Origin: an uncultured bacterium
Lineage (GTDB): Bacteria > Patescibacteriota > JABMPQ01 > CAVVCK01
Reading direction: 5' to 3'
Assembly: GCA_963746775.1 (NCBI GenBank)
Contig: CAVVCK010000001.1
Location: 483,151 to 547,150, forward strand
Length of the DNA stretch: 64,000 nucleotides
Within the stretch, counting starts at the first letter, position 1, and every line of letters starts with the position of its first letter. The translations under genes and the position numbers were made by a program. A model generated the notes under the pieces. It saw only the letters and a list, made by a program, of their open reading frames with translations, was not told the origin of the DNA and did not search any database. Below are positions 1 through 64,000 of this stretch, one piece after another.

Positions 1-2535
1 AAATTTTGGCGCCGGATCATCAGTTGATTTTACAAAATCATTACCTGTTAAAGATTCAATATTAGTTACCACCCAAGTAGATTTATTTTCATCAGCCCTA
101 AAATTTTGCACTTGAGTGGGAGGAGTAGTGTCTATTAAAAATTTTAAATAAGGAGCATCACCTAATTGATTAGTATTAGATGGATTAACATTACCCACTT
201 TATCTTTCGAAGTTATAGCCATGGTGTGCCAGCCCTCAGCCAATTCTGGTGCCGTCCAATTTAGCGTATTGCCAATAAAAGTATCAATCCCTCCCTGACC
301 ATCCGGCGTAGGATCATCAATGGCCACATAATAGCCATCAATTCCAGAATTAGCATCATAAGCGCTGTCCCATTTAAAAGAAGGGGTGGTATCCTGAGTA
401 GCGCTTTCCAGCCAAATTGTTTTATTAGTATCACCTTTTAAATTTTTAATTTTAGTAGGCGCTTCCCCATCAATATAAATTTCAAATTTAGCTGGTGAAT
501 TTTTATATAAATCATTTTCTTGGCCATTATAGAGAGCAAATATTTCTTGAAAATTATTAGAATTATTAGGCGACTTTATTTTAAATTGATATTTTATTTT
601 CTCTCCTGGCTTAACTTCTCTGTTCAGTAAAGTAGGCTGCCATTGATTCGGCCAATCAGAGGTGCTAAAAATACTATTTCTCTTGTGCGGATAAGTAGTA
701 ATTAAATTGGGTGAATTATTTTTGCCAGTAAACCAGGTAGCCTCGCCCGTATTTTCATATTCAATCCATAATTCTTTTTCCTCTCCTGGCCGCATATAAA
801 TTTTTTTATCAGATTGAGAAACAGCCTGAGCATCAAAAACACCCGCCTCATTTTCACCGCCTCCTCCCTGTTCTCCAATACTATCTCCAAAAAAGTTAAT
901 ATGATCATTGCTCTCCGTCGCTAGAATTAATTCTTCTCCTTCTGACTGAGGATTAATATTAGAAGCCGCAATATCGCTTAAATTCTGCTTATCCGGCGCG
1001 ATAATATAACCCGCTTTAGATAAAAGCCCTCCCCAAGCTTGATTCAAATCCCGATCCCAATAAAAATAGACTTTATTTTGATTGCCAGAAGCTAGCACTG
1101 CCAAATAATCTCTTACTCCATCATTGCCCTTGAATTTGCCCGTAACCATTTCTTTAACAAATCCGCCTGAAGCTCCATCAACATAGCCTTGTTTTTTAAA
1201 ATTTACTTCCTCAATCTGTCCTCGCCAATTTTTCTTATTGCTATAAAAATATTCATAGACATGATCATCATTACTGGTGGCTACCATTAATTCATCATAA
1301 CCATTGCCGTCTATATCCATACAAGCTAGAGCAGAAATAGTAGGATTGCCGTCATGCGCATCCAGCCAATTATGCTCAACTTTATCCACAGTAAAACCAA
1401 CTGCGCTCTTATGCCAATTATCAAACATATAAATATGATCATCAGCCTTAGTTGATACAAATAATTCGTCCCGACCATCATGATCAACATCGCCAGTGGT
1501 AATTTGATTAGCCTGCGGCCGACCGTCATGGGTATCCACGGAACCAACTAAAGAATTGTTATAATAAAAATATACCAAGTCAGATCCCTGGTATATAATA
1601 GCTAAATATTCTTTTGAGCCACCTTCAAATTTTCCAGAAACCATATCTTGTATTTTCTTGCCCTTGCCTTCTATTCTAGATAATTGATTAGCCGCCTGCC
1701 CTTCATATATTTTTTTTCCATTCCATTCCCCGTAAAAATAAACATCCTGATCAGGCGCATTAGTAGCCAAATGAAATCCCTGCACCGATCCGCCGAAATT
1801 GCCGGAAGATAGGTGAGTTGCTTTTGGACTATTGGAATGGGCGTCTAACCAGCCGATGTGGTTGAGAGAGAAGGGGGTGATTTGGGAAGTGTTGGAAGAG
1901 GTGTTGGAATTGTTGGAGTTGTGGGAAGATGTATCTGCGCTAGAATTATTTGAATCAGAATTTGTACTTTGGACTGAAGAAGAATCGGGCGTATACCCTG
2001 GAATTCTGAGCCAGCCTTGGACTTGATAAACTCCAGTAGGAGAAATATAATACTTGCCATTATCAACTGTTAACTTTAATTTTCTAGTAGCACTATTTCT
2101 GCTCCAATTTTGCTCAATAATATTTACATAATCATCACCTACTTCGGTTATTATAGCTACATGACCATAGCCGCCGCCACTAAAAGTTAATAAATCATCT
2201 GGCTGGGGAGATATTGAACCATTATTAGGATTAGCCTCAAGACCTTTGGATGCAGCATTTCCAAAATAATTTCCTCCGTCTCCTGATCCACGCATATTTT
2301 TCCAACCCAAAGCTTTTACATAAAAACGATTAACATATTCAACACATTGAAACTGATAACCATATTCTTTATAAGGTCCATTTACCCCGTGCGTATTGCC
2401 ATTAGAATATGCGTTTACTCCTTTATAAGATCCTATTTCAACACCAAAATCCGCTGCAAAAGAAAAATTAATTATAAATAAACTAAAAACTAAACAAAAA
2501 CAAACAATTAGAAAAATTTGATATTTATTTTTCAT
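1..2535 (-). CDS. secreted CHAP-domain peptidoglycan hydrolase fused to FG-GAP/VCBS-type repeats (partial; C-terminus runs off window start)
   Basis: Minus-strand frame open from ATG at 2535 to position 1 (845 codons). N-terminal signal peptide MKNKYQIFLIVCFCLVFSLFIINFS. CHAP-like Cys/His context (QCVEYVNRFY ... GHVAIITEV). Repeated DxDxDG motifs (DVDHDGRDELFV, DIDGNGYDELMV). SD AGGGGGT upstream. Absent from the ORF track because there is no in-window stop. Confidence 0.6.
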   Translation of the reverse strand, partial: MKNKYQIFLIVCFCLVFSLFIINFSFAADFGVEIGSYKGVNAYSNGNTHGVNGPYKEYGYQFQCVEYVNRFYVKALGWKNMRGSGDGGNYFGNAASKGLEANPNNGSISPQPDDLLTFSGGGYGHVAIITEVGDDYVNIIEQNWSRNSATRKLKLTVDNGKYYISPTGVYQVQGWLRIPGYTPDSSSVQSTNSDSNNSSADTSSHNSNNSNTSSNTSQITPFSLNHIGWLDAHSNSPKATHLSSGNFGGSVQGFHLATNAPDQDVYFYGEWNGKKIYEGQAANQLSRIEGKGKKIQDMVSGKFEGGSKEYLAIIYQGSDLVYFYYNNSLVGSVDTHDGRPQANQITTGDVDHDGRDELFVSTKADDHIYMFDNWHKSAVGFTVDKVEHNWLDAHDGNPTISALACMDIDGNGYDELMVATSNDDHVYEYFYSNKKNWRGQIEEVNFKKQGYVDGASGGFVKEMVTGKFKGNDGVRDYLAVLASGNQNKVYFYWDRDLNQAWGGLLSKAGYIIAPDKQNLSDIAASNINPQSEGEELILATESNDHINFFGDSIGEQGGGGENEAGVFDAQAVSQSDKKIYMRPGEEKELWIEYENTGEATWFTGKNNSPNLITTYPHKRNSIFSTSDWPNQWQPTLLNREVKPGEKIKYQFKIKSPNNSNNFQEIFALYNGQENDLYKNSPAKFEIYIDGEAPTKIKNLKGDTNKTIWLESATQDTTPSFKWDSAYDANSGIDGYYVAIDDPTPDGQGGIDTFIGNTLNWTAPELAEGWHTMAITSKDKVGNVNPSNTNQLGDAPYLKFLIDTTPPTQVQNFRADENKSTWVVTNIESLTGNDFVKSTDDPAPKF

Positions 2536-2561
2536 TTAACCCCCTATTAAATAAAAAATCG

Positions 2562-3125
2562 TTATGGATTTAATTTAAAAGTATCAATTATTCTCTCTAT
2601 ATCTGTATTCAATTCTTTAATTTCACAATCTGGCATACCCACACAATCATTACTACTAGAATAATAGAGTAAATATTTGTTATTTCTTGTAATATATTTT
2701 TGTGGATAATCTATAATAGAAGGATCATTTTCGTCTTCTGTTTTGACAATCTGTATTTGAATATATTGATTTAATCCTTTTGAACTTAAAAGTATTGATT
2801 TATAAATTTTAGATCCCTCGAAAATTTTAACATTTTCTTCATTTAATTTGCCCCATTCTTTCGGATACCTCAAACTAAACCCATACTCTTCATTTTCATA
2901 GGTGAACCAATTAGAAGTATCAATTTCATTTGAATTCTCATTATTATCTTCTGTATTTTTAACATTGTCTTCTTCCTGATTCTCCTCATTCGAAATTTCC
3001 GCCGCCGGAGCTTTGGCTTCTTTGTAGGCTACAAAATAATATAAAATAAGCAGTAAAAAAATCGCTAAAACAATAAAAACAATAAAATAAATTTTTTTGC
3101 TCTTTTTCTTTTTTTCTTCTGCCAT
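2562..3125 (-). CDS. N-terminally membrane-anchored acidic low-complexity protein, hypothetical
   Basis: 187-aa ORF. Lys-rich start followed by a TM helix (IYFIVFIVLAIFLLLILYYFVAY), then an E/N/D-rich region. Lies 26 bp upstream of the CHAP gene on the same strand, so likely the same operon. Confidence 0.5.
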   Translation of the reverse strand: MAEEKKKKSKKIYFIVFIVLAIFLLLILYYFVAYKEAKAPAAEISNEENQEEDNVKNTEDNNENSNEIDTSNWFTYENEEYGFSLRYPKEWGKLNEENVKIFEGSKIYKSILLSSKGLNQYIQIQIVKTEDENDPSIIDYPQKYITRNNKYLLYYSSSNDCVGMPDCEIKELNTDIERIIDTFKLNP

Positions 3126-3376
3126 TTTTTTATAAATTAAACTAAAAAATTCCCATCAAAAAGTTTGGGAAATTATAAATTAATAATATCATTATTAAAT
3201 AAATTTTTGTTGCCTCCATCAACATTTTTTATTTTGAATAATAAATTTTTTGTTCTCTATTTTAAGTTAGCACTAAAACAAATCCAGGTCAAAATAATTT
3301 TTGTGGATAAAAATTTTGAACAAGATTTATTTCCCTCCGAGAAGAATGCCCGGAGGGTTTCAAAGATCAAAACCTG

Positions 3377-3502
3377 TTAGAGGTCTCTCTTCTTTTTCTT
3401 ATGTACTTCTCTCCTTTCCAGGGCATACTTTGTTGCTACATCCGACGCCGCTGTAATTACAAAATACAATAAAATGACAAGAACTACCACACTAACAAAC
3501 AT
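3377..3502 (-). CDS. possible small single-TM protein (41 aa), hypothetical
   Basis: ATG preceded by a GGAGGAGGAGG run. Product MFVSVVVLVILLYFVITAASDVATKYALERREVHKKKKRDL is one hydrophobic helix plus a basic tail. Not in the ORF track (too short). Confidence 0.25.
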   Translation of the reverse strand: MFVSVVVLVILLYFVITAASDVATKYALERREVHKKKKRDL

Positions 3503-3610
3503 CCTCCTCCTCCATTGCAAGTTGATAAATTTTTACTCCTAATTCCCTTATTTGTCAATATATCCTTTATTTTTAAATAAAAAAGTATTAGAATATATTT
3601 AAAATAAAAT

Positions 3611-4495
3611 ATGAATGAAAAATTAGAGGGTGAATTTATACCTGAAGATCTGGCAATAAGCGATCAGGAAGAGCTAGATCCAGAAAATAAAGAAGAAGAA
3701 ATAACCATAGAAGCAAAATACGAAGGCGAAAATCCTAAGCTTTTTGTAATAGAATTAATCAAAGATGCTCATGTTAAAGGAGTCAAGCTGACTTTCAAGG
3801 AGGTTATGAAACAGATTGAAGAAGCTATACAAGAAAAAGACGAAGGAGAAGAAAAATTCAGCTTCGAGAAAAGCATACAAACTAAATCTGCTGATATTAT
3901 AATTCCCAAAGGAATAACTTTTTCAATTAAAGCCAAGCCTTCTGAAACAATACAGTCGGCAGAAGAACAGCCAGAAGAAGATGATCTCGATTTCGATGAC
4001 GATGATGAGCAAAAAGAGGAAAGAGAATCACAAAGAAAAAAGGACAAAGATGAAAAAGAAGATGATATATTTGAAACAGAATTGATGAAAGTAAGAGATG
4101 CCCTCGAAACCACTGAGGGAACAATCTTAAATCGATCTTTAGAGAAAATAAAAGAAATAGGGAAAAGGTTAGTAAATAAACTAAAGGGCTTGGGAAATAA
4201 TCCATTAGAATCAGAAATTCCTGAACCAGATAATATTCAAACAGATAGCTTAGAATTATTAAGATTTTTAGAAGAAGCAGAAGAAAATGGCAGTAAATTA
4301 ACTAAAAAACTTAAAGAAGACTTTGACATAAACCTTACAAGAAGTCTTGTTCCTAGTGAATATATCCTAGCTTATTTGTATAAAATATATAAAGAGAAGG
4401 GCGTAGAAATACCTGATAAAATACTTAATTCAAGGCGTTCGGGTAGCTCGCCAGATACTTTACAAAAAGCAGTAGATATAGAAAGATTGAAATAA
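3611..4495 (+). CDS. highly acidic (Glu/Asp-rich) hypothetical protein
   Basis: 294-aa ORF with long E/D/K low-complexity stretches and no recognisable domain. Followed by a terminator hairpin. Confidence 0.5.
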   Translation: MNEKLEGEFIPEDLAISDQEELDPENKEEEITIEAKYEGENPKLFVIELIKDAHVKGVKLTFKEVMKQIEEAIQEKDEGEEKFSFEKSIQTKSADIIIPKGITFSIKAKPSETIQSAEEQPEEDDLDFDDDDEQKEERESQRKKDKDEKEDDIFETELMKVRDALETTEGTILNRSLEKIKEIGKRLVNKLKGLGNNPLESEIPEPDNIQTDSLELLRFLEEAEENGSKLTKKLKEDFDINLTRSLVPSEYILAYLYKIYKEKGVEIPDKILNSRRSGSSPDTLQKAVDIERLK

Positions 4496-4507
4496 ATTTT
4501 TACATTA

Positions 4508-4538
4508 CAAAAAAGCGGGTATAAAACCCGCTTTTTAT
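4508..4538. terminator. bidirectional intrinsic terminator hairpin (AAAAGCGGGT-ATAAA-ACCCGCTTTTT)
   Basis: GC stem flanked by an A-run and a T-run, between convergent genes 3611..4495(+) and 4553..5620(-). Confidence 0.55.
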
Positions 4539-4552
4539 TTTTACAATAGCTA

Positions 4553-5620
4553 CTAATAAACAGTAAGCATAAACCCTACTTCCGTAGCACCTACTTGTGC
4601 AGCATCAAAAGGCGCAACCATTAGCATATCCGGATATTCACTATTGCTATTAGTGGAAACACCCATAAAGGCTGGTGGACCTTGTTGTCCGGTCGAATCA
4701 TTGTTAACAACAGCACTCCAATATCTACTAATAACATTAAACTCAAAAGTTAAGAGATACGTGCCCTGCATATCTTCACAGCTTATAGTAGAATTATCAT
4801 AAGTCCATTGCCTTGTACAGCTTCCATCACTCTCTACATAGACTAAAGCTTTGACTGCCCCATTGTCAGCTAAACTCTGATTTATATCTCCTTGAGTTGA
4901 TATATCTCCACTAACGTTAAGACTTCCTATGCTTAAACTAGCTTGAGAAGAAACATCACTACCTGTTATCGTCCCATTAGTTATCATGCTAGAGGTAACA
5001 CTAGATACATTCAAAGTTACATCTCCTGATTCCCCTCCTCCACTAAGTCCATCTCCTGCTATTATAGAAGTTATTCCACCACTACCACTGTCTCCTCCAG
5101 ATTGATCAACCCATACTAAACTTTCTCCGTCATAAGATAAAACTTGATCACTGGAAGGATTATTACTAGTTGCAATATTATCAGTATGAATAACATCGCT
5201 ACCTACAATATTACCCACCTTAACATCACCATTAAAATAAGCATCTTCAAAAGGTCTTAGAGTACTTCCTATATCTACTGAATCCCCCCAAGAAAATAAG
5301 CTGTTTTCTATTTTAATATGACCTTCCATTCCAGTTAAAGAGCCGTATATTTTAACATCATCACCAAGAGCAATTTCACCAGAAGGATTTATTATAGTGC
5401 CATAAGCAAAAATAACTCCACCGTCTTCTTTATTTCCTATATGAACTGAGTTAAACCTTGCTGTACTATCTACGGTAATATCTTCTTTATATTTTATAGT
5501 AGAAGCTGGTTGTAATAAATCAGCTTGAGAAGAAGCAAGAGCAGCGTTCGTTAAAAAAAACAATAAAGAAAATACGCTCAAAGAAAGAGTTGTCTTTAAT
5601 AAAAAGTTACCTGTTTTCAT
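4553..5620 (-). CDS. secreted Ser/Thr/Gly-rich protein, hypothetical
   Basis: 355 aa with a signal peptide (MKTGNFLLKTTLSLSVFSLLFFLTNAALASS). G/S/T/D-rich repetitive body. Local GC is somewhat above the window average. Confidence 0.5.
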   Translation of the reverse strand: MKTGNFLLKTTLSLSVFSLLFFLTNAALASSQADLLQPASTIKYKEDITVDSTARFNSVHIGNKEDGGVIFAYGTIINPSGEIALGDDVKIYGSLTGMEGHIKIENSLFSWGDSVDIGSTLRPFEDAYFNGDVKVGNIVGSDVIHTDNIATSNNPSSDQVLSYDGESLVWVDQSGGDSGSGGITSIIAGDGLSGGGESGDVTLNVSSVTSSMITNGTITGSDVSSQASLSIGSLNVSGDISTQGDINQSLADNGAVKALVYVESDGSCTRQWTYDNSTISCEDMQGTYLLTFEFNVISRYWSAVVNNDSTGQQGPPAFMGVSTNSNSEYPDMLMVAPFDAAQVGATEVGFMLTVY

Positions 5621-5749
5621 TTTTTTTTATTTAATATTTTTTATACCAATACATAATAGCAAATTTTTTAAAACCTGTACAAATCTTTTTTAGAGCTAGC
5701 AATAAAGCATACTCCAATAGAATATTTGCAAAAATAACTTTCCTAAATT

Positions 5750-6742
5750 TTAAACTATTCCAAATAGCCTTCCAATAAAAAATAGATAAAGCACTATATA
5801 CATCGCCCCTTCATAAATATGAATTCTTCTAGAAATACCGGAAATTACAAATAAGAATGTCGCCACAATCATCACTGGCACACCCAATGCAAAAGTTTGA
5901 TCATCCACCTGTAAAGTTTTAAATAATCCCGGCACACCTACTACAAATAAAATATTGAAAATATTTGAACCGAAGATTCCTCCCAAAGCCATTTCCGCTT
6001 TTTTATTCCAGGCAGCCTTAACCGATACTAATAATTCCGGTAAAGATGTGCCAACAGAAGCAGCAGCTAAGGCAATCACGCCCGTACTAATATTGAAAAT
6101 AACAGATAATTCAATCATAGCATCTACAAAATATTTAGAGCCTACCAGTAAGAAAGCTAGCCCGATAATTAAAATTATTATATCTTTAGCTGTAATTTTC
6201 GGTCTTTCCTTGATTTCTTGCTTAGACATAGTAACTTCGTGCTTTCTTCTCTCGGCTCTGCCCGGTAATTTTTCTTTTTTCTCATCTTCCTTATCTTCTT
6301 TATATAATATGGAATATAAAATATATATAACAAATAAAACAAGTAAAACTATAGATTCACCTAAAACTATTTTTTGGTCTAAAACAACTCCTAAAAAGAC
6401 GACTGTGCTGATAGCAATAAGGGGTATGTCCAAATCTATTAAATTTTTAGTAACCGCTAATTTCCCGCCAATTATAGAAGCAATACCAATAATAAGTAAT
6501 ATATTAGCAATATTAGATCCAATCACACCAGCTGTAACTATTTCTGTTTGATCTTTAAAAACTGCCACCATGGAAGAAACTACTTCAGGAAAAGATGTAC
6601 CTATACCAACTATAACTACACCTACTATAAAAGGAGGAAGACCAATAGCTAAGCCTATTTTTTCTGCACTTTTAAGCAACCAGTCAGCTCCTTTGACTAG
6701 AGCAGCTAAAGATACAATAAAGACCACAATCCAAAATATCAC
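5750..6742 (-). CDS. Na+/Ca2+ exchanger family (CaCA, YrbG-like) membrane protein
   Basis: Two alpha-repeat signatures (GTSFPEVVSSMVA and GTSLPELLVSVKAA) in a ~330-aa polytopic protein. Confidence 0.7.
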   Translation of the reverse strand: MIFWIVVFIVSLAALVKGADWLLKSAEKIGLAIGLPPFIVGVVIVGIGTSFPEVVSSMVAVFKDQTEIVTAGVIGSNIANILLIIGIASIIGGKLAVTKNLIDLDIPLIAISTVVFLGVVLDQKIVLGESIVLLVLFVIYILYSILYKEDKEDEKKEKLPGRAERRKHEVTMSKQEIKERPKITAKDIIILIIGLAFLLVGSKYFVDAMIELSVIFNISTGVIALAAASVGTSLPELLVSVKAAWNKKAEMALGGIFGSNIFNILFVVGVPGLFKTLQVDDQTFALGVPVMIVATFLFVISGISRRIHIYEGAMYIVLYLFFIGRLFGIV

Positions 6743-6902
6743 TTTTTTGTTTTTATTTTTGTTTTTTATATATAAAAGAAATATTTACTTTATTATATTA
6801 TAGCAAAAATTTGACTTTTTAGCAAATATTTCTTTAGAAATTGATTTTCGCTTACGAGAGTAAGCGAGATATATAAAGGTGCATGTATTGGAGAGATTCG
6901 TT

Positions 6903-7319
6903 TTACTTATTAATTTCTTTAATATTATCTATTTCTTGTCGTACTTTTACTGTTTCCAGTTCTATTCCTGCCGCTTCTCTCTGCAATTTTTCTATAGCAA
7001 CACGGTGTTTCAGAATTTCTATTTCCATTCTTCTTTGCGCCATTTCTTGAGCCAATTGGCCTTCATCTTTTTTTATAGCCGCAGCGTAAGCTTCAGCGAT
7101 CAGATATCGCACAAAAGATTCTTCACTTTCCCTCTGCGCATTATATAAATCACTTTTTACCTTTTCTCGCATAGCTTCCAGCTCAGTCTCACCCCTAGGC
7201 AAACCCAACTGCCATAGCTTTTGAACATACAAAATCAATATTATCGCAGCAGCTGTAGCTGCCACCAAGAAAGCCACCAGAATAGCAATGACCAGAATTT
7301 CAATGATCATCTCCAACAT
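6903..7319 (-). CDS. membrane-anchored coiled-coil protein, hypothetical
   Basis: N-terminal TM helix followed by an A/E/K/R/Q-rich predicted coiled coil. Confidence 0.45.
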   Translation of the reverse strand: MLEMIIEILVIAILVAFLVAATAAAIILILYVQKLWQLGLPRGETELEAMREKVKSDLYNAQRESEESFVRYLIAEAYAAAIKKDEGQLAQEMAQRRMEIEILKHRVAIEKLQREAAGIELETVKVRQEIDNIKEINK

Positions 7320-7469
7320 TTCATTCCTCCTTTTTCAATCTCCAAGCATCTCCTTCGTGCTTGGGGATTTATAATATTATCAATTGATATTTTAAAGTCA
7401 AACACTAAAAAGAAGCTTCTAATTAGAAGCTTCTTTTACAAAACATTATTTTAAAGGATAGGGCGAAGA

Positions 7470-7856
7470 CTATGTTTTACTTTGTTTTTCCATAGTTTCG
7501 CCTTGGCTGGAGAAGGTAAATTTAACTGAGCTTCTAGTAGCACTCATCTGTACATTTTCTAATTTATGTACTCCTCTGCTTTGAGCACTTTCCAAAGCGT
7601 ACCTCAAAACTTTGATTTTTTCCTTAAGCTTCTTGCCATATACTCCGATTAATATTTCCACCTTGCCAGAATCCAACACATAAATTCTAATACTATAGAA
7701 TTTTCTCTCCCACATCATGTGCTTCTCAGGATCAATAAGATCATTCATCACTGCTTGGAGATAATCATTTTTCTTGCTGTCGTCCCTAATAAAAGTGGAA
7801 ATCCAATAACCCAGTATCAGTTTAACTACTTCCCATCTTTTATCTTCAGGTTTCAT
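7470..7856 (-). CDS. hypothetical protein (faint RelE/ParE-like C-terminal pattern, unconfirmed)
   Basis: 128-aa ORF. The motif YSIRIYVLDSGKVEILIGVYGKK loosely resembles the toxin beta-sheet core. No partner antitoxin ORF upstream. Confidence 0.35.
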   Translation of the reverse strand: MKPEDKRWEVVKLILGYWISTFIRDDSKKNDYLQAVMNDLIDPEKHMMWERKFYSIRIYVLDSGKVEILIGVYGKKLKEKIKVLRYALESAQSRGVHKLENVQMSATRSSVKFTFSSQGETMEKQSKT

Positions 7857-7982
7857 TTTACCTTTCCTCGCTTAAAGAACGTGACCTATAAATATAGTAT
7901 AAATGATAGAAATAGCAAGCAAACAATATCTTTTCTAAATAAAAATACCCCGTTGAAAATAACGGGATATTTATGCCGAAGG

Positions 7983-8067
7983 CGGGAGTCGAACCCGCAT
8001 GACTTTAAAGGTCACAGGATTTTAAGTCCTGCGTGTATACCAGTTCCACCACTTCGGCTTATCTTTA
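7983..8067 (-). tRNA. tRNA-Leu (anticodon TAA), long variable arm
   Basis: Hand-folded from the reverse complement: acceptor GCCGAAG/CTTCGGC, anticodon loop CTTAAAA, T-arm GCGGGTTCGACTCCCGC. Confidence 0.8.
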
Positions 8068-8120
8068 TTGCTTTATACTATATTATATTTTATTATAAAG
8101 AAAATAAATAATTTAAAAAC

Positions 8121-8327
8121 ATGTCTGAACGTAGAGAACCAAGCGTAAATTTTAACGAAGAAGGCATTCAAATCTGCCCAACTTGCAAAAGGCCAGTAAC
8201 GGATAAATCTTCCGGTTGTAATAATTGCCTACATAGTGCCTATCGAGGTGAAAATCCTTTCGAACCAAGCCTGGAATCAGGTTATAAACCACCAGTACCT
8301 GAGGAAAAAACAGAGAAATCAAAATAG
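8121..8327 (+). CDS. small zinc-ribbon protein (CxxC ... CxxC), hypothetical
   Basis: 68 aa with CPTCKRPV ... CNNC. Followed by a T-rich terminator hairpin (aaagacaa ... ttgtcttttttt). Confidence 0.4.
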   Translation: MSERREPSVNFNEEGIQICPTCKRPVTDKSSGCNNCLHSAYRGENPFEPSLESGYKPPVPEEKTEKSK

Positions 8328-8417
8328 ATACAAACTGTCAAAGATGGAATAAAAAAGACAATTATAGAATAATTTTTGTCTTTTTTTAATATTTTGAAAA
8401 AACTTGCCGGTCTATTT

Positions 8418-9173
8418 TTAAAAACTTTCTACCTTCACTCTAATTAATCCTTCTCCTAGGGAAGCAATTTCTGAAAAAGCGCTATCAGATAAATCAATCA
8501 CTCTGCCAGAAATAAAAGGACCTCTATCAACTATTCTCACTATACAGGATTTATTATTATCCTTATTAGTTACCTTGACCTCATCACCTATTTCAAATTG
8601 ATTCATGGCAGCGGTCATTTCCTGCCCGTTATAATACCAACTAGCTAATCCTTCATATTCCTCTTTAGGAACAATGTCTTCCAAAACTACTATTTTGCTA
8701 TAAGGCAGATGTGTAATTGCTTTGACATAGCCGCTATTACTATCAGCATAGGAAGGTAACTCTATCCAGCCATTTTTATTGCTATCCCAATAATATAAGG
8801 ATTTTCGAGCCTTGCTTTCTGAATTATATTTCAAGGCTATCCAGGAAGGTTTTTTTACAATAATTGGATTATATTGAAGCCCAATCATATCAAAACTATA
8901 GGTATTAGAAACAATTTTCTTGCCTTTTGGTAAAGGATGCTTATCAATATTGATATCCTTAAGCGTCACCTGGACTTCTTGATCAACCTGATTAGGAGTT
9001 ACAGCAAAACGAATATCGTTATTATTATGCGTTACAGTGTAACCTTTAACAATGGTCTGCTTATCTATCCTAAGGTCGGTACTTACACTGCTGGCATCTA
9101 TACTGAAACAAAGAGCAAATAATCCTGAAAAAATAATTGTTAAAATAAAAAGGAGACTTTTAATCTTGGTCAT
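8418..9173 (-). CDS. rlpA: RlpA-like double-psi beta-barrel (septal ring lytic transglycosylase family) secreted protein
   Basis: Signal peptide. C-terminal DPBB signature ASWYYNGQEMTAAMNQFEIGDEVKVTNKDNNKSCIVRIVDRGPF ... IDLSDSAF. Confidence 0.65.
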   Translation of the reverse strand: MTKIKSLLFILTIIFSGLFALCFSIDASSVSTDLRIDKQTIVKGYTVTHNNNDIRFAVTPNQVDQEVQVTLKDINIDKHPLPKGKKIVSNTYSFDMIGLQYNPIIVKKPSWIALKYNSESKARKSLYYWDSNKNGWIELPSYADSNSGYVKAITHLPYSKIVVLEDIVPKEEYEGLASWYYNGQEMTAAMNQFEIGDEVKVTNKDNNKSCIVRIVDRGPFISGRVIDLSDSAFSEIASLGEGLIRVKVESF

Positions 9174-9197
9174 TTTGTGATTTTTTACTTTTTCCTC

Positions 9198-9653
9198 CTA
9201 ATTATTAATTATTTGAAATATTGCTATCCCACAGGCCACGGAAACATTTAAAGATTCTTTCTGGCCTTGCATGGGAATTTCTATTATTCTATCGCACTTA
9301 TTAAGTACTCGGCGAGGCAATCCTTCAACTTCAGCTCCCAGAATTATAGCTATTGGATATTTTGGTTTAAATTTAGAATAATTTAAACTTTCTTTGTTCT
9401 GCTCTAGGGCTACAATTTGAAATCCTTCTCTTTTTAGTTTATCAACAAGTCTTCCTGTTTGTCTATATCCCTCCCAATCTACATAATTTTCAGCACCTAG
9501 GGCCACTTTAGATATTCTGGAATGCGGAGGAATAGGTGTTATTCCACATAAATATATTTTATTAATCCCAGCCCCATCAGCCGTTCTAAATATTGAACCT
9601 ACATTATATCTACTTCTAATATTATGTAAAATTAAAACTATCTTTTTTTTCAT
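9198..9653 (-). CDS. SpoU/TrmH-family RNA 2'-O-methyltransferase
   Basis: SpoU motifs (GSIFRTADGAG; ILGAEVEGL; IPMQGQKESLNVSVACGIAIFQI). Start set at the internal ATG (MKKKIVLIL) because the longer track ORF would overlap tRNA-Cys. Confidence 0.65.
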   Translation of the reverse strand: MKKKIVLILHNIRSRYNVGSIFRTADGAGINKIYLCGITPIPPHSRISKVALGAENYVDWEGYRQTGRLVDKLKREGFQIVALEQNKESLNYSKFKPKYPIAIILGAEVEGLPRRVLNKCDRIIEIPMQGQKESLNVSVACGIAIFQIINN

Positions 9654-9654
9654 A

Positions 9655-9728
9655 TGGAGGCCTGGACCGGACTTGAACCGGTGTACTCGGTTTTGCAGAC
9701 CGATGCGTAACCACTCCGCCACCAGGCC
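9655..9728 (-). tRNA. tRNA-Cys (GCA), CCA encoded
   Basis: Hand-folded: acceptor GGCCTGG/CCAGGCC, anticodon stem-loop TCGGT-CTGCAAA-ACCGA, T-arm ACCGGTTCAAGTCCGGT. Confidence 0.8.
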
Positions 9729-9768
9729 CTTCAATCCGGATATTATAAAAATCTAATTATATTCCTAA

Positions 9769-9839
9769 GCGGGCAAGCAGAATCGAACTGCCGTCTCGTC
9801 CTTGGCAAGGACGCATAATAGCCACTATACGATGCCCGC
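9769..9839 (-). tRNA. tRNA-Gly (GCC)
   Basis: Hand-folded: acceptor GCGGGCA/TGCCCGC, anticodon loop TTGCCAA, T-loop TTCGATT. Confidence 0.8.
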
Positions 9840-9931
9840 CCGGTTAGAAATTTTGGTAAATTAGAGATACTGTTAATTAATATTTTGTAATAATCAACAG
9901 TAGAAGCATTACGAACCAATACTTCTAACCG
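9840..9931. repeat. tRNA-5'-abutting hairpin element with terminal inverted repeats, copy 1
   Basis: Left end CCGGTTAGAAATTTTGG and right end CCAATACTTCTAACCG are inverted. Starts at the first base after the tRNA-Gly 5' end. Same TIR family as 11654..11758 and 30591..30690. Confidence 0.6.
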
Positions 9932-10160
9932 AGCACGCCACTTTGTAGAATATATGAAAAAGTAATAAGAAAAAATATCCTTATTACCTTAAGAGTATAA
10001 CAAAAAAAATTAAAAAGAAAAGCTTTTTAGGTGTATAAATAATTAGACCATTTTATTAAGCTTTACCCTAAAAATATAACTAATTTTACCTTTAGGGTAA
10101 AGGAAAACAAGTGAGAAATCACAAGTTTTCAGGAAGGAGCAAGAAAAGTAAAAAGTGCGC

Positions 10161-10531
10161 TTACGGACCGTTTTCTAATTCACGAAGTTTACCTTCGGCC
10201 CATTTCTTGGCCTTTTTCTCGGAAGAAAAAACTCCCAAGAAACAATCATCTCTACTTATGCTGGTATTTATTTTTACCGAACATGCCCAGCGGTTTTTAC
10301 CATCACAACACTCTACTTTTAACCCTGTTCTGGTTAGCTTGACTAAGAAAGGGGGCATATTCAAGGCTTGCCCTCGACTTATTTCTTTTCCCTCAAGTGG
10401 TCTAGTAAGATCTTTGTGTCGTATTAAGACCAAATAACAAGTAACCTTGAACAACTTTTCTACAGGCAATTGTTCGACAATACTTTGAGCCCTTTTAATC
10501 CACTCTTGAATAGTATTTATGTTTTCCATCA
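10161..10531 (-). CDS. hypothetical protein in a GC-richer segment between tRNA clusters
   Basis: ATGATG start preceded by GAGAGGAGG. No recognisable domain. Local GC is near 45%, above the window background. The antisense ORF 10111..10437 was not chosen. Confidence 0.35.
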
Positions 10532-10616
10532 TCTCCAACCTCCTCTCAATGCCTCGGCTACTGAAGCCAAAGGGCAAATCAAGTCATTATGTGGTATTAA
10601 AACAATTTTGTCAAAA

Positions 10617-10652
10617 ATAAAACCCAAGCTTTATAAGCTTGGGGTAAATTTA
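10617..10652 (-). terminator. intrinsic terminator (CCCAAGCTT-TAT-AAGCTTGGG plus T-run on minus strand)
   Basis: Hairpin followed by a U-tract in the minus-strand sense, downstream of 10852..11292. Confidence 0.5.
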
Positions 10653-10851
10653 AATACAATATATGCACCACATTTGACGTTATCAGAACTTATCTAGTCG
10701 AACACTCCACTGCAGTAGTATTACCTCCTGGCCCTTGGTTAAGCAAAACACTGGATGAAATACTAGAATCTGAATCTGAGTAAATGTCTACACAATACTC
10801 TATTTATTACTAATATATTTAAACATGTAATGCTAATTGAACTCTATTAAG

Positions 10852-11292
10852 CTACCATGCTTTTACCTTACAATATAAATTGCCAGAACAAAGATTATGA
10901 GAAAACCCAGCACAATAATCTTTACCCTCAATAATTTTCACCTCCTGAACATGAAAAATACTTATGACCACTGTAATAAGTGTAACTATAACACTGACAA
11001 TCGCTATTGTTATTGCCCATCTTGAACTCCTCCTAGCTTCCACAAGTTCTTCATATTCTATTAGTTTAAATGCACCACTAAAAGTTAAGTGAAAATTTTT
11101 TTCATTACTACTATCATCAAGCCTAAAAACCTCTTCTCCATTTCCTAATTCCATTTCACGACTAATAATATCCTTCTGTTTAGGAAATTCCTCTAATATT
11201 TCATGCTTCGTAAATTTTCCTTTTTTATTGGCCCACTTTAGTATTTCTGCATATATATTCCTACTCTTTTCAGATTCTATAGATATTTTCAT
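10852..11292 (-). CDS. hypothetical protein with C-terminal TM helix
   Basis: 146 aa. TM helix WAITIAIVSVIVTLITVVISIF near the C-terminus. Confidence 0.4.
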   Translation of the reverse strand: MKISIESEKSRNIYAEILKWANKKGKFTKHEILEEFPKQKDIISREMELGNGEEVFRLDDSSNEKNFHLTFSGAFKLIEYEELVEARRSSRWAITIAIVSVIVTLITVVISIFHVQEVKIIEGKDYCAGFSHNLCSGNLYCKVKAW

Positions 11293-11579
11293 AGAGTGTC
11301 ATTTAATTTGCATTAAACAATGTCTTATTCCTTAACCTATATTTATCCGTCGCTATCAAATAAAAAGACTTTGCAAACTTTTTATGCTCTCGCTTATTTT
11401 AAATAAATTTATACCGCCAATACATTTTCAAAAAACAAAACACAAATCATCGCTACTTAATCGAGAGATAAATTAAATTTTAAAACTATTGTAATGAACT
11501 CAACACCAAAAAAATAAAACCGCTTTCTTTAGCCAAAAAACCTTTAAAATTCATGGAAAGTTCGACCAAACTTCTCACG

Positions 11580-11654
11580 TGGTGCCGGGGGAGAGAATTG
11601 AACTCTCGACACAAGGATTTTCAGTCCTTTGCTCTACCACTGAGCTACCCCGGC
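11580..11654 (-). tRNA. tRNA-Phe (GAA), CCA encoded
   Basis: Reverse complement GCCGGGGTAGCTCAGTGGTAGAGCAAAGGACTGAAAATCCTTGTGTCGAGAGTTCAATTCTCTCCCCCGGCACCA folds canonically. Confidence 0.85.
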
Positions 11655-11758
11655 CAGTTAGAAGTTTTGGCAATTGACGTTTATACTATTGTTTCTAGTT
11701 TTACAACAATCAACGGTACAGGTTTTGATTACCAATACTTCTAACTGGCCACCGGCCC
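11654..11758. repeat. tRNA-5'-abutting hairpin element with 17-bp terminal inverted repeats, copy 2
   Basis: CCAGTTAGAAGTTTTGG ... CCAATACTTCTAACTGG is a perfect or near-perfect inversion. The left end overlaps the first base of tRNA-Phe. Confidence 0.65.
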
Positions 11759-11790
11759 TAAGTTAATATTATAATTTTTCTTTTCCCTTG

Positions 11791-11867
11791 GTGGGCGATC
11801 GAGGACTCGAACCTCGGACCTCGTCATTATCAGTGACGCGCTCTAACCACCTGAGCTAATCGCCCCC
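11791..11867 (-). tRNA. tRNA-Ile (GAT) in the 16S downstream spacer, CCA encoded
   Basis: Reverse complement GGGCGATTAGCTCAGGTGGTTAGAGCGCGTCACTGATAATGACGAGGTCCGAGGTTCGAGTCCTCGATCGCCCACCA. Confidence 0.8.
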
Positions 11868-12124
11868 TATGCCCCCGTAGGGGCCTTCTATTTTATGCCA
11901 TGACCTAAACAGAAAGACTAAATTTTCAGTCTTTCTAAATTCAAAATATATAGAAAAATGATAACAAAAAAGATTGGTAATTACAAGCAAAATTAATATA
12001 CCAATCTTTTTTATCATTAACAACTAAAAAGCGATAGGAGTGTCTCTGCACCATAAATGATGTGAGATCGACCACTATAGTCTATCGATAATTACAAATG
12101 TAATTACAAATAACTATTATCCTT

Positions 12125-13630
<1,506 letters not shown>

Positions 13631-13886
13631 AAAAATGATTTGAGAAAATAAATTCTCAAATTATAGAGATTGAGTCTTATGGTTTAATAAATTAAACCAG
13701 ACTCCGAGCTCTAAAAAAATTATAAAGCATGTTACATATCACCAAGTGATACATACATTATTGTTCCTATCGCTTTTCAATTGTTAATGTTCTTGAATCT
13801 CAGTACAAAAAACTACCTTAGATAACCTAAGATATTACAAACTTTTTATACTTAGTTTCAGTATTAATAATTTAATATACTAAATA

Positions 13887-14574
13887 TTACTTGTCAACAT
13901 TAATTTTACTTTTTTTCTGCCTAAATTCAGATATTTTTTTATGATTTCCTGATAATAATACCTTTGGTACCTTTAGTTCCTTGATTCTTGATTCTATATT
14001 CTTAATTCTAAACACTTCTGGTCTCGTATATTGAGGATACTCCACATAACCTTTTTTATTATGTGTTTCTTCAAATAAAGATTCTTCCTTGTTTAAAACA
14101 CCTGGAATTAATCTTGTCACCGCATCAATAATAGTCATAGCCGGTAATTCCCCACCAGTTAAAACATAATCTCCAACAGATACTTTTTCATCAATAAACT
14201 TTTCCACTCTTTTATCAAAACCTTCATAACGTCCACATAAAAAAACTATATTATCCAACTTAGAATATTTACGAGCCATATTTTGATCAAATTTTTTACC
14301 AGCCGGATCCATCATTATTATTTTTTGTCCCTTTATTTTTTTAATTTTTTTTAAAGCTTTGTAAATAGGTTCAATTTTTAAAATCATCCCCGGACCTCCC
14401 CCATAGGGACGATCATCTACAGACCTATGTTTATCTGTAGTATAATCTCTTAAATTATGTAAATTGATTTTAGCTAATTTCTTTTTTTTGGCACATCCAA
14501 TCATACCTGTATTAAAATAGGCTTCAAATATTTCTGGAAAAATTGTAATTATATCGAATATCATGTTTTTAGAA
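13887..14574 (-). CDS. trmD: tRNA (guanine37-N1)-methyltransferase TrmD
   Basis: MIFDIITIFPEIF ... RPYGGGPGMIL ... GRYEGFDKRV ... TGGELPAMTIIDAVTRLIPG. Start placed at the internal ATG; the track's N-terminal extension crosses a repeat. Confidence 0.75.
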
Positions 14575-14700
14575 ATTAGCTGTTTGGAAATTAGAAAATG
14601 GTAATAGAAATTTGAAACTAGAAAATAGAAAACAAATTTCCAATTTCTATTTTCTATTACTAATATCCATTTTCTATAATACCAATTTCTTTTAAAATTC
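14575..14700. repeat. TAGAAAAT-word imperfect palindromic intergenic repeat, copy 1
   Basis: Left arm GGAAATTAG ... TAGAAAATAGAAAA. Right arm ATTTCCAATTTCTATTTTCTATTA ... CCAATTTC. The same word family recurs at 20845..20972 and 61110..61230. Confidence 0.55.
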
Positions 14701-14717
14701 AAGTACTATCAACACAA

Positions 14718-14758
14718 AAACCGCCTAGCCTAAAATAGCATCCGCGGTTTTTGTTATG
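14718..14758 (-). terminator. intrinsic terminator downstream of KH-domain gene (AAAAACCGC ... GCGGTTTTTG)
   Basis: GC stem with a T-run in the minus-strand sense. Confidence 0.45.
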
Positions 14759-14765
14759 TGGAGAT

Positions 14766-15104
14766 TTATAATTTTAAATCTTCAACTACATCGTCAGCTG
14801 AGCTGTCTGATGTAGGTCTGCTTGTATTCTCAGGTCTTCTTCCTCTGGTAGAACCTTCAGGTTCTGTGATCTTTAAGTTGACACGTGCATTATTCTTAGC
14901 ACCGACAACTTTTAGAAGAGTTCTGATAGCTTTTGCAGTTTGTCCTTGACGACCAATGACTTGACCCATATCAGATGGATCAACATCAAGAGTGATTAAA
15001 ACACCCATTTCGTCAACAGTTCTGTTGGCTTTTACTTTGTCAGGATTGTCGACTAAAGATTTTACAACATAGTCAACAAATTCAATATCTTTTTCGTCTG
15101 CCAT
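14766..15104 (-). CDS. KH-domain RNA-binding protein (KhpA/UPF0109-like)
   Basis: VIGRQGQTAKAIRTLLKVVG (GXXG KH loop). 112 aa. Confidence 0.6.
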   Translation of the reverse strand: MADEKDIEFVDYVVKSLVDNPDKVKANRTVDEMGVLITLDVDPSDMGQVIGRQGQTAKAIRTLLKVVGAKNNARVNLKITEPEGSTRGRRPENTSRPTSDSSADDVVEDLKL

Positions 15105-15235
15105 TTCTTTAAATTTAATAGTTCATCTTTATAAACAAATGTACACAAGTGATCGACCTTGCTACAGCTCCGTGGGAGCTGCTTCACTCTATCAATTCAA
15201 TTACAATTTTATAATAGTGTCTTTTTTTGTCAATA

Positions 15236-15892
15236 TTACTTAGCTACAGAATTTATTATTTCTATTTTTATATCTTCTAAAGATTCTAGGATCAAATCGG
15301 CTCTCGATAAATCTTGTTTGGGAGTGTATTTATTCTCAATAGCAATACAAAAACAACCTGCAGATTTAGCAGAAACTACCCCATTTTCAGCATCTTCTAT
15401 GACCAAACATTCATCTGGCTTCAAGTTTAATCTTTTTACAGTTTTTAAATAAGGTTCTGGATCAGGTTTTCCATATACTACATCATCACCAGATATAATT
15501 TGACAAAAATATTTTTTTAAATCAAATTTGTTCAAAAAATACTCTATGTATTCTTTTGTTCCAGAAGAAGTGAGAGCTAACTTATATTGATCTTTAAAAA
15601 GATCGAGAGAATATACTATTCCTGGCAATAATTCTATTTTATTTCTTTCTTTTCCAAAAATTTCCGATCTAGCCCTGGTTAATTCTTTAATACCTATTTT
15701 TAAGTTTAATTTTCTTTTCGTTGCTTTCAACATATCACTAACTCTCCTGCCAATAAAATTAGATAAATCAATATTAGCATCACTACTAAATTTACTTTTT
15801 AACTTTTTTAATAAAATTTCTTCTGCCCTTATAGCTACAGGATAAGTATTAATGATCACATCATCCATATCATAAATAATAGCTTTAATCAT
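15236..15892 (-). CDS. HAD-superfamily hydrolase (beta-phosphoglucomutase-like subfamily IA)
   Basis: Motif I IYDMDDVII. Typical HAD-IA length and motif spacing. Confidence 0.6.
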   Translation of the reverse strand: MIKAIIYDMDDVIINTYPVAIRAEEILLKKLKSKFSSDANIDLSNFIGRRVSDMLKATKRKLNLKIGIKELTRARSEIFGKERNKIELLPGIVYSLDLFKDQYKLALTSSGTKEYIEYFLNKFDLKKYFCQIISGDDVVYGKPDPEPYLKTVKRLNLKPDECLVIEDAENGVVSAKSAGCFCIAIENKYTPKQDLSRADLILESLEDIKIEIINSVAK

Positions 15893-15895
15893 ATT

Positions 15896-16453
15896 TTATT
15901 TATTGAATATTCTATTCTTAAAATCTTCCTTTGTGTTTTTGTTCAGAATAGCTTCATACATATCAATTTTTAACTCTGGCGGCGCAGCAAATTTTTTATC
16001 TCTGCACATATTTAAAAATTCATCAAAATTAATTAGTTTCATCTTAATTTTTTCCCCAGCATCTAAATTCTGCTCAGCTACTTTTTGGCAATTATGAGCT
16101 ACAATTAGATATTCATGATAATAAATTTTTGAGCTGCCCAAGTATTCATTAATAATTTTAAAATTTTCTGCCCTATAGCCAGTTTCCTCTAATAATTCAC
16201 GCTCTGCCGCATCTAATACTTTTTCTCCTTTTTCAATCCTACCAGCAACCAATGAAGGATAAATATTTGTGCCTGGCTGCTCTTGATCTATAACAATAAT
16301 TTTATCACCTACTAAGGGTAATATATCAACTGTCGACTTCCTCTCTAACCTTTCAAAAGTTTCAAAAGATCCATCAAACATTTTCTGTTGATAGTGATAA
16401 ACATCAAATAATATTCCTTCAAATTTTTTCTTGGCGTTTTTTGGTATTTTCAT
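15896..16453 (-). CDS. NUDIX hydrolase
   Basis: Nudix box GRIEKGEKVLDAAERELLEETGY. Confidence 0.65.
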   Translation of the reverse strand: MKIPKNAKKKFEGILFDVYHYQQKMFDGSFETFERLERKSTVDILPLVGDKIIVIDQEQPGTNIYPSLVAGRIEKGEKVLDAAERELLEETGYRAENFKIINEYLGSSKIYYHEYLIVAHNCQKVAEQNLDAGEKIKMKLINFDEFLNMCRDKKFAAPPELKIDMYEAILNKNTKEDFKNRIFNK

Positions 16454-17700
16454 AAATTATTATCAATTGATTTTCCCGCTAACCATCCAGTCGAAAAAGC
16501 TGCCTGTAAATTAAATCCGCCCGTATCAGCATCTAAATCTAATACCTCTCCAGCAAAATACAATCCAGGAATAATTCGCGATTCCATTGTCTTTGGATTT
16601 ATTTCTCTCAAATCAACTCCACCGGAAGTTACAATAGCCTGATCATAAGATTTATAGCCGGAAATGGAAAACCTAAAATCTTTCAATAACATCTTAAGCT
16701 TTTTTCTTTCTTCAGAATTGATTTGATTTAATTTTTTATCAGCTGGAATATCTAATTTTTCTACAAATACAAGAATTAATTTGGCTGGCAGTAAATTTTT
16801 TAATAAACTTTTAAAATATTTTTTACCCCCATTGTTAATTTCTCTCCTAAGCCTACCATCAAGCTTCTGATGATCCAAAGCAGTCTTGAGGTCAACTGAT
16901 ACATATATTTTCTTCTTGTCGTCCAGAAGGGGTACTGCGTGCTTACTAAGCGATAATATAATTGGACCAGACAAGCCAAAATCAGTAAATAGCATTTCAC
17001 CAAATTGTTCAACTATTTTTTTATTATCGCAATAGAGACTAGCTTTTACGTTTTTTAAGGACAGTCCTTGTAAATTTTTGGCATCAGGACCTTTGGTAGT
17101 TAGAGGAGTTAGTGATGGTTTTGGCTCTATTATCCGATGACCTAGGCTCCTGGCTAGTTTGTATCCATCGCCACTAGATCCTGTTCTTGGATATGATTTT
17201 CCTCCGCAAGCTATGACTATTTTTTCTGCTTCAAGACTTTTTTCACCTTCTATTTTTACTTCAAATCTTTCGTCTACTTTTTTTATACTTTTAACTTCAT
17301 AGTTTTTTAAAATTGAAACACCTTTTGATTTCACATCACTAATCAGAACCTCCGCAATATCAAAAGCACTATCGCTTTCAGGAAAATACCGCCCGCCTCT
17401 TTCAAGTTTAAATTTTACACCCAGCTCTTCAAAATACTCTATCAAGTCAGTATTAAAAAAATTAGAAAAAGCATGTTTTAAAAATCGGCCACCTTTACCA
17501 AAATGAGCTATAAAATCTTTTAGATTAGCACTATTAGTAATATTACATCTACCCTTGCCTGTTAGTTTCAACTTTATACAAGGATTATCCATCTTCTCTA
17601 AGACAACTATTTTTTGGCTATTTTCTGCACACTTAGAAGCCGCCATTAGCCCTGCTGGCCCTGCACCTATTATTAAGATATTATATTTTTCTTTACCCAT
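16450..17700 (-). CDS. HI0933/BaiN-family FAD-dependent flavoprotein
   Basis: N-terminal GxGxxG (ILIIGAGPAGLMAA). C-terminal VTSGGVDLREINPKTMESRIIPGLYFAGEVLD signature. Confidence 0.65.
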   Translation of the reverse strand: MGKEKYNILIIGAGPAGLMAASKCAENSQKIVVLEKMDNPCIKLKLTGKGRCNITNSANLKDFIAHFGKGGRFLKHAFSNFFNTDLIEYFEELGVKFKLERGGRYFPESDSAFDIAEVLISDVKSKGVSILKNYEVKSIKKVDERFEVKIEGEKSLEAEKIVIACGGKSYPRTGSSGDGYKLARSLGHRIIEPKPSLTPLTTKGPDAKNLQGLSLKNVKASLYCDNKKIVEQFGEMLFTDFGLSGPIILSLSKHAVPLLDDKKKIYVSVDLKTALDHQKLDGRLRREINNGGKKYFKSLLKNLLPAKLILVFVEKLDIPADKKLNQINSEERKKLKMLLKDFRFSISGYKSYDQAIVTSGGVDLREINPKTMESRIIPGLYFAGEVLDLDADTGGFNLQAAFSTGWLAGKSIDNNL

Positions 17701-17702
17701 AG

Positions 17703-18080
17703 CTATTTTTTGTTTTGTTCAGCTTCATAGGCCCAGTATCCCCAAATCTCTAATATAGCAAGCAGTATAAAAGTACCCATGAATAAGCTATTATAATTAA
17801 ATGCTTGAAGACTGGCCAAAAAATACATAAATAAAAAACCAAAAAAACCGACTAGTAAATCCATTATTCTATTGCTAAGCATCTCTCTAACCTTATGCTT
17901 ATATTCAAATATTTCCCACAAAACCATTAATACAAATAATAATAGAAAATTTAACCAGCGCGGCATTTCTAAAATTATTAAAAAGCCAGCTAATAAAAAT
18001 CCGGAAAAAAAATGATTAAAAAACCAAAAATCAATATACTTTCCTTCCGACCAAATATTAATATACCATTTATTTTTCAT
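17703..18080 (-). CDS. small polytopic membrane protein, hypothetical
   Basis: 125 aa, Phe/Leu-rich, about 4 TM helices. Preceded by a conserved leader element (18091..18147). Confidence 0.4.
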   Translation of the reverse strand: MKNKWYINIWSEGKYIDFWFFNHFFSGFLLAGFLIILEMPRWLNFLLLFVLMVLWEIFEYKHKVREMLSNRIMDLLVGFFGFLFMYFLASLQAFNYNSLFMGTFILLAILEIWGYWAYEAEQNKK

Positions 18081-18090
18081 ACTTTTTTCT

Positions 18091-18147
18091 GAAGATTGTC
18101 ACGGATACTTATTTATAACGAAATATTTAAGAATATATATCCTTTAT
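18091..18147 (-). promoter_or_regulatory. conserved 5' leader/operator element, copy 1 (AAGATTGTCACGGATAC ... TAACGAAATATTTAAGAATATATATCCTT)
   Basis: About 57 nt, shared at roughly 85% identity with 19897..19953. Both copies lie immediately upstream of small membrane-protein genes on the minus strand. Confidence 0.45.
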
Positions 18148-18542
18148 CTGATTTTATTTAAATCGCCATTTATTATAACAGGTTTTACGGCTTCAATTTC
18201 AGTCCGACAATAATCCATATCAGGAATATCATTCCATAAATATATTTTTTGTCCTAAAACATGTGCAAAACCAATCTCCATTAAGGTATTGCCACCGATA
18301 TAATTTTTAATATTATTTTTATCAAAATTTAAAACCAAAACGGCCTCTGCTCCTTGCATCAAATCCCAAAATTCACGAATAGCATCTTGATTATATTTTT
18401 GTTCTAACTTCATTGCTTCTATTTCTTCATCACTTTTACCTACCATACCCTCGCAAAATTTAGTCACAAAAGCATCGTGACCAACTTCTCTTAATTTATC
18501 ACGTACTTCTATCATTTTGTTCGACAAATTGCATTGAGCCAA
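18144..18542 (-). CDS. hypothetical protein, possibly nucleoside 2-deoxyribosyltransferase-like fold
   Basis: 132 aa. Motif AVLVLNFD ... GGNTLMEIGFAHVLGQKIY resembles the PF05014-type glutamate-containing core. Not verified. Confidence 0.3.
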   Translation of the reverse strand: MAQCNLSNKMIEVRDKLREVGHDAFVTKFCEGMVGKSDEEIEAMKLEQKYNQDAIREFWDLMQGAEAVLVLNFDKNNIKNYIGGNTLMEIGFAHVLGQKIYLWNDIPDMDYCRTEIEAVKPVIINGDLNKIR

Positions 18543-18554
18543 TTATTCCTATTT

Positions 18555-18998
18555 TCATTTATATTTTTTAATTTCTTTTTCTAAAAATTTCTCAAATTTC
18601 TCCATTTCTTTTTTGTATTTACCCAAGTTTTCATAATTATCTGAAATGAGCCTTGAGTAATAAAGTAATTTTTCGTGCAAACCTTTATCCAAGGGTTTCA
18701 CCCAAGCAGTCTCCCAAATTTCATTATTAATAATATCGATTTTATCCTTATCAATCCATTTTACATGATATTTCTTAATAAATTTACCTCCATCCAAAAC
18801 AATAACTTCCCATTCTCCATCAATCTCACTATGCTCTGTTATAGATTTTTCTAAAGGCTGATTTTTAATTAATACTTGTTTCATAACTCTATAGCCTTTA
18901 GTCGTATTATCAAAAGATATAGCCTCTTTTTTATTTAAGCCTACAGATATAAAATAATTAGTTTTTGGGGTTGGATTATAGTCTACTTCAATATCCAT
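18555..18998 (-). CDS. hypothetical protein
   Basis: 147-aa ORF with a K/E-rich C-terminus and no recognised motif. Confidence 0.4.
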   Translation of the reverse strand: MDIEVDYNPTPKTNYFISVGLNKKEAISFDNTTKGYRVMKQVLIKNQPLEKSITEHSEIDGEWEVIVLDGGKFIKKYHVKWIDKDKIDIINNEIWETAWVKPLDKGLHEKLLYYSRLISDNYENLGKYKKEMEKFEKFLEKEIKKYK

Positions 18999-19002
18999 AC
19001 TT

Positions 19003-19551
19003 TTAATTATTATTTAATTCCTCTAAAGCCTCATTATACCACTTTTTAGAAATTTGTTTGGCCTCACTGGAAGATATCCTATTAAAATTATATTCAATCT
19101 TATCTCTTATTTCTTCTTTTGTTTTGCCTTTTTCTTTGTAATTCCTGGCATGCCTTAAGGCTGAACTTTCCAGATAAGTCATAGCGTCAGCATCGCACAA
19201 CACACCTTGCTCTCCATTACTTTTTTCTTGATGATGAGCAATTAAATTTTTAATTTTATCAATTTTATCTCTATCAACTCTCTCTTTCTCCAAAAATTTC
19301 CCTACTTCCAGCGCAGATAAATCTTGATGTTTTTTTATTTTCTCAGGATCAATCGAGCCTGCTTTCCAATCGCCATAAATAGCTCGCTCAATATCATGGC
19401 AAATAGCAGCTGTTAATAATATCTCATCTGCATCTGGCTTTAATTGCTTTATCCAATAAACTGTTCTTTGATGATGCTCAATACATTTATCATTACCAGC
19501 TTTTTTAAAGGCCTTGATCATAAATTGTTCTGCTTTCTGGTATAGGATCAT
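19003..19551 (-). CDS. HD-domain phosphohydrolase
   Basis: Conserved HD pair (TAAICHDIER) plus downstream His/Asp residues. Confidence 0.55.
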   Translation of the reverse strand: MILYQKAEQFMIKAFKKAGNDKCIEHHQRTVYWIKQLKPDADEILLTAAICHDIERAIYGDWKAGSIDPEKIKKHQDLSALEVGKFLEKERVDRDKIDKIKNLIAHHQEKSNGEQGVLCDADAMTYLESSALRHARNYKEKGKTKEEIRDKIEYNFNRISSSEAKQISKKWYNEALEELNNN

Positions 19552-19613
19552 AAATAAATATTTAAAGATTTAAGATCGCTCCAAATTTTCATCTAAAGCA
19601 ATCGGAATATATT

Positions 19614-19868
19614 TTATTTCTGATACATTAATCTTTGAATAAATAAAATCAGCCACACTGTTCCCGTAATAAAAGTAATAACACTCGAAAAAAACAAAGC
19701 TAGCGTCCAATAAGTAAAAGAAACCACATATAAACCAATAAAGGTTGGTATGGATGTTTGAAATTTTATTGGACCAACTTTTTCTTTAAATCCACTATAA
19801 ATCTGAGGAATTAGCGATACTGAAAATACGATGCTCATACTAGAAATAAGTATATCCTGCCAAATCAT
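19614..19868 (-). CDS. SemiSWEET-type (PQ-loop) small sugar transporter
   Basis: 84 aa, 3 TM helices, PQ motif in TM1 (SLIPQIYSGFKEK). Confidence 0.5.
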   Translation of the reverse strand: MIWQDILISSMSIVFSVSLIPQIYSGFKEKVGPIKFQTSIPTFIGLYVVSFTYWTLALFFSSVITFITGTVWLILFIQRLMYQK

Positions 19869-19896
19869 GTTTTTATAATTAGCTGTTATAAATTTT

Positions 19897-19953
19897 CAAG
19901 ATTGTTACGGATATTCATCCGTAACGAAATATTTGAGGGATATATATCCCTAT
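19897..19953 (-). promoter_or_regulatory. conserved 5' leader/operator element, copy 2 (perfect hairpin TTACGGATATTCATCCGTAA plus perfect 16-bp palindrome AGGGATATATATCCCT)
   Basis: Immediately upstream of the SemiSWEET gene. Homologous to 18091..18147. Confidence 0.5.
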
Positions 19954-20021
19954 TTTATTGCGCTCCAGATAAATATCTGGAGCGATCTCAATTTTCTTTC
20001 ATATTTTGGAGGTTACAAATG

Positions 20022-20468
20022 TTATTCTTTCTCCTCCCACCCATATTCCGAATTATATTTTTTATGTATAAACACTTGTTCAATGACAAATTTCACAAAA
20101 GGAATTATATTTTTTGGCAATTTATTAAGATCAAACCATCTTAAATCATCACATTTATTGGGTTCTTTTATTTCAATTTCCCCAGACCACTTATGGCAGA
20201 GAAAAAAATGATCAATCCAAATGGCTGATTTATCTTCTTTTATTCTATGAGAAATATGAACTGATTTTAAATTTTTTTTTAATATTCTAATACCCACCTC
20301 TTCAAAAGTCTCTCTAATCATCGCCTCGATAAAAGTTTCATTATCTTCAACTTTTCCTGACGGACAAGTATATTGCCCATCCGCAAAACCAGTATTAAAT
20401 CTTCTTTGCAACAATATTTTACCCTCTTTTTCTAAAATTAGAAGAGAGGCGAGTTTTTTGGGGATCAT
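20022..20468 (-). CDS. NUDIX hydrolase
   Basis: Nudix box GKVEDNETFIEAMIRETFEEVGI. Confidence 0.6.
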   Translation of the reverse strand: MIPKKLASLLILEKEGKILLQRRFNTGFADGQYTCPSGKVEDNETFIEAMIRETFEEVGIRILKKNLKSVHISHRIKEDKSAIWIDHFFLCHKWSGEIEIKEPNKCDDLRWFDLNKLPKNIIPFVKFVIEQVFIHKKYNSEYGWEEKE

Positions 20469-20523
20469 ATTTTCATCTTATCATAAAAAAACACAGCCCT
20501 TCAGCTGTGCATTTTAATTGATT

Positions 20524-20793
20524 TTATTTAGCAATTGCAGTCTTTGCCGTAGCTTTCTTGACAGTTGGATTTATAAGGCTTGCTACCGTATCACTCATTT
20601 GCGCTCCATTGCCTACCCAGTAATCCACTCTATCCTTTTTAAATACTAATCCCAATTTATCTTCTTGATGCGGATCGTATGATCCAAGAATTTCTATAAA
20701 TTTACCTTTAATAGGCTTGGTATGCTCACAAACTACGATTCGATAAAAAGGCCTATTTTTCTTACCTACTCTGGTTAGTCTAATTTTTAACAT
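20524..20793 (-). CDS. rpsP: 30S ribosomal protein S16
   Basis: MLKIRLTRVGKKNRPFYRIVV ... matches the conserved S16 N-terminus. Confidence 0.85.
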   Translation of the reverse strand: MLKIRLTRVGKKNRPFYRIVVCEHTKPIKGKFIEILGSYDPHQEDKLGLVFKKDRVDYWVGNGAQMSDTVASLINPTVKKATAKTAIAK

Positions 20794-20844
20794 ATTTTTG
20801 TTATTTATAATTTATTAAATTAATTACTGTTGCTAAAATTATAT

Positions 20845-20972
20845 TAGAAAATAGTTATATAGAACTTGGAAATTAGTAATGAAAACTAGAAAATAGAAAA
20901 TAGATTAAATACTAATTTCCAACATCCAATTTCTATTACCAATTTCTATTTTCCAAACAACTAATTTCTATA
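20845..20972. repeat. TAGAAAAT-word imperfect palindromic intergenic repeat, copy 2
   Basis: GGAAATTAGTAATGAAAACTAGAAAATAGAAAATAG ... CCAATTTCTATTACCAATTTCTATTTTCC. Lies between rpsP and smc. Confidence 0.55.
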
Positions 20973-20976
20973 CATA

Positions 20977-23618
20977 CTACGCCACTGGAATATCATCTAG
21001 CTTCACTGAAAGTAATTTAGTAATACCACTCTTCTCCATCGTCACCCCATAAATAGCATTAGCCATTTTCATAGTTTCTCTGTTGTGGGTAATAGCAATA
21101 AATTGTGATTTATTGGCTACTGAAGTTAGAATATCAGCATACCTTTCTGAATTTGCCTCATCAAGCGCTGCGTCCACTTCATCTAAAACTATAAATGGTG
21201 AAGGATTATTTTCAATAATAGCTAGGATCAAGGCTATAGCAGTTAGAGCCTTCTCGCCACCAGATAACATAGATAAATTAGTTAGCTTTTTGCCTGGAGG
21301 GTTAGCTTTGATCTCAATAGAAGTATTAATATAATCGTCTTTTTCTTTTAATGTCAAATCTTCTGCTGCCCCCTCATTCTCCTCAGAACCATCCTCCTCA
21401 AATCTTTTTTTAATTAATTTAGCCTTGCCTCCGGAAAATAATACCTCAAAATATCGCTGGAAATGTTCATTGATATTTTTGAAAGAATTTTCAAATTTCT
21501 GGCCCATCATATCGTTCAAATCACCAATAACCTGACGCAAGGACTTCATGGCCTTATCTAAATCTTCCTTCTGTTCTGATAAGAAGGTATAGCGCGTCTG
21601 GCAATCTTCATACTCTCTTAGCGCTTCCATATCCGGTTCGCCAATTTGAATCAACTGATTTTTAATTCTATCAATCGTAGATCTTAGACATTTAACCTCA
21701 TTTTCTTCCTTTTGACAAGGGCTTTTAGTAAATTTAGCCATTAACTCTTCTAATCTATCCTTACTAAATATTTCTCCAATTTCCTGATTTATATTATTCC
21801 TCTGATCAGTAAATCTAGCCTCTTGAATTTCTATTTCAGATCTTCTATCTCTAATCTTATTTAATTCTTCCTGAATAATCCTATACTTTTTTTCTAATTC
21901 AAATATTTTTCCTCTCTCCGCTTCTTGAGCTGAAACAAAAGAAGATAATATTTTTTCTATTTCCTTAATTTTATTATTTAAATCGGACAATTGTTCACTA
22001 AATTCTTTTTTTTCTTTAAGCAATTGATCTATGGCTGGATTTTTATCAGCCTGTTTTTCCTTTGATTCTTGAAATTCTATTTTCTTTTCTAAAAATTTTT
22101 CTTCCTCACGTAATTTATTTAATTCTTCTTCTTTAAATCCATATTCTGTGGATAGTTTAACTTGTTCAACTTTAAAATTGTTGACTTCCTCGTCTGCCTT
22201 ATTTTTATCAATCAGTAATAAATCTAATTTACTTTGTATTTTTTGGACTTCCCTATTTTCTTCCACATCACTTTGCCCTTCTACCTCTTCTTTAATTTTA
22301 GCAATTAATTTTTCAAATTCTGTTTTATGATTTTTTATATCTTTCTTTAGAGCTTCTAGTTCTTCTAAGCTTTTAGCTGCTTCTATTTTTTCAATAATAA
22401 TTTCCTGGCTTTTATAAATTAATTCCAATTCTCTTAATAAACTACTCATCGTTACACTTGGTTTTTCCTCTGTTTGTTTTACTTTCTGTAAATCTGCTTG
22501 CAAATTACTTATTTCGACTAAAATATTTTTCTGGTTCTCTAATTTTTTACTAGCCTCATTTTTAATTTCTTCTATCTTTTCTCTTAAATCAAGGAGGCTT
22601 GATTCTAAATCAAATATTTTTCCGCCTACTCTTTCTTTCTGCTGATATAAATCTTGTAAATTATAGGATGACTTTTGCTCTTTAGCTAGCTGTATTCGTC
22701 CATCTATTAAAGATAATTCTTGCTCTAGTTTATTCCTTTTTTCTTTTAAAATACCTAATTGCTCTTCGTGTTTAGTCGCTTCATGGGTACTTTTTTTATT
22801 TTCTAGGTTATTTAATTTTTCTTTGATATTACCTAAATCTGTTTCAAAAAATCTCTCGTTTTGATTTATTCTATCACCTTCTTCAGTTAACTCTTTTAAC
22901 TTAATTTGATAGAAATTATAGAAAAAATTTAAATAAACCTCAGCAATCTCTTTTAATTCTTTTTCTAAACTTTCTTTCTTATAAACTTTACTAGCTTGTC
23001 TTTTTAATGATCTTAGCCGGGGTAAAATTTCTTCCAGCAATCCAGCAATTCTAATTAAATTCTGTTTGGTTAAATTTAATTTGTTTAAGCTTATCTGTTT
23101 TTTTATTTGATATTGTTTAATACCAGCGGCTTCTTCAAATAATTCTCTTTTCTCTTTAGGTCCAGCCTGCACTATCCGCTCAATCATACCTTGACCTATA
23201 ATACTATAAGTTTTTTGCCCAAAGCCAGCCTTAGCTAATAAACTCTGAATGTCTAATAACCTAGCCCTGGATTTATTAATAAAATATTCAGATTCACCTG
23301 ATCGATAAATTCTTCTAGTTAGAACCACGTCCGTATAATCAATAGGAATCTTTTGATCTTGATTATCTAAATATAAAGAAATTTCAGCCATGCCAGAACG
23401 GCCCTTGTCTTTAGAGCCTGCAAAAATAATATCTTCTGTCTTTTTGCCACGCAAAGTTTTCATGCTCTTCTCGCCCATGACCCAGCGTATAGCATCGGCA
23501 ATATTAGATTTACCTGAACCATTAGGACCTACCACCGCTGTAATCCCTGGTGCTAATTCTAGCCTAGTTTTGTCAGCAAAAGACTTAAATCCTTGTAATT
23601 CTATACTTTTTAAATGCA
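20977..23618 (-). CDS. smc: SMC chromosome segregation ATPase (short form, about 880 aa)
   Basis: N-terminal Walker A GPNGSGKSN ~30 aa from MHLKS. Long coiled coils. C-terminal signature LSGGEKALTAIALILAI ... VLDEVDAALD. Start chosen at MHLKSIELQGFKSF. Confidence 0.75.
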
Positions 23619-23816
23619 TAGTGTTTGGAAATTCCAATATTTAAATAGCAAAAACAAAATAAATTATAAATTACAAACAACAAATCTCTATTTTTTGTAA
23701 TTTGAGATTTAAAGTTTGTTTGTTATTTATTTTTTAGTATCTGTTATTTATTAAAGTATAACAGACTTATTTTGGCAAGTAAATTTATTTTTAATCCAAA
23801 AAATTTAAATAATTAA

Positions 23817-23862
23817 AAAGATCAACTTAGTCACACTTAATTAAATTGATCTTTTATTTAGC
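23817..23862 (-). terminator. intrinsic terminator downstream of dnaN (AAAGATCAA ... TTGATCTTT plus T-run)
   Basis: Inverted repeat with a U-tract in the minus-strand sense. Confidence 0.45.
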
Positions 23863-23885
23863 TTTTAAGTTTTATATTCCACATT

Positions 23886-24986
23886 CTACTTCTTAATCGG
23901 CATTATAATATAAAGATAGCTATCGTCATCAACTGCTTTCAAAACAGCTGGCCCACTATCATTATTAAAAAGTAACAACACTTCAGAACTCTTTATAGCC
24001 GATAGTCCTTCTAAAATATATTGGTGATTAAAAATAACTTTTTCGTCTTTACCTTCAATATTTAAAGTAGATAATTTTGTTTTACCAACTCCTACTTGTT
24101 TTGATTCCGCTTGAATAATAATTTCCTTATTTTTTAAATCAGTTTCAATGTTTACTTCATTAGTGTCTTGTTTAGAAAAAAGACTTGATGATTTTAGCGC
24201 TTGGATAAATTCATTCCTATTTAATTTTATTTTTACAGTACTACCATCAGGAATAATTTGTTTATAATCAGGATATTGCCCGTCAACTATTTTAGAAATA
24301 AAAATAACATTATCAAAGGAAAATTTTAATTGCCCCTCCGAACTCACTACTTCTATTGTATTGTCGCTATTAATAATTTTACCAACTTCTAATATAGTGT
24401 CAGCTGGTATAATATAATCATTTTCAACATTTACTTCTTCTGTTTTTACTTTCTTTTCAGCTAATCTATAGCTATCTGTAGCCGCTAGAAATGACTCTTT
24501 TTTGCCTAATTTTAACAAAATACCAGCAATTTCTGGCCTAGATTCATCCTTTGCACTTGCAAAGACGACTTTAGATATACTTGTCTTTAATTCATCCCCC
24601 TTAAACTTACAAATTATTTCTCCTTCAACTTCTGGGATTAAAGGAAATTCGTTAGGATCATAACATTTAATATCTGCTCTAAAATCATTACAAGCGAGAG
24701 TTAAAACGTCTCCTTCTAAGCTTAAAATAATTTTTTCTTGAGGAAGATTATTCACATAAGATAAAAATAATTGAGCTGGGATTACTGCTCTACCTTCTTT
24801 TTCTATTTTACCTCGAATATAATTTATAATTCCTATTTCTAAATTAGTGGCAGATAATTTTATTTGACCTTTCTCTACTTCCAGTAAAATATTTGAGAGT
24901 ATTGAAAGACTAGCTGATTTTTTTATACAGCTTGAAACTATATTTATCCCTTTTAATAAATTTTCTTTTGTACAAATTATTTTCAT
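23886..24986 (-). CDS. dnaN: DNA polymerase III beta sliding clamp
   Basis: 366 aa. Conserved three-domain pattern beginning MKIICTKENLLKGINIVS. Adjacent to dnaA. Confidence 0.8.
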   Translation of the reverse strand: MKIICTKENLLKGINIVSSCIKKSASLSILSNILLEVEKGQIKLSATNLEIGIINYIRGKIEKEGRAVIPAQLFLSYVNNLPQEKIILSLEGDVLTLACNDFRADIKCYDPNEFPLIPEVEGEIICKFKGDELKTSISKVVFASAKDESRPEIAGILLKLGKKESFLAATDSYRLAEKKVKTEEVNVENDYIIPADTILEVGKIINSDNTIEVVSSEGQLKFSFDNVIFISKIVDGQYPDYKQIIPDGSTVKIKLNRNEFIQALKSSSLFSKQDTNEVNIETDLKNKEIIIQAESKQVGVGKTKLSTLNIEGKDEKVIFNHQYILEGLSAIKSSEVLLLFNNDSGPAVLKAVDDDSYLYIIMPIKK

Positions 24987-25244
24987 ACTTATGCACCCTC
25001 TTAATTATTATTAAATATTTATATAAATAAATAGTAATAATAATAAGGGCTGTTAATATGTTTATAAAAAAGTTTTTCCTCTAAAATAAAACCAAAAGCA
25101 ATACATTATTAGTCTATTAAACTGTTAATTTTACAGTTAATAAAATCTAATAAAAAGGTGAATAACTTATAAATATTACTTTATTAGATTTTGTACGCAA
25201 GTTTCTACACAGAATATTCACTAAATAAAAGAACTTATCAACAA

Positions 25245-26657
25245 TTATTTTGAAAGTGGTGTTTGTAAAAGCTGCTGCCTAATAGCCTCTATTTCTTGCC
25301 TAATACTATCATTTTCCTCTATTTCTCGGGATACTTTATCACAAGCATGAATAGCAGTAGTATGGTCTCTTCCGCCAAGCTCTGATCCGATAGTAGGATA
25401 GCTTATTTTACCTTCATTGCGCATTAAATACATGGCAATCTGTCTTGGCCAGGCAACTTCTTTTTTACGGTTTTTAGCTAATAATTCATCTTTCTTAATA
25501 TTATAAAAAGAAGTAATAGTACTTATAATTTTATCAGAAGTTAGAGCCATTCTGGTGGGATTAATAGAAGTATTTGATAGAATATTTTTAGCCATACTTT
25601 CGGTGGGAAGTTCATTTTTTAACTGGCAGTGGGCAATAATTTTACTTAAAGCGCCTTCTAGTTCCCTAATATTATTTTGAATATTACGAGCAATATAATT
25701 AAGCACTTCTTCTGGCATAGCTAAATTTCTTTCCTTACATTTAAAAAATAAAATTGCTTTTCTGGTTTCTAGATCTGGCATACCTATATCGGCTACCATG
25801 CCTCCTTCAAAACGAGAAATTAATCTATCTTCTAATTCAGGAATAGCCTTAGGTGGTCTATCTGAAGTTAGTACTATTTGCTTGTTTTTCTGGTAGAGGG
25901 TATTAAAAGTATGGAAAAATTCTTCCTGAGTTCCTTCTTTGCCGCCCAAAAACTGAATATCATCAATTAAAAGAAAATCAGTGTTTCTATATCTATCTTT
26001 AAAAGATGATTCATGGTCCTTGCCTTTGTTCTTATGGATAAAAGTTATAAAATCATCAATAAATGTCTCACAAGTAACGTAAACTATTTTTTTAGACTTG
26101 TCATTTTTAATAATTTCATTGCCTATAGCCTGCATTAAGTGAGTTTTACCAAGCCCTACACCGCCATATATAAAAAGAGGATTGTAATTAGTACCAGGGT
26201 TATCTTTAACAGCCATGGCGGCAGCTCTGGCTAACTCATTGTTTTTACCAACTACATAATTTTCGAAAGTATATTTAGGATTAAAATCAAGTAAACCGCC
26301 ATTATTGGGATTATTTACAACAATATTTGTACTTTGGTTCTCTGCAGGGAAATTGAAGACTGGTATGATTGACTCTTTTTCTTTAAAAATGTTATTATTA
26401 CAACTTTTTTTACTTACTAATTCATAAGAAACCTTTTTAATTCTAGAATTAGTGGTATTTTGGAGGGCGTGGGCAATATCTTTATTATATTTACCTTGCA
26501 GCCATTCTTTTGTGAAATGATTTGGAACTCCTATAACGAATTCCCCGTCTTTATTGCAGACAATTTTTGTGTTTTTAAACCAAGTGGTAAAATTAGCTTT
26601 GCTTAGAGTGAGTTCTAATTCACCTAACACAGCCTCCCAGATTTGGTCATTATCCAT
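25245..26657 (-). CDS. dnaA: chromosomal replication initiator DnaA
   Basis: AAA+ Walker A GGVGLGKTHLMQAIGNE. DnaA signature ELGGRDHTTAIHACDKV in the C-terminal DNA-binding domain. Confidence 0.9.
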   Translation of the reverse strand: MDNDQIWEAVLGELELTLSKANFTTWFKNTKIVCNKDGEFVIGVPNHFTKEWLQGKYNKDIAHALQNTTNSRIKKVSYELVSKKSCNNNIFKEKESIIPVFNFPAENQSTNIVVNNPNNGGLLDFNPKYTFENYVVGKNNELARAAAMAVKDNPGTNYNPLFIYGGVGLGKTHLMQAIGNEIIKNDKSKKIVYVTCETFIDDFITFIHKNKGKDHESSFKDRYRNTDFLLIDDIQFLGGKEGTQEEFFHTFNTLYQKNKQIVLTSDRPPKAIPELEDRLISRFEGGMVADIGMPDLETRKAILFFKCKERNLAMPEEVLNYIARNIQNNIRELEGALSKIIAHCQLKNELPTESMAKNILSNTSINPTRMALTSDKIISTITSFYNIKKDELLAKNRKKEVAWPRQIAMYLMRNEGKISYPTIGSELGGRDHTTAIHACDKVSREIEENDSIRQEIEAIRQQLLQTPLSK

Positions 26658-27065
26658 ATTTTTTTATTTAGAGAATTAAAATATTTAAAAGAAATTTTTG
26701 TTTTATTTGAATGTATAAAAAATTATAGCACAATAATAAATTTTAAAAGGTCTAAATTGTTAACTGTTTGTTAACAAACTGTGGATGAAAGGTGGATATG
26801 TTTTTTAAAAAAGTAGTATAATACTTAAATACTAATGATTTTAAAATTCTTGTCAATTTAAACCACAAAAACACAAGAACAAAATAACATAAAAACAAAG
26901 CTGAGATTATTGTTTTGTTAAAATAAGTAATAATTAGTATTTTAATATTAGTATTTTTATAGTAAAATTACAGGGCAATTAAATAAAAAACACAAGCACA
27001 AAAAACATTAAAACAATATTAATAAGAAATTTGTTTTAAGGTTTTTATGTTTTAATATTGCAAAA
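26658..27065. other. putative chromosomal replication origin (oriC), upstream of dnaA
   Basis: 408-bp region with very low GC. Gene orientation switches here (all-minus to the left, plus to the right). Carries DnaA-box-like 9-mers TGTGGATGA and GGTGGATAT and the palindromes TTGTTAACAGTT/TGTTAACAA. Confidence 0.5.
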
Positions 27066-28733
27066 GTGTCACAAAAAATAAAGGAAAGAAAAAAAAGAGA
27101 GAAAAAAAATAAAATTATATTTAGTATTAGTGTTTTATTTATTACTATATTATTTATAATTTCAGGAGCTTACTATATTTATGCTAAATTTTTTGCTCCG
27201 CGCAAGATAGAATCATTTTTTCCTAAAGAAATTTCTTCCCTTTTTTTAGTTAAAAGTAATTTTACTACAGACGTAGGTGATAAATTAAAAAAACTTGGTT
27301 TAAAATTTGGAGATGAAAAATATTTTCAAAATTATTTAGAAGATTTAATATTTCCCAGGTTAAGAGATCAAAAATTAAATATTCCGGATGAAAAAGTTTT
27401 TGGTTGGAGGGGTGATTTTGTGGCTGTAGGAAGTATAAAAGTTAGTAATATTGAGAATACCCCTATTTTTGTAATACAAATAAAAAATCCGGCATTATGT
27501 GAAGAATTTTTAAGAACGTTAGAAGAGAACTTAGCTAATCGAGGTTATATTATTAACTCGGAAGAGTTTAGAGACAAAAAAGTTACTACTAACCGAGGCT
27601 TGAGTGATATTTCCTATGCCCTGTACGATAATTATTTGTTAGTTTCTGGTAAGCCAGATGGAGTAAAAAAAATGATTGATACAGCTCACGGTAAATTTGC
27701 TTCCATGGTAGAGGATTCACAGTATTTTAAAATGAAAAAGAAATTGTCTGAAAATGACTCAGTAGTTTTTAGCTATTTTGATCCGCTGGAGCTGGCTAGA
27801 GCTATACCAATTTTAAATCAAAGCAATCTTGATTCTATAGGAAAGCTTGGCATTAATGATTCTAATCTTCGCATGGGCATTACTTTTATTCCTGGCGCAC
27901 AAGGCATTGAAGCTAGGGTTTATAACCGCAATGATTACACTAAAGATATTAAAGGGGTAGGCAGAAATCTTGTTTTCGCTAAAAAAATTCCTTATGATTC
28001 CTTATTATATTTAGAAGGACGCGATATCGAATCGCTGCTAGAAGGTATTATATCAGGACAAGATGATACAGCTGATCCAGAAGCTACTATTTCGGCTTTA
28101 AAGAAATTAGTGGAAATGGAGACGGGTGTTGATTTAGATAAAGACTTATTTCAATATATCAACAAAAATTATGCTTTTTATATGCTTCCCAGTTCTGAAA
28201 AAGAAAGACTGGATTTAACGCTTGCTTTTGAATTATCTAAATCAGAAGAATTTAGTGGAAAAATAAATAAAATAGAAGATGCAGTTTTAAATTTAATCCA
28301 AAAATCATCAATTAAAGAAGAAATGTCAGGCCGGACTTTTACGGACCACAGCTACCAAAATATAAATTATAAATACTTAAATTTACCTGATAGCTGGCGG
28401 ATTGATTTAGTTATTGGACAGATAAATGATTATTTCTTCATAGCTAGTTCAGAAGAAGCTGCTCAAAATGTCATCGACGTTATTTTAGGCAGAATTCCTA
28501 AAGTGCTAGCGGATAGTAGTACTTTTAAGTCTTCTTATGAACTTTCTAAAAACAAGGATTCAGATATTTTCTTTTTTGGAGATATGCAAGAATTTACTAA
28601 GTATTTATCATATAATATGGATTTTAATTATGAAGATTTAGACCAAAAATTTAAAATTCTAGAAACGCTAAATTTGACCAGAGAAGAGAAATCGAGAGAA
28701 AATTATTATAATCTATTTTTAAAAGTAAGATAA
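27066..28733 (+). CDS. N-terminally membrane-anchored large extracytoplasmic protein, hypothetical
   Basis: 555 aa. Basic N-terminus plus a TM helix. Weak paralogy to the next gene (motifs DNYLLVSGKPDG and YKDYLIVSTDENLLEEAIQ). GTG start, so the start is uncertain. Confidence 0.45.
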   Translation: MSQKIKERKKREKKNKIIFSISVLFITILFIISGAYYIYAKFFAPRKIESFFPKEISSLFLVKSNFTTDVGDKLKKLGLKFGDEKYFQNYLEDLIFPRLRDQKLNIPDEKVFGWRGDFVAVGSIKVSNIENTPIFVIQIKNPALCEEFLRTLEENLANRGYIINSEEFRDKKVTTNRGLSDISYALYDNYLLVSGKPDGVKKMIDTAHGKFASMVEDSQYFKMKKKLSENDSVVFSYFDPLELARAIPILNQSNLDSIGKLGINDSNLRMGITFIPGAQGIEARVYNRNDYTKDIKGVGRNLVFAKKIPYDSLLYLEGRDIESLLEGIISGQDDTADPEATISALKKLVEMETGVDLDKDLFQYINKNYAFYMLPSSEKERLDLTLAFELSKSEEFSGKINKIEDAVLNLIQKSSIKEEMSGRTFTDHSYQNINYKYLNLPDSWRIDLVIGQINDYFFIASSEEAAQNVIDVILGRIPKVLADSSTFKSSYELSKNKDSDIFFFGDMQEFTKYLSYNMDFNYEDLDQKFKILETLNLTREEKSRENYYNLFLKVR

Positions 28734-28736
28734 AAT

Positions 28737-30557
28737 ATGGGTAAAATTAATATAAAGATAAGCAAAGACGGAATTAAAAAAATACATTTAGAAAATGTTC
28801 AGCATGGACCAGAATTGTCTGATATTAAAGAAAGCCGAGGTCATAAGAAAATGAATGTTAGCAACCAAGATGCTCCCAGAGTACTGAAAATAAAAGAAAA
28901 AAAGCCTAAAAAAAACGCTAAAAGAAGGTTTAAATTTAAAATAAGTTATTTGATTATTCCTCTTTTGGTAATTATTTTAGGTCTAGGGTTTTATTTTGGC
29001 TATAATTTATTAAAAAATGACAAAGTATTAAAAATTTTGCCTGAAAATACTGTTTTTTATAGTAAAATTGATTTAAAAAAAATTAAAAAAGACTATGTTG
29101 ATGGAAATTTAGGGAAGATTATTGACGCCCTATCTTCAAAAGATGAATTTAAAGAAGAAATTGCTCAAATAGTTAATGATAATATCTTAAATGATTATGG
29201 ATTAAATTTTAGGGCTGATATAGAGGGAGAAATTAAAAATGAAATATCGCTAGCGTCTTTTAAAGACAATAGTAATGAACTTAATTTGCACACAATAATA
29301 GCTTTAGAAGTAAAAAATAAGCAAAAAATAAAAGACATTATTAATAAAAGCGTAGATATTGATTATATTAATAATTATTCCTATGAAGGTTCAGATATTT
29401 ATGAAATTATTTTTAAAAATGAAAAAAATAATTTTTATTATACCTTCTCTAATAATTTTTTAATTTTAGCCAAAGACGATAGGGCGCTAGAAGAAATGCT
29501 AGATGTTGCTAATAAAAAGAAACTATCTCTAGCTAGTTACCAGCCGTTTAAAGATGCCGTGCCGTATGTTTATAGATTAGAAAATAATTATTTTTATACT
29601 AATTTAGCCTCGGTGTCATTTGACAATATAAAGGATCAAGATTTTTTTGGCTTAAAATTAAAAGATTCATTTTTCCTTTATGCTTATCTAAAAAAAATAG
29701 GACAAGCCTCTTTTTATTTAAAACCAGAGAGCAATGGTTTAAAATTATACGGACACACTGCTTATAATGCAGAAGAAAATATGGAAGTTAATATTTCTGA
29801 TTTTGCTATAGATAGAGCATCTTTAGTCTATAATGGCTATAATCTAGCAAAAGATTTTAATGATAATATAAACATATTTAATGAAGATGAAAAAAACAGC
29901 TCTTCTTTAAAAATGCTAGCTAGTAGCCTGCAGACAGAATATAATTTAAATCCAGCAGAAGATATTAGTCCTTTCTTCGAACAGGAAGCTGAAATTTCAG
30001 TTGTTTCAGAGGAAGGAAGAGATGAGTTGGTAGTTGTTCTAAAAGCTCAGGATAATACTGAAAATGAGAAAAGAATAAAGAAACTAGAAAATGCTGCTTC
30101 TCATTATTTTGGTATTTTGTATCCGCAGGAAAGTGAATTTGAATTAGCTGATGGATCGATTGCGCTTGAACTTTTTGCTAATGATGGTGCTTTTCCATTT
30201 GAAGATTTAAAATTAGGTGATATAAAAATAAGAAGCATTGTCAATCCTGGCATTCAGCAACATTATGCCTATGCTTTTTATAAAGATTATTTAATTGTAA
30301 GCACGGATGAGAATCTATTAGAAGAAGCAATACAAACTGAACAAGATAAAAATGGTTTAGCCTACAAACCAGAATTCAATAATCTTATAAATGGACAAAT
30401 AAGTGATAATAATATATTTTATCTAGACCTTATGAAAATATATGATAAAATGGGAACTTCTGATAACGGATTTTTAAATAGATTTAAGAAATTCATTTTA
30501 ACCGAAGAGAATAAGACAAAAGGGATGGATTTTATGGGAACGGTTTCAGTTGAGTAA
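28737..30557 (+). CDS. N-terminally membrane-anchored large extracytoplasmic protein, hypothetical (paralogue of the preceding gene)
   Basis: 606 aa. TM helix YLIIPLLVIILGLGFYFGY. Begins 3 bp after the upstream gene's stop. Confidence 0.45.
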   Translation: MGKINIKISKDGIKKIHLENVQHGPELSDIKESRGHKKMNVSNQDAPRVLKIKEKKPKKNAKRRFKFKISYLIIPLLVIILGLGFYFGYNLLKNDKVLKILPENTVFYSKIDLKKIKKDYVDGNLGKIIDALSSKDEFKEEIAQIVNDNILNDYGLNFRADIEGEIKNEISLASFKDNSNELNLHTIIALEVKNKQKIKDIINKSVDIDYINNYSYEGSDIYEIIFKNEKNNFYYTFSNNFLILAKDDRALEEMLDVANKKKLSLASYQPFKDAVPYVYRLENNYFYTNLASVSFDNIKDQDFFGLKLKDSFFLYAYLKKIGQASFYLKPESNGLKLYGHTAYNAEENMEVNISDFAIDRASLVYNGYNLAKDFNDNINIFNEDEKNSSSLKMLASSLQTEYNLNPAEDISPFFEQEAEISVVSEEGRDELVVVLKAQDNTENEKRIKKLENAASHYFGILYPQESEFELADGSIALELFANDGAFPFEDLKLGDIKIRSIVNPGIQQHYAYAFYKDYLIVSTDENLLEEAIQTEQDKNGLAYKPEFNNLINGQISDNNIFYLDLMKIYDKMGTSDNGFLNRFKKFILTEENKTKGMDFMGTVSVE

Positions 30558-30590
30558 ATGCTGGGGTTAGATTCTTAAAATATAAGCCCT

Positions 30591-30690
30591 CGGCCAGTTA
30601 GAAGTTTATGTAATAAAAGTATTTTTGCTGTTGTTTTTAAATTAAATTATAAACAACGGTATGTATTAGATTGCACATACTCCTAACTGG
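30591..30690. repeat. tRNA-5'-abutting hairpin element with terminal inverted repeats, copy 3
   Basis: CCAGTTAGAAG ... CTCCTAACTGG. Flanked by GCCCTCGG on the left and GCCCTCGT (tRNA 5' start) on the right, a TSD-like duplication. Confidence 0.55.
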
Positions 30691-30815
30691 CCCTCGTAGT
30701 TCAATGGATAAAACACCAGTCCGGTTATTCGACCAGATAAACCTTCTAAGTTGGTTATGTAGGTTCGCCAGGTCATTCGACCTGGCGCCCAGTCGGATGA
30801 CTGGGCGATTCCTGG
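30690..30815 (+). pseudogene. degenerate tRNA-Arg(TCT)-derived copy with two internal insertions, no 3' acceptor strand, ending in a terminator-like hairpin plus T6
   Basis: Colinear with the intact tRNA-Arg(TCT) at 31095 through the 5' acceptor, D-arm, anticodon loop CTTCTAA and T-stem. Interrupted by a 21-nt and a 40-nt insertion (hairpins CCAGGTCATTCGACCTGG and CGCCCAGTCGGATGACTGGGCG), then TTTTTT. Confidence 0.5.
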
Positions 30816-30831
30816 TTTTTTAATAAAGCAC

Positions 30832-31104
30832 ATGTATTATTTATATATACTTTTGTTAAAAAATAAGCAATTATACAAGGGATCAACTAGTGATTTAAAA
30901 CGAAGATTCAATGAACACAAAAACGGCAAAGTTAAATAAACTAAATACAGAAGACCTTTAAAATTAATACATTATGAAGCATATATATTAAAAAGCGATG
31001 CCGAAAGAAGAGAAAGGTTTTTAAAAACAACAGAAGGAAGAAGATTATTAAAACAACAAATAAAAGATATTCTAAATAAACATAGTAAACATACGCCCTC
31101 GTAG
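30832..31104 (+). pseudogene. GIY-YIG nuclease-family small protein gene interrupted by an in-frame TAA
   Basis: Translation MYYLYILLLKNKQLYKGSTSDLKRRFNEHKNGKVK-stop-TKYRRPLKLIHYEAYILKSDAERRERFLKTTEGRRLLKQQIKDILNKHSKH. GIY ... YIG-family core (YxGST ... RR ... EH ... G). The TAA at 30937 sits where the family has Tyr (TAY). The ORF's 3' end overlaps the first 10 nt of tRNA-Arg. Confidence 0.55.
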
Positions 31105-31166
31105 TTCAATGGACAGAACACCAGCCTTCTAAGCTGGTTATGTAGGTTCGATTCCTGCCGAGGGCA
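31095..31166 (+). tRNA. tRNA-Arg (TCT)
   Basis: GCCCTCGTAGTTCAATGGACAGAACACCAGCCTTCTAAGCTGGTTATGTAGGTTCGATTCCTGCCGAGGGCA folds canonically. Confidence 0.8.
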
Positions 31167-31266
31167 AGTTATTATGTTCTAGTTGTTGTAAATGTCAGAA
31201 CTGTTGTAATTGAAAAAATATTTAAAACATCTATAACAATTAGAATTGTTACAACATTTTATGCAG

Positions 31267-31339
31267 GGGCCTCTAGCTCATCTGGTAGAGCGCATCCATG
31301 GCATGGATGAGGTGAGGAGTTCGAGTCTCCTGAGGTCCA
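31267..31339 (+). tRNA. tRNA-Ala (GGC), G3-U70 present
   Basis: GGGCCTCTAGCTCATCTGGTAGAGCGCATCCATGGCATGGATGAGGTGAGGAGTTCGAGTCTCCTGAGGTCCA. Acceptor carries a G-U at 3:70. Confidence 0.85.
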
Positions 31340-31343
31340 TAGT

Positions 31344-31415
31344 GGTGACTATAGTTCAATGGTAGAACACTAGTCTGTGGCACTAGTTACGAGGGTTCGA
31401 TTCCCTCTAGTCACC
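31344..31415 (+). tRNA. tRNA-His (GTG) with encoded G-1
   Basis: GGTGACTATAGTTCAATGGTAGAACACTAGTCTGTGGCACTAGTTACGAGGGTTCGATTCCCTCTAGTCACC. The extra 5' G pairs with the discriminator C. Confidence 0.85.
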
Positions 31416-31464
31416 TTGGTGATATATAAAAATATTTTTTTTAAAGTAATACTTAATTCAAAAA

Positions 31465-31495
31465 TATAAAAGCCCATTATGGGTCTTTTTTATTT
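31465..31495 (+). terminator. intrinsic terminator after the tRNA-Arg/Ala/His cluster (AAAGCCCATTATGGGTCTTTTTT)
   Basis: Hairpin followed by a T-run. Confidence 0.5.
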
Positions 31496-31657
31496 ATTCT
31501 TTTAATGATTCTAAAAATACTAATAATTAAAAATAAGCAACCTCTAAAATGGGAAAAGGCGCCATTCATTGAACGTGTACGTTCTCCGAAATGACGCCTT
31601 GAGATGTGCAAATGAGCTTGGGTCGAGTTGACCCGGGATGGGAAAAGAACGGTAGGT

Positions 31658-32920
31658 CTAGAAAAGCTGGTCAAGGATGACTCCCAGTCGGTCGCGATTG
31701 ACCAAACCTTCCTTGACTAGGGTGTTAATGGAAGGAATTACCCTATCAGCCTTTTTTGACCGGCAGATCGGAGCGCCAGCAGTCTCCGGAAGAATAGGAA
31801 CAACTTCCATCTGTCCAAACCGCTGGTTGATCCCCTCGATATCCTCAAGCGACCAGGTGTGACTGGGCTTGCCGGTCATGGCGAACGCGTTAATAGCCCT
31901 GCAGATCATATGCATCATGCACTGTTCTGCCCAGCGTCCGTTACAACCGTCAACCCTCGAACCTGGAATGACCACTTGGCTAGTAGTGTGGCCGAAGCCA
32001 TTGAGGTTCCTCCCCTCGATTCCGAAGTTGATGATCGTCTCCAACACGTAGCTAGTGGCGAGTGGGATCCGCAGGAAGTCTTCAGCCCGGATGATCCGTT
32101 CGCCCGTGAGCATCCAGGTTAGGCGGAGCAGGCTGGGCTGGATCTGTCGAATAAAAGCGGAAACTGCTGGGTCGGGGTGAAAGGCAGCGATACTCTCCAA
32201 CCCAACTCGTGCGGCGTAGACTGCTTCGTTGCCGCGATCCACTTGACAGCCCAACACATGATTGTGCCGATGCGACGCTACCACTAGCGGGTAGGTCAAA
32301 AAACGCGCCCCATTATAGGAACGAACATCAATAAGCTCGGAGTCGTGCATCATAATGCATGCATCCTCGTAGATCGTGCCACGCTCCATCATCGCCTGAA
32401 CGATGGCCAAGCCAACCATGATGGGAATGCCCTTGCCCACAACATTTTGACGCTGAAGACTAAGAAGCTGGAAGAGTTCGGGACTGACGGATTGATCAAG
32501 AACGTGCTGTACATCGATGACCGGAACCTCCCAACGCCTGACCTCAACAACAGCTTCTTCACCAGAACGATCATTTAAAACAATAACGTTTTGGCGCGGA
32601 ATCTGGCAGTCGTTCAACAGGTAGTCCAAAACCTCCCGGGGCACGAATTCGGGCTCACCGCCCTGCTCGTGCATCGGGATCAGAACCACGATTTTGCCAC
32701 TTTGAAGTATATTGTCAACATCTTCTTTCGCCTGGTGGATTCCAACCTCACCAGGATCGTAGAGTCCCGCTTCCATTTCCCGGCAAAACTCGGAGGCAAT
32801 CTTCTCGTTGTCATTACAGAACAGCCGCAAAGCACGCTCTCTGTCCACGCCCCTCGTTCGTTCTTTAGCAGTTTCACCACCAGTCGCACTACCCAGTCCC
32901 ACAGTACCAAACCGTTCCAT
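31658..32920 (-). CDS. mannosyl-3-phosphoglycerate synthase-like (GT55-type) glycosyltransferase encoded in a high-GC island
   Basis: 420 aa. Remembered MpgS blocks: ERFG near the N-terminus; VVLIPMHEQ ... VIVLNDRSGEE (compare VVVPMKNE ... IILVSNSRRE); GKGIPIMVGLAIVQAM (compare GKAEGMVLALLLAAM); TGERIIRAED (compare TGNAGEHAMT). The canonical DAD motif is not obvious. GC is about 52% against a window average near 30%. SD AAGGAGAGG upstream. Confidence 0.5.
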   Translation of the reverse strand: MERFGTVGLGSATGGETAKERTRGVDRERALRLFCNDNEKIASEFCREMEAGLYDPGEVGIHQAKEDVDNILQSGKIVVLIPMHEQGGEPEFVPREVLDYLLNDCQIPRQNVIVLNDRSGEEAVVEVRRWEVPVIDVQHVLDQSVSPELFQLLSLQRQNVVGKGIPIMVGLAIVQAMMERGTIYEDACIMMHDSELIDVRSYNGARFLTYPLVVASHRHNHVLGCQVDRGNEAVYAARVGLESIAAFHPDPAVSAFIRQIQPSLLRLTWMLTGERIIRAEDFLRIPLATSYVLETIINFGIEGRNLNGFGHTTSQVVIPGSRVDGCNGRWAEQCMMHMICRAINAFAMTGKPSHTWSLEDIEGINQRFGQMEVVPILPETAGAPICRSKKADRVIPSINTLVKEGLVNRDRLGVILDQLF

Positions 32921-33031
32921 AGCCTCTCCTTGAGACCCATCGAGTCTCTCGTTCCCCCTTGGTTAATTAAAAAAGGTGCTTTCTGATTCAAAAAAGAAGG
33001 CAAATTTTACCTCCTTTTTCGAATCTAAAAG

Positions 33032-34228
33032 CTATGAAATTTTAAGGAAATTAAAGCTGGTCCTTGCTTGATATAGCATCTCCGCAGTTAGAAGATTCCA
33101 ACTGACAAATCTCGGTGCACATAAAGGTTTTCCAGAATCCGCATGGTAATTCTCGTGCATACCGCCTGTTTTTTTAATATCTTGCAAACATAAATTAGTA
33201 ATTTTTTTGGCTAACATTTTTGCTTCTTTCCTAAAACCATAATTTAACAAAATATGCAGGCAAAAATAATTAGCAATGGGCCAAATAGGTCCCTGCCAAT
33301 TAGAGCAAGGCTTAATGATAGCCTTGTTATTATAATCAGGATCATCATAGGCTAGCGTCCTTACGCCATATTTTGACCAAAGCTTTTTCGGATTTAACAT
33401 ATATTTTCTAATCATTTCTATCCCCTTCTCTTCTGGCAATAACTTTTCCCATAAGGGAATAAAATTAGAATAAGTATGCCTTTTAATTAATTTTCCATCT
33501 TTAGTATCCAAATTATAATAACTTTTATCATTCTCATCCCATAAATATTTATTGATATTTCTTTTTATTTTATGAGCTTTTTCTCTATATATTTTTTCTT
33601 TCTCGGATTTGCCTAAATTGCAAGCAATTAAGCTTAGACATTTATATTCACGATACAAGAAAGTATTAAGATCTGCACCAATAATGGTTTTTTTGGGGTA
33701 TGGCGCTACAGCTACATTATTATCTGCTCCACATTCCATTCCGTTATACCACATAGCCAGGTCATATTTTTTGCTCCACATATATCTTTCGCGGTAAGTA
33801 GCCGCTTTTTCTAATTTATCAAAATATTTCTCAATCCAAGTAAAATCTTCTAAATTTTTAGCGGCAAAATAAACTTGTTGTACTAAAAAAGGTTTTACAT
33901 GATATAGCCGCTTATCTCTGCCTTTGGGTGTAACTAATCCAGGGGTAAAGCCTGTTTTATGATTAACACAATTCAAATAATTTAAGGCACAGTTCTTCAT
34001 ATAAATAGCTTCCGAAGGAATCTCAGAGGCCAGAGCTACACCAATAAAAAAAGAATCCCAGTCCCACTGTTCCTGGTAAGGTCCGCAAGGGACGAGATAA
34101 TCATATTTTAGAGCACCCTTGGCCTTCTTTTTAACCTCTGATCTATACGAGAAAAAGTGTTTTTTAAGCTGTTCTTCTGTAGTCATAAAGTATTTTTTTC
34201 TAAATAATATTTTATCATACAGTATCAT
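33032..34228 (-). CDS. (alpha/alpha)6-barrel glycoside hydrolase, GH63-like (mannosyl-/glucosylglycerate hydrolase-like)
   Basis: About 399 aa. Motif YLVPCGPYQEQWDWDSFF and the overall length suggest a GH63/GH37-type catalytic barrel. Native AT-rich composition. Start is uncertain (ATG at 34228 or internal MTTEEQ). Confidence 0.4.
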   Translation of the reverse strand: MILYDKILFRKKYFMTTEEQLKKHFFSYRSEVKKKAKGALKYDYLVPCGPYQEQWDWDSFFIGVALASEIPSEAIYMKNCALNYLNCVNHKTGFTPGLVTPKGRDKRLYHVKPFLVQQVYFAAKNLEDFTWIEKYFDKLEKAATYRERYMWSKKYDLAMWYNGMECGADNNVAVAPYPKKTIIGADLNTFLYREYKCLSLIACNLGKSEKEKIYREKAHKIKRNINKYLWDENDKSYYNLDTKDGKLIKRHTYSNFIPLWEKLLPEEKGIEMIRKYMLNPKKLWSKYGVRTLAYDDPDYNNKAIIKPCSNWQGPIWPIANYFCLHILLNYGFRKEAKMLAKKITNLCLQDIKKTGGMHENYHADSGKPLCAPRFVSWNLLTAEMLYQARTSFNFLKIS

Positions 34229-34425
34229 ACACACACATTTTACTTATTTTACTAAATTATCTCTATAGAGGTCAATACATTTTTTGTGCATAAAAATAGC
34301 CAATTTTATTTTGGCTATTTTAAAATAAAATTTAACCATCTAAACAAAATACCCCAATGTTTTTAAGAAACATTGGGGTATTTAAACTAAATCTATTTTA
34401 TTAATTTCTATATACTATTAAAAAA

Positions 34426-35448
34426 CTATTTTTCTTGTTTCCCAATATACTCAACCAATTTCATCATATTAGAGGCATAACCCCATTCATTATCATACCA
34501 AGCAATAATTTTGATTAGTCTCTTATCTAAAACATCCGTGGAGAGGGCATCAACTGTAGAAGCCATAGCATTGCCTCTGTAATCAATCGAAACTAAAGGT
34601 AGATCACTAACAGCTAATACGCCTTTCATTTCTCCTCTTGCTGCTTCTCTAAAGGTTTTATTTAAACTTTCAATATCTGCATCTTTTTCAATTTCACATA
34701 CTAAGTCTACTACTGAGACAGTAATAGTAGGTACGCGCAAAGAAATGCCTTTCAATTTACCGGCCATTTCTGGAATTACTTTGGCTACTGCTTCACTGGC
34801 ACCAGTGGTGGTTGGAATGATAGATTCACAAGCAGCTCGGGATCTTCTTAAATCATCTTTCTTATGAGGCGCATCATGTAAATTTTGGTCATTAGTGTAA
34901 GAGTGAATTGTATTCATAAATCCGTGTTTTATGCCATAAGCTTTATGTAATACTTTACAGATAGGGGCTAAACAAGTAGTGGTGCAAGAAGCAGCTGATA
35001 TAATCTTATCTTTTTCTGGATCATAATCTTTTTCATTAATGCCAGCAATTATAGTCTTAATATTATCCCCTTTACCAGGAGCGGAAATTAATACTCTTTT
35101 AGCTCCTGCAGTCAGATGTTTATCGCAATCTTCATATTTTCTAAAAGCACCGGTAGCCTCGATTACTAAATCAACACCTAAATCTTTCCAAGGAAGTTCT
35201 GCCGGATCATCTATATGCAGCATTTTAATTCTCTTTCCATCAATAATAAAATCTTTATCATCAACTTTTATTTCTTTATCCCAAACACCATAAATTGAGT
35301 CATATTTAATCAAATGGGTATAAACATCAATGGAAGAGCGGCTATTGGCGGCTACTAAGTTAATATTAGGATTTTCTATTGCCTGCCTAAAGGCTGTTCG
35401 GCCAATTCTGCCTAGGCCATTGATAGCTACGTTTAATTGTTTAGACAT
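34426..35448 (-). CDS. gap: type I glyceraldehyde-3-phosphate dehydrogenase
   Basis: NGLGRIGR Rossmann motif. Active-site SCTTTCLAP. 340 aa. Confidence 0.9.
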   Translation of the reverse strand: MSKQLNVAINGLGRIGRTAFRQAIENPNINLVAANSRSSIDVYTHLIKYDSIYGVWDKEIKVDDKDFIIDGKRIKMLHIDDPAELPWKDLGVDLVIEATGAFRKYEDCDKHLTAGAKRVLISAPGKGDNIKTIIAGINEKDYDPEKDKIISAASCTTTCLAPICKVLHKAYGIKHGFMNTIHSYTNDQNLHDAPHKKDDLRRSRAACESIIPTTTGASEAVAKVIPEMAGKLKGISLRVPTITVSVVDLVCEIEKDADIESLNKTFREAARGEMKGVLAVSDLPLVSIDYRGNAMASTVDALSTDVLDKRLIKIIAWYDNEWGYASNMMKLVEYIGKQEK

Positions 35449-35523
35449 TTTTTTAAATTAAATAAAATATTTTCCCGACTTTAGTCGGAAATTATTATCC
35501 TGCTAAAGCAGGGTTAATAACTT

Positions 35524-36600
35524 TTAAACAATTTCTATTTCCTTACACAAATAAACATCCTGTACTGCATTAATAATCTCTACCCCTTCTTCCATTGGTC
35601 TTTGAAAAGCTTTGCGACCCAATATCAATCCACTGCCACCTGCCCTTTTATTAACTGTGGCTGTATAGATGGCATCATGTAAATCATTGCCGCCGCTTGA
35701 TCCGCCAGAATTAATCAAACCAATTCTGCCCATATAGCAATTGGCTATTTGATAACGACACAAATCAATAGGATGATCGCTGGCTAAATCTGTATACATT
35801 TTCTCATCGTATTTACCATATTTTTCAGTTTTATTCATATATTCATAGCCGCCGTTTAATTCCGGAAGTTTTTGTTTAATAATATCTGCTCCTATAGTTA
35901 CACCTAAATAATTTGCTTGTCCAGTCAGATCTGCAGAGGTGTGATAATTATGTTCATCATCGGCTTTAAAAGCATTATTACGCAAATAACACCAAAGAAT
36001 AGTAAACATACCCATTTCATGAGCTTCTGCAAAAGCTTTACTTACTTCCTGAATCTGCCTCTTGGATTCTTCTGAGCCAAAATAGATGGTAGCACCTACT
36101 CCTAGAGCTCCCATATTATGAGCTTCTTTGGGGGAAGTAAACATTATCTGGTCATAGGTGTTAGGATATCTTAAAATTTCATTATGATTAAGTTTAACAA
36201 TAAAAGGAATTTTATCAGCATATTTTTTAGACATCATGGCTAATATACCGTAAGTTGAAGCTACTCCATTACAACCAGCCTCAATAGCTAATTTAATTAT
36301 ATTTTCTGGATCAAAATAATCAGGATTTTTAGCAAAGCTTGCTCCAGCTGAATGCTCAACCCCCTGATCTACGGGTAAAATAGAATAGTAGCCAGTGCCA
36401 GAGAGTCTTCCGTGATCTCTTAATTTCTTTAAATTTTCTTTAACTTTATCGCTTCTATTAGATAAATTAAAAACATTATCAATATGATTTGGTCCTGGAA
36501 CATGCAAGCGTTCTTTTTTTATTTTTGGATCATTAAAATCTAATAATTTTTCGGAATCATTTTCTAAAATTTTTTGAATTGATGAAAAATCATAGGACAT
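35524..36600 (-). CDS. fbaB: class I fructose-bisphosphate aldolase (FbaB/DhnA type)
   Basis: Near-colinear with remembered E. coli FbaB: [50 protein letters not shown] ... KLNHNE ... [11 protein letters not shown] ... [10 protein letters not shown] ... [17 protein letters not shown]. Confidence 0.85.
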
Positions 36601-36737
36601 AATTTTGATATATTAAAATTTATATATTATTGAACACAAGTGATTACTAATTCCCAATTTCCAATAGGATGACAAATACTAAATTATTAATTTGACATTA
36701 GAAATTTTATTGGAGATCGGATATTAATTATTGGTAA

Positions 36738-37724
36738 TTAAATATTATAATGTCTTGTCTCAATATACCTAATAGTTTTTTCTTGCGCTCTCATACTCAT
36801 AGAAAAGGTCTTAGCACCATAAGGGGTAAAATCAACACCTCTTAAAAATGATCCGGTTGATACACCTGTAGCAATAAACATACAATCATTGCCTTGGACT
36901 AAATCATCCTGAGTCATTTTTTTATTTAAATCAGATACGCCCATTTTTATAGCTTTTTCTTTTAAACTATCGGTATCTTTGCCTTTTAATTCCCCAATAT
37001 CAAATACTAATCTGCCTTGCATTTCTCCACCTAAACATTTTATAGCAGCGGCTGTAATTACACCTTCTGGCGCTGCACCATAGCCTAGTAAAATATCAAT
37101 ATCAGAATCTTCCAAACAAGAGGCTACGCCGCCTGATACATCGCCATCTGATATTAAAGTAAGCCTTGCCCCTTCTTGGCGTACTTCTTCAATTAATTTA
37201 GCATTATAATCTCTCTCTAGCATTATTACCATTAAATCCCTAACATTCATACTCTTTGCTTGTGCGACTGCTTTTAGATTATCGGCTACTGATTTATCTA
37301 GATCTATCATACCTTTAGCTTCTGGTCCGACAGCGATTTTTTGCATATAGACATCTGGGGCGTGAAGCATAGTACCTTGTGGGGCAGCAGCCATAACGGC
37401 AATAGCATTAGGTCGGCCATAAGCGACACTATTAGTACACTCTAGTGGATCAACAGCAATATCTATTGCATCACCGCTGCCTTTGCCAACTTCCTCACCT
37501 ATAAATAGCATTGGAGCTTCGTCTCGCTCGCCTTCGCCAATTACAATTCTGCCTTTCATTTCCAGGTTGTTAAAATATTTTCTCATCTCTTCGGTAGCAG
37601 CACTATCAGCCGCATCTTTATCACCTCTGCCATAAAACCTAGCAGAAGCAATAGCTGCTGCCTCGGTTACTTTCACAAAATCTAGAGCTAAATTTTTATC
37701 CATTATTTTATTATTAAAAAACAT
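36738..37724 (-). CDS. glpX: class II fructose-1,6-bisphosphatase GlpX
   Basis: LALDFVKVTEAAAIASARFYGRGDKDAADSAA ... typical GlpX N-terminus and length. Alternative start at 37703 (MDKNLAL). Confidence 0.85.
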   Translation of the reverse strand: MFFNNKIMDKNLALDFVKVTEAAAIASARFYGRGDKDAADSAATEEMRKYFNNLEMKGRIVIGEGERDEAPMLFIGEEVGKGSGDAIDIAVDPLECTNSVAYGRPNAIAVMAAAPQGTMLHAPDVYMQKIAVGPEAKGMIDLDKSVADNLKAVAQAKSMNVRDLMVIMLERDYNAKLIEEVRQEGARLTLISDGDVSGGVASCLEDSDIDILLGYGAAPEGVITAAAIKCLGGEMQGRLVFDIGELKGKDTDSLKEKAIKMGVSDLNKKMTQDDLVQGNDCMFIATGVSTGSFLRGVDFTPYGAKTFSMSMRAQEKTIRYIETRHYNI

Positions 37725-37872
37725 TAAAACTTAAAAACAATAAAAACAAAATATTATAAATAGGCATTATTTCTTTGTATTTTGTTTTTATGTTCTAGTG
37801 CTTTATTGTTCTTGTGAATTCACATACCATCATACGATATTAAACGTTTTGGTCAATTATCTTTGTGGATAA

Positions 37873-38601
37873 TTATTTACTCGGCCATTCTTTCTTAGCT
37901 CGTTCGTAGGCCTGTGGTGTACCTATATCATACCATTCACCATCAAAATGATAACCGTGCAAACTTCCTTCCATAGCTAATTTGGGCAAAACATCTCTTT
38001 CAAATTTGGAATATTTTTTATTCTTAGGTACTAATTTTAAAACTTTAGGGTCAATGACATAAATACCAGCTGAAATAACCCTAGATAAATTTGGCTTTCT
38101 TTCAGGCTTTTCTAAAAATCCTAAGATTTTACTTCCTCTTAATTTTACTACTCCATAGCCTTCTGGATTTTGAACAGAAGTTAGGGCGAGGGTTACGGCA
38201 CTATTTTTCTCTTCATGAAAAGCTAGTAAATCTTTCAAATCAACATTAGCTAGTGTGTCTCCATAAAGCATTAGGAATGATTCATCGGATAAATATTTTC
38301 TAGCTTTATAGATAGCATTTCCAGTGCCTATTCTATCATTGCATTTAACATAAGTAATTTTTACTCCAAATTTTTCTCCATTTTTAAAATAATTTTTTAT
38401 GGCATTACCCTTGTAGCCTATTAATATAATAATATCTCTAATTCCATTTTCTTTTAATTGATTAATAATGTGCTCTAAGACTGGTTTTCCCTGGACTTTC
38501 AACATAGTTTTGGGTGCATCTATGGTTAGAGATTTAACCTTACTTCCTCTTGTACCAGCCAAAATATAGGCTTTTTTAATGCCAGAGCGTAATCCTTTCA
38601 T
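37873..38601 (-). CDS. sugar-1-phosphate nucleotidyltransferase (NTP_transferase domain; mannose-1-P guanylyltransferase/glucose-1-P thymidylyltransferase-like)
   Basis: N-terminal AGTRGSK ... loop, PKxML ... KP motif. Single-domain, 242 aa. Confidence 0.6.
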   Translation of the reverse strand: MKGLRSGIKKAYILAGTRGSKVKSLTIDAPKTMLKVQGKPVLEHIINQLKENGIRDIIILIGYKGNAIKNYFKNGEKFGVKITYVKCNDRIGTGNAIYKARKYLSDESFLMLYGDTLANVDLKDLLAFHEEKNSAVTLALTSVQNPEGYGVVKLRGSKILGFLEKPERKPNLSRVISAGIYVIDPKVLKLVPKNKKYSKFERDVLPKLAMEGSLHGYHFDGEWYDIGTPQAYERAKKEWPSK

Positions 38602-38886
38602 TACTAAATATTCAATAGCATGGGACCTATTTCTGATTTTTTCTTTATCTATAACATTGTTCTATCTGAGGAAGAAGATCTTTATCAATTGTAATGGTTA
38701 TTCTAGATCGATGCATAAAGTTTAATTATTATAATTTTATTATAACAAAAAATATGCTTTAGAAAAGTAAAAAAGTATAAAAACATATATTAAACCTCTA
38801 ATTAATTCAAAAAGACCTACAATTAAGCCTTTTTAGTTTATCTAGAAAGTTGTTATTTAAATGGTTTGGAAAGAACGGGTGAATGA

Positions 38887-39217
38887 TGGTTTTATACCCC
38901 ATTGCCATCTTTTTCTAGAAGGTCAGGATTTTCTACTGCAAATCCTCTGGTTGGCAAGTAGAATCAGAAAATTTTCAAGATGCTAATGGTGCTTACTAAG
39001 ATGCAGATAAGATTTATACTATTAAATTTCAAAATAAAGATAATAGTGAAACCAATATTGAATTTAGAAACCCTATTTTAGAGACAGGCTATGAAGCTTG
39101 TAAAGTAGCTTTCGAAGAAATGGAACTAGATTTTAATGAAACCAACCCTAATAAAATGAGCCCAGCCTTAATTATCTGTTATAGACAGGACTTTCTTGTT
39201 ATAATAAATATATGAAA
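38887..39217 (+). pseudogene. decayed reading frame with two in-frame stops (TAG, TAA), translationally coupled to the downstream gene
   Basis: One frame reads MMVLYPIAIFF-TAG-KVRIFYCKSSGWQVESENFQDANGAY-TAA-DADKIYTIKFQNKDNSETNIEFRNPILETGYEACKVAFEEMELDFNETNPNKMSPALIICYRQDFLVIINI-TGA. The terminal ATATGA overlaps the ATG of 39212. Confidence 0.35.
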
Positions 39218-40141
39218 ATAATAAAAAAATTAACTATTATATTATTAGCTATTGATTTTTTTATAATTACTTTAACTGGTCTTATTAAAGCGCTAGAGCT
39301 TTATAATATTTCAGATACTGGATTTAGGCTTCTGCCAAGATATACAGTTAATTTGTTTCATGATATCAGTGGGATCGTATTTATATTATTAATATTGATT
39401 CATCTAATTATTAAAAGGCAATATTTTATTGCTCCTCAGATTTTAAATAAGAAATTTTTAAAAATAAGAATTTGGGTTTATTATTTAATTTTGTTTTTAA
39501 TTTTAGCTGGATCAATAACTGTTCTATATACTAGTCAGCTTAATTTAGCTAGTAATACGGTGAAGCAATTAGCTAGGAGTGAAGTAAAAGAATATCAAGG
39601 AGAAAAGCTTGATTCTATAATTGATTTAGAAAATACTGGTATCAAAGGAACACAGAACATTAATATTGAAGATTATTCTTTGAATATAGAGGGTTTAGTT
39701 AATAATCCCAGATCTTATACTTATGATGAAGTATTGCAGTTACAGAAATATTCCAAAGTAGTAGAATTAAATTGTGTAGTTGGCTGGAGAGCTAAAATAT
39801 TATGGGAAGGTATTAAACTAATTGATTTATTAGATGGGTCTAATATAAAAGATAATGCCAAAGAAGTAATATTTTATGCGGAGGACGGTTACTCTACTTC
39901 CCTATCCCTAAATTATATAAGAGACAATAATATTTTATTAGCATATAAAATAAATGGTGTTGTTTTGCCACCAGAGAAAGGATTTCCTTTTCAACTAGTG
40001 GCAGAGCAGAAATGGGGTTATAAATGGATAAAATGGATTACTAAAATAGAGTTATCGGATAATACAGATTATAAAGGAACTTATGAAAGCAGTGGCTATA
40101 GTAAAGATGGAGATTTGGATAAGCCGAAGAGAGGAAAATAA
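39212..40141 (+). CDS. membrane-anchored protein with sulfite-oxidase-family molybdopterin-binding (Oxidored_molyb-like) domain
   Basis: N-terminal 2-3 TM helices. C-terminal NCVVGWRAKILWEGIKLIDLL ... VIFYAEDGYSTSLSLNYIRDNNILLAYKINGVVLPPEKGFPFQLVAEQKWGYKWIKWITKIEL matches the MsrP/YedY-type fold pattern. Confidence 0.45.
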   Translation: MKIIKKLTIILLAIDFFIITLTGLIKALELYNISDTGFRLLPRYTVNLFHDISGIVFILLILIHLIIKRQYFIAPQILNKKFLKIRIWVYYLILFLILAGSITVLYTSQLNLASNTVKQLARSEVKEYQGEKLDSIIDLENTGIKGTQNINIEDYSLNIEGLVNNPRSYTYDEVLQLQKYSKVVELNCVVGWRAKILWEGIKLIDLLDGSNIKDNAKEVIFYAEDGYSTSLSLNYIRDNNILLAYKINGVVLPPEKGFPFQLVAEQKWGYKWIKWITKIELSDNTDYKGTYESSGYSKDGDLDKPKRGK

Positions 40142-40196
40142 ATTTTATAATTAATTTATATTTGTTATAATAGTATATAGAAATTAATAAAATTGT

Positions 40197-40349
40197 ATGG
40201 ATAAAGAAGATAGAATATTTAATGAGGAAATAGATTTATCGGAAGAAAATCGTCCGCCTTTTCAGTTTGATGAAAAATTAGAAAAAGCTCTTGATAAGGT
40301 AAAGAAAATAATTGAATCAGAGGAGGAAGATGCTAAAAGAAATTGCTAG
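40197..40349 (+). CDS. small acidic ORF (50 aa) overlapping the PIN gene start; candidate antitoxin
   Basis: MDKEDRIFNEEIDLSEENRPPFQFDEKLEKALDKVKKIIESEEEDAKRNC. Stop TAG at 40347 overlaps the downstream ATG at 40330 by 20 nt. No SD upstream and no DNA-binding motif recognised. Confidence 0.2.
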   Translation: MDKEDRIFNEEIDLSEENRPPFQFDEKLEKALDKVKKIIESEEEDAKRNC

Positions 40350-40872
40350 AAAATATCTGTTATTAGATACTAATATTTTAGTTGATTCTGCAAAATATAA
40401 AGATAATTTTAAGCCTTTTTATGCTGAATTAAAAAAGCTTAATGTTGCTCCCGTGATAGACAGCTCAATTAAGTTAGAATTTTTAAGGAGTGCAAATAAT
40501 ATAAAAAATTTACAAGAAAAAATCTGGTGTTTAAATGTTTTATTGGGTAGTCAAAAAGACAGACTAGAACTTCCAATTACTGACGAAACGCTTATAGATG
40601 CTAGAAAGCTATCTAATTTATATCATCACTTAAAAATTAAGAAGAAGAAATCAATATCAGTAGTAGATTGTTTATTAGCTGCTCATTTAAAAAAATATAT
40701 TAATAATCTTTATCTAGCTACATCTAATAATAGTGATTTTACTACTAAAATATTTGATAGAATTCATATATTTAATATAGGAATAAACGATGAAATTAGG
40801 AATATTGGTATCTATAAATACTCGGAAAAGAAATACCTAGAAGTTTTAGAAAAATTCAAAAGAAGTAAATAA
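40330..40872 (+). CDS. PIN-domain nuclease (VapC-like toxin), long form
   Basis: ATG preceded by AGGAGGAAG. N-terminal LLDTNILVD. Mid DCLLAAHL (the D-x-LIAA motif). C-terminal LATSNNSDF (the T-x-N-x-DF motif). The track start at 40312 is TTG. Confidence 0.45.
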   Translation: MLKEIARKYLLLDTNILVDSAKYKDNFKPFYAELKKLNVAPVIDSSIKLEFLRSANNIKNLQEKIWCLNVLLGSQKDRLELPITDETLIDARKLSNLYHHLKIKKKKSISVVDCLLAAHLKKYINNLYLATSNNSDFTTKIFDRIHIFNIGINDEIRNIGIYKYSEKKYLEVLEKFKRSK

Positions 40873-40874
40873 AA

Positions 40875-40906
40875 AACCCGCTAAACAGCGGGTTTTAAAA
40901 TTCTTC
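40875..40906. terminator. bidirectional intrinsic terminator (AAAAACCCGCTAAACAGCGGGTTTTAAAA)
   Basis: GC stem flanked by A- and T-runs, between convergent genes. Confidence 0.55.
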
Positions 40907-40915
40907 AAATTATTT

Positions 40916-42112
40916 TTAACTATTATACTTCTCTAGCGCATCTTTTAATAATTCCATCGCATGAGCCAAGTCTTCAGACTTAAGAACATAGGCGATTCTT
41001 ATTTCATCTAATCCTAGTCCTGGTGTGGCATAAAATCCGGGAGCGGGGGCTATCATTACCGTTTCTTTATTATTTTCATATTTTTCTAATATCCATTTAG
41101 CAAAATCTTCTGAATCTTTAATGGGAAGTCTGGGTAGAGCATAGAAAGCACCTTCAGGTTTAAGACAAGTAACTCCATCTATCTTTTGTAAATATTCATA
41201 AACGGTATTTCTTCTTTTTCTATATTCTTCTACAACTGGTGGAACTAATTCCAAAGAATTTTCCAAAGCTGGTACAGCAGCCAATTGTTCTATTGTGGCT
41301 ACTGATAATCTTGCTTGACCGAATTTTAAGGCGCAGGCAATCACCTCTTTGTTTTTAGAAGCCAGACAGCCGATTCTAATGCCGCAAGAACTAAATCTTT
41401 TCGAAATACTATCTTGAATAATTACTCTATCCTCTACTCCTTTAATATCGAGCATGCTAGTCACTCGACCCTCTCCATCTAAATTAAATTCTCTATAAGT
41501 TTCATCTGATAAAATGAATAAATTATGTTCAATGGCTATATCAGCGATTACTTGTAATTCTTCTTTAGTGTAAACGGTGCCGGTGGGATTATTAGGATTA
41601 CAAATTATTATTGCCTTCGTTTTATTGGTAATTTTTTCTTCTATTTTTTCTTTGGTAGGCAATCTAAAACCATCTTCGACGCTAGTTTTGACAGGTACTA
41701 CTTTACAGCCGACTACTGAAGAAAAGCCATTATAATTAGTGTAAAAAGGTTCGAAAGTTATTACTTCCTCATAAGGATCACAGGTAATAGCCATAGCAAA
41801 AGCAATAGCCTCACTACCGCCGGAAGTGACAATTATATCTTCAGCTCTCAAATCTATTTTATTGTCTTGATAATATTTCTCCCAAGCAGATTTACATTCA
41901 GCAAGACCATCTGAGGGAGCGTAAGCCACTGATTTTTCATGGAATTTTTCTATAGCTTCTCGAATTACAGAAGGAGTTTCAATATCAGGCTGGCCGATAT
42001 TTAAATGGTATACTTTTACTCCTCTGGCCTTAGCTTCGTTAGCAAAGGGAATTAGTTTTCGTAAAGGAGACGACTGGGCCTCGGCTGCACGTTTTGAAAC
42101 TTTTGGAGACAT
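40916..42112 (-). CDS. PLP-dependent class I/II aminotransferase (aspartate/aromatic type)
   Basis: 398 aa. PLP-lysine context SISKRFSSCGIRIG. N/D ... Y ... motifs of fold type I. Confidence 0.75.
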   Translation of the reverse strand: MSPKVSKRAAEAQSSPLRKLIPFANEAKARGVKVYHLNIGQPDIETPSVIREAIEKFHEKSVAYAPSDGLAECKSAWEKYYQDNKIDLRAEDIIVTSGGSEAIAFAMAITCDPYEEVITFEPFYTNYNGFSSVVGCKVVPVKTSVEDGFRLPTKEKIEEKITNKTKAIIICNPNNPTGTVYTKEELQVIADIAIEHNLFILSDETYREFNLDGEGRVTSMLDIKGVEDRVIIQDSISKRFSSCGIRIGCLASKNKEVIACALKFGQARLSVATIEQLAAVPALENSLELVPPVVEEYRKRRNTVYEYLQKIDGVTCLKPEGAFYALPRLPIKDSEDFAKWILEKYENNKETVMIAPAPGFYATPGLGLDEIRIAYVLKSEDLAHAMELLKDALEKYNS

Positions 42113-42230
42113 AATTTTTTATTAATTTATATTATAGTATCATACGAATTACTGTTTATTATAAATTTCTTCGGATCTAATGTCAAAAAACTTATTAACA
42201 GGTATTATTAAGAAGTATAAAATATAAAAA

Positions 42231-42277
42231 TACGCCCCTGTAGAGGCAGGTTTTAAACCCGTCTCTACAGGGGCGTA
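42231..42277. terminator. long near-perfect palindrome (TACGCCCCTGTAGAGGCAGG-TTTTAAA-CCCGTCTCTACAGGGGCGTA), bidirectional terminator-like
   Basis: 20-bp arms with an A-run upstream and a T-run downstream. Separates the Cys-rich peptide gene from the aminotransferase gene. Confidence 0.5.
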
Positions 42278-42300
42278 TTTATTAAAATTGCTTGTTTAGC

Positions 42301-42408
42301 TTATTCTTCATCATCTCCACCACAACATCCTCCACAATCATCACAGCCACCATTAAAGTCACAACAACCGCCGCCGAAACAGCAGCCTCCACCTATTAAT
42401 TTTTTCAT
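42301..42408 (-). CDS. 35-aa Cys/Gly-rich peptide (MKKLIGGGCCFGGGCCDFNGGCDDCGGCCGGDDEE), metallothionein-like or RiPP-precursor-like
   Basis: Strong SD GGGAGGTGA 8 nt upstream of ATG. 11 Cys in 35 residues, including four CC pairs. Acidic tail. Own terminator downstream. Confidence 0.5.
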   Translation of the reverse strand: MKKLIGGGCCFGGGCCDFNGGCDDCGGCCGGDDEE

Positions 42409-42419
42409 ATTTATCACCT

Positions 42420-42556
42420 CCCTCGTGTTAATTTATTAATATAAAATAAAATGCGTCCTCTCCCTTTATAAAAGGGAGAGCTAGAGAGGGATTTTTACTA
42501 CATAATTTTGTGGTATAAATCTCCCTCTAACCCCCTCTTTTGTTTAAGAGGGAGGA
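42420..42556 (-). promoter_or_regulatory. structured leader: three consecutive stem-loops built from GGGAG/CTCCC units between the permease and the Cys-rich peptide gene
   Basis: In minus-strand sense the stem-loops are CCTCCCTCTT-AAACAA-AAGAGGGGG, TAGAGGGAGATTT-(24 nt)-AAATCCCTCTCTA and CTCTCCCTT-TTATAA-AGGGAGAG, followed by a U-rich stretch and then the SD. Confidence 0.4.
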
Positions 42557-43510
42557 CTAAAGGACTTTTTCCAGAAAATTAAATAAATAGCCTATCAATA
42601 TTATACCAAATCCGACAATTGTAAAGAATATGGCTAATAATCTGCCTCTCATAATTCTTTTCAATATTATACCCTCGGGTAGGGAAAGTCCAGCGATAGA
42701 CATCATAAAAGCCAGGGAAGTACCCAGTGGTACACCGTTAGCTGTAATACTGAAAATTAAAGGAACAACGGTAGAGCAGCCGGCGTAAATTGGAATACCG
42801 ATTATAACGGCTACTGGAACAGCTAGAAAATTATATTTTCCAATAATATTCATAAAAAAATCTTGAGGAACATAGCCGTGAATAATAGCTCCAATAGCTA
42901 CACCTCCTAGGACGTATAGAAATAGTTTTTTGAAAGTTTTTTTCCCTTCTTTCAGAGAATATTTAATTTTTTTAGAAAATTCTTGAGGAAGAGTTTTGAA
43001 TTTTTTATCTTTATTATTATCATTTAAGATTATCTGATCATCCATTCTAAGAGATCCTAAGATCATGCCAGCTACTACTCCCAGAATAATTCCAGTTAGG
43101 GCGTAAATAATAGCCAATGTCCAACCAAATAATTCCCCCATCAAAACAAAGGCTATTTCGTTAACTAGAGGTGAGGTAATGAGAAAAGAAAAGGCAATTC
43201 CCATAGGAACTTTTGCCTTTATAAAACCAATAAATAAAGGGATAGAAGAGCAGGAACAAAAAGGAGTAACTGAGCCAAAAAGAGAGGCAATAATATTTCC
43301 TATACCAAATTTTGATTTAGAAGCAGCTTTTTGCACTTTAGAAATTGGAAAATATGTACGTACGAAAGCAATAATTGAGACAACTATAAAAATTAAGAAT
43401 AATATTTTTAGAGAATCATAAATAAAGAAATTGAGAGCAATATCGAGCTTTGATTGTTCGGATAAATTTAGAATATTGTGAGTAATGAGATTAGCGATAT
43501 ATTGAAACAT
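42557..43510 (-). CDS. DUF318/ArsP-type permease with vicinal-Cys TPFCSCSS motif
   Basis: 317 aa, about 8 TM helices. Motif VTPFCSCSSIPLFIGF is characteristic of the YraQ/ArsP predicted-permease family. Confidence 0.6.
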   Translation of the reverse strand: MFQYIANLITHNILNLSEQSKLDIALNFFIYDSLKILFLIFIVVSIIAFVRTYFPISKVQKAASKSKFGIGNIIASLFGSVTPFCSCSSIPLFIGFIKAKVPMGIAFSFLITSPLVNEIAFVLMGELFGWTLAIIYALTGIILGVVAGMILGSLRMDDQIILNDNNKDKKFKTLPQEFSKKIKYSLKEGKKTFKKLFLYVLGGVAIGAIIHGYVPQDFFMNIIGKYNFLAVPVAVIIGIPIYAGCSTVVPLIFSITANGVPLGTSLAFMMSIAGLSLPEGIILKRIMRGRLLAIFFTIVGFGIILIGYLFNFLEKVL

Positions 43511-43644
43511 GGGAGTAGAATTTATAAATTATAATGTAAAATGTAAAATTAATTATAAAACATTATTATTTTAATGTAAAAAATGTTTTGATTATTCTAT
43601 TTTCTTTGCTAATATCTACTTATAAATTTCGAATTCAAAAATCC

Positions 43645-44103
43645 GAATGACGAATAAATGACAAAAATAAAAAATGCCTAAGATAAAATATGATCTTGAA
43701 GAAAGGACGGCTATATTTGGTGAAAATATAATAAAATTTACAAGAAAAATACCAAAAGACCCAGTAAATATTTCTTTAATAAGTCAATGCACTAGATCTG
43801 GTACAAGTGTTGGAGCTAATTATCGTGAAGCAGATGATGCACAATCTGGTAGAGATTTTTTACATAAAATTAGTATATGTAAAAAAGAATCTAGAGAGAC
43901 AAAACATTGGCTTAGGATGATTGTAGAATCGTCACCAATCTTAAAAGAAGAAGCAAGAATATTATATAAAGAAGCTCAAGAGTTAAATCTAATCTTTGCA
44001 GCAATTATTAGAAATAAAAAAGAAAATGATTTAGTGAAAAAGCGTAAAAAGATTAGTCATTGAATCATTAAATAATTTATTCTTCATTCTGGTTTATTAA
44101 TTA
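43645..44103 (+). mobile_element. four-helix-bundle (IVS-protein) gene cassette bounded by conserved end motifs (CGAATAAATGACAAA ... TTCATTCTGGTTT)
   Basis: The same end motifs bound an ORF-less 77-bp copy at 57246..57322. GAATGAC ... GTCATTC inverted at the extremities. Confidence 0.5.
43674..44063 (+). CDS. four-helix-bundle protein (23S rRNA intervening-sequence protein family, TIGR02436-like)
   Basis: SQCTRSGTSVGANYREADDAQSGRDFLHKISICKKESRETKHWLRMI matches the family core (RSGTSVGANY.EA ... F.HKL.IA.KE.RET.YWL). Confidence 0.7.
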   Translation: MPKIKYDLEERTAIFGENIIKFTRKIPKDPVNISLISQCTRSGTSVGANYREADDAQSGRDFLHKISICKKESRETKHWLRMIVESSPILKEEARILYKEAQELNLIFAAIIRNKKENDLVKKRKKISH

Positions 44104-44117
44104 GTCATTCAAATTAA

Positions 44118-45185
44118 ATGTCTTTACAAATCGGCATTGTAGGGTTGCCCAATGTTGGCAAATCAACCCTATTCCAAGCCTTAACTAAAAAACAAGTAGA
44201 TAGATCTAATTACCCCTTTTGTACCATTGATCCAAATGTAGGGGTTGTTAAGGTACCTGATTTTCGGGTAGATAAATTAGCAGAAATATCTAAATCGGCT
44301 AAGAAAATTTATGCTACAGTAGAATTTGTTGATATTGCTGGATTAGTGAAAGGTGCTAGTCAAGGAGAGGGTTTGGGTAATAAATTTCTAGCAAACATAA
44401 GGGAAGTAGATTTAATTTGCTATGTATTGCGCTGTTTTAAAAATGATAAAATTATAAAGCATGATTCCAGTCAAGATCCTATATCTGATAAAGAAATCCT
44501 AGATGCAGAAATGGCTCTGAAAGATTTGGAAACTTTGGATAAAAGAATATCAGGACTAGAGCGCGAAGCAAAATCTGGTGATAAAGAGAAAATATTTGAG
44601 CTTGAAGTAATAAAGAAAGCAAAAGTTATCATTGAGCGTGATCAAGTTTTATATAAAGAAGATTGGGAAAAAGAAGAGAAGAAAGTATTGAAGCAATATG
44701 AATTTTTGACTTTCAAACCTAGGCTATATTTATTAAATGGAAATAAAGATGAGATTGATGAGAATGTAATTCAAAAATTTGAGAAAAATAATTGGCCCTA
44801 TTTAATAATAAATATATTGGAAGAATTTGATGCTATTGGATTAACTGTCGATGAGCGCAGGGAATTAGAATTACCAGAAAAATTAGAAATGGATAATTTA
44901 ATTAAGAAGGCTTATGAGAAGTTAGGCTTAATTACCTTCCTAACCACGGGTGAAGATGAAACTAGAGCTTGGACTACAGATAAAGGATCTAGTGCACCTC
45001 AGGCTTCTGGTGTTATTCATACTGATTTTGAAAAATATTTTATCAATGCGGAGGTGGTGAGCTATAGTGATTTGGTTGAAGTGGGTGGATTGGTTCAGGC
45101 TAGAGAGAGAGGATTAGTTCGAACTGAGGGGAAAGGTTATATTGTAAAGGATGGGGATGTAATTGAGGTAAGGAGTGGGAAATAG
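44118..45185 (+). CDS. ychF: ribosome-binding ATPase YchF
   Basis: GIVGLPNVGKSTLFQALT ... NYPFCTIDPNVGVV. C-terminal TGS domain. 355 aa. Confidence 0.85.
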   Translation: MSLQIGIVGLPNVGKSTLFQALTKKQVDRSNYPFCTIDPNVGVVKVPDFRVDKLAEISKSAKKIYATVEFVDIAGLVKGASQGEGLGNKFLANIREVDLICYVLRCFKNDKIIKHDSSQDPISDKEILDAEMALKDLETLDKRISGLEREAKSGDKEKIFELEVIKKAKVIIERDQVLYKEDWEKEEKKVLKQYEFLTFKPRLYLLNGNKDEIDENVIQKFEKNNWPYLIINILEEFDAIGLTVDERRELELPEKLEMDNLIKKAYEKLGLITFLTTGEDETRAWTTDKGSSAPQASGVIHTDFEKYFINAEVVSYSDLVEVGGLVQARERGLVRTEGKGYIVKDGDVIEVRSGK

Positions 45186-45188
45186 ATG

Positions 45189-45235
45189 GAGACAGGTTTG
45201 AAACCTGTCTGTACGGGTAAAGGCCTTATTTTTTA
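45189..45235 (+). terminator. intrinsic terminator after ychF (AGACAGGTTTGAAACCTGTCT ... T-run)
   Basis: Perfect inverted repeat followed by TTTTTT. Related in sequence to the 42231 palindrome (CAGGTTT-AAACC core). Confidence 0.5.
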
Positions 45236-45367
45236 ATGTTTAAAGATTTTAAATTTATTCATTATTTTGGAGATATAATTATTTATATTTCCATTTTATT
45301 GATAAATTGGAGATATGTTAAATTATATTTCTAAATCAAAAAAAGCAATCATCATGATTGCTTTTTT

Positions 45368-45443
45368 TGGTGGGCGCTGAGGGGCTCGAACCCCCGACCC
45401 CCTCGGTGTAAACGAGGTGCTCTACCAACTGAGCTAAGCGCCC
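45368..45443 (-). tRNA. tRNA-Val (TAC), CCA encoded
   Basis: Reverse complement GGGCGCTTAGCTCAGTTGGTAGAGCACCTCGTTTACACCGAGGGGGTCGGGGGTTCGAGCCCCTCAGCGCCCACCA. Confidence 0.85.
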
Positions 45444-45573
45444 ATTTCGCCCCATAAGGGCGTATGTTGTAGTTGTTGTAATTGTTCAATCGTTCACTCC
45501 GCTTGCTTGTTCTAATTGCACATTTAAAACACTAGAACAAATAAAACATTTCGAACATTCATCATTGCCGAGG

Positions 45574-45655
45574 ACAGGACTTGAACCTGCACAGCCTTTC
45601 GGCTACTACCACCTCAAGGTAGCGCGTATACCAAATTCCGCCACCTCGGCTTGGA
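45574..45655 (-). tRNA. tRNA-Leu (GAG), long variable arm
   Basis: Reverse complement GCCGAGGTGGCGGAATTTGGTATACGCGCTACCTTGAGGTGGTAGTAGCCGAAAGGCTGTGCAGGTTCAAGTCCTGTCCTCGGCA. Confidence 0.8.
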
Positions 45656-45690
45656 GGCCGAAATATATAATATTATAACAAAAATATAAA

Positions 45691-46332
45691 TTACTTTTTA
45701 GCTTTTTCTTTCTCTTTTTTAGGATTTTCTTCTTTTTTCGGCTCTTCTTTTTTGGATTCTTCTTTCTTAATTTCTTTTTCTTTGCTTTCAGGCTTCTTTT
45801 GAGGTTCCTTAGATTTATCTTTAGGTTTTTCTGCTTTAGTATCTTTATCTTCGGATTTAGCTTCTTTCTTGTCTTCAGCCTTTTTCTCTCCTTTAACTTC
45901 TTTTTCTTTCTTAGGCTCTTCTACAGTTTCGTCAAATTTTAATTTTTCTAAATCTTTAGGACTTAATTTAATTTCTTGAAGTCTTGAATCTTTTTCTTTC
46001 TTATCTCTTAAATAATATAGTCTGGCTCTTCTTACTTTACCTCTTTTAACTACTTCAACTTTTACAATACTTGGCATATGAATTGGAAAATTTTTTTCGA
46101 CTCCAACGCCAGAAGCAGTTTTTCTAACCAAAAAACTACCATTCATACCCTTGCCTCCACGAATTCGTAAAACTACTCCTTCAAAAATCTGAATTCTTTC
46201 TTTGTCACCCTTTTTTCCTTTGGCGTTGCTTTCTTCTTTAATTTTTTGATGTACGCGAACAGTATCTCCAGGCCTTATAGCTGGAAAAGTTCTTTTAATT
46301 TGTGTTTTTTCAAATTCTTGTATTATGTCCAT
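45691..46332 (-). CDS. rplS: 50S ribosomal protein L19 with ~100-aa Lys/Glu-rich C-terminal extension
   Basis: RPGDTVRVHQKIKE ... ERIQIFEGVVLRIRGGKGMNGSFLVRKTASGVGVEKNFPIHMPSIVKVEVVKRGKVRRARLYYLRD matches L19. The tail is K/E low complexity. Confidence 0.8.
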   Translation of the reverse strand: MDIIQEFEKTQIKRTFPAIRPGDTVRVHQKIKEESNAKGKKGDKERIQIFEGVVLRIRGGKGMNGSFLVRKTASGVGVEKNFPIHMPSIVKVEVVKRGKVRRARLYYLRDKKEKDSRLQEIKLSPKDLEKLKFDETVEEPKKEKEVKGEKKAEDKKEAKSEDKDTKAEKPKDKSKEPQKKPESKEKEIKKEESKKEEPKKEENPKKEKEKAKK

Positions 46333-46336
46333 TTTC

Positions 46337-46870
46337 TTACTTAAAATTATTTGCTCTATTTAAAATAAGCTCTGAAATTTCATCCGGAGATTTATTTTCA
46401 GAGTTAATAACTAAATCATAGTAGGATTTGTTGCCTATGTCAATATTATAATATTTTAAATATCTTTCCTTTTCGCTTCTTTCTCTCATCTTGGTTTTTT
46501 CTTTCATTTCTACCAGATCTTTGTGTTCTCTTTGGATGACTCTTTTTACTCTGGTTTCAAAAGGGGCTTCAATCCATATTTTTAATGATTTTATTCTATT
46601 TTGGCTGCATAAAGCACCAATGAGCCTTCCTTCCAAAATAATATTTTCTTTATGGCGGGCATAATCAACCATTCTTTTATCCAATTCACGATCAATAGAA
46701 TCATCTGATTCAGCTATTTTAGAAAGACCCAAAATATCTGTATTCCTTTCTATAGCCATTTTATCCCATATTTGTCCAGCATCAATGTGTTGAATTTTTA
46801 ATTTTCTGGATAGTATTTTGGATACAGTAGAAGTTCCGCTGCCAGCTAAACCTCCGATTGTTACTTTCAT
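46337..46870 (-). CDS. cmk: cytidylate kinase-like P-loop NMP kinase
   Basis: MKVTIGGLAGSGTSTVSKILSRKL P-loop. 177 aa. Confidence 0.6.
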   Translation of the reverse strand: MKVTIGGLAGSGTSTVSKILSRKLKIQHIDAGQIWDKMAIERNTDILGLSKIAESDDSIDRELDKRMVDYARHKENIILEGRLIGALCSQNRIKSLKIWIEAPFETRVKRVIQREHKDLVEMKEKTKMRERSEKERYLKYYNIDIGNKSYYDLVINSENKSPDEISELILNRANNFK

Positions 46871-46886
46871 ATATTTGTAATTTCTT

Positions 46887-46916
46887 GTAGGGGTTCAAAA
46901 TTTTAAACTCCTACAG
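46887..46916. repeat. repeated palindromic hairpin TGTAGGGGTTCAAAATTTTAAACTCCTACA, copy 1
   Basis: Near-identical to the perfect palindrome at 48955..48984. Overlaps the stop of the RluA-family gene. Confidence 0.5.
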
Positions 46917-47558
46917 GCTTAATTTATTTAGATAATTCTTCAAGTCCTGTGGTAAGTCTATTTCAAATTCTTTAATTTCTTTTCCTAAACTTAATTTTAA
47001 ATAATAAGAATGCAGAAAATGTCTATTAATAGGAAAAGGCTCTTTTAAATTTCTAAAAGTATATTCATGGTCACCAACAAGAGGATGACCGATCATTTTC
47101 ATATGTTGTCTGATTTGGTGCATACGGCCAGTCTTTATTTCTATATTAAGCAGGGTAAAATCTTTAATATATTTTAAAACTTTATAGTAAGTAATCGCCT
47201 CTTGTTTATTAACTCTACCCTTTTTAGCAATAGCATAAGTGATAACACCCGATTCGTTTTTAACTTTACCATAAACTAAGGCTTGATATCTTTTTTCAAC
47301 TTTTTTATCTTTGAACTGATTTAATAAATATTCGTATGTCTTCTGATTTTTAGCACAAATAACTAAGCCAGAGGTATCTTTATCTAAGCGATGAACTATT
47401 CCTGGTCTAAATTTTTCGCCCACGTTTTTAATAGCTGGATAATAATCTAACAGAAAATCAACCAGTGTTCCAGCTTTTGTATATTTATCTGGATGAACTA
47501 GGATACCAGGTTTTTTATTTATAACGATAACATTAGTATCTTCGAATATAATGTCCAT
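46911..47558 (-). CDS. RluA-family pseudouridine synthase
   Basis: Catalytic HRLDKDTSGLVICAKN motif. 215 aa. Confidence 0.7.
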   Translation of the reverse strand: MDIIFEDTNVIVINKKPGILVHPDKYTKAGTLVDFLLDYYPAIKNVGEKFRPGIVHRLDKDTSGLVICAKNQKTYEYLLNQFKDKKVEKRYQALVYGKVKNESGVITYAIAKKGRVNKQEAITYYKVLKYIKDFTLLNIEIKTGRMHQIRQHMKMIGHPLVGDHEYTFRNLKEPFPINRHFLHSYYLKLSLGKEIKEFEIDLPQDLKNYLNKLSL

Positions 47559-47576
47559 TTTTATTATTCAAAAATG

Positions 47577-47648
47577 CGTCCAGAAGGATTCGAACCTTCG
47601 ACCTTAGGCTTAAGAGGCCTCTGCTCTACCAACTGAGCTATGGACGCG
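47577..47648 (-). tRNA. tRNA-Lys (CTT)
   Basis: Reverse complement GCGTCCATAGCTCAGTTGGTAGAGCAGAGGCCTCTTAAGCCTAAGGTCGAAGGTTCGAATCCTTCTGGACGC. One G-A mismatch at 27:43. Confidence 0.8.
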
Positions 47649-47724
47649 TGGGGAAAATGTTGTAATTGAGAAAATTGTTCTAAATGTTCTAATTGCACAT
47701 TTACAATAGTGATAACATCTTATT

Positions 47725-47795
47725 TGCCCTCGACAGGATTCGAACCCGTAATTCTTGGTCCGAAGCCAAGCGTGATATCCATTTCACCACGAGGG
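47725..47795 (-). tRNA. tRNA-Arg (TCG)
   Basis: Reverse complement GCCCTCGTGGTGAAATGGATATCACGCTTGGCTTCGGACCAAGAATTACGGGTTCGAATCCTGTCGAGGGCA. Confidence 0.75.
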
Positions 47796-47921
47796 CAATA
47801 ATATAGGATTAAGTTAACACGAAAAAAATATTTTATCAATAATTATTGTAAAATTAGATATTTAAATAATAAAGAAAGTATAATTGACACTTATAGCCAA
47901 ATAAACAATAATATCTAAGCT

Positions 47922-48296
47922 ATGAAATATCTATATAGCATAAAAAGAAAAGTAGTAGAGGGTAATAAAATAGCTAGAACTTTTGGTTATCCAACAGCTA
48001 ATTTTAGGTATTATAAAAGAGACAATAAATTAGAGAATGGAGTTTATGTTATTAGACTTAAAATTACTAAAAATTATTTTCAAGGGCTAGCTTTTATAGG
48101 AAAACCAAAGACCATAGAAGCTGATAAGAGGATTGAAATATTTATTTTAAAATTTAGGGGTAATTTGTATAATAAGATTATAAAAGTTAAATTTTTAAAA
48201 AGAATAAGGGGAGTAAAGAAGTTCAAGGATGTTAAAGATTTAAAATTGGAAATTCAGGAAGATATAAAAAAAGCAAAAAAGTTTTTTAAATGTTAA
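47922..48296 (+). CDS. monofunctional riboflavin kinase (flavokinase domain)
   Basis: GNKIARTFGYPTANF (the G.K.GR.LGFPTAN motif). 124 aa. Upstream of ribE and ribH. Confidence 0.55.
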   Translation: MKYLYSIKRKVVEGNKIARTFGYPTANFRYYKRDNKLENGVYVIRLKITKNYFQGLAFIGKPKTIEADKRIEIFILKFRGNLYNKIIKVKFLKRIRGVKKFKDVKDLKLEIQEDIKKAKKFFKC

Positions 48297-48300
48297 ATCA

Positions 48301-48939
48301 ATGTTCACAGGTATAGTTCAAGAAAAAGGAAAGATTAAAAATATAAAAAAATCTTCAGGTAAGACTGTTTTTTTGGTTGAATTCAGGAAAGCTATAGAAA
48401 ATTTAGAAATAGGCAGCAGCATCGCTTGCAATGGAGCTTGTTTGACAGTGATAAATATTGATAAAAATACCTTTGAAGTAGAAGCTATTCCGGAGACCCT
48501 GAAGCTTACTAATTTAGGCAATTTAAAAATAGGAAATTTTATTAATTTAGAGCCATCATTAAGGCTTCAAGATGAGCTTTCCGGTCATATAGTTTTGGGT
48601 CATATTGATGGCACGGGTAGGATTTCTAATATAAAATCTGAAGGTGATTCTATTTTAATGACTATCGGATTTGAGGAGAATTTAGGTAAATATATTGCTT
48701 ATAAGGGGTCAATAACTATTGATGGCATAAGTTTAACTGTAGCCAGGGTGAGTGATAAAGATTTTACAGTAGCTCTTATTCCCCATACGCTAGAAGTTAC
48801 TACTTTGAAAGAAAAGAAAATAGGTGATATGTTAAATTTAGAAGTAGATGTGGTAGCTAGGTATTTGGAAAAGTTAGTTAGTAATAAAGATGATAAAGGA
48901 GTTAGGTTGTTGAATTTGAAAGATAAGGGATTTGTTTAG
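48301..48939 (+). CDS. ribE: riboflavin synthase alpha subunit
   Basis: MFTGIVQEKGKI ... GSSIACNGACLTV and the duplicated lumazine-binding half GHIDGTG. 212 aa. Confidence 0.8.
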   Translation: MFTGIVQEKGKIKNIKKSSGKTVFLVEFRKAIENLEIGSSIACNGACLTVINIDKNTFEVEAIPETLKLTNLGNLKIGNFINLEPSLRLQDELSGHIVLGHIDGTGRISNIKSEGDSILMTIGFEENLGKYIAYKGSITIDGISLTVARVSDKDFTVALIPHTLEVTTLKEKKIGDMLNLEVDVVARYLEKLVSNKDDKGVRLLNLKDKGFV

Positions 48940-48954
48940 AAAATTAATACTTAT

Positions 48955-48984
48955 TGTAGGGGTTCAAAATTTTGAACCCCTACA
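48955..48984. repeat. repeated palindromic hairpin TGTAGGGGTTCAAAATTTTGAACCCCTACA, copy 2 (perfect)
   Basis: Perfect 30-bp palindrome between ribE and ribH. Copy 1 is at 46887. Confidence 0.55.
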
Positions 48985-49005
48985 ATATAAAATAATTTAA
49001 AAAAT

Positions 49006-49476
49006 ATGAAAATAATTCAAGGCAATTTAGACGGCAAGGGTTTAAAAATAGGTATAATAGTTTCTCGTTTTAATGATTTTATAACTGATAAATTATTATC
49101 AGGTGCAATTGAGGCTCTAAAAATGCATGGAGTTTCTGACTCTAATATTGAGGTAGTTAAAATCCCGGGAGCTTTTGAAATGGGAACAGTAATTCAAAAG
49201 ATGTCTAAATCTAAAAAATATAATGCTCTAGTTTGTTTAGGGGCAGTAATTCGTGGGGCTACTTCTCATTATGATTTTGTAGCAGGTGAGTCTATTAGAA
49301 AAGTAGCCCAATCTTCTTACGATACGGGTATGCCTTGTTCTCTAGGTATTATTACAACTGAAAATATTGAGCAAGCGATAGAGAGAGCAGGCAGTAAACA
49401 AGGTAATAAAGGTTATGAGGCAGCTCAGGTAGCGATTGAAATGGCTAATTTAATGAAAATCATTAAAACAAAATAA
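49006..49476 (+). CDS. ribH: 6,7-dimethyl-8-ribityllumazine synthase
   Basis: KIGIIVSRFNDFITDKLLSGAIEAL ... IPGAFEMG ... ALVCLGAVIRGATSHYDFVAGE matches the conserved RibH core. Confidence 0.85.
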   Translation: MKIIQGNLDGKGLKIGIIVSRFNDFITDKLLSGAIEALKMHGVSDSNIEVVKIPGAFEMGTVIQKMSKSKKYNALVCLGAVIRGATSHYDFVAGESIRKVAQSSYDTGMPCSLGIITTENIEQAIERAGSKQGNKGYEAAQVAIEMANLMKIIKTK

Positions 49477-49561
49477 CAAGATAACACAAGAATAAAAAAA
49501 ACAGATCAAATTAATAAGAGCTGTTTTTTATTTAGCAGATATACTAAAACAAAAATAAGAA

Positions 49562-50368
49562 CTATTTTTTTATAGCTATAAGTACTTTCATATCAGTACA
49601 TTTGTTTTTATATTCATTGTAAATATCTATTGAATAGCCTTTTATATAGTGCAAGTAATCTTTTTCTAAAACGATTTCACAATTTGACTCTTCTAATATT
49701 TTTTTAATTTTATCCCATTCAATGTGGTCATCTGGAAAGACGTGAATATCCCCTTCTGCCTGATATTTAGGATTTAATATTTTTTTAATTTTGCCTGTAT
49801 ATTTAGACAATTTAAAAAATCTTTTCCAATTTTTTTCTATTTTAACTAATTTTAAAAAGTTTAGATATTCATCGTTTTTATTCCAAAAAGACTCATTGTT
49901 TTCATGATCAACGTATATTATGCCACCAGGCTTAATGACTCGTGTAAACTCTTTAATTATTGATAAATAATCTGGAATATGATGCAGAACAGAATAAGTA
50001 GCTATTAGATCAAATTGACTATCTTGAATATTTAATAAATCCTGCCCATTTAATTTCAAAAGCTCTAATTTATTAGTATGTCCGTATTTTTCTTTTACCT
50101 GTGCTAGAAAATTTTCTGAAATATCGCTAGCAGTGACGAATAAATCAAGATTAATTAAATGTTCAGTAAGATTGCCTGATCCACAACCAAAATCAAGCGC
50201 GCATTTAGGGCTAGAATTTGTATTAATAAAGCCTACAGCTTGCTTTAATTGTTCTTGAAGTCTGCCTTGCTCTATAGGATTATAAATTTCACTATGTATT
50301 TTTTCATATTTATTATAAACGCTGTTATGAGCCTTGATATTATGTTGAAGTGCACTATCTTGTTTCAT
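49562..50368 (-). CDS. class I SAM-dependent methyltransferase
   Basis: Motif I LDFGCGSGNLTEHL. Acidic motif II DLIATYSVLHH. Confidence 0.6.
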   Translation of the reverse strand: MKQDSALQHNIKAHNSVYNKYEKIHSEIYNPIEQGRLQEQLKQAVGFINTNSSPKCALDFGCGSGNLTEHLINLDLFVTASDISENFLAQVKEKYGHTNKLELLKLNGQDLLNIQDSQFDLIATYSVLHHIPDYLSIIKEFTRVIKPGGIIYVDHENNESFWNKNDEYLNFLKLVKIEKNWKRFFKLSKYTGKIKKILNPKYQAEGDIHVFPDDHIEWDKIKKILEESNCEIVLEKDYLHYIKGYSIDIYNEYKNKCTDMKVLIAIKK

Positions 50369-50442
50369 AATTAAAAATAAAATTTAATATAATTATTATT
50401 TATTATATACTTATAGTATAATATATAATAAACATTTTATAT

Positions 50443-51906
50443 ATGAATTCTTTTAGAATATCTAATATTTATATTTTTACAGCCTTAAGCACTATTGCCA
50501 TTTCCATATTGATAATAGCTTCTTTTTTTATTCCTTTTAATATTTTTCTCTATATCTTTACTGTGGGTTTAGCTTCTATTTTTATATTTAAAAAGCCAGA
50601 AGTAGGACTTTATACTATTATAGTCTCAACTTTTATTTTCGGATTTTCTTTTGGGCTACTTTCCTTTGAATGGAATGATGAGGCATATAAATTATATCCA
50701 ATTGATGTTTTGACCATAATTACTGCTCTAAGTTTTCTAGTTTTGAAATTAAAAAATCCTGATATAAAAATTAAAATTGGAGGAAAGCTTGGCTTATTAA
50801 TTTCTGTGTTTTTAGCTTTTTGCTTATTTTCTATGATTTATGGTGTAGCTAGTGGTGGAGAATTTAGTGTTGCTTTTAGCACATTTAAAAACTATGCTAT
50901 TTATTCAATATTTTTCTTCCTTACCATTAATATTATTAGGGGCAGAGATAAGCTAAAAGAGTTAATTAATATATTTTTAATAGGAGGTATTTTATTGATT
51001 CCTTTCATATTTTTAGGTCTTTTTCAAGGGTCAGGTCTTTTTATAGAATTTACTCCTCTATCTACCGAAGGAACTAGGTTGCTTGCTCCCAATCAAGGCT
51101 TTAATTTATGTATAGCTATAATTTTTGCTCTCAACCTGATTGCTTTTAAGAAGAAGCTTTTTGGAAAATTAACTACTATTATAATTTTAGTGCAAGTAAT
51201 TGGTGTAGTGGGATCACTAACTCGGCATTTATGGATAGCCTTGTTTTGCTGTGTTGTTTTAACTTTCATATTTTTACCCAGAGAAAGAAAGAAAAATTTA
51301 TTGGAGGTTTTTGCTTATCAGGGTTTGTTTTTGGTAATTATTATGATAATTTATGCTCTGGGCAGTTTTATTCTGACTCAGGAAATAAAACTTTTTGGAC
51401 TGGATTATTTGAAGGATGCTATTATTCGTTTACAGAGTTTGTTTAATTATTCATCAAGTCAGGATAGTAGTGTTTATTATAGAATATTGTCTTGGGAAAA
51501 AGCCTACAGTTTGTTTATTGGAAGTCCTATAATTGGGATTGGTTTTGGACAAAAATTATCCTTTGATCTTCTAGGTTGGCCGATAATTATTGAAGTAAGA
51601 GAATTACACAATAATTTCGTAGGTATGATTTTGCAAATGGGAATTTTAGGATTTTTAACATTTTTAATTTTTAACATTTATTTTTTAATAAAAAGCTTCG
51701 CGCTGCTTTTAAAATCAAATGAAAAATTATTTCCATATATATTAGGGGCAATAGGATGCTATGTGTTATACATAATTTCCGCTAATTTTGGTACCTACTT
51801 TGATTCCAATATTTTTAATATTTTTTATTGGATATTTTTGGGGATAATTATAGTGATAGAGGATATTAAACGGTTTGAGGTAAAAAATAAAATACAAACG
51901 GTATAA
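50443..51906 (+). CDS. O-antigen ligase/polymerase-family (Wzy_C-like) polytopic membrane protein
   Basis: About 12 TM helices. GSLTRHLW loop resembling the Wzy_C signature. Confidence 0.45.
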   Translation: MNSFRISNIYIFTALSTIAISILIIASFFIPFNIFLYIFTVGLASIFIFKKPEVGLYTIIVSTFIFGFSFGLLSFEWNDEAYKLYPIDVLTIITALSFLVLKLKNPDIKIKIGGKLGLLISVFLAFCLFSMIYGVASGGEFSVAFSTFKNYAIYSIFFFLTINIIRGRDKLKELINIFLIGGILLIPFIFLGLFQGSGLFIEFTPLSTEGTRLLAPNQGFNLCIAIIFALNLIAFKKKLFGKLTTIIILVQVIGVVGSLTRHLWIALFCCVVLTFIFLPRERKKNLLEVFAYQGLFLVIIMIIYALGSFILTQEIKLFGLDYLKDAIIRLQSLFNYSSSQDSSVYYRILSWEKAYSLFIGSPIIGIGFGQKLSFDLLGWPIIIEVRELHNNFVGMILQMGILGFLTFLIFNIYFLIKSFALLLKSNEKLFPYILGAIGCYVLYIISANFGTYFDSNIFNIFYWIFLGIIIVIEDIKRFEVKNKIQTV

Positions 51907-51985
51907 TAAGAAGAAATACAGTTGAAATACATAGAAATACAATAGAAATTTATGGTATTTCAACTGTGTTTTAATTATATTTCAA

Positions 51986-52807
51986 TTGTATTTCTTTCAT
52001 CTACATTTAACCATGCTAAAACAAAAAACATACTATAAACATACAAATTATCAAAAAGAGCCAGCCGGCTTGCGTAAGCTTGATTTTATAGTGGAACAAA
52101 TTGAAAGAAGGGCGGAATTTCAAGATAAAAAGTCCATTAAAATACTAGATATAGGTTGCGGTCGGGGTAATATTTCTATTCCCTTGGCTAGTTTAAATTA
52201 TCAAGTATTGGGCATTGATTTGGATGAAAATTCTATTGAAGAAATAAATAAGAAAAATACTTTTGAAAATGCAGAATTCAGGGTGCAAGATGCAACTACG
52301 CTGGATATAAATGATAAATATGATTTTATAATTGCTTCGGAAGTAATAGAGCACATTGAAAAACCAGAAGATTTATTGAAATCTTTAAAAAATATTTTAA
52401 AAGATAAAGGGTTTTTAATTATTACTATTCCTAACGGTAAATCATGGGAAGAGAGATTTAGAAAATTTACTACCCATAGTGAAAGAGGAAAAAAATTAAA
52501 AAAAACCATAAAAGAAAAATTAGGCAGTGAAGATATAATTCAAACGCACGCTAATAGTCCTCACCTACATTTTTTTACTTTGAAAAAATTTGAAAAATTA
52601 ATTACGAGTGAAGGTTATGAAATTATTGCTTGCCAAAACCAAGCTTCAATTTTCAAAGAAGTCTATTATTTATTTTTAAGATTTATTTTAAAAAGAGGTT
52701 CAAAAGTTTTTAGATTTTTTGATAGAATAGATAATTTTTTAGCTGATATTACACCTCAGAGTATGGCGGATGGATGGATGCTTGTAATCAAATCACGAGC
52801 ACATTAA
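51986..52807 (+). CDS. class I SAM-dependent methyltransferase
   Basis: ILDIGCGRGNISIPLA motif I. DFIIASEVIEHI motif. Confidence 0.55.
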   Translation: MYFFHLHLTMLKQKTYYKHTNYQKEPAGLRKLDFIVEQIERRAEFQDKKSIKILDIGCGRGNISIPLASLNYQVLGIDLDENSIEEINKKNTFENAEFRVQDATTLDINDKYDFIIASEVIEHIEKPEDLLKSLKNILKDKGFLIITIPNGKSWEERFRKFTTHSERGKKLKKTIKEKLGSEDIIQTHANSPHLHFFTLKKFEKLITSEGYEIIACQNQASIFKEVYYLFLRFILKRGSKVFRFFDRIDNFLADITPQSMADGWMLVIKSRAH

Positions 52808-52832
52808 AACACTAGAACAATATAACAAAAAA

Positions 52833-52863
52833 ACGACTATTTTATTTGAAACAGTCGTTTTTT
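52833..52863 (+). terminator. intrinsic terminator (ACGACTATTTTATTTGAAACAGTCGTTTTTT)
   Basis: Hairpin followed by a T-run, downstream of the methyltransferase. Confidence 0.5.
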
Positions 52864-52930
52864 ATGATTTTCATTTTCAACATCTGTAACAGTTTGAACA
52901 ATTATAACATTTTTGCACTTTCTATCAGAA

Positions 52931-53215
52931 CGCATAAAGGAGGAGAGAGATTTTATCCCGTAGGGGTATTTTTCTCAACCGCCTAAAAGTAGTTGAGAAA
53001 AATTCTTTATGCGTTGTAGTAAAAAATGTTTATAAAGTGTTTTATTTACCCGACTTTAGTCGGCTATTAACCTCAGGAAAATAAAATAAGATTTATTTTA
53101 GGAGTTCCAGCGAAAGTCCTTGATCCGCCGAAAGAGACGGTCTGGAGAAGAAAGACGGCTTAAGCGTCTAGTCTCCGACCTGCCTCGTCGGCAGGCAGGC
53201 TTATTAAAGGAGGGG
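52931..53215. other. structured, locally GC-rich intergenic segment (candidate ncRNA or complex 3' UTR)
   Basis: CGCATAAAGG ... CTTTATGCG encloses hairpins CCCGTAGGGG and TCTCAACCGCCTAAAAGTAGTTGAGA. Then comes the repeated hairpin CCCGACTTTAGTCGG (also at 35474). A ~120-nt stretch at 50-55% GC follows, with nested stems (GGTCTGGAG ... CTCCGACC, AGACG ... CGTCT, CTGCCTCGTCGGCAG). Strand unresolved. Confidence 0.25.
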
Positions 53216-53221
53216 AAAACA

Positions 53222-56200
53222 CTACTTCGCTACCGAAACACTAATACCTCCCCTAAATTTAGGATCAAAAGTATAAAATCTTAAAGGTAGCATCTCTCCT
53301 ACTGGGTTAAAAGTTAAAACTTGAGGACCTCCACCTTGAGTTGGTCCAGTTATCACTTCTATTTTGCCATCATTATCTATATCACCAATATCTAAATCAG
53401 CACCAAATAAGAAATCTCCATAAGCTTTCCATTCGCTTATTATGGTTTGATTATTATTATATCTATATATTTTAATCCAAGATTGATCACCTACAGCTGC
53501 TTGAGTAACACCAATTTCATCTTTACCATCACCATCGACATCACCAGCAGCAACTCTTACCCCACCCCTATATGATGGGTGAAAGGCAAAAAATTGAATT
53601 GGCTTTAGTATACCATTGGCTTCAAAAACTCTAATTTGAGGACCGCCGCCAGGACCAGCACCTACGATTACTTCATCTTGACCGTCTATATCAATATCGC
53701 CCATAGCTACATCTCCTCCACACTCTACTTGTCCATAAGCATTCCATTCTCCAAGCACGGGGAAGCCAGCCGAAATTCTATAGATCTTAACCCAAGCTTG
53801 TCCATTTGAAGCTTGAACTACTGCTACTTCATCTTTGCCATCGAAATCTACATCACCGGCAGCTACATTAATACCACCGTGAAAATCTTTGCTGAAGGCG
53901 AAGAAATTAGCAATTTCTTTACCATTTTCTTTGAATATTCTAACTTGCGGACCGCCGCCTTGGCCTGTGCCTGTAATTATTTCATTTTTTCCATCACCAT
54001 CCACATCCCCGAAAGCAACATCTACTCCGCCATGAAAATTTTTATCATAAACATATTGATTAAATTGAGTTGGAATACCTTCTCTATCAAAAGTTTTAAC
54101 ATGAGGATTGCCACCATAACCAGCACCTATTAATATCCTGGATTCATTACTAGATATATCTCCACTTCCGCCTCTTTCCCCAGAATTAGTTTCAGTATTA
54201 TTAGTAGAAGAAGATTCATTTTCATCACTGCTATTTGTATTATTATTATCAATATTAGTTTCATCGGGTGCAGTTACTTCTGTCATATCAAGTTCAATAG
54301 CTGTTACTGAATGAGCAGGAAAAGAATAATTAAAATTATCACCAGCGTAAGCAATACTTTTTTCTTCTATAGTTACTTGATCAGAATAATTATTGTCTGC
54401 ATTAATAGTTGGTCCATTGAGCGTATAAACCTTAGCTTCTTTTTTAACTTTAGCATTTTTAATATTAATAGAAGATCGCATAGTAGCCAGGCTATGTTTG
54501 TTAACTGCTATGATGTAAAGTTTATTCTCTTCATTATTTTTAGAAGAATAGGCAGTTAAATATGGGACGTTAGGTAAATCTGGTACGTTTCTTTTTTCAT
54601 TAACTGAAAAAGTTGGTGTATCAGTTACAGTAGTATTGGTTAATATTTGACCAAAGTGTTTAGAAAATAAAGAAATGGCTAAAGCTGCTGGTTTGGCTCT
54701 AAAATCAGTAGTATAAGCAGCCCAATGATAGTTGGTATTATTATTCAATTGATGAAATTGTCCTATTTTAACTCCTTTTTCGGCAAATTCTCCCATCAAA
54801 TCAGCAGTAGTTAGACCATAAACTAAGCTTTTACCTTTTTCATAATTTCCTGTATTAAATTCTGTAACTACGAATTCAATTTTACCAACTCGATTGGGTG
54901 CATATTTCTCTATTAAATCATTGGTTTGTTCTACTATTCCTTTGCTATTATCGTAAGCTGTATTATATTTGTTAGCAAAAGCATAGGGCGTAGCTAGGAT
55001 CTGATTATTGCTCACATCTGTCTCTGTCCAGTAAGGATAGAAATGAAAAATTACAAAATCAAAATAATCAGCTGCGTTTTTAAATACTGCCACATCCCAA
55101 TCAGATAAGCCCAAGAGCATAGTTGCACCAATTTTAATAGAGGGGTCAACTGCTTTCATGGCTTGTGAATATTCTTTAACTCTCTCTGCATACACAGAGC
55201 TTGGATTATAATTCTCACCCCAAATAAAATTTTCATTGCCAAGTTCCCAATATTTTACATTGTAATCATTATCAATATTTAATTGTTTAACCAGATTAGC
55301 AGCGCCTTGCGCTGAGTCTCTCATATTAACGCAAACTACAGGTTCAGCGTTAGTTTCACGGGCTAATCTTAATTGTCCATCAAAATCTTTTACACCCCAC
55401 GGATTATTAGAAGAATAAGGCTGATCTATCTCTGCGCGCCACATAAATCTGTAGCCAGATAGTGTTCCTGTTTGGCGGAAGGAATAGCCTATATAACCCA
55501 AATCATAGGAATTTGTGCCATTTGATTGAGTTTTTAAATTAATTGTATAGTTACCCCAGTTTTTACTGCCAGCCATTTTTATAGCTAGAGCTTGTCTTCC
55601 CTGATGAATATATTGGCCGGAAATTAAATTCCAGCCGTTATTATCATGCCAAGGAGACATGTCATCATTACCCCAGGCGTTAATGTTATCAAAATTGTCA
55701 TTAAATAGAGTTTTTCCACCGGAGCTAACTGAGACATCATCAAAAACAGTATCGTTATTATAACTAGACAGAATTCCTATTTGTCCTTTAGAAAAAGTAG
55801 AATCGCTAACATCAAAAATTAAACTATTATCAACGTAGGTTCTTATTCTGGAACCAGAAACAATAGTTTTTAAATTATATTCTCTATTAGCTTCATAGGG
55901 CACATCATCAGAAGCAAGAACTGTATAAACACCATCATCAACTCTAACAAGCATTCTGGCGCCTGGATCGTAACCCTCAATAACTCTGAATGATTTTAAG
56001 CCGTCTTCTTTGACAGCTTGTGCTAATTCTGGACTATATTCAAAATCAGAGCCACTGCTATAACCATACAGATCAGGGCTTATTTTCGATTTATTATTAT
56101 AAGCATCTATCTCGATTGTAGGATTATAGGTTAGACCGAATGATTCAATAATAGTGATAATAATAATTACCACCAAAAAAATAGCTAGAATTTCAAATAA

Positions 56201-56311
56201 ATAGGAGCCTTTATTGAAAAAATATTTTTTTAGTCTATTTTTAGGCTTTCTCTTCATATGTAATTGATTTTTCGAACATAATATAGTATCATAAAATAAT
56301 AAAAATGTCAA
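53222..56311 (-). CDS. giant secreted clan GH-A-type glycoside hydrolase fused to C-terminal FG-GAP/VCBS repeats
   Basis: 1029 aa. N-terminal TM/signal. Acid/base-like WELGNENF. Nucleophile-like EFVVTEFN. C-terminal repeats GDVDGDGKNEIITGTGQGGGPQVRIF, GDIDIDGQDEVIVGAGPGGGPQIRVF and others. Confidence 0.55.
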   Translation of the reverse strand: MTFLLFYDTILCSKNQLHMKRKPKNRLKKYFFNKGSYLFEILAIFLVVIIIITIIESFGLTYNPTIEIDAYNNKSKISPDLYGYSSGSDFEYSPELAQAVKEDGLKSFRVIEGYDPGARMLVRVDDGVYTVLASDDVPYEANREYNLKTIVSGSRIRTYVDNSLIFDVSDSTFSKGQIGILSSYNNDTVFDDVSVSSGGKTLFNDNFDNINAWGNDDMSPWHDNNGWNLISGQYIHQGRQALAIKMAGSKNWGNYTINLKTQSNGTNSYDLGYIGYSFRQTGTLSGYRFMWRAEIDQPYSSNNPWGVKDFDGQLRLARETNAEPVVCVNMRDSAQGAANLVKQLNIDNDYNVKYWELGNENFIWGENYNPSSVYAERVKEYSQAMKAVDPSIKIGATMLLGLSDWDVAVFKNAADYFDFVIFHFYPYWTETDVSNNQILATPYAFANKYNTAYDNSKGIVEQTNDLIEKYAPNRVGKIEFVVTEFNTGNYEKGKSLVYGLTTADLMGEFAEKGVKIGQFHQLNNNTNYHWAAYTTDFRAKPAALAISLFSKHFGQILTNTTVTDTPTFSVNEKRNVPDLPNVPYLTAYSSKNNEENKLYIIAVNKHSLATMRSSINIKNAKVKKEAKVYTLNGPTINADNNYSDQVTIEEKSIAYAGDNFNYSFPAHSVTAIELDMTEVTAPDETNIDNNNTNSSDENESSSTNNTETNSGERGGSGDISSNESRILIGAGYGGNPHVKTFDREGIPTQFNQYVYDKNFHGGVDVAFGDVDGDGKNEIITGTGQGGGPQVRIFKENGKEIANFFAFSKDFHGGINVAAGDVDFDGKDEVAVVQASNGQAWVKIYRISAGFPVLGEWNAYGQVECGGDVAMGDIDIDGQDEVIVGAGPGGGPQIRVFEANGILKPIQFFAFHPSYRGGVRVAAGDVDGDGKDEIGVTQAAVGDQSWIKIYRYNNNQTIISEWKAYGDFLFGADLDIGDIDNDGKIEVITGPTQGGGPQVLTFNPVGEMLPLRFYTFDPKFRGGISVSVAK

Positions 56312-56514
56312 CAGTAACTTTATTTTAATGTATTTATATAAATATTACAGAATAAAAAACATTTAACATTCAAGTGGTATTGAATGTTTTTTACAACATT
56401 TTGTTTTAAAATAAACAAAAATGGGGTTATTATTTAGGCCAGAACATTGTTCCAGGGTGTAAATAGTAATAAAAAAGTGTTTAATATAATGGTATTTTAT
56501 GTTATTATAAAAAT

Positions 56515-56844
56515 ATGAAATTAGTTATAATAATTACTCAAAAAGAAGATTCAAAAAAGCTAGGAGATGTTTTAGTTGAAAATAAATATCAACTAACCAA
56601 GCTGGATAGTTCTGGTGGTTTTTTGAAAAAGAAAAATTATACTTTTTTGGTTGGTATTGATGATAATAAGCTTGATAATTTATTAGAGTTGATCGAAAAG
56701 ATATGTAGGAAAAGAAAAGAGATTATTACTGCTCCTGATTTTGGCGGTGCATTAGGTGAAACCTTAATAACCAATGGGGCTAAGGTGCAAGAGGGTGGAG
56801 CAATTGTTTTTGTAACGGAAGTTTCTAAATTTATGAAAGTATAA
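56515..56844 (+). CDS. darA: PII-like cyclic-di-AMP receptor DarA (PstA)
   Basis: Colinear with remembered B. subtilis DarA: MKLVIIITQ ... TKLDSSGGFLKKKNYTFLVGIDD ... GGAIVFVTEVSKF. Confidence 0.7.
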   Translation: MKLVIIITQKEDSKKLGDVLVENKYQLTKLDSSGGFLKKKNYTFLVGIDDNKLDNLLELIEKICRKRKEIITAPDFGGALGETLITNGAKVQEGGAIVFVTEVSKFMKV

Positions 56845-56909
56845 ACGCGATACTAATATACTAATGCATACGAATTATACTAATATGAACATTGTAAATT
56901 AGTATTAAG

Positions 56910-57212
56910 TTAATCTGTAACTTTATATTGAATTCTTACTACGGTATTTTCACCAAATTCCTCATTAATTGCTTCAGTTATTTGGAAAGACATCATTTGA
57001 ATTTCATTAGCCCACAGGGAATTTTTTACCATTATCGTTAAAATATTATTTTGAAATGAAAAAGCCTTTACGCAACCTTGGCTTTTTTTATTTTTTTCTA
57101 AAATTACTTTATCAGAATAGTCACAAATTCTGGCAGCCTCAACCTGAGCTGAGACACCCGCCTTGTTTAATGATTTTAGAAGCAATTCTTTATTTATTTT
57201 TATGGGCAGCAT
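56910..57212 (-). CDS. DUF721 (DciA-like) protein
   Basis: 100 aa. Motif SLWANEIQMMSFQITEAINEEFG fits DUF721. Adjacent to recF, as commonly seen. Confidence 0.45.
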   Translation of the reverse strand: MLPIKINKELLLKSLNKAGVSAQVEAARICDYSDKVILEKNKKSQGCVKAFSFQNNILTIMVKNSLWANEIQMMSFQITEAINEEFGENTVVRIQYKVTD

Positions 57213-57245
57213 TTTAAAAAATGATTAATGATTAAATCATAATGT

Positions 57246-57322
57246 CGAATAAATGACAAATGTTTAATTTAGAATTTAATATTAGACATTTGTCATTTTA
57301 AATTTATTCATCATTCTGGTTT
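57246..57322. mobile_element. ORF-less miniature copy of the four-helix-bundle cassette ends (CGAATAAATGACAAA ... TTCATCATTCTGGTTT)
   Basis: Shares both end motifs with 43645..44103. Internal 13-bp inverted repeat AAATGACAAATGT/ACATTTGTCATTT. Confidence 0.5.
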
Positions 57323-57325
57323 TTC

Positions 57326-58414
57326 TTAATTCTTAATTTTTGTGATTTCAGCCTCGCTAATTAATTCCCTTCCAATAAGCTCAAGTTCAGTTGTCGTAAT
57401 TATTGTCTGTTGATCTCTAGCTATTTTAACAATATTACGTCGATGTTCAAAGTCTAATTCAGAAAAAATATCGTCGAGCAGTAAAATTGGCTTTATTCTA
57501 AAAACTTCTTTAGAAAAGGAGAGTTCGGCTAATTTTAGAGCTAAGATAATACTTCTAGTTTCCCCTCTTGAGGCAAAATAGCTAGCATTTTTATTTTCTA
57601 ATAACATTTCAAAATCATCTCGATGTGGTCCTACTAAAGTTCTATTTCTTCTAATTTCATCTGATAGTTTTTCTCTAAGTTTTTTTCTAAATTCTTCTTC
57701 GAAATTTTCTAAATTAATTTCTTTTAATTTTGATTTATATTTAATTTGTAACTTTTTTCCCTTCAAACCTATTTGCGAAACAAACTCTGGCAATTTTCTA
57801 TTTATAAAATTTATTAAATAGGCTCTTTTCCTAAAAATATTTTTGCTTAAGTTAATTAATCTCTCATTCCAAAATTCTAGTATGCTAGGATCAACTCCCT
57901 TTTCTTTTATTTCAAACAAAAGCTTATTTCTATTTAATAAGATTTTTTTTAATTCAGCTATTTCCTGATAATATTTTCTGTCTGCCTGAGAAATAACGAT
58001 ATTTAAATATCTTCTTCTGATACTTGGTGATTCTGAAATCAAATTTAAATCTTCCGGACAAAACAAAACAATAAAAAATTGCCCAACTAAACTAGATACC
58101 GACTTTACATTATTATTAATTTTTATAATCTTTTTCTGTCCTTTAGTTTTTGATAAATATATTTCTACTTCAGTTATATTGTTTTCTTTTTCAAAAATTC
58201 CTTCACATCTGGCAAAATCACCACCCCAATTGATTAATTCGTGATCAGCTTTAGCTCGAAATGATTTAGGTAGAGACAGAAATCTGATGGCTTCTAGAAT
58301 ATTTGTTTTACCCGAAGCGTTAGGACCATAAAAAACAGTAATATTTTTATTAAAGTTATGTTGAAAATCTGGGTGATTACGGAAATTGTGGAGTTTTAAT
58401 AGTTTAAGCTTCAT
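57326..58414 (-). CDS. recF: DNA replication and repair protein RecF
   Basis: Walker A FYGPNASGKTNILEAI. Signature and D-loop LLDDIFSELD. Confidence 0.85.
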   Translation of the reverse strand: MKLKLLKLHNFRNHPDFQHNFNKNITVFYGPNASGKTNILEAIRFLSLPKSFRAKADHELINWGGDFARCEGIFEKENNITEVEIYLSKTKGQKKIIKINNNVKSVSSLVGQFFIVLFCPEDLNLISESPSIRRRYLNIVISQADRKYYQEIAELKKILLNRNKLLFEIKEKGVDPSILEFWNERLINLSKNIFRKRAYLINFINRKLPEFVSQIGLKGKKLQIKYKSKLKEINLENFEEEFRKKLREKLSDEIRRNRTLVGPHRDDFEMLLENKNASYFASRGETRSIILALKLAELSFSKEVFRIKPILLLDDIFSELDFEHRRNIVKIARDQQTIITTTELELIGRELISEAEITKIKN

Positions 58415-58496
58415 AATTTTTCTATTATCTAATTTTAGCCTAGAGTTTTTTAACTGTAAAGATTACGAAGATAAAAAATCTTCTAATTTAAATTTC

Positions 58497-58541
58497 AGAC
58501 GTCCGATGTCTTAAAAGACATCGGACGTCTTTGTTTTTTGA
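58497..58541 (+). terminator. strong plus-strand intrinsic terminator (16-bp perfect stem AGACGTCCGATGTCTT-AAAAGACATCGGACGTCT followed by TTGTTTTTT) with no upstream plus-strand gene
   Basis: Lies in the divergent recF/infB intergenic region, ~210 bp upstream of infB. Confidence 0.5.
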
Positions 58542-58750
58542 TTATCGGGTTTTGGTTTAAGTGGAAATTAGCCTATAGAAAGTAAATTTACATTATATAA
58601 TAGTAATGAAAACATTTTAGACTTTTTTATATAAAATTGATTTTATATTTGATAAATATAGAATATTGACGTAGAATAAAACAAAAGATATAATTATCTG
58701 CTTATTTTGAATTATAAAAAGTATTTTAATAACATCTAAAATCAAATTTC

Positions 58751-60685
58751 ATGAATATAACCATTCTCTCCAAAAGATTAAATATGCCCGTCCCAGAGCT
58801 TATGAAGAAAATTGCGAGCTTCGGCTTTAAATTACGCAATAATACTAAGAAAATAAGTGATAGAAAAGCCAAAGAGATTATTAAGAAAGTTGAGCGGGAG
58901 AGAAGAGAAGCTGCTAATAAAAAAGAAGAAGTATATGAAGTACCAGAGAAAATAGCTCTATCTTCTTCAGTGACAGTTAAAGAATTTGCTGAGAAGCTTA
59001 ATATGCCCGTAACCAAAGTTATTCCGGAACTGATGAAAAATGGCATTATGGCCACCATCAATGAAGAGATTGATTATGAAACAGCCGCCATTATAGCAGA
59101 GGAGATGGGTGTAAAGGTAGAAGAACACAGAGAAGAAAAAGATATTTTAAAAGAAGAAGGAGTTAGAAAGAAAATTTTAAAACAATTAGCAGGTGAGAAA
59201 GCAACAGATTTAAAAAGTAGACCTCCGGTTGTCTGCGTCTTGGGTCATGTTGATCATGGGAAAACAACCCTGCTTGATGCTATTCGAGAAACCAATATAG
59301 TTGAAGGTGAGTCAGGTGGTATTACTCAGCATATTGGTGCTTATCAAGCAAAGATTAAAGGTAAAAATATTACTTTCCTAGATACTCCAGGACACGAAGC
59401 GTTTAAGGCTATGCGTGAGCGAGGTGCTAAGGTAACTGATATCGCAATTTTGGTGGTAGCTGCTGATGATAGCGTTCAGCCTCAAACTGCTGAGGCTATA
59501 GCACATATCAAGAAAGCCAAGGTCCCGATGGTGGTAGCTATTAACAAAATAGATAAACCAGAGGCAGATGTTGAGAAAACCAAAAAACAATTGGCGGATC
59601 ACGATGTTCTAACTGAAGAATGGGGTGGAGATACTGTTTGTGTGGAAATATCCGCTAAACAAAAGATAAATCTAGATAAATTATTGGAATCAATATTACT
59701 TGTTTCTGAAATGGAAGAACTAAAAGCAAGTCCCGAAACTCGCGCTGTGGGAACTATTATTGAATCTAATATGGATGCTAATCAAGGACCAGTGGCGACA
59801 GTATTGGTACAAAACGGAACTTTGAAACTTAATGATCCGGTGACAGTTTTTGGCATTATAGGAACTATTAAATCAATGGAAAATTTTAAAGGTGAGAAGA
59901 TAGAGTATGCCGAGCCTTCTACGCCAGTTAGAATATTAGGCTTAGAAAAAGTTCCTGAAGTCGGAGATATTTTACAAGTAGAAGATAGTAGAGAGGAAGC
60001 TAGAAAAAAAATAGGCAGTTTTAAAAAAATAAAAAATATTTCTAAAAAATATAAAAATGATAAAAATAGCAAAGTAAAAACTTTAAACATTATCTTAACT
60101 GCTGATGTGCAAGGATCATTGGAAGCAATAATGTCTGAATTCAATAAAATTGAGATTGAGGGTGTTAACTTACAAATTGTGAATTTCAAAGTAGGAAAAA
60201 TTAGTGAGTCTGATGTAATGATGGCTTCATCTTCTAACGCTATGATTATTGGTTTTAATAATAGCATTACTTCAGTAGCTTCTAGAATGGCTGAAGATAG
60301 AAAGGTTGATGTTAAAATTTACAAAATAATTTATGAGATGCTGGATGAATTAAAAGCAAAGCTAGAGAGTATGGTAGAAATAGAACTAGAATTAGCTAAA
60401 ATAGGTAAATTGGAAGTATTGGCAATCTTTAGAACAGAAAAAGATAAAAGAATTATAGGGGGGAAAGTGGTTTCAGGTAAAATGAAAAGAGGAGTAGTAG
60501 CTAAAATAGTAAGAGATGACCAAGTGATTGGTGAAGGTAAATTATCTAATTTGCAATTAGGCAAAAAAGATACTGCCGAAGTTGATAGTGGAAAAGAATG
60601 CGGAATTACCTTTACTGGGCATGTTAAAATTAAAGAAGGAGACGTGTTGGAGGCTTATGAAGAGAGGGAAGTAAAACGTAAATAG
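58751..60685 (+). CDS. infB: translation initiation factor IF-2
   Basis: G-domain [31 protein letters not shown]. 644 aa. Confidence 0.9.
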
Positions 60686-60766
60686 TAATTATACATTAGA
60701 CATTAGGAAGAACATATTTGTATCTCCCCTTTACTAATTGCTAATGTCTATTGTTCAGTCATAAAA

Positions 60767-61102
60767 ATGTCAAATAATAGAATTAGTAAATTAAATAGTC
60801 TTGTTAAAGATGAACTTTCTAAAATAATTCAAAGAAAGGTTGATTTTGAAGAGGGTGTTTTGGTTACAATTTACAAAGTAGAGGTTTCGATTGATATTGC
60901 TCATGCCAATATACATATCAGTGTAATTCCTGAGGAAAAAGAAAAAAAAGCCTTTGAAGTACTTCAAGAAAATATTTTTCAAATACAACAGGAATTAAAT
61001 AAAAAACTAGTCTTAAAGATAATTCCTAAAATAAGATTTGTGTTGGATGATTCTATAAAAAGAGCAGCTGCTATGGAGGAATTGTTTAAACAAGTATCTT
61101 AA
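60767..61102 (+). CDS. rbfA: ribosome-binding factor A
   Basis: 111 aa. Motif VTIYKVEVSIDIAHANIHISV typical of RbfA. Immediately downstream of infB. Confidence 0.75.
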   Translation: MSNNRISKLNSLVKDELSKIIQRKVDFEEGVLVTIYKVEVSIDIAHANIHISVIPEEKEKKAFEVLQENIFQIQQELNKKLVLKIIPKIRFVLDDSIKRAAAMEELFKQVS

Positions 61103-61109
61103 TGTTGGA

Positions 61110-61230
61110 AATTAGTTATACAGAAAGTAGAAATTAGTAATAGAAAATAGAAATTGGAAATTTGCTTTCTATTTTCTAATTTCAAGTTTCTATTACCATT
61201 TTCCAATTTCCAAATAGCCAATTTCGTATG
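61110..61230. repeat. TAGAAAAT-word imperfect palindromic intergenic repeat, copy 3
   Basis: GGAAATTAGTTATACAGAAAGTAGAAATTAGTAATAGAAAATAGAAATTGGAAATTTGCTTTCTATTTTCTAATTTCAAGTTTCTATTACCATTTTCCAATTTCC. Confidence 0.55.
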
Positions 61231-62199
61231 TTATATTCATTTACCGACATTCAAATAAACAGAGCTTTTTATTTAATAAAAAAAAGTAAGAACATTTTAC
61301 TTACAGCTCATAGGAAGCCTGATTCGGATACATTAGGATCAGTTTTGGCATTAAATAATATTTTAAAGAAATTAGAGAAAAACATATTTTGTTATTGTCA
61401 GGATAGTATACCAGAGCGATTTAATTTTTTAATTGGATCTAATGAGATAATCATTGGTAGTAAAATACTATCAAAAATATCTGACATAGATTTAATTATT
61501 ACGCTAGATAGTGGAAGTATTAAAATGGCTGGAATCAATAAATTACCGTTTACAAAAGAAATTCCAATTATTAATATTGATCACCATCAAGATTCAACCT
61601 ATTTTGGGAAAATAAATATTGTTAAAGGCAATACTTCATCTACATCTGAAATTATTTATGATATATTAGATAAGGTAGGCTTGCCTATTAATATGGAAAT
61701 AGCTACTTGTCTGCTGACAGGAATATTTGGTGATACAGATAGTTTCAAAAATCCAAATACAACCGATAGAACTTTAATTATTACATCTAAGTTATTGGCA
61801 GCGGGGGCTAAATTAAAGCAAATAACTCGCTTTACGCTACAGGATAAATCCTTATCTACACTAAAGCTTTGGGGTGAAATATTGTCTCGTATCAAAAGAC
61901 ACAATAATCTTAATATGGTTTCAGCTGTTATAACACGTGAAGATTTAAAAAAATCTAACGCTACTTATGATGATTTAGAGGGTATATCTAATTTTCTTAA
62001 TTCTATTCCTGATACCAGAGCCTCGTTAGTTTTAACTGAGCGAGAAGGTGAAATAAAGGGAAGTCTCCGAACTTTAAGAAAAAATGTTGATGTTTCTAAA
62101 ATAGCTCATTTGTTCGGTGGAGGAGGACACAAGAAAGCGGCGGGATTTACTATACCGGGGAGACTGGAGAAGACTAAAAAAGGATGGAAAATAGTTTAA
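61228..62199 (+). CDS. nrnA: DHH/DHHA1 phosphoesterase (NrnA-type bifunctional oligoribonuclease/pAp phosphatase)
   Basis: DSDTLGS, DHHQ and GGGGHKKAAG motifs. Confidence 0.7.
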   Translation: MLYSFTDIQINRAFYLIKKSKNILLTAHRKPDSDTLGSVLALNNILKKLEKNIFCYCQDSIPERFNFLIGSNEIIIGSKILSKISDIDLIITLDSGSIKMAGINKLPFTKEIPIINIDHHQDSTYFGKINIVKGNTSSTSEIIYDILDKVGLPINMEIATCLLTGIFGDTDSFKNPNTTDRTLIITSKLLAAGAKLKQITRFTLQDKSLSTLKLWGEILSRIKRHNNLNMVSAVITREDLKKSNATYDDLEGISNFLNSIPDTRASLVLTEREGEIKGSLRTLRKNVDVSKIAHLFGGGGHKKAAGFTIPGRLEKTKKGWKIV

Positions 62200-62361
62200 T
62201 TACTAATTACTAATTTCTAATAAAATTTTAAATATCTAATAACAAATGATTAATTTTAGATATTTTATAAGTAGAACATTTTATTGGAAATTAGATATTG
62301 TCGCCTTGTAGGCGACCTGCCGAAGAGGCATGGGATGTTATAAATTTATATTATAAAAAGT

Positions 62362-63159
62362 ATGTCTTTAAGCGCTAATATTCTAGAAAGTATAGCCGTT
62401 CACCTTAGTAATCTTACTTGGGGTGGAATATTTTTAACTGTTGTTGATATTATAATAGTTAGTATTTTGTCTTATTATGCTTTTTCACTCATTAAAGGAA
62501 CAAAAGCTACTAGAATATTTTACGGCATTTTAATATTGGCAGTCATTTTAGTAATTGGTCGAATTTTAAAATTAGAAACACTTAATTGGGTGCTGTCTCA
62601 TTTAACCACTTTGGTTTTAGTAGCTATTCCTGTTGTTTTTCAACCAGAACTTAGAAGGGGTTTGGAAAAACTTGGTAGAATTAAAATATTTGGTGGTGAT
62701 GTATTTTTTGAAAAAAGAATAAAAGGAAGAGTAATCAATGAAATATTACAAGCTATAAAAGTTTTAGAGAAAAATAAAGTTGGAGCAATTATATCTCTAC
62801 AAAGAAAGACCGGACTTAGTGATTATATTGAAACAGGCACAGATCTAAATTCAAAATTAACTAGTAAATTGCTTTTAACTATTTTCTTTCCTAAGTCACC
62901 ATTGCATGATGGAGCTGTGATAGTTAATGGTGATAAAATATTAGCTGCTGGCTGTATTTTGCCTTTGTCTGATAGTGAAATTGGTTACAAATTTGGGACT
63001 AGACATCGAGCTGCACTAGGTCTTTCTGAGAGAACAGACGTGGTATCTATCGTTGTTTCTGAAGAAAGAGGAGAAGCGTCATTAGTGTATGATGGTGATA
63101 TAAAAGAGAATTTGAGTATAGAAGAGATTGAGGAGGAGTTGGGAGAACTGTTTGGATGA
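62362..63159 (+). CDS. cdaA: diadenylate cyclase CdaA
   Basis: Three N-terminal TM helices. DAC domain DGAVIVNGDKILAAGC ... GTRHRAALGLSE. Confidence 0.8.
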   Translation: MSLSANILESIAVHLSNLTWGGIFLTVVDIIIVSILSYYAFSLIKGTKATRIFYGILILAVILVIGRILKLETLNWVLSHLTTLVLVAIPVVFQPELRRGLEKLGRIKIFGGDVFFEKRIKGRVINEILQAIKVLEKNKVGAIISLQRKTGLSDYIETGTDLNSKLTSKLLLTIFFPKSPLHDGAVIVNGDKILAAGCILPLSDSEIGYKFGTRHRAALGLSERTDVVSIVVSEERGEASLVYDGDIKENLSIEEIEEELGELFG

Positions 63160-63334
63160 GGAAGTAATTAGATATTGGACATTAGATATTTGGAAATAGA
63201 ATAATGAAGCAAAATATTATTAATGTTTCTGACTTTGATTTTTTAATAAAAAATCTAAATAAACTACATGGGAAATTAAATGCTTTTATAAAATCGGTAA
63301 AAGCAAAAAAATAATCCCCAATTACAAATTAATA

Positions 63335-64000
63335 ATGCCTAACGACTCTTCAAAACATAATAAGCTTAATCAATACATCACTGATTTTCTCGAGTATTGT
63401 GAAATAGAAAAAAATAAAAGTGCTCATACTATTGAAGACTATCGTCATTATTTAGAAAGATTTTCTGAGTTTTCTAAAATAAAAGATCCTAAGGATATTG
63501 ATTTGGATTCAGTTCGCAAGTATAGAATTTATCTCAACAGGCTTCAAAATAAAAATGGGCAGCCTCTAAAAACAATTACTCAAAATTACCACGTAGTAGC
63601 TCTGCGTGCTTTTTTAAAATATTTAGCTAAAAGAGATGTTAAGACCTTGGCAGCTGAGAAAATAGAATTACAAAAAATTCCTGATAGAATGGTTGAATTT
63701 TTATCAAGCGAAGAACTAGAAAATCTCTTACAACAGCCTAAAACAGACAAAATACGTGGGGTAAGAGATAAGGCAATCTTAGAAACATTATTTAGCACTG
63801 GTCTTCGTATTGCAGAACTTGTTTCATTAAATAGAACTCAAGTGAATCCAGAGAAAGACGATTTTTCCGTAACGGGTAAGGGCGGTAAAGTTAGAATTGT
63901 TTTTTTGTCCAAAGATGCGCAGTATTGGCTTCGGAAATATGTTTATATGAGATCAGATAATCAAAAGCCTTTATTTATAAACCATTCAGAAAAAGAAGAT
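63335..64000 (+). CDS. tyrosine site-specific recombinase (XerC/XerD-like), truncated at window end
   Basis: N-terminal SAM-like domain (YITDFLEYCEIEKNKSAHTIEDYRHYLERF). Start of the catalytic domain (LLQQPKTDKIRGVRDKAILETLFSTGLRIAEL). Confidence 0.7.
   Translation, partial: MPNDSSKHNKLNQYITDFLEYCEIEKNKSAHTIEDYRHYLERFSEFSKIKDPKDIDLDSVRKYRIYLNRLQNKNGQPLKTITQNYHVVALRAFLKYLAKRDVKTLAAEKIELQKIPDRMVEFLSSEELENLLQQPKTDKIRGVRDKAILETLFSTGLRIAELVSLNRTQVNPEKDDFSVTGKGGKVRIVFLSKDAQYWLRKYVYMRSDNQKPLFINHSEKED

Follow-up and report, generated by a model that had tools for sequence, protein, structure and literature searches.

Three hairpin elements of ~95 bp, with the ends CCAGTTAGAAGT...ACTTCTAACTGG, adjoin nucleotide 1 of tRNA-Phe, tRNA-Gly and a decayed tRNA-Arg copy in the window, the 64,000-nucleotide stretch of a CPR/Patescibacteria genome analysed here (GC content 32%). 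They very probably belong to a non-autonomous, palindromic, MITE-like family that is widely spread among the CPR, with the explanation proposed below. The family is new, CPR-wide and MITE-like, and it has an unusual preference for gene 5' termini. An earlier note on this DNA had read the elements as MITE-like, a reading supported by the lack of an ORF, the shared inverted repeats, the target duplication, the multiple sites per genome and the insertion polymorphism; several related copies occur at unrelated sites of one genome, three in the window and four in MAG122. The same note knew of no described element with this behaviour, and literature searches on CPR, tRNA and MITEs, on the arm sequence, and on GIY-YIG together with tRNA or CPR likewise gave no description of the hairpin element, the matches to the literal arm sequence being human PCR primers.

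Anatomy of the element and its copies in the window

Across the family the element measures 72–105 bp, which leaves no room for an ORF, and it is built of two inverted halves, each opening with a near-invariant CCAGTTAGAA(G/A)T. The ~95-bp subfamily associated with tRNAs contains a second block, (T/A)ACCGTTGAT, ~35 nt into each half. The terminal inverted repeats comprise a near-invariant arm of 12 nt, or ~22 nt in the tRNA subfamily, and the folding check suggested in the earlier note gave a long hairpin for each copy in the window (−39 to −44 kcal/mol, z = −5.4 to −8.3). Four pairs show compensatory changes that preserve the arms and the stem, and at orthologous sites the arms are more conserved than the interior, which could reflect a function in situ. 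The base pair immediately outside CCAG/CTGG is complementary in 39 of 43 copies and varies among close copies, a pattern not predicted for a simple transposon with fixed ends. The boundary used here was CCAG..CTGG plus this one variable complementary base pair, which gives duplications of 4 or 5 bp; alternative boundaries, tried by hand on the flanks, fit fewer copies, and the shuffling test described below used CCAG..CTGG+1 only. Element orientation was settled by full-length homology; CAACGGTA was dropped as an orientation marker because the motif is present in both halves as an inverted pair. Identity with an integron attC site was also rejected, since attC core sites run 5'-RYYYAAC ... GTTRRRY-3' and the order found here, by reading, is the opposite on either strand (5'-GTTAGAA ... 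TTCTAAC-3').

A search of the window with the element 17-mer, allowing up to three mismatches, returned seven occurrences versus 0.37 expected, a number reached in none of 100 shuffles, and six of the seven are the three inverted pairs. All three copies described earlier were recovered at the coordinates given in the note or within 3–10 nt of them (Table 1); the former limits at 11758 and 30591 did not stand, as they take in bases of the flanking repeats. The stem of copy 1 runs 2 bp beyond the core (11652–11750, GGCC..GGCC). Copy 2 has more degenerate arms and is homologous to copy 1 over its length. As the earlier note had it, each copy lies at nucleotide 1 of the tRNA or one base from it: the Phe copy shares its last G with the tRNA, and the tRNA-Gly begins one base past the core (limits from Rfam, the ARAGORN call being one base longer at each end). 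The third copy adjoins, again as proposed, a sequence derived from tRNA-Arg(TCT), which carries three GC-rich mini-hairpin insertions and lacks the 3' acceptor strand; the intact tRNA-Arg(TCT) further downstream is the working copy of the Arg locus. The repeats of the tRNA start on the far side of each element are present as well, perfect at the Arg locus and imperfect, with one mismatch, at the Phe and Gly loci.

Table 1. Features of the three element loci in the window; element coordinates are those of the CCAG..CTGG core palindromes.
Feature	Position	Strand	Description
Hairpin element, copy 1	11654..11748	.	Flanked by tRNA-Ile and tRNA-Phe; the 16S rRNA gene lies upstream
Distal target duplication, copy 1	11750..11756	-	GCCGGTG versus tRNA-Phe nt 1–7 GCCGGGG
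tRNA-Phe(GAA)	11580..11654	-	76 bits (ARAGORN and Rfam); begins on the final G of the element CTGG
Hairpin element, copy 2	9840..9932	.	5' of tRNA-Gly; arms CCGGTTAGAAAT / TCGGTTAGAAGT
Distal target duplication, copy 2	9934..9938	-	GCGTG versus tRNA-Gly nt 1–5 GCGGG; one mismatch
tRNA-Gly(GCC)	9768..9839	-	Rfam; starts one base past the element core
Hairpin element, copy 3	30594..30690	.	5' end of the decayed tRNA-Arg copy
Distal target duplication, copy 3	30586..30592	+	GCCCTCG, identical to nt 1–7 of the tRNA-Arg sequence (30690–30696)
Pseudo-tRNA-Arg(TCT)	30690..30815	+	No 3' acceptor strand; not called by ARAGORN or Rfam
GIY-YIG (UPF0213-type) nuclease pseudogene	30832..31104	+	PF01541, E = 1.3e-14 (30832–31092)
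Intact tRNA-Arg(TCT)	31095..31166	+	73 bits (ARAGORN and Rfam); no element attached

The alternative that the hairpin is a conserved tRNA leader was rejected. Just two of the twelve intact tRNAs of the window carry the element, which is therefore no generic leader; it is absent in relatives, and Rfam searches at the gathering threshold and at E ≤ 1 returned no family for the hairpin.

Target duplications, empty sites and spread of the family

The target-site duplication that had been suspected is seen both at a single locus and across the family. Empty Arg sites contain one GCCCTCG and filled sites two, and perfect direct repeats of at least 4 nt (4–5 bp) flank 22 of 43 non-redundant copies, compared with an average of 1.0, and never more than 7, when the flank pairing was shuffled 5000 times. 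The flanks show insertion with a 4–5-bp target duplication that has complementary ends. About half of the copies have no clean duplication, including the apparently young L010, L016 and L043, which counts against the MITE reading. The flank is an inverted, not a direct, copy of the target in L009, L018, L034, L041, L030 and L042; we can explain these inverted flanks only by a putative template switching that extends the palindrome.

The comparison with orthologous loci advised in the earlier note revealed close, syntenic relatives whose tRNAs are nearly identical and which lack the element at all three window sites. The Phe and Gly sites are empty in L052 and L053, the latter having only a 3-nt spacer between tRNA-Ile and tRNA-Phe, and the window tRNA-Phe is identical to those of both relatives at all aligned positions until the 3' acceptor strand, where L053 diverges. 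The Arg site is filled in the window, in L058, where the element-linked tRNA-Arg is intact, and in L056, and it is empty in L055, L059 and L060; the Leu(taa) site is filled in L051 and empty in the window and L053. Judged from these sequence comparisons, the hairpins are insertions, because they are absent from syntenic relatives at all three sites. When the flanking DUF3352 protein is placed in a neighbour-joining tree, L059 and L060, both empty, nest inside the filled clade; a hairpin between direct repeats may, in this one clade, have been deleted precisely, restoring the empty site.

Some 55 further copies (~55) from public CPR genomes and metagenomes behave like those of the window. GTDB genomes of many CPR lineages contribute 18 loci and metagenomes 30, and 53 hairpins were found in 49 sequences. 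The copy number per genome appears low. Plasmid and phage collections gave no element match, and a single match to a viral contig (L050, the same as L035) looks unrelated to tRNAs. The four copies of MAG122 (L002, L005, L010 and L016) and L043, from a metagenome contig, are colinear over the whole ~97-bp element, and pairwise comparisons within the trio L002, L010 and L016 gave identities of 84.5% and 91.8%; these five copies lie at a tRNA-Phe, a tRNA-Leu and three non-tRNA sites, two of which are 5' UTRs. The Phe copy of the window is ~80% alike to the tRNA-Leu(taa) copy of L051, and the Phe and Gly copies are both homologous to it in the opposite orientation relative to the tRNA. Homologous copies at differing tRNAs and in both orientations amount, as read from the alignments, to movement between sites. 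The presence of the element in some relatives and its absence in others contradicts the idea that copies lie at vertically inherited positions only.

Choice of site and candidate mobilising enzyme

More than 20 copies adjoin tRNA 5' ends, belonging to nine tRNA species. The first set comprised 14 tRNA-adjacent copies with offsets of −1, 0 or +1, and L051, L056, L058, L061, L064 and L067 are later cases; the copies at the pseudo-tRNA-Arg of the window and at a tRNA-Thr fragment in L011 were missed by ARAGORN. Six copies adjoin real start codons. The position at tRNA 5' ends put forward in the earlier note is seen in these >20 copies, but the family is not confined to it: other subfamilies are found in AT-rich intergenic DNA, in rRNA spacers and exactly at start codons. 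All targets of the tRNA subfamily fit G(C)-C-N2-3-G, and the T..A subfamily targets the hexamer ATGAAT/ATTCAT (L003, L029, L038); GC-rich targets outside tRNAs are CACG in L015 and CCAG/CTGG in L023.

Entry is at a staggered cut, which produces a 4–5-bp duplication with complementary end bases (TNNA, CNNG, CNNNG), and copies of the tRNA-associated subfamily land on tRNA nucleotides 1–7. One further base follows the ...CTGG end of the element, so that the terminal G, GG or GC of the element and the duplicated bases between them restore the tRNA 5' end; the gene stays intact, and the old 5' end persists upstream as a decaying repeat. The element would be co-transcribed as a 5' leader hairpin, the Phe copy lying within a 16S / tRNA-Ile / tRNA-Phe transcript, and RNase P would remove the leader, possibly after RNase III cuts the perfect stem. 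Mobilisation would take place in trans and, to judge by co-location only, the best candidate for it would be a small UPF0213-type GIY-YIG nuclease.

It is quite possible, although we lean against it, that there is no dedicated tRNA targeting, and that a short sequence preference for 4–5-bp targets with complementary ends acts together with selection. One subfamily would prefer GC-rich targets and another (A)TGAA(T), and survivors in the gene-dense CPR genomes would be found only where the element end and the duplication restore the 5' end of a gene. The hexamer of the T..A subfamily is also a frequent gene start, and the uniform G(C)-C-N2-3-G targets of the tRNA subfamily, with GC-rich targets elsewhere, point the same way, as does the lack of a start-site signal: −10-like hexamers upstream of the distal repeat showed no peak at the spacing expected for transcription-start targeting. 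Promoter consensus scans around the copies stayed at background level. Against this explanation, insertion into the leader a few bases further upstream should do just as little harm, yet none of the >20 tRNA-associated copies is found there, and 11 of 14 copies of the GG|CC class are at tRNA starts, versus ~10% by a rough estimate, not computed, for GCCNNNG in viable positions. Sequence preference and purifying selection, instead of dedicated targeting, could still account for some of the excess of copies at gene 5' ends.

A Pfam scan of 27 window ORFs revealed no transposase, and ~390 kb of element loci contained neither a recurrent transposase nor a recurrent non-housekeeping protein near the copies. 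A search for an autonomous parent, in the form of solo arm pairs 0.5–3 kb apart, was negative in the same ~390 kb and in the window. The 4–5-bp duplications and CC ends presumably recall an IS1380-like parentage, which is not claimed here. In L005, L008, L009, L034, L061, L064 and L067 a GIY-YIG gene lies directly 5' of a tRNA, and in most cases the element separates the two. The pseudogene at the Arg locus of the window has an in-frame TAA at 30937, and its frame enters the tRNA-Arg, terminating at T8-A9-G10 of the tRNA.

A composite selfish unit around the GIY-YIG gene (ORF, hairpin, tRNA), with the hairpin as its 3'-terminal module, is a doubtful alternative. Its nuclease would cut tRNA 5' junctions, or the hairpin or cruciform, and solo hairpins would be either trans-mobilised derivatives or immunity insertions that destroy the nuclease site. 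The order ORF–element–tRNA recurs in L005, L008, L009 and L034 and in all three homologue contexts fetched irrespective of the element (L061, L064, L067). At least 17 of the ~34 closest GIY-YIG homologues have C-termini that translate the repeat and the element arm (for example ..PRAS*, ..AEAS*, GPV(K/R)T and GQLE), the units of L009 and L034 (ORF, GCCTCGG and element) are homologous and yet lie at different tRNAs, Phe and Leu, and the same ORF is present as a pseudogene at the window Arg locus. The adjacent ORF does contain a GIY-YIG domain (PF01541), but hairpin and ORF were not found to move as one unit: the duplication bounds the hairpin alone, whose distal repeat separates it from the ORF. 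Moreover, most copies have no nearby GIY-YIG gene, including the window Phe and Gly copies and all those at start codons or in intergenic DNA, and GIY-YIG ORFs also adjoin element-free tRNAs (the window tRNA-Arg, tRNA-Met in L014 and tRNA-Asn in L017). The CPR proteins are ~85 aa long and consist of the catalytic domain only (UPF0213). Cleavage by characterised GIY-YIG homing enzymes yields 2-nt 3' overhangs (SegB, PMC2330249), from which there is no obvious route to 4–5-bp duplications.

A broader proposal, which we consider rather unlikely on the present sequences, is that the hairpins would be mobilised by the ~85-aa UPF0213-type GIY-YIG protein as a structure-specific nuclease with a palindromic cargo, homing to gene starts (tRNA nucleotides 1–7 and start codons), regenerating their 5' ends and driving tRNA turnover through pseudo-copies, duplications and precise excisions. 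We know of no cleavage activity for the UPF0213-type GIY-YIG ORFs of CPR bacteria.

It is improbable that the hairpin serves the host as a functional RNA and has simply spread, acting as a processing signal in leaders or spacers (e.g. an RNase III site) or as a stabilising 5' stem-loop. Copies do concentrate in stable-RNA transcripts, namely tRNA leaders and 16S–tRNA spacers (L037, L047, L048 and the window), and the compensatory changes and the better conservation of the arms described above would fit such a role. However, near relatives have near-identical tRNAs without the hairpin at all three window sites, and the element is found in both orientations and has no Rfam match. In two lineages (the window and L056) the element-linked tRNA-Arg has decayed and an element-free copy has taken over, which hints at a cost of the element, not a benefit. 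It is very improbable that the element is a REPIN-like doublet that a RAYT (HUH tyrosine transposase) moves via single-stranded hairpin DNA, and this identity was rejected: two inverted ~45-nt halves do form a ~100-nt hairpin whose symmetry is maintained by covariation, but HUH single-strand transposition makes no target duplication whereas the family has clear ones, the apparent copy number is low, and no IS200/RAYT-like ORF turned up in the tested window ORFs or repeatedly in the loci.

Comparison with known systems

As a MITE-like family, the elements can be set beside the Correia (NEMIS) MITEs of Neisseria, which are ~100–150 bp long, have terminal inverted repeats and no ORF, give a long-hairpin transcript, make a short (dinucleotide) duplication, occur in many copies per genome, are polymorphic between strains and are co-transcribed with their neighbours. 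The CPR element is likewise small, ORF-less, hairpin-forming, multicopy and polymorphic, with a short duplication, and would be co-transcribed as well. It differs in its target, a 4–5-bp site with complementary ends and not a simple dinucleotide; in its repeated position at the first nucleotides of a tRNA gene or at a start codon, where its own last base or bases join the gene; and in spanning many CPR lineages rather than one genus, with no known parent IS. REPINs are non-autonomous too and consist of two inverted conserved units with a variable spacer; they make no target duplication and lie mostly at gene 3' ends in high copy number. The element resembles them in its inverted conserved units, its non-autonomous nature and its preserved palindromic symmetry, and departs from them in its significant duplications, its sites at gene 5' ends and the lack of a visible RAYT.

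Phage T4 SegB is encoded by a free-standing GIY-YIG gene that lies among tRNA genes and is selfishly inherited (PMC2330249). A GIY-YIG gene among tRNAs is found here too, and the window Arg locus has a displaced partial gene copy beside the ORF. Unlike SegB, the UPF0213 ORFs of the CPR adjoin nucleotide 1 of the tRNA and have their stop codon inside the tRNA or the hairpin, and the hairpin element is not known to have a counterpart in the Seg systems. If the association is real, GIY-YIG nuclease and hairpin would make up a type of bacterial mobile system that had not been recognised before, and the orphan UPF0213 GIY-YIG proteins would gain a testable candidate function.

For genome analysis, the element explains why certain tRNAs are missed or oddly called in CPR annotation, its ends can serve annotation pipelines as an easy query, and it is a sharp strain-level marker. 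It also offers a handle on the rearrangement, duplication and pseudogenisation of tRNA genes in the smallest bacterial genomes.

Insertion aimed at tRNA gene 5' ends is a textbook trait of eukaryotic retroelements and, to our knowledge, has not been described for any bacterial DNA element. Yeast Ty3 and Dictyostelium TRE5 and TRE3 are autonomous retroelements that Pol III transcription factors guide to the 5' side of tRNA genes, and their narrowly fixed insertion point, which varies by a few nucleotides only, offers a safe haven in a compact genome. The CPR element also inserts on the 5' side of tRNA genes at a near-fixed point. Unlike these retroelements, it is a ~95-bp bacterial DNA hairpin that inserts inside nucleotides 1–7 of the mature tRNA and regenerates it, an economical design in which the last bases of the element and the duplication rebuild the gene start, with sites in nine tRNA species and many CPR lineages.

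Hairpins at tRNA 5' ends and empty sites in relatives

The window is AT-rich (32% GC) and contains one bacterial 16S rRNA gene and 12 tRNAs; the best homologues of its proteins are in Parcubacteria/Patescibacteria MAGs. The three hairpins at tRNA 5' ends described in the earlier note are all present, at tRNA-Phe (copy 1), tRNA-Gly (copy 2) and a tRNA-Arg(TCT)-derived sequence (copy 3), the last with three GC-rich insertions and without the 3' acceptor strand. The 17-mer occurs seven times in the window at up to three mismatches (0.37 expected), and every window copy folds far more stably than shuffled controls (z = -5.4 to -8.3). An Rfam search with the window hairpins matched no family. The alternative of a conserved tRNA leader does not hold, since the ten remaining tRNAs of the window have no comparable leader and the relatives are empty.

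Comparison with orthologous tRNA sites, proposed in the earlier note as a check, found relatives that lack the element at the Phe, Gly and Arg loci. Two close relatives, L053 (75% identity) and L052 (86%), were reached via the SpoU methyltransferase adjoining tRNA-Cys. Their tRNA sequences are near-identical to those of the window, and L053 shares with it the gene order KH, TrmD, 16S, tRNA-Ile, tRNA-Phe, tRNA-Gly, tRNA-Cys, SpoU, DPBB. In L053, 3 nt separate tRNA-Ile from tRNA-Phe, and 5' of tRNA-Gly both relatives have AT-rich spacers from which the element is absent. Five orthologous Arg loci were obtained from the DUF3352 gene upstream of the window Arg locus. In L055, L059 and L060, tRNA-Arg lies directly 3' of this gene with a single GCCCTCG; L058 reads GCCCTCG-A-element-GCCCTCG..., with the tRNA intact; in L056 and the window, a tRNA-Arg fragment or pseudo-copy comes after the element, and an intact, element-free tRNA-Arg after that. 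The neighbour-joining tree of the DUF3352 protein, (L055,(window,L056,(L058,(L059,L060)))), implies either a single gain with one precise loss or multiple gains. The element is polymorphic between relatives, a fourth such site being tRNA-Leu(taa), filled in the locus L051 but empty in both the window and L053.

Other features of the window and of related loci are given in the table. The ~1.6-kb segment between tRNA-Phe and the Gly-linked element is missing from L052 and L053, which have a 100-145-nt AT-rich palindromic spacer instead; it may be an inserted island with the element at its boundary. A 420-aa ORF beside the tRNA cluster, without a Pfam match, is overlapped by many spurious ORFs on both strands, as can happen in locally GC-richer DNA, and may be foreign DNA. 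The mini-hairpins of the pseudo-tRNA-Arg, whose ends are similar to the CCAG/CTGG ends of the element, may represent footprints or a tiny insertion type of their own; in L056 a similar GC palindrome (TCCGCCTCTAACGGCG..CGCCGTTAGAGGCGGA) follows a 12-nt tRNA-Arg fragment. The tRNA-Phe of L053 is the same as that of the window to position 65, after which AATAATAG replaces the 3' acceptor strand GGCACCA, the cause being either misassembly or a defective gene. A 19-bp-stem hairpin is conserved between the window and L053 in the 16S-tRNA-Ile spacer, the equivalent spacer of three other loci (L037, L047, L048) carrying an element copy in its place. Finally, the conserved motif TGTAAATGTGCAATTAGAAC has two matches in window spacers between tRNA genes (0.02 expected) and may serve in spacer processing or as a promoter.

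Coordinates of element copies and neighbouring features
Sequence	Position	Feature	Remarks
Window	9840-9932	Hairpin core, copy 2	tRNA-Gly begins one base past core
Window	11654-11748	Hairpin core, copy 1	tRNA-Phe nt 1 is the last G of CTGG
Window	30594-30690	Hairpin core, copy 3	Adjoins tRNA-Arg(TCT)-derived sequence
Window	9933-11579	~1.6-kb Phe-Gly segment	
Window	10161-10577, 10852-11292 (both minus strand)	ORFs in this segment	No significant Pfam match
Window; L053	11961-12017; 4370-4415	19-bp-stem hairpin	AAAAGATTGGTA..TACCAATCTTTT
Window	30719-30736	Mini-hairpin	TCCGGTTATTCGACCAGA
Window	30769-30786	Mini-hairpin	CCAGGTCATTCGACCTGG
Window	30789-30806	Mini-hairpin	CCCAGTCGGATGACTGGG
Window	31658-32920	420-aa ORF	
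Window	45509-45528, 47686-47705 (minus strand)	TGTAAATGTGCAATTAGAAC	
Window; L056	31180-31260; 5630-5700	Looser TGTAAATGTGCAATTAGAAC-like sequence	In window, after tRNA-Arg-TCT
L053	4604-4675	tRNA-Phe	Deviant 3' end
L038; L017; L003; L029	64-165; 2093-2194; 6930-7033; 380-481	Start-codon copies	AT-arm subfamilies (nrdR, xthA, gpmI, pilin-like)
L024	3618-3722, 6196-6297	Start-codon copies	AT-arm subfamilies, as preceding row
L012; L064; L002	5800-5955; 945-1150; 7700-7790	Partial/tandem copies	
L018, L041	~65 nt upstream of element	Partial/tandem copies	
L011	7419-7640	tRNA-Thr debris	Element, 5' fragment with 52-nt GC-rich hairpin in D-loop, intact tRNA-Thr, 3' fragment
L046	11675-11900	Degenerate element copy	Adjoins, in reverse, a fragment like the tRNA-Ser 3' end; intact tRNA-Ser adjacent

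Element anatomy, target duplication and rebuilt gene starts

Searching with an exact two-arm pattern gave 18 loci among species-representative genomes, with hosts including Saccharibacteria, Levyibacteriota, Parcubacteria, Komeili- and Buchananbacteria and unclassified Patescibacteria, and 30 loci in metagenomes. Together these make 53 hairpins in 49 sequences, to which flanking contexts examined later added the copies in L051, L056, L058, L061, L064 and L067. Because the pattern picks intact arms, part of the arm conservation in this set is due to ascertainment; the window copies, detected without it, have 0-3 mismatches per 17-nt arm. The element is built of two halves, inverted relative to each other. 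The first 12 nt of the arm, CCAGTTAGAA(G/A)T, are nearly invariant, and in the ~95-bp class the arm extends to about 22 nt (..TTTATGNAATC), with a second block, (T/A)ACCGTTGAT, about 35 nt in from either end. RNAalifold gives a consensus stem of 18 pairs, with compensatory changes affecting two inner pairs as well as the two pairs immediately outside CCAG/CTGG (outer pairs: GC 12, CG 10 and GU 1; GC 19 and AU 4). The two positions flanking CCAG/CTGG are complementary in 39/43 and 38/43 copies, positions 3 and 4 at chance (7/43 and 9/43), and the flanks form four classes: GG|CC (14 copies), AC|GT (12), GC|GC (6) and AT|AT (3). Two whole contigs, L039 and L045, were left out of the statistics. 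Left and right of the element, their flanks mirror each other as perfect reverse complements for more than 20 nt, probably an artefact of fold-back assembly or amplification around the hairpin.

Insertion produces a 4-5-bp duplication. If the element is taken as the core and one further base pair, 22 of 43 non-redundant copies lie between perfect 4- or 5-nt direct repeats (mean 1.0, maximum 7 over 5000 trials of shuffled flank pairing), which, with the single GCCCTCG of the empty Arg sites, bears out the target-site duplication suggested earlier. The end bases of the duplications are complementary: TNNA (TTGA, TGAA, TAAA, TTTA, TTCA, TCTA), CNNG (CCGG, CCCG, CACG and CCAG, which is CTGG on the other strand) and CNNNG (CCTCG, CGTTG).

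More than 20 copies adjoin a tRNA 5' end, overlapping it by 0, 1 or 2 nt (Phe, Gly-GCC, Arg-TCT, Leu-TAA, Leu-TAG, Leu-CAG, Ala-TGC, Met, Thr-GGT). The element end and the duplication regenerate the gene 5' end, in a mode that varies with the starting bases of the tRNA. For GCC..., the element supplies the G of CTGG and the next base, and nt 3-7 are duplicated; for GGG... (Ala), it supplies GGG, with nt 4-7 duplicated; for G-C-N-N-G (Leu in L005, Gly in the window), it supplies an extra G, with nt 2-5 duplicated. Six copies adjoin real protein N-termini (NrdR, exonuclease III, phosphoglycerate mutase, two pilin-like and one other); here the A or G of ATG/GTG is the last base of the element, the duplication is TGAA or TGCG, and the original ribosome-binding region is pushed about 100 nt upstream. 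The L037, L047 and L048 copies occupy one conserved site in 16S-tRNA spacers, and other copies lie in AT-rich intergenic DNA. The excess at gene starts could reflect either targeting by an enzyme or survival of the sole harmless insertions; among the copies collected none lies a few bases upstream of a tRNA, which argues for dedicated targeting. Further tRNA gene debris beside the element was seen in L011, and a tRNA-Ser-like fragment beside a degenerate copy in L046.

Four copies of one MAG and one from another sample can be aligned over the full ~97 bp. Measured pairwise identities among L002, L010 and L016 are 84.5% and 91.8%, and L005 and L043 align colinearly with these three; the five occupy tRNA-Phe, tRNA-Leu(taa) and three sites away from tRNAs, of which two are 5' UTRs. 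Homology extends over the full element among the window copies at Phe and Gly and the one at Leu(taa) in L051 (mean column identity 78%), and the element touches the tRNA with one end in the window and with the opposite end in L051. Insertion therefore occurs either way round, and in this lineage the element has moved from tRNA gene to tRNA gene. Partial or tandem copies, consisting of the left arm and flank repeat or of the right half and the first 18 nt of tRNA-Phe, are stacked upstream of full copies, which suggests repeated insertion on one tRNA start or unequal recombination.

GIY-YIG genes beside the element

The ORF between the pseudo- and the intact tRNA-Arg of the window is a GIY-YIG pseudogene (PF01541, E = 1.3e-14) with an in-frame TAA, its frame terminating at T8-A9-G10 of the tRNA. 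By tblastn, the same ~85-aa family was found directly 5' of tRNAs, either with the element between ORF and tRNA (L005, L008, L009, L034) or without it (L014, L017). At the interrupted loci the ORF runs through the distal repeat, the duplication copy away from the tRNA, and stops inside the left arm. The proteins match the solved UPF0213 proteins BH0048 and EF2693, and no NCBIfam model matched them. When homologues of the L009 protein were searched without conditioning on the element, the C-termini of at least 17 of the ~34 closest were translated repeat plus arm, and all three contexts fetched showed ORF, hairpin and tRNA (L061 at Leu-TAA, with a perfect GCCGAGG repeat; L064 and L067 at Phe). 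Since the duplication flanks the hairpin alone, ORF and hairpin do not transpose as a single unit. They nevertheless occur together far more often than we would expect by chance. A crude Fisher test on a biased sample reached only p = 0.07, because it also counted downstream tRNAs in arrays, and the C-terminus survey is the better evidence.

Proposed mechanism and known systems

The element would be mobilised in trans by an enzyme, the candidate being the GIY-YIG nuclease; if this link is true, it could be more than another MITE-like family. The leader hairpin may be co-transcribed and then cut off by RNase P, perhaps following RNase III. The flanking repeats could allow precise deletion, which the palindrome would favour, and template switching across the palindrome may have turned direct into inverted flanks at six loci (L009, L018, L034, L041, L030, L042). 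Decay of the element-linked tRNA-Arg beside an element-free copy in two lineages suggests a fitness cost at tRNAs.

Regarding classification, readings as a REPIN, an attC site or a conserved leader each failed its test. The MITE-like reading of the earlier note stands: the element shows every testable feature of a MITE, a known parent IS excepted. A literature search covering 8 million full texts found no description of it. The tRNA-targeting retroelements of yeast and Dictyostelium are similar to it in behaviour, but in nothing else.

Follow-up and report, generated by a model that had tools for sequence, protein, structure and literature searches.

An intact tRNA-Arg(TCT) gene within the 64-kb stretch of DNA analysed here (hereafter the window) is preceded by an incomplete copy of the same gene, and the space between the two is taken up by a small GIY-YIG nuclease gene with an in-frame stop codon. 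The question raised by this locus is which of the two tRNA copies is native to the site, and how a nuclease gene came to lie between them. Chance can be excluded as the origin of the architecture because it recurs in dozens of independent genomes. Our preferred reading, to which we give a probability of roughly 0.7, is that a selfish cassette of the homing type, which resides in the tRNA genes of Patescibacteria and of some PVC bacteria, is decaying at this locus.

Three stacked insertions at a tRNA-Arg(TCT) gene

The locus comprises three stacked insertions, namely a 97-nt MITE-like palindrome, the GIY-YIG cassette and a 22-nt single hairpin (Table 1). Both tRNA copies described in the first-pass annotation stood up to re-examination. 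The intact gene is recognised by ARAGORN and Rfam, its native downstream flank is continuous with it and conserved with that of a related locus (L088), and its first bases are shared with the last 10 nt of the nuclease ORF, as had been proposed. The upstream copy is colinear with it: positions 1-30 are 93% and the next 26 nt 96% identical, there are two insertions, one of 22 nt and one of 40 nt in the T-loop (30768-30807), and the 3′ acceptor strand is absent. The two copies differ at four positions, none of them compensated; at position 20, the upstream copy and relatives L088 and L091 have T and the intact copy has C. Neither ARAGORN nor Rfam calls a tRNA from the upstream copy and, with the 3′ acceptor strand missing, we rejected the possibility that it is a functional or unusual tRNA.

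Table 1 Features of the tRNA-Arg(TCT) locus, in window coordinates
Feature	Position	Strand	Basis
GCCCTCG, left copy of the 7-bp target duplication from the MITE-like hairpin	30586..30592	+	Sequence; L090/L091 comparison
97-nt MITE-like palindrome, GCCAGTTAGAAGT...ACTCCTAACTG, at 5′ end of resident tRNA-Arg	30593..30689	+	Arms 83% complementary
Interrupted resident tRNA-Arg(TCT), positions 1 to ~65, two insertions, pseudogene	30690..30815	+	Alignment to intact gene
22-nt single hairpin TCCGGTTATTCGACCAGA-TAAA in anticodon stem of pseudo-copy	30720..30741	+	Repeat comparison
Double hairpin (dHP) in T-loop	30766..30807	+	Palindrome; family motif
ATTCCTGG, rest of T-loop and 3′ strand of T-stem, positions 58-65	30808..30815	+	7/8 match intact gene
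T6 run and AT-rich spacer ahead of ATG	30816..30831	+	Terminator-like by consensus scan
Minimal UPF0213-type GIY-YIG nuclease gene, 90 codons, TAA at codon 36 (30937-30939)	30832..31104	+	Pfam, PDB, homologs
Intact tRNA-Arg(TCT), functional copy	31095..31166	+	ARAGORN call; Rfam tRNA 73 bits

Both hairpin-forming insertions in the pseudo-copy are family-typical elements, not products of random decay. The shorter is a degenerate copy of the hp1 motif described below, and comparable 20-25-nt hp(+TAAA) insertions are present in the pseudo-copies of five related loci (L035, L063, L087, L040 and L079). The longer is a double hairpin (dHP) composed of CG, CCAGGTC-ATTC-GACCTGG, CG, CCCAGTC-GGAT-GACTGGG and CG, inserted after TTCG at tRNA position 57/58. 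Beyond it the pseudo-copy terminates at the end of ATTCCTGG; pseudo-copies across the family extend 3-8 nt past the dHP and never past the stem, and the layout of this one matches that of the type A loci defined below. Searches of Rfam returned no known RNA family for the hairpins. The T6 run (30816-30821), annotated as a terminator, is indeed terminator-like in a consensus scan; related loci have no T-run after the dHP, so it is a non-conserved feature, and the spacer is likewise not conserved. With the T-run peculiar to the window locus, we rejected the dHP as a generic terminator, and its being part of a dispersed REPIN-like population is not supported, since its only strict copies in the 64 kb lie at this locus.

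The region 30575-30830 folds with z=-7.05, in agreement with the hairpin element first noted at the 5′ side of the locus. The 97-nt palindrome has the terminal inverted repeats, target-site duplication, multiple copies and lack of an ORF by which MITEs are recognised. The duplicated heptamer is identical to tRNA-Arg positions 1-7 and becomes visible against an empty site: L090 reads TAATATA followed directly by GCCCTCGTAG, and L091 reads TAAATAT, GCCCTCG, the hairpin and then GCCCTCGTAG. Three copies of the element occur in the window, the other two adjoining the 5′ ends of tRNA-Phe and tRNA-Gly; it is present at the identical site in L088 and L091, and 3 of 10 metagenome copies lie at tRNA 5′ ends. 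We identified no cognate transposase for it.

Among relatives with the same synteny, the site occurs in several states. L090 and L092 are empty, an intact tRNA-Arg beginning 4-18 nt past the DUF3352 stop codon; L091 has the MITE-like hairpin alone; and the window has both this element and the cassette. The homologous site is polymorphic for presence and absence, the pattern by which free-standing homing endonuclease genes are recognised, and the 97-nt hairpin is an insertion unrelated to the cassette and older than its arrival. The empty sites bear out the initial proposal that a small GIY-YIG cassette integrated in tRNA-Arg and left an extra tRNA 5′ part behind; so does the finding that the order of tRNA 5′ part with double hairpin, GIY-YIG gene and intact tRNA is the commonest arrangement in a large family of loci.

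The ORF itself belongs to the GIY-YIG family, as first annotated (Pfam PF01541, E=1.3e-14; 54.6 bits, the cut-off being 22.6; match over profile positions 1-74 of 78). Among 33 aligned sequences, residues Y15, G17, R25, H29 and E49 never vary and Y3 and Y5 hardly do, and all are present in the window ORF; we take the conserved Tyr, Tyr-x-Gly, Arg, His and Glu to have the catalytic roles assigned in I-TevI and UvrC. A PDB profile search matched only 1zg2 (BH0048, 1.6e-11) and 1ywl (EF2693, 6.7e-11), both labelled 'UPF0213', and the protein resembles these UPF0213/YhbQ-type proteins, its nearest solved structures by sequence, in having a single domain and the same size (~90-100 aa). BH0048 and EF2693 are structural-genomics proteins, and we know of no tRNA or hairpin association for either. 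The window ORF has 504 homologs, the best at 65-86% identity, whose proteins of 85-99 aa consist of the catalytic domain only. The NCBIfam group I intron endonuclease model gives 19.7 bits against a cut-off of 56, and the protein has no match in defence-system or phage (PHROG) family libraries.

A cassette family with a conserved double hairpin

A profile search at E<=1e-10 returned 2771 clusters (50% identity). Among the hosts are Patescibacteria and MAGs labelled Verrucomicrobiota, Kiritimatiellae, Lentisphaerae and Victivallales, and the genomic context of the loci is cellular. Across 80 genome loci, a same-strand tRNA adjoins 66 of 86 homologous GIY-YIG genes, 18 anticodon species are represented, and the nuclease gene is always co-oriented with the neighbouring tRNA. 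We distinguish type A loci, to which the window locus belongs, consisting of a dead 5′ part with dHP, the GIY-YIG gene and an intact tRNA, from type B loci, their mirror image, in which an intact tRNA and the GIY-YIG gene are followed by the dHP and the old 3′ part. The partial copy represents the same tRNA as the intact gene: in type A loci it starts at +1 and stops at the loop, and in type B loci it starts at the loop and continues to the 3′ end.

These partial copies are broken at YCG^A in a 7-nt loop, and the break holds a double hairpin of the form CG-hp1-CG-hp2-CG; the full context T-CG-hp1-CG-hp2-CG-A is found in ~66 of 78 family dHPs (~85%). The loops used are T-loops, plus the anticodon loops of tRNA-Ser(CGA), tRNA-Arg(TCG) and tRNA-Arg(CCG). 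T-loops of the U55C type occur in L092 and L046. Which dinucleotide flanks the dHP depends on the target, TTCA-type loops having CA, and the middle dinucleotide is the reverse complement of the flanking one. The hairpin stems covary, with 99% of cells paired, 14 of 16 pairs changed on both sides and a score of 0.49 vs 0.14 when shuffled.

Units also occur in tandem arrays (three units in L033, two in L074), and several cassette lineages can be present within one genome (as with L019 and L023, which share a contig). The protein tree, which is poorly resolved at ~81 residues, mixes the tRNA species and likewise types A and B, and clustering of the proteins by tRNA species is weak (65.6% vs 63.7% mean identity). 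Partial copies with a dHP and without the GIY-YIG gene occur in L083, L039 and at a second site of L062; remnants of this kind (L083, L062 and possibly L088), together with nonsense-mutated copies, represent the stages of an invasion-degeneration-loss cycle. The cassette family is widespread in Patescibacteria. We found no prior description of it in the searchable literature, the coverage of which is incomplete, and only one study touches on GIY-YIG genes in CPR (PMC11270868).

Probable origin of the two tRNA copies and a proposed homing model

The better reading of the two copies is that the upstream one is the interrupted resident gene and the intact one is at least partly cassette-borne, a simple duplication being less likely. 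Where the two copies have diverged, the partial one still makes a coherent tRNA structure, and its stems depart from those of the intact tRNA by compensated changes (L084, L064, L008, L056, L078 and L029). L071 contains a split tRNA-Val* whose two halves, separated by 400 nt, flank an intact tRNA-Val and the GIY-YIG gene; the halves form a perfect cloverleaf with compensated changes relative to the enclosed tRNA-Val, and identical dHPs stand at both junctions. These coherent partial copies and the split tRNA-Val argue that the cassette interrupts a resident gene and brings a replacement. The intact tRNA of L084 is a hybrid, with G7.T66 where the host-type pseudo-copy has A7, and the 3′ fragments of L060 and L062 derive from a different allele. 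The hybrid in L084 is of the sort expected from co-conversion, and in L071 the cargo tRNA is distinct from the split resident one; replacement of the fungal mORF type (see below) is seen in related loci, with which the window agrees in architecture; the two window copies differ so little, and without compensation, that plain duplication and decay is indistinguishable there from a host-versus-donor origin. A retro-copy of a mature tRNA was rejected as the source of the partial copies, as CCA appears in 3′ fragments only where the intact gene encodes CCA.

Two known systems resemble such a cassette. SegB of T-even phages is a free-standing GIY-YIG homing enzyme encoded within tRNA gene clusters; it recognises the conserved T-arm motif GGTTCRANTCC, cuts many tRNA genes and leaves 2-nt 3′ overhangs (PMC2330249), and the tandem amplification of a tRNA+segB unit in phage T6 is driven by the cutting activity of SegB (PMC13096335). 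The family proteins share with SegB the GIY-YIG catalytic domain and the tRNA-gene setting, and the T6 amplification parallels the arrays of L033 and L074. SegB, however, is a phage protein with a ~27 bp recognition site and lies between intact tRNA genes, with no partial tRNA copy or double hairpin, whereas the family proteins are chromosomal in Patescibacteria and PVC bacteria, use anticodon loops as well and are always dHP-linked. The DNA-binding domain present in SegB and I-TevI is absent from the minimal protein of the family, which at 85-99 aa lies outside the Seg family as defined by a GIY-YIG domain with a C-terminal DNA-binding region, a length of ~200 aa or more and a phage origin.

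The second system consists of fungal mitochondrial mORFs (Allomyces atp6; Glomus atp6, atp9, cox2 and nad3), in which an endonuclease ORF, of the GIY-YIG type in atp9, inserts into an essential gene and supplies a foreign replacement for its terminus; the native end persists downstream in nonfunctional form, and hybrid genes arise (PMC3630166). The partial and intact tRNA copies of the cassette loci follow the same logic. The mORFs are confined to protein-coding mitochondrial genes, with replacement limited to the 3′ terminus and no hairpin element; the cassettes, in contrast, occupy bacterial tRNA genes, displace either the 5′ or the 3′ part and break the gene in an RNA-structure loop.

The best model, which shares the probability stated at the outset, probably combines SegB-like homing into tRNA loops with the replacement of a gene part practised in fungal mitochondria. 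The cassette would consist of the 85-99-aa GIY-YIG nuclease gene, the conserved dHP and a replacement copy of the displaced tRNA segment. The nuclease would attack a resident tRNA gene within a 7-nt loop, cutting at Y-CG^A and leaving 2-nt 3′ overhangs; the site would usually be TTCR^A of the T-loop, but in tRNA-Ser(CGA), tRNA-Arg(TCG) and tRNA-Arg(CCG) it would lie in the anticodon loop. The left broken end, ...TTCG, would pair with the donor partial copy, which likewise reads ...TTCG just before the dHP; repair synthesis would then copy the dHP, the spacer, the GIY-YIG gene and the donor tRNA, and the new strand would anneal to the right end through tRNA positions 58-76. In type A loci, the recipient's own 5′ part would be left as the dead upstream copy and a working tRNA gained downstream. 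In the window, the MITE would already have been at the 5′ end of the resident tRNA-Arg before the cassette arrived, after which the dead copy would have acquired point changes as well as the single hairpin, and the nuclease gene would have undergone the change from TCA to TAA.

Cleavage of the empty allele near the insertion point is suggested indirectly by the constant YCG^A break, the 2-nt flank repeat that tracks the target and the precedent of SegB. We infer cutting by this protein, the 2-nt overhang and the repair pathway, and likewise a function of the dHP, either as a block to re-cleavage or as a template for the junction. The intact tRNA beside the cassette still contains TTCGA, the presumed target, which requires that self-cleavage be either tolerated or kept in check. 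The homing model covers spread between homologous tRNA genes, not the capture of new tRNA species, and simple microhomology repair across tRNA species would yield a chimeric, dead tRNA. The partial copies with a dHP that lack the GIY-YIG gene count against it, and the role and origin of the hairpin units are left without account. A circle with a tRNA fragment, integrating in the Campbell manner, would formally give both architectures; this scheme adds nothing to the homing model, does not account for pseudo-copies of the host type whose dHP stands precisely at the break, and was rejected.

One may tentatively postulate, at much longer odds than homing, that the minimal GIY-YIG protein and the palindromic hairpin units together form a new kind of mobile system, in which a structure-recognising, domain-only nuclease uses hairpin units as filler. 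The target would be hairpin or cruciform loops with YCG^A in tRNA genes, for which no DNA-binding domain would be needed, and the units would be symmetric fragments with self-complementary 2-nt ends, ligated into the break or copied there. Filler of this sort would explain the inverted pairs, the reverse-complement middle dinucleotide and the extra units piling up in dead tRNA copies. If this were true, destruction and replacement of the resident tRNA would make the host dependent on the cassette, a form of gene-replacement addiction.

An unlikely alternative to homing is transposition with a long, structure-defined target duplication, in which both tRNA copies would stem from the same local gene: staggered nicks at the loop/stem and at the tRNA end, followed by fill-in, would duplicate positions 1-65 or 49-76. 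Such an event would account for the 100% identical copies at many loci (72/72 in L047, 57/57 in L031, 55/55 in L030 and L033, 71/71 in L074), for similarity that ends within 0-1 nt of +1 or 0-4 nt beyond the 3′ end, and for there being only four differences, all uncompensated, between the window copies. Homing between near-identical alleles, or self-amplification, would however lead just as well to identical copies, and the compensated stem differences in L071 and the six diverged loci named above show independent evolution as working tRNAs; the hybrid acceptor stem of L084 and the foreign-allele fragments of L060 and L062 also speak against a single local source.

Probable decay of the nuclease gene and remaining alternatives

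The single in-frame TAA reported in the window ORF is present, although the suggestion that it replaces a conserved Tyr codon proved wrong: the column has Ser in 67 of 84 sequences (TCA in 36), Phe in 14, Ala in 2 and Tyr in none. The family motif there is GKVKSTK, which identifies the change at codon 36 as TCA to TAA. A codon census found a sense codon at this position in 83 of 84 homologous genes; the window ORF remains 65-82% identical to intact homologs over its full length, and all sequence past the TAA is still conserved, in keeping with the proposed loss of the gene to one point mutation. Unless the TAA is a sequencing error, the ORF is a pseudogene. Nothing supports stop read-through, which had been offered as another possibility, and stop-codon reassignment was rejected in view of the long standard-code ORFs that fill the window and the sense codon in the homologs.

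We consider it quite improbable that the TAA is a sequencing or assembly error and that the ORF is intact and its cassette active. There is one stop only, the 54 downstream codons are fully conserved, and TCA, the commonest codon at the site, is one change from TAA; the pseudo-copy has nevertheless aged in other ways (the 22-nt insertion and four substitutions), and ~4% of other copies have single nonsense codons as well (L050, L077 and L080).

Also at issue is whether the module is selfish at all. The GIY-YIG protein and its hairpin-bearing tRNA-like leader could instead serve the host, in expression of the tRNA operon, in processing or in protection of the tRNA gene, and the unusual conservation of the protein (65-86% identity across deep lineages), the constant co-orientation of gene and tRNA, consistent with co-transcription, and the structural selection on the hairpins would all suit such a role. 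A domesticated module is nonetheless very doubtful given the patchy presence and absence among close relatives, the 18 tRNA species targeted with several lineages per genome, the tandem arrays, nonsense-mutated copies and remnants, and the lack of a match in the defence and phage libraries. Finally, tRNA genes are common attachment sites at which integration leaves a duplicated tRNA part behind and group I introns often house GIY-YIG genes, but a remnant of an integrase-borne island, or of a group I intron with a homing endonuclease gene, can be dismissed as extremely improbable: no tyrosine or serine recombinase gene lies between the two tRNA copies, where the GIY-YIG gene is the sole ORF in a unit of ~0.4 kb, no Rfam intron or ribozyme family matches the locus even at E<=10, and the working tRNA is continuous and needs no splicing.

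Two further comparisons bear on the hairpins and the host group. RAYTs are HUH-type enzymes, and the REPINs associated with them spread genome-wide; the cassettes resemble REPIN/RAYT systems, REP, BIME and MITEs in placing inverted pairs of short hairpins beside a single nuclease-type gene, whereas their hairpin units, unlike REPINs, are confined to cassette loci (in the window, to this locus only). In CPR rRNA genes, GIY-YIG ORFs occur in non-group I/II insertions, often at stem-loops; they are described as sparse, and the study places them 'outside the context of homing' (PMC11270868). Compared by description, these ORFs come from the same bacterial group but lie in rRNA genes, with no tRNA link or hairpin motif reported.

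Homing endonuclease genes usually spare the host gene, by residing in self-splicing introns or inteins or between genes. Carrying a replacement for the broken gene part would be a third solution, previously known from a few mitochondrial protein-coding genes and encountered here in bacteria, on tRNA genes. It would mean that tRNA genes of these reduced genomes are repeatedly replaced by foreign alleles, which bears on tRNA-based phylogeny and on the annotation of tRNA fragments. Since the system couples a domain-only nuclease both to a defined target in DNA and to a structured 38-nt motif that is conserved, specificity without a binding domain also becomes testable in vitro. At the level of annotation, spurious protein tails such as 'GSPGHPTGRPVE' are translated hairpins.

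The composite tRNA-Arg(TCT) locus and its cassette family

The composite locus lies at the coordinates given in the first-pass annotation (ARAGORN, Rfam, Pfam, and alignment agree), and the related features are collected in the table. ARAGORN and Rfam both called the annotated intact tRNA-Arg(TCT), with tRNA-Ala(GGC) and then tRNA-His(GTG) 3′ of it. The upstream segment, described earlier as a colinear tRNA copy with two insertions, no 3′ acceptor, and a terminal T6, aligned accordingly: it differs from the intact gene at two sites over positions 1–30 and at one over positions 31–57, carries a 40-nt insertion directly 3′ of the T-loop TTCG, and continues with ATTCCTGG, corresponding to positions 58–65, before T6. 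Its 3′ acceptor strand is absent, and neither ARAGORN nor the Rfam tRNA models called a functional tRNA in it. The leader of the locus as a whole folds much better than shuffled sequences do (z = −7).

Features of the locus and its surroundings (window coordinates)
Feature	Position	Strand	Remarks
MITE-like copy	~9841-9934	- relative to its tRNA	adjoins 5′ end of intact tRNA-Gly(GCC)
MITE-like copy	~11655-11749	- relative to its tRNA	adjoins 5′ end of intact tRNA-Phe(GAA)
97-nt palindrome	30593-30689		GCCCTCG on both sides
Upstream tRNA-Arg(TCT) copy	30690-30815		colinear with intact gene (alignment)
Insertion in upstream copy	30720-30741		22 nt, after position 30
GIY-YIG ORF	30832-31104		Pfam GIY-YIG domain, E=1.3e-14
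tRNA-Arg(TCT), intact	31095-31166		ARAGORN + Rfam, 73 bits
Inverted repeat	31190-31259		between tRNA-Arg and tRNA-Ala; 23-nt arms, 74% complementary
420-aa ORF in GC island	31658-32920	-	lies inside the island

Pfam and the reading frame likewise bear out a GIY-YIG-family ORF with a single in-frame TAA (codon 36), its final 10 nt shared with the intact tRNA. The one factual error was the proposal that the TAA replaces a conserved Tyr (TAY) codon: alignment upheld family membership, but of 84 homologous genes 67 encode Ser at this site (36 of them as TCA), 14 Phe, 2 Ala, and none Tyr, the surrounding family motif being GKVKSTK. With low probability the TAA is a sequencing error; single nonsense codons also occur in the GIY-YIG genes of three compared loci from other genomes (L050, L077, and L080).

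The cassette, comprising the GIY-YIG gene, a double hairpin (dHP), and a tRNA segment copy, is a member of a large family of fixed architecture. The window protein has 504 close homologs in Patescibacteria, named ‘GIY-YIG nuclease family protein’, a profile search returned 2771 clusters (50% identity) at E ≤ 1e-10, and among solved structures 1zg2 and 1ywl, both UPF0213 proteins, come closest. A census of 80 loci, with each species represented by a single genome, counted 86 GIY-YIG copies; 66 adjoin a same-strand tRNA, and 8 of the other 20 lie at contig ends. Two layouts recur: type A, that of the window, runs [tRNA +1 to loop]-dHP-[3–8 nt more]-spacer-GIY-YIG-[1–35 nt]-intact tRNA (52 dHPs upstream of the gene), while type B runs intact tRNA-GIY-YIG-[6–8 nt]-dHP-[loop to 3′ end] (26 downstream). 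The tRNA genes used span 18 anticodon species, and tRNA species and layouts are intermixed in the protein tree; tRNA-Arg(TCT) itself occurs in type A with an open GIY-YIG reading frame (L031) and in type B (L046). Partial copies without a GIY-YIG gene also exist. Close type B homologs were seen in MAGs labelled Kiritimatiellae, Verrucomicrobiota, Pontiella, Victivallales (on a 1-Mb contig), and Lentisphaerae (L020, L028, L044, L050, L053, and L070), which suggests Patescibacteria–PVC transfer or, in some cases, mis-binning.

Several homologs bear unusual C-terminal tails such as GSPGHPTGRPVE, a translated ‘GGTTCG plus double hairpin’ whose DNA is the same as that interrupting the T-loop of the upstream copy described above, and N-terminal extensions in the family are translated upstream tRNA genes. 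Many database proteins are affected (P0002, P0004, P0006, P0007, P0073, P0102, P0104, and others), an annotation artefact that deserves a flag.

In searches of full-text literature, the coverage of which is incomplete, neither tRNA-loop GIY-YIG cassettes nor the double hairpin turned up; the nearest report concerns CPR rRNA genes, in which non-intron insertions hold GIY-YIG ORFs (PMC11270868). We rate the cassette as belonging to a known kind, the free-standing GIY-YIG homing element, and rate as new its minimal enzyme, its conserved structured junction motif, the fact that the host genes replaced are tRNA genes, and its bacterial chromosomal setting.

The double hairpin and its target site

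The dHP has the context T-CG, hp1, CG, hp2, CG-A. In hp1 a 7-bp stem closes on an ATYC loop; hp2 repeats this unit in inverted form and has the loop GRAT. TCG forms the left flank in 65/77 cases, CG the middle in 66/78, and CGA the right flank in 66/78. Most sites are T-loops (GGTTCG^A), and anticodon loops of tRNA-Ser(CGA), tRNA-Arg(TCG), and tRNA-Arg(CCG) also host dHPs; together these sites define the target as YCG^A within a 7-nt loop. Across 56 distinct dHPs, 99% of cells pair, 14/16 pairs have changed on both sides, and the covariation score is 0.49 compared with 0.14 in shuffles (reached in 0/500), values to be read knowing that pairing was a criterion in picking the 7-bp stems. The flanking and central dinucleotides make up the two outer pairs, which were exempt from that selection and covary too.

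These dinucleotides follow the target: TTCA-type loops have CA/TG/CA as flank/middle/flank (L012, L070, and L039), and L086 has TG/CA/TG. GIY-YIG homing enzymes cut with a 2-nt 3′ overhang (PMC2330249), which a target-following 2-nt repeat would fit. Mixed patterns, CG/TG/CA and CG/TG/CG (L046, L037, L061, and L079), are as expected if the junction dinucleotides were the recipient's and the middle the donor's.

Extra single hairpin units of ~22 nt, often TAAA-tailed, are scattered through dead copies, the 22-nt insertion in the window being one. Hairpin units can multiply locally: at L043:1–110 at least four tandem hp1 units precede the dHP, at L005:3265–3340 a dHP follows GTCG and is nested within a further hairpin's loop, and L039:1320–1380 reads hp1-CAGG-hp1-TG-hp2. 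Two tRNA-Arg(TCT) genes (L092:3530–3601 and L046:1407–1478) have the T-loop TCCGATT rather than TTCGATT, so that C replaces U55, a near-universal base. They might represent a target-site resistance allele, albeit an incompletely protective one, since the dHP of L083 follows GGTCCG.

Origin of the partial copy

The layout had been likened to an integration that duplicates the 5′ part of the tRNA. A second 5′ part is indeed present, but compensated differences between the copies at related loci argue that it is no mere duplicate. L071 reads [tRNA-Val* 1–57]-dHP-8 nt-15 nt-[intact tRNA-Val(CAC)]-GIY-YIG-GGGTTCG-identical dHP-[tRNA-Val* 58–76]; the Val* halves together form a perfect cloverleaf that differs in sequence from the enclosed tRNA, with compensated changes in the acceptor, anticodon, and T stems. 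The copies in L084 (type A) likewise show compensated differences, in the D stem (TCC/GGA versus CAG/CTG), the anticodon stem (CACGC/GCGTG versus CAGTC/GACTG), and the variable arm (GTGCGG/CCGTAC versus GTACCC/GGGTAC). Its intact tRNA pairs G7 with T66, for which A7 of the pseudo-copy is the perfect partner; this intact tRNA is a hybrid. Further compensated differences occur in five type A loci (L064, L008, L056, L078, and L029), and the 3′ fragments in L060 and at the second site of L062 come from another allele than the intact tRNA. A 3′ fragment has CCA only at loci where the intact gene has it encoded too, which makes the partial copies DNA-derived. Judged from these sequences, the two tRNA copies are best read as homologous genes of different origin, and the partial copy as an interrupted resident gene, more than a duplicate. 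The sharp end of similarity at gene boundaries then needs no special mechanism.

We propose that homing proceeds by double-strand-break repair from a donor already having the layout. The left end (...TTCG) would pair with the donor's pseudo-copy, the dHP, GIY-YIG gene, and tRNA would be copied by repair synthesis, and the new strand would anneal via positions 58–76; type B would arise as the mirror image. The intact tRNA neighbouring the cassette retains TTCGA, and its cleavage and repair from the cassette's own pseudo-copy would add one unit, which would explain tandem arrays of three units in L033 and two in L074. SegB offers parallels in SegB-dependent amplification in phage T6 (PMC13096335) and in a matching T-arm target (PMC2330249), and fungal mitochondrial mobile ORFs likewise bring a replacement for what is broken (PMC3630166).

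The 5′ palindrome, a proposed locus history, and neighbouring features

The 97-nt palindrome 5′ of the upstream copy has the ends CAGTTAGAAGT...ACTTCTAACTG. Its two further copies in the window share one orientation at their tRNA 5′ ends, so that 3/12 tRNAs in the window carry the element; the tRNA-Phe copy has GCCGGTG upstream versus GCCGGGG in the tRNA. A metagenome scan found 10 more copies, 3 at tRNA 5′ ends (Ala, Leu, and Phe) and 7 elsewhere. The element belongs to a MITE-like family favouring tRNA 5′ ends, for which no transposase was identified.

Syntenic relatives, found through a neighbouring DUF3352 protein (54–66% identity), share the order dnaA / DUF3352 / DUF3352 / tRNA-Arg / tRNA-Ala / tRNA-His. 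They include the uninterrupted arrangement: in L090 and L092 tRNA-Arg starts 4 and 18 nt past the stop codon, respectively, and these sites are empty, with neither hairpin nor GIY-YIG gene. In L091 the hairpin lies directly 5′ of an intact tRNA-Arg with GCCCTCG at either side, which identifies the element as an insertion whose 7-bp target duplication covers tRNA positions 1–7. The 5′ hairpin is an insertion separate from, and older than, the cassette.

The window locus would have begun as an empty tRNA-Arg and gained the MITE with its 7-bp duplication, as in L091; the cassette would then have homed into the T-loop, leaving the resident 5′ part and its MITE upstream. The upstream copy has T20, as in relatives, and the working copy C20. 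Later decay would have given the dead copy its single-hairpin insertion and the changes G22A and C40T, and the nuclease gene its TCA→TAA.

In L088 the hairpin is followed by 12 nt of tRNA-Arg, a second palindrome, and an intact tRNA-Arg; the 12-nt stub is possibly a remnant of a lost cassette. The second palindrome belongs to another GC-rich family of ~36 nt (e.g., TCCGCCTCTAACGGCGAATCCGCCGTTAGAGGCGGA) found around the same tRNA cluster (L088:4474–4509 and L090:~4473–4510). Directly downstream of the tRNA-Arg/Ala/His cluster, an island at ~31545–32975 has 42–53% GC in 1-kb windows against ~30% for the genome; its 420-aa ORF has no match in Pfam, PHROG, PADLOC, or PDB, and the island looks like foreign DNA beside the cluster. 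The L088 spacer matching the inverted repeat between tRNA-Arg and tRNA-Ala is similar in sequence.

Follow-up and report, generated by a model that had tools for sequence, protein, structure and literature searches.

The stretch of DNA that we analysed, hereafter the window, is 64,000 nucleotides long and contains a gene of unusually high GC content that encodes a 420-amino-acid glycosyltransferase (GT). The gene follows one that encodes a hydrolase of family GH63 (GH) and lies near a cluster of three tRNA genes. The host is probably a Patescibacteria (CPR) genome. Identity of the 16S rRNA in the window to plasmid sequences is about 75%, and the lineage is very divergent. The features of the locus are given below, with related loci denoted by L numbers and alignments by A numbers.

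31095..31416, plus strand: tRNA-Arg(TCT), tRNA-Ala(GGC) and tRNA-His(GTG), convergent with GT (ARAGORN, Rfam)
31472-31484: terminator hairpin of the tRNA cluster
31521..31522, no strand: inversion breakpoint on the GT side, where the first-pass annotation had placed the start of the island (alignments A5, A8)
31522..31600, minus strand: conserved 3' element, terminator-like, 3' flank of the variable cassette (alignments A5, A6)
31658..32920, minus strand: GT, 420-aa predicted retaining GT-A glycosyltransferase of an uncurated family, distant to GpgS and MpgS; GC 0.533, GC3 0.59
32923..32931, minus strand: Shine-Dalgarno sequence AAGGAGAGG, 2 bases upstream of the ATG
32932..32948, minus strand: small 5'-UTR hairpin GAGAC-N7-GUCUC, immediately before the Shine-Dalgarno sequence (alignment A7)
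32987..33023, minus strand: conserved 14-bp hairpin plus U-run, resembling a terminator of GH, 5' flank of the cassette (alignment A7)
33032..34186, minus strand: GH63 MGH1-like hydrolase, similar to mannosylglycerate and glucosylglycerate hydrolases (Pfam PF22422)
34426-35448, minus strand: GAPDH (Pfam, NCBIfam)
35524-36600, minus strand: class I FBP aldolase (Pfam, NCBIfam)
36738-37724, minus strand: GlpX FBPase (Pfam, NCBIfam)
37873-38601, minus strand: sugar-1-phosphate nucleotidyltransferase (Pfam, NCBIfam)
58663..58664, no strand: other inversion breakpoint (alignment A8; gene order against L001, L004 and L007)
58751..60685, plus strand: IF2 (infB), ancestral downstream neighbour of GT (Pfam; synteny in L001, L004 and L007)

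A GC-rich gene in an AT-rich window

The first-pass annotation described an abrupt high-GC island that holds a single gene of foreign-looking composition, and our comparison of GC content and codon usage with the flanking genes confirms this description. The window has a GC content of 0.322, whereas the GT gene reaches 0.533 (53%). Measured over 200 nucleotides at a time, GC rises from 0.28 at 31400-31599 to 0.51-0.585 over 31600-32900, and is down to 0.36 by 33000. The 54 open reading frames (ORFs) of at least 100 amino acids in the window have a mean GC3 of 0.234 (SD 0.068), among which the GT gene is the sole outlier (GC1/GC2/GC3 of 0.62/0.39/0.59, against a GC3 of 0.19-0.29 in its neighbours). 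Both its codon usage and its amino-acid usage are atypical relative to the other 53 ORFs, with G-ending and C-ending codons enriched alike. The only other GC island longer than 1 kb in the window is the 16S rRNA gene (12127-13636).

GT is the one credible gene inside the island, and the Shine-Dalgarno sequence, the tRNA-Arg/Ala/His cluster and its terminator are all present as first annotated. The Shine-Dalgarno core AAGGAG is kept in the window, L004 and L001, and is degenerate in L003 (AAGGGAG) and L007 (GAGGAG). The small hairpin next to it reads GAGGC/GCCUC in L004, a compensatory change, and GGGAC/GUUCC in L003 (alignment A7). Further upstream, the 14-bp hairpin starts nine nucleotides past the GH stop codon and consists in the window of twelve Watson-Crick and two G-U pairs; it is conserved together with its U-run in the window, L003, L004, L001 and L007 (alignment A7). 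On the other side of GT, the 3' element comprises a 17-bp hairpin (31558-31599), a U-run (31546-31557) and AGAGGTTGCT. This element is conserved in five loci despite GT proteins that are only 39-81% identical, and shows compensatory changes at three pairs (alignments A5, A6). No Rfam family matches positions 31522..31600.

It is barely conceivable that the island arose by chimeric assembly, or that it is a GC-rich element without coding function, for example a structured RNA, whose ORF is spurious. GC-rich DNA does hold long ORFs that arise by chance, and several of 60-131 amino acids are present in antisense. However, window positions 31286-33886, which include both island edges, recur unchanged in a Logan assembly made separately from run ERR11571143 (L006), protein-level homologues are found at E values of 1e-96 to 1e-227 with a dN/dS of 0.06, the AF2 model of GT has a pLDDT of 94, no credible Rfam match exists in the island at the gathering threshold or even at E<=10, and the GT mRNA has no surplus structure over synonymous-codon shuffles (z=-0.71). 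What the island contains is a single intact gene that looks expressed and is under purifying selection.

A glycosyltransferase and its GH63 partner

GT belongs to a family with 86 representatives among 1.84 billion proteins and no Pfam or NCBIfam model; the protein itself has no NCBIfam match. Judged from its sequence and predicted structure (pLDDT 94.3, pTM 0.92), it is a retaining GT-A enzyme whose nearest characterised relatives are the glucosyl- and mannosyl-3-phosphoglycerate synthases, GpgS and MpgS. A profile of the family detects GpgS at E 2.3e-7 and MpgS at 3e-6 and 1e-4. Members of GT81 show both detectable sequence homology and the closest fold, namely GpgS of M. tuberculosis (Rv1208) and M. 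hassiacum (4y6n, 7p5l) and MpgS of Rubrobacter xylanophilus (3f1y, 3o3p), which are 15-18% identical to GT. In contrast to these actinobacterial proteins, GT occurs in CPR hosts and exceeds them in length by about 100 residues, having an additional helical region at the N-terminus and an extension at the C-terminus. Identity to the GT55 MpgS of Thermus thermophilus (2wvk) and Pyrococcus horikoshii (2zu7) is 12-14%. The first-pass annotation had described GT as MpgS-like, with the block structure of the GT55 enzyme. GT has the MpgS fold and is distantly homologous to GpgS and MpgS, but no curated GT55 model recognises the protein, which falls short of the gathering score of PF09488 (Osmo_MPGsynth) and has no match to it at E<=0.1. 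Among 60 family members, a single one matches PF09488, weakly (E 0.003).

The GpgS report (PMC2581804) describes a retaining GT-A type enzyme with a motif Asp134-Ser-Asp136-Leu (DSDL) where the fourth core strand ends, an Asp134-Lys114-Glu232 ion-pair network, and a PLSGE loop. In GT, D193-S-E195-L comes right after model strand 188-191, and we accept DSEL as a variant of the Asp-x-Asp motif in which Glu replaces the second Asp of GpgS. D193, K163 (within GKG) and E294 match the ion-pair network, with K163 placed by its motif rather than by an explicit alignment. Profile alignment puts MLTGE on PLSGE and YVLE294 on GYGVE232. Thus GT has Thr where the GpgS loop has Ser; a mannose-using relative mentioned in the same paper (PMC2581804) carries Gly at this position (PLGGE). 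D193 is invariant in the 60 family members, K163 and E294 are each at least 90% conserved, and E195 is invariant in the nine closest sequences. In GpgS, His258 coordinates the metal, and Val186 and Thr187 contact the carboxylate of the acceptor. Judging by eye, we take R322 and D324 of QVVIPGSRVDG to be the possible equivalent of the Arg256/His258 loop of GpgS.

The GH gene product (33032-34186) matches PF22422 at 113.9 bits, where the cut-off is 27 (E 1.6e-32). Its score of 28.4 bits with the NCBIfam glucosylglycerate hydrolase equivalog NF047898 is far short of the cut-off of 550. The substrate site of the glucosylglycerate and mannosylglycerate hydrolases GgH and MgH contains Tyr36, Trp40, Trp42 and Asp43 (Y-x3-W-x-W-D; PMC6608630). 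These residues correspond to the YQEQWDWD segment of GH, in which Y37, W41, W43 and D44 are invariant (alignment A4).

Using GH as bait, we identified 32 distinct loci in which a GH63 gene adjoins a GT-family gene, 17 in the order GH-GT and 15 in the order GT'-GH. GTDB labels, which cover L008-L017, are mostly those of CPR candidate phyla. CPR bacteria carry the GH63-GT pair widely, and in many of them GT is a long-standing, unusually variable partner of the neighbouring sugar hydrolase. With 32 such loci, the pair is no surprise in reduced genomes, where the first-pass annotation had called solute-synthesis genes unexpected. Scans with GT patterns gave no relatives in GTDB genomes, JGI metagenomes or viral contigs, and their source alignments (A2, A3) were too diverse for pattern design. 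The clusters of L008 and L009 include a HAD Hydrolase_3 phosphatase and a PGM/PMM, and that of L010 an NTP-transferase, a ROK kinase and TrmB. A tblastn search with the HAD proteins of L008 and L009 found no phosphatase partner in the 64-kb window. The genes at 34426..38601 lie upstream of GH63-GT in the same orientation, and their order is the same in L001, L004 and L007.

GT and GH63 most likely act as a pair that makes and breaks down a small alpha-glycoside of the glucosyl- or mannosyl-glycerate type. The sugar donor would be an NDP-sugar from the nucleotidyltransferase of the cluster, and the neighbouring lower-glycolysis genes would provide the acceptor, 3-phosphoglycerate or an acid like it. 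The GT product would next be acted on by a phosphatase in a two-step pathway, and GH63 would hydrolyse the final product later. The library searched contains no paper that links glycosylglycerate-type metabolism with CPR bacteria. Alternatively, GT may be a GT-A transferase with another job, acting on a lipid, a cell-wall precursor, a protein or another small metabolite, so that the link to glycosylglycerates would be mere distant fold resemblance. We hold this to be possible but doubtful.

A conserved slot, an inversion and a variable gene

The first-pass annotation interpreted the island as a recent acquisition from a high-GC donor, inserted at a tRNA-adjacent hotspot of this genome. GT does resemble a classical tRNA-linked genomic island in its atypical GC and codon usage and in the tRNA genes nearby: it contrasts sharply with all 53 other ORFs in GC, GC3, codons and amino acids, and the tRNA cluster is 240 nucleotides away. 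However, relatives carry GT at the orthologous site. The gene order GAPDH-GH63-GT-IF2 is common to L001, L004 and L007, where IF2 is the visible downstream gene of GT, and GT directly follows GH in L003 and L005. In all five loci GT occupies the same slot and is GC-enriched amid AT-rich flanks. The homologues in AT-rich relatives have similarly high local GC, an outcome that the first-pass annotation had itself named as refuting its interpretation.

The proximity to the tRNA genes has a separate origin. We mapped a 27-kb inversion with breakpoints at 31521/31522 and 58663/58664 (alignments A5, A8; gene order), which is absent from the closest relative, L003. The sequence that is unbroken in relatives, ...GGTTGCTT..TTATT followed by GACGTAAAATAA..., is split in the window at 31521/31522, and the IF2 promoter-like region TTGACG-N17-TATAAT picks up again at 58663/58664. 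The former breakpoint is the abrupt jump in composition at the island start. The tRNA adjacency is secondary; the inversion put GT beside the tRNA genes, so they are not part of the cassette. ARAGORN found no tRNA on the short contigs L002, L003, L005, L018, L019 and L021. Integration through att repeats or an integrase was rejected, since the window holds no integrase ORF, and no att-like flanking repeats or duplicated tRNA end were found around GT. Moreover, silent sites are near saturation among the window, L003 and L004, and GC3 has not been lost. No donor has been sampled: among about 15 billion proteins, none of those encoded by GC-rich genomes exceeds 42% identity with the window allele. 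The proposal of a recent, one-off acquisition at a tRNA hotspot is already refuted in its main points, and we regard it as very improbable.

GT diverges far more than the genes around it. Between L001 and L007, identity is 83% for GH, 88% for GAPDH and 86% for IF2, but only 42% for GT, and the dN of GT is 0.63 versus 0.07-0.11 in the flanks (six to nine times higher). Between the window and L003, both dN and dS of GT are approximately doubled, and dN/dS is 0.06 compared with 0.07 for GH. The elevated dN, together with a dN/dS that is unchanged in the one pair where it is measurable, points to alleles older than their surroundings rather than to faster protein evolution. GT alleles are much older than the flanking genes. 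L001 and L007 are placed in the GT tree in a way that conflicts with the trees of GH and GAPDH; the GT and GH clades are otherwise broadly alike, with the window, L003 and L004 grouping together. Both cassette flanks are conserved at the nucleotide level. A GT of 231 amino acids in L004 appeared truncated, but is interrupted by a run of N in the scaffold and is not a pseudogene. Simple amelioration of one ancient transfer was rejected, as it can explain neither why GT proteins differ at 58% of amino acids when their flanks are 83-88% identical, nor the frequent silent AT-to-GC changes.

Proposed allele replacement and the upkeep of GC

The reading that we favour, at a probability of about one half, is that a glycosyl-(phospho)glycerate-type synthase is paired with its hydrolase and forms a GC-rich, recombining cassette flanked by conserved hairpins. 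On this reading, the old slot GH63-GT-IF2, between two conserved hairpin-bearing flanks, would have undergone repeated allele replacement via homologous recombination in those flanks. The fold, motifs, synteny, composition, divergence pattern and inversion are observed, whereas the substrate, the two-step pathway and the recombination mechanism are inferences. The replacing alleles would come from a GC-richer part of the same gene pool, and a GC-favouring bias tied to the recombination may add to the effect.

Variable genes are swapped in situ between conserved flanks in capsule and O-antigen glycosyltransferase loci and in restriction-modification cassettes. The GT locus shares with these systems conserved flanking genes and intergenic elements, alleles far older than the flanks, atypical GC and tree incongruence. 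In contrast, here a single cytoplasmic-looking enzyme gene is swapped for members of the same family, no diversifying-selection target is obvious, no donor is sampled, and GC enrichment is systematic rather than sporadic. GC3 is higher in GT than in GH in 15 of the 17 GH-GT loci (median difference +0.215) and in none of the 15 GT'-GH loci, and the excess spans genome backgrounds of 31-65% GC. In most lineages with the GH-GT order, the GT alleles surpass the host genome in GC. L021 has no such excess.

Some points weigh against allele replacement from a GC-rich source. No donor is sampled, and the closest relatives of GT all lie in AT-rich flanks. Recombination in flanks conserved at the nucleotide level implies donors that are closely related and would also be AT-rich, which fits poorly with a GC-rich source. 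To keep GT enriched in 15 of 17 lineages, alleles would have to flow in continually, and a force intrinsic to the gene fits equally well. The alternative is vertical inheritance since one ancient acquisition, with high GC actively maintained, a fast-evolving protein and no import of alleles; GC would be kept high by GC-biased gene conversion or by selection that acts on GC or codon content. The recurrent excess across lineages and backgrounds is consistent with this alternative, as are the broadly matching GT and GH clades of the window, L003 and L004 and the absence of a sampled donor. Silent substitution in GT also shows no AT bias: silent AT-to-GC changes were fixed about twice as often per site in GT as in GH (p=4e-6), with four-fold sites near saturation and a parsimony polarisation that saturation biases (in the GH control, the equilibrium GC3 comes out at 0.39, whereas the real values are 0.23-0.29).

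However, the six- to ninefold dN of L001 versus L007 with unchanged dN/dS in the measurable pair indicates older alleles, and the conflicting topology of those two loci also argues against strictly vertical descent. The GT mRNA is no more structured than its synonymous shuffles. Translational selection for C-ending codons was rejected, since G-ending and C-ending codons are both raised and the highly expressed neighbours are low in GC3 (0.24-0.25 in GAPDH and IF2). L021 indicates that the trait is not obligatory. We consider maintained GC under vertical inheritance a tentative explanation at best. The joint proposition that a gene-specific force has kept GC high over the long term in many Patescibacteria lineages, and that the glycoside of the GH63-GT pair is one not yet known from CPR, is somewhat less likely still. 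If true, the compositional island would be inherited and not acquired, and candidate forces include GC-biased conversion in a cassette where recombination is frequent, and selection that acts directly on GC or codon content.

A GC island beside tRNA genes suggests a recent insertion, a textbook-looking inference that is overturned here by synteny, a mapped inversion and substitution analysis. A gene that is GC-rich in 15 of 17 lineages and diverges several-fold faster than its flanks under normal purifying selection offers a well-defined natural case in which to ask how bacteria come to keep their local base composition, through recombination-linked bias or through an influx of foreign alleles. 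The tight pairing of this uncurated family, kin to GpgS and MpgS, with GH63 in CPR bacteria suggests that organisms regarded as biosynthetically minimal have a solute or reserve metabolism of the glycosylglycerate type.

Composition and chromosomal slot of the GC-rich gene

The glycosyltransferase gene (GT; ORF 31658..32920, minus strand, 420 aa) has a GC content of 53.3%, against 32.2% for the window. In 200-nt windows GC rises from 0.28 at 31400-31599 to 0.51-0.585 over GT and falls to 0.36 by 33000. Its GC3 of 0.59 is the sole outlier among 54 window ORFs of at least 100 aa (mean 0.234, SD 0.068), and the 16S rRNA gene is the only other GC island longer than 1 kb in the window. The excess is present at every codon position (GC1/2/3 of 0.62/0.39/0.59), with both G-ending and C-ending codons raised, and amino-acid usage also carries it, FYMINK residues making up 0.23 of the protein versus 0.30-0.39 in its neighbours. 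The high-GC island of the first-pass annotation is thus real, and the tRNA-Arg/Ala/His cluster with its terminator and the AAGGAGAGG Shine-Dalgarno of GT lie where it had placed them. Sequence from run ERR11571143, assembled independently in Logan, is continuous across both island edges and base-for-base identical to window positions 31286-33886; an assembly chimera is therefore very unlikely.

The order GAPDH, GH, GT, IF2, RbfA, where GH is the adjoining GH63 hydrolase gene, is common to three relatives' loci (L001, L004 and L007). In two others, L003 and L005, GH and then GT lie on short contigs. All close homologues of GT occupy this same slot. The first-pass annotation had proposed recent acquisition; in each of these loci GT is GC-enriched within AT-rich flanks, an outcome that the annotation had itself named as refuting its proposal.

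GC content of GT and of its flanks in relatives' loci
L001: GT 0.44, flank 0.32
L003: GT 0.53, flank 0.33
L004: GT 0.52, flank 0.35
L007: GT 0.42, flank 0.31

The L004 gene contains a run of N (5800-5812) that shifts the frame, so that the database product P0004 is merely 231 aa; it is otherwise intact.

In the window, the stretch at 58.7-63.2 kb carries IF2 (infB, 58751..60685, plus strand), RbfA, DHH and CdaA, which are encoded on the strand opposite to GT and adjoin RecF-like and DciA genes. Reversing about 31522-58664 (27.1 kb) recovers the gene order of the relatives. The junction can be placed at single-nucleotide resolution: the sequence ...GGTTGCTT..TTATT|GACGTAAAATAA..., unbroken in the relatives, is split in the window between the 3' flank of GT and the region upstream of IF2. 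The inversion is absent from L001, L004 and L007 and from the closest relative, L003. The abrupt jump at 31520 is therefore an inversion breakpoint, and GT became a neighbour of the tRNAs secondarily. Neither flanking direct repeats nor an integrase were found at the GT island, and the suggested insertion into a tRNA hotspot gives way to a tRNA neighbour brought by inversion.

The breakpoints fall just upstream of the TTGACG -35-like hexamer within the promoter-like site of IF2 and upstream of the RecF-like gene. The GC skew changes sign near 31.5 kb, coinciding with the inversion and with convergent transcription. The tRNA-Ala (31267-31339) has anticodon GGC, making it an isoacceptor that is unusual in a reduced, AT-rich genome. 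The 16S rRNA gene (12127-13636, minus strand) is followed by tRNA-Ile and tRNA-Phe at 11580-11865, and its best matches in a plasmid collection are about 75% identical. There is no 23S rRNA gene within the window, and the rRNA genes appear unlinked.

The GT protein family and its GH63 partner

As a single query, the GT protein had no match in Pfam, NCBIfam or PDB sequences. It is rare, with 5 matching clusters among 5.8 billion sequences and a family of 86 representatives (E<=1e-3) among 1.84 billion. GT carries the hallmarks of retaining GT-A enzymes set out for M. tuberculosis GpgS in PMC2581804, and they are conserved. D193-S-E195-L directly follows the fourth core strand, where GpgS has D134-S-D136-L; K163 is the lysine of the GKG motif; and MLTGE aligns with PLSGE of GpgS, E294 aligning with Glu232. 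However, GT is 12-18% identical to GT55 and GT81 enzymes, has about 135 additional residues, and belongs to neither family by any curated model. GT represents a separate, uncurated family within the GpgS/MpgS superfamily. The earlier "MpgS-like" holds for fold and superfamily, not for membership of GT55.

GT lies immediately downstream of GH (33032-34186, minus strand), an MGH1-like hydrolase (PF22422, E 1.6e-32) that retains Y-x3-W-x-W-D; PMC6608630 lists this motif with the residues that bind substrate and are strictly conserved in glucosylglycerate and mannosylglycerate hydrolases. Genes for GAPDH, class I FBP aldolase, GlpX and a sugar-1-phosphate nucleotidyltransferase lie upstream on the same strand. 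With GH as bait, we found a GT-family gene adjoining GH in 32 distinct loci, drawn from GTDB genomes and from metagenomes. Organism labels exist for the GTDB records alone (L008-L017), metagenome contigs having none; these are mostly CPR candidate phyla (Kerfeldbacteria, Buchananbacteria, Gottesmanbacteria, Paceibacterota), and three bear the label 'uncultured Gammaproteobacteria', which we judge doubtful. For L009 this label may be wrong, as the labelled relatives nearest to its GH are CPR. In two more distant clusters GT is followed by an intervening gene without known function and then a HAD Hydrolase_3 phosphatase, with a phosphogluco/mannomutase upstream; in another, the genes flanking the pair encode a nucleotidyltransferase, a ROK kinase and a TrmB sugar regulator.

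We propose that GT would join an NDP-sugar to a phosphorylated acid acceptor (both predicted in kind) to form a phospho-glycoside, which a phosphatase, presumably encoded in the genome, would convert to the glycoside for later hydrolysis by GH. No phosphatase homologue was found within the 64-kb window. Gene context and motifs support this two-step scheme, with GH as the putative later hydrolase, through the GH63 motif, the 32-locus pairing, and the nearby phosphatase, mutase, nucleotidyltransferase, ROK and TrmB genes.

GC alternates between adjacent genes in L008 (1-9205) and L009 (1-13149): it is about 0.43-0.50 in GH, PGM, BtpA and PfkB, and about 0.60-0.67 in GT, in the HAD phosphatase and in two unknown proteins, one of about 285 aa and one of about 388 aa. 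The GC-rich set contains likely pathway partners of GT. In a second arrangement a GT-family member lies upstream of GH (L014, L025-L031, L034, L037, L040, L043, L045, L047-L049). These members are more distant in the family (HMM score 92-235), some are fused to 500-770 aa proteins, their composition is native, and their identity is nearly uncorrelated with that of GH (Spearman 0.09).

Divergence between conserved hairpins

L001 and L007 share 83% identity in GH, 88% in GAPDH and 86% in IF2, versus 42% in GT, with dN of 0.63 for GT versus 0.07-0.11 for the other three. GH and GAPDH place these two loci as sisters, whereas by GT, L001 is closer to the window clade (48%) than L007 (41%). The intergenic elements on either side of GT show nucleotide-level conservation across all five loci.

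Features around GT
After the GH stop, 5' flank of GT: 14-bp hairpin, conserved in five loci
31522-31600, minus strand, 3' flank of GT: 17-bp hairpin and U-run after the GT stop, 75-80 nt, non-coding
32932-32948, minus strand: small hairpin GAGAC-N7-GUCUC abutting the GT Shine-Dalgarno

The 3' element (L001 about 11285-11355, L003 about 2890-2965, L004 about 7040-7115, L007 about 9262-9335) shows stronger conservation than the GT protein. Its hairpin has three compensatory pairs, and the U-run is followed by an invariant GGTTGCT. The element resembles a terminator, yet its loop sequence is conserved too; it had no Rfam match. The small hairpin, with a compensatory change to GAGGC/GCCUC in L004, could modulate initiation of GT translation.

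In window versus L003, the one pair with measurable dS, both dN and dS of GT are about twice those of GH. Selection on GT is not relaxed, because its dN/dS (0.06) matches that of GH (0.07). The GT alleles are older than their flanks, or faster-mutating.

Persistence and origin of the high GC

In genome backgrounds that range from 31% to 65% GC, GT is GC-richer than the adjoining GH in 15 of the 17 loci where it lies downstream (median GC3 difference +0.215, Wilcoxon p 8e-5). Where the more distant member lies upstream, the difference is positive in 0 of 15 (median -0.076; Mann-Whitney p 6e-6 between arrangements). Four-fold sites of GT in the window, L003 and L004 are near saturation (identity 0.33-0.42), and GC3 is still 0.52-0.59 in all three. 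Polarised silent AT>GC changes occur at 0.63 per site in GT versus 0.32 in GH (p 4e-6). These rates imply an equilibrium GC3 of about 0.53 for GT and about 0.39 for GH; the GH control reveals that saturation pulls parsimony towards 0.5, so that the GT-GH contrast alone is to be trusted. The GC of GT is not decaying.

We favour repeated replacement of the coding cassette, with homologous recombination taking place in the conserved flanks and with alleles that presumably diverged in members of the same gene pool that are GC-richer. Among lineages with GH and GT, some are GC-rich (L018-L020, L008, L009). However, sampling has yielded no donor allele, and nucleotide-conserved flanks imply close donors that are themselves AT-rich. 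A gene-specific force keeping GC high, such as recombination-tied GC-biased conversion or selection, remains as an alternative, and cassette replacement, which we prefer, may be combined with it. One ancient transfer with slow amelioration fails to account for the frequent silent AT>GC changes and for GT divergence several-fold above that of the flanks. Neither specific mRNA structure nor translational selection survived testing as a cause, and a single recent transfer is excluded.

The island and the superfamily call of the first-pass annotation therefore stand, and its evolutionary specifics are wrong, the slot being old and the tRNA neighbour a product of the inversion. The island is more interesting than a routine one on other grounds: lasting high GC and hypervariability between conserved hairpins are testable phenomena.
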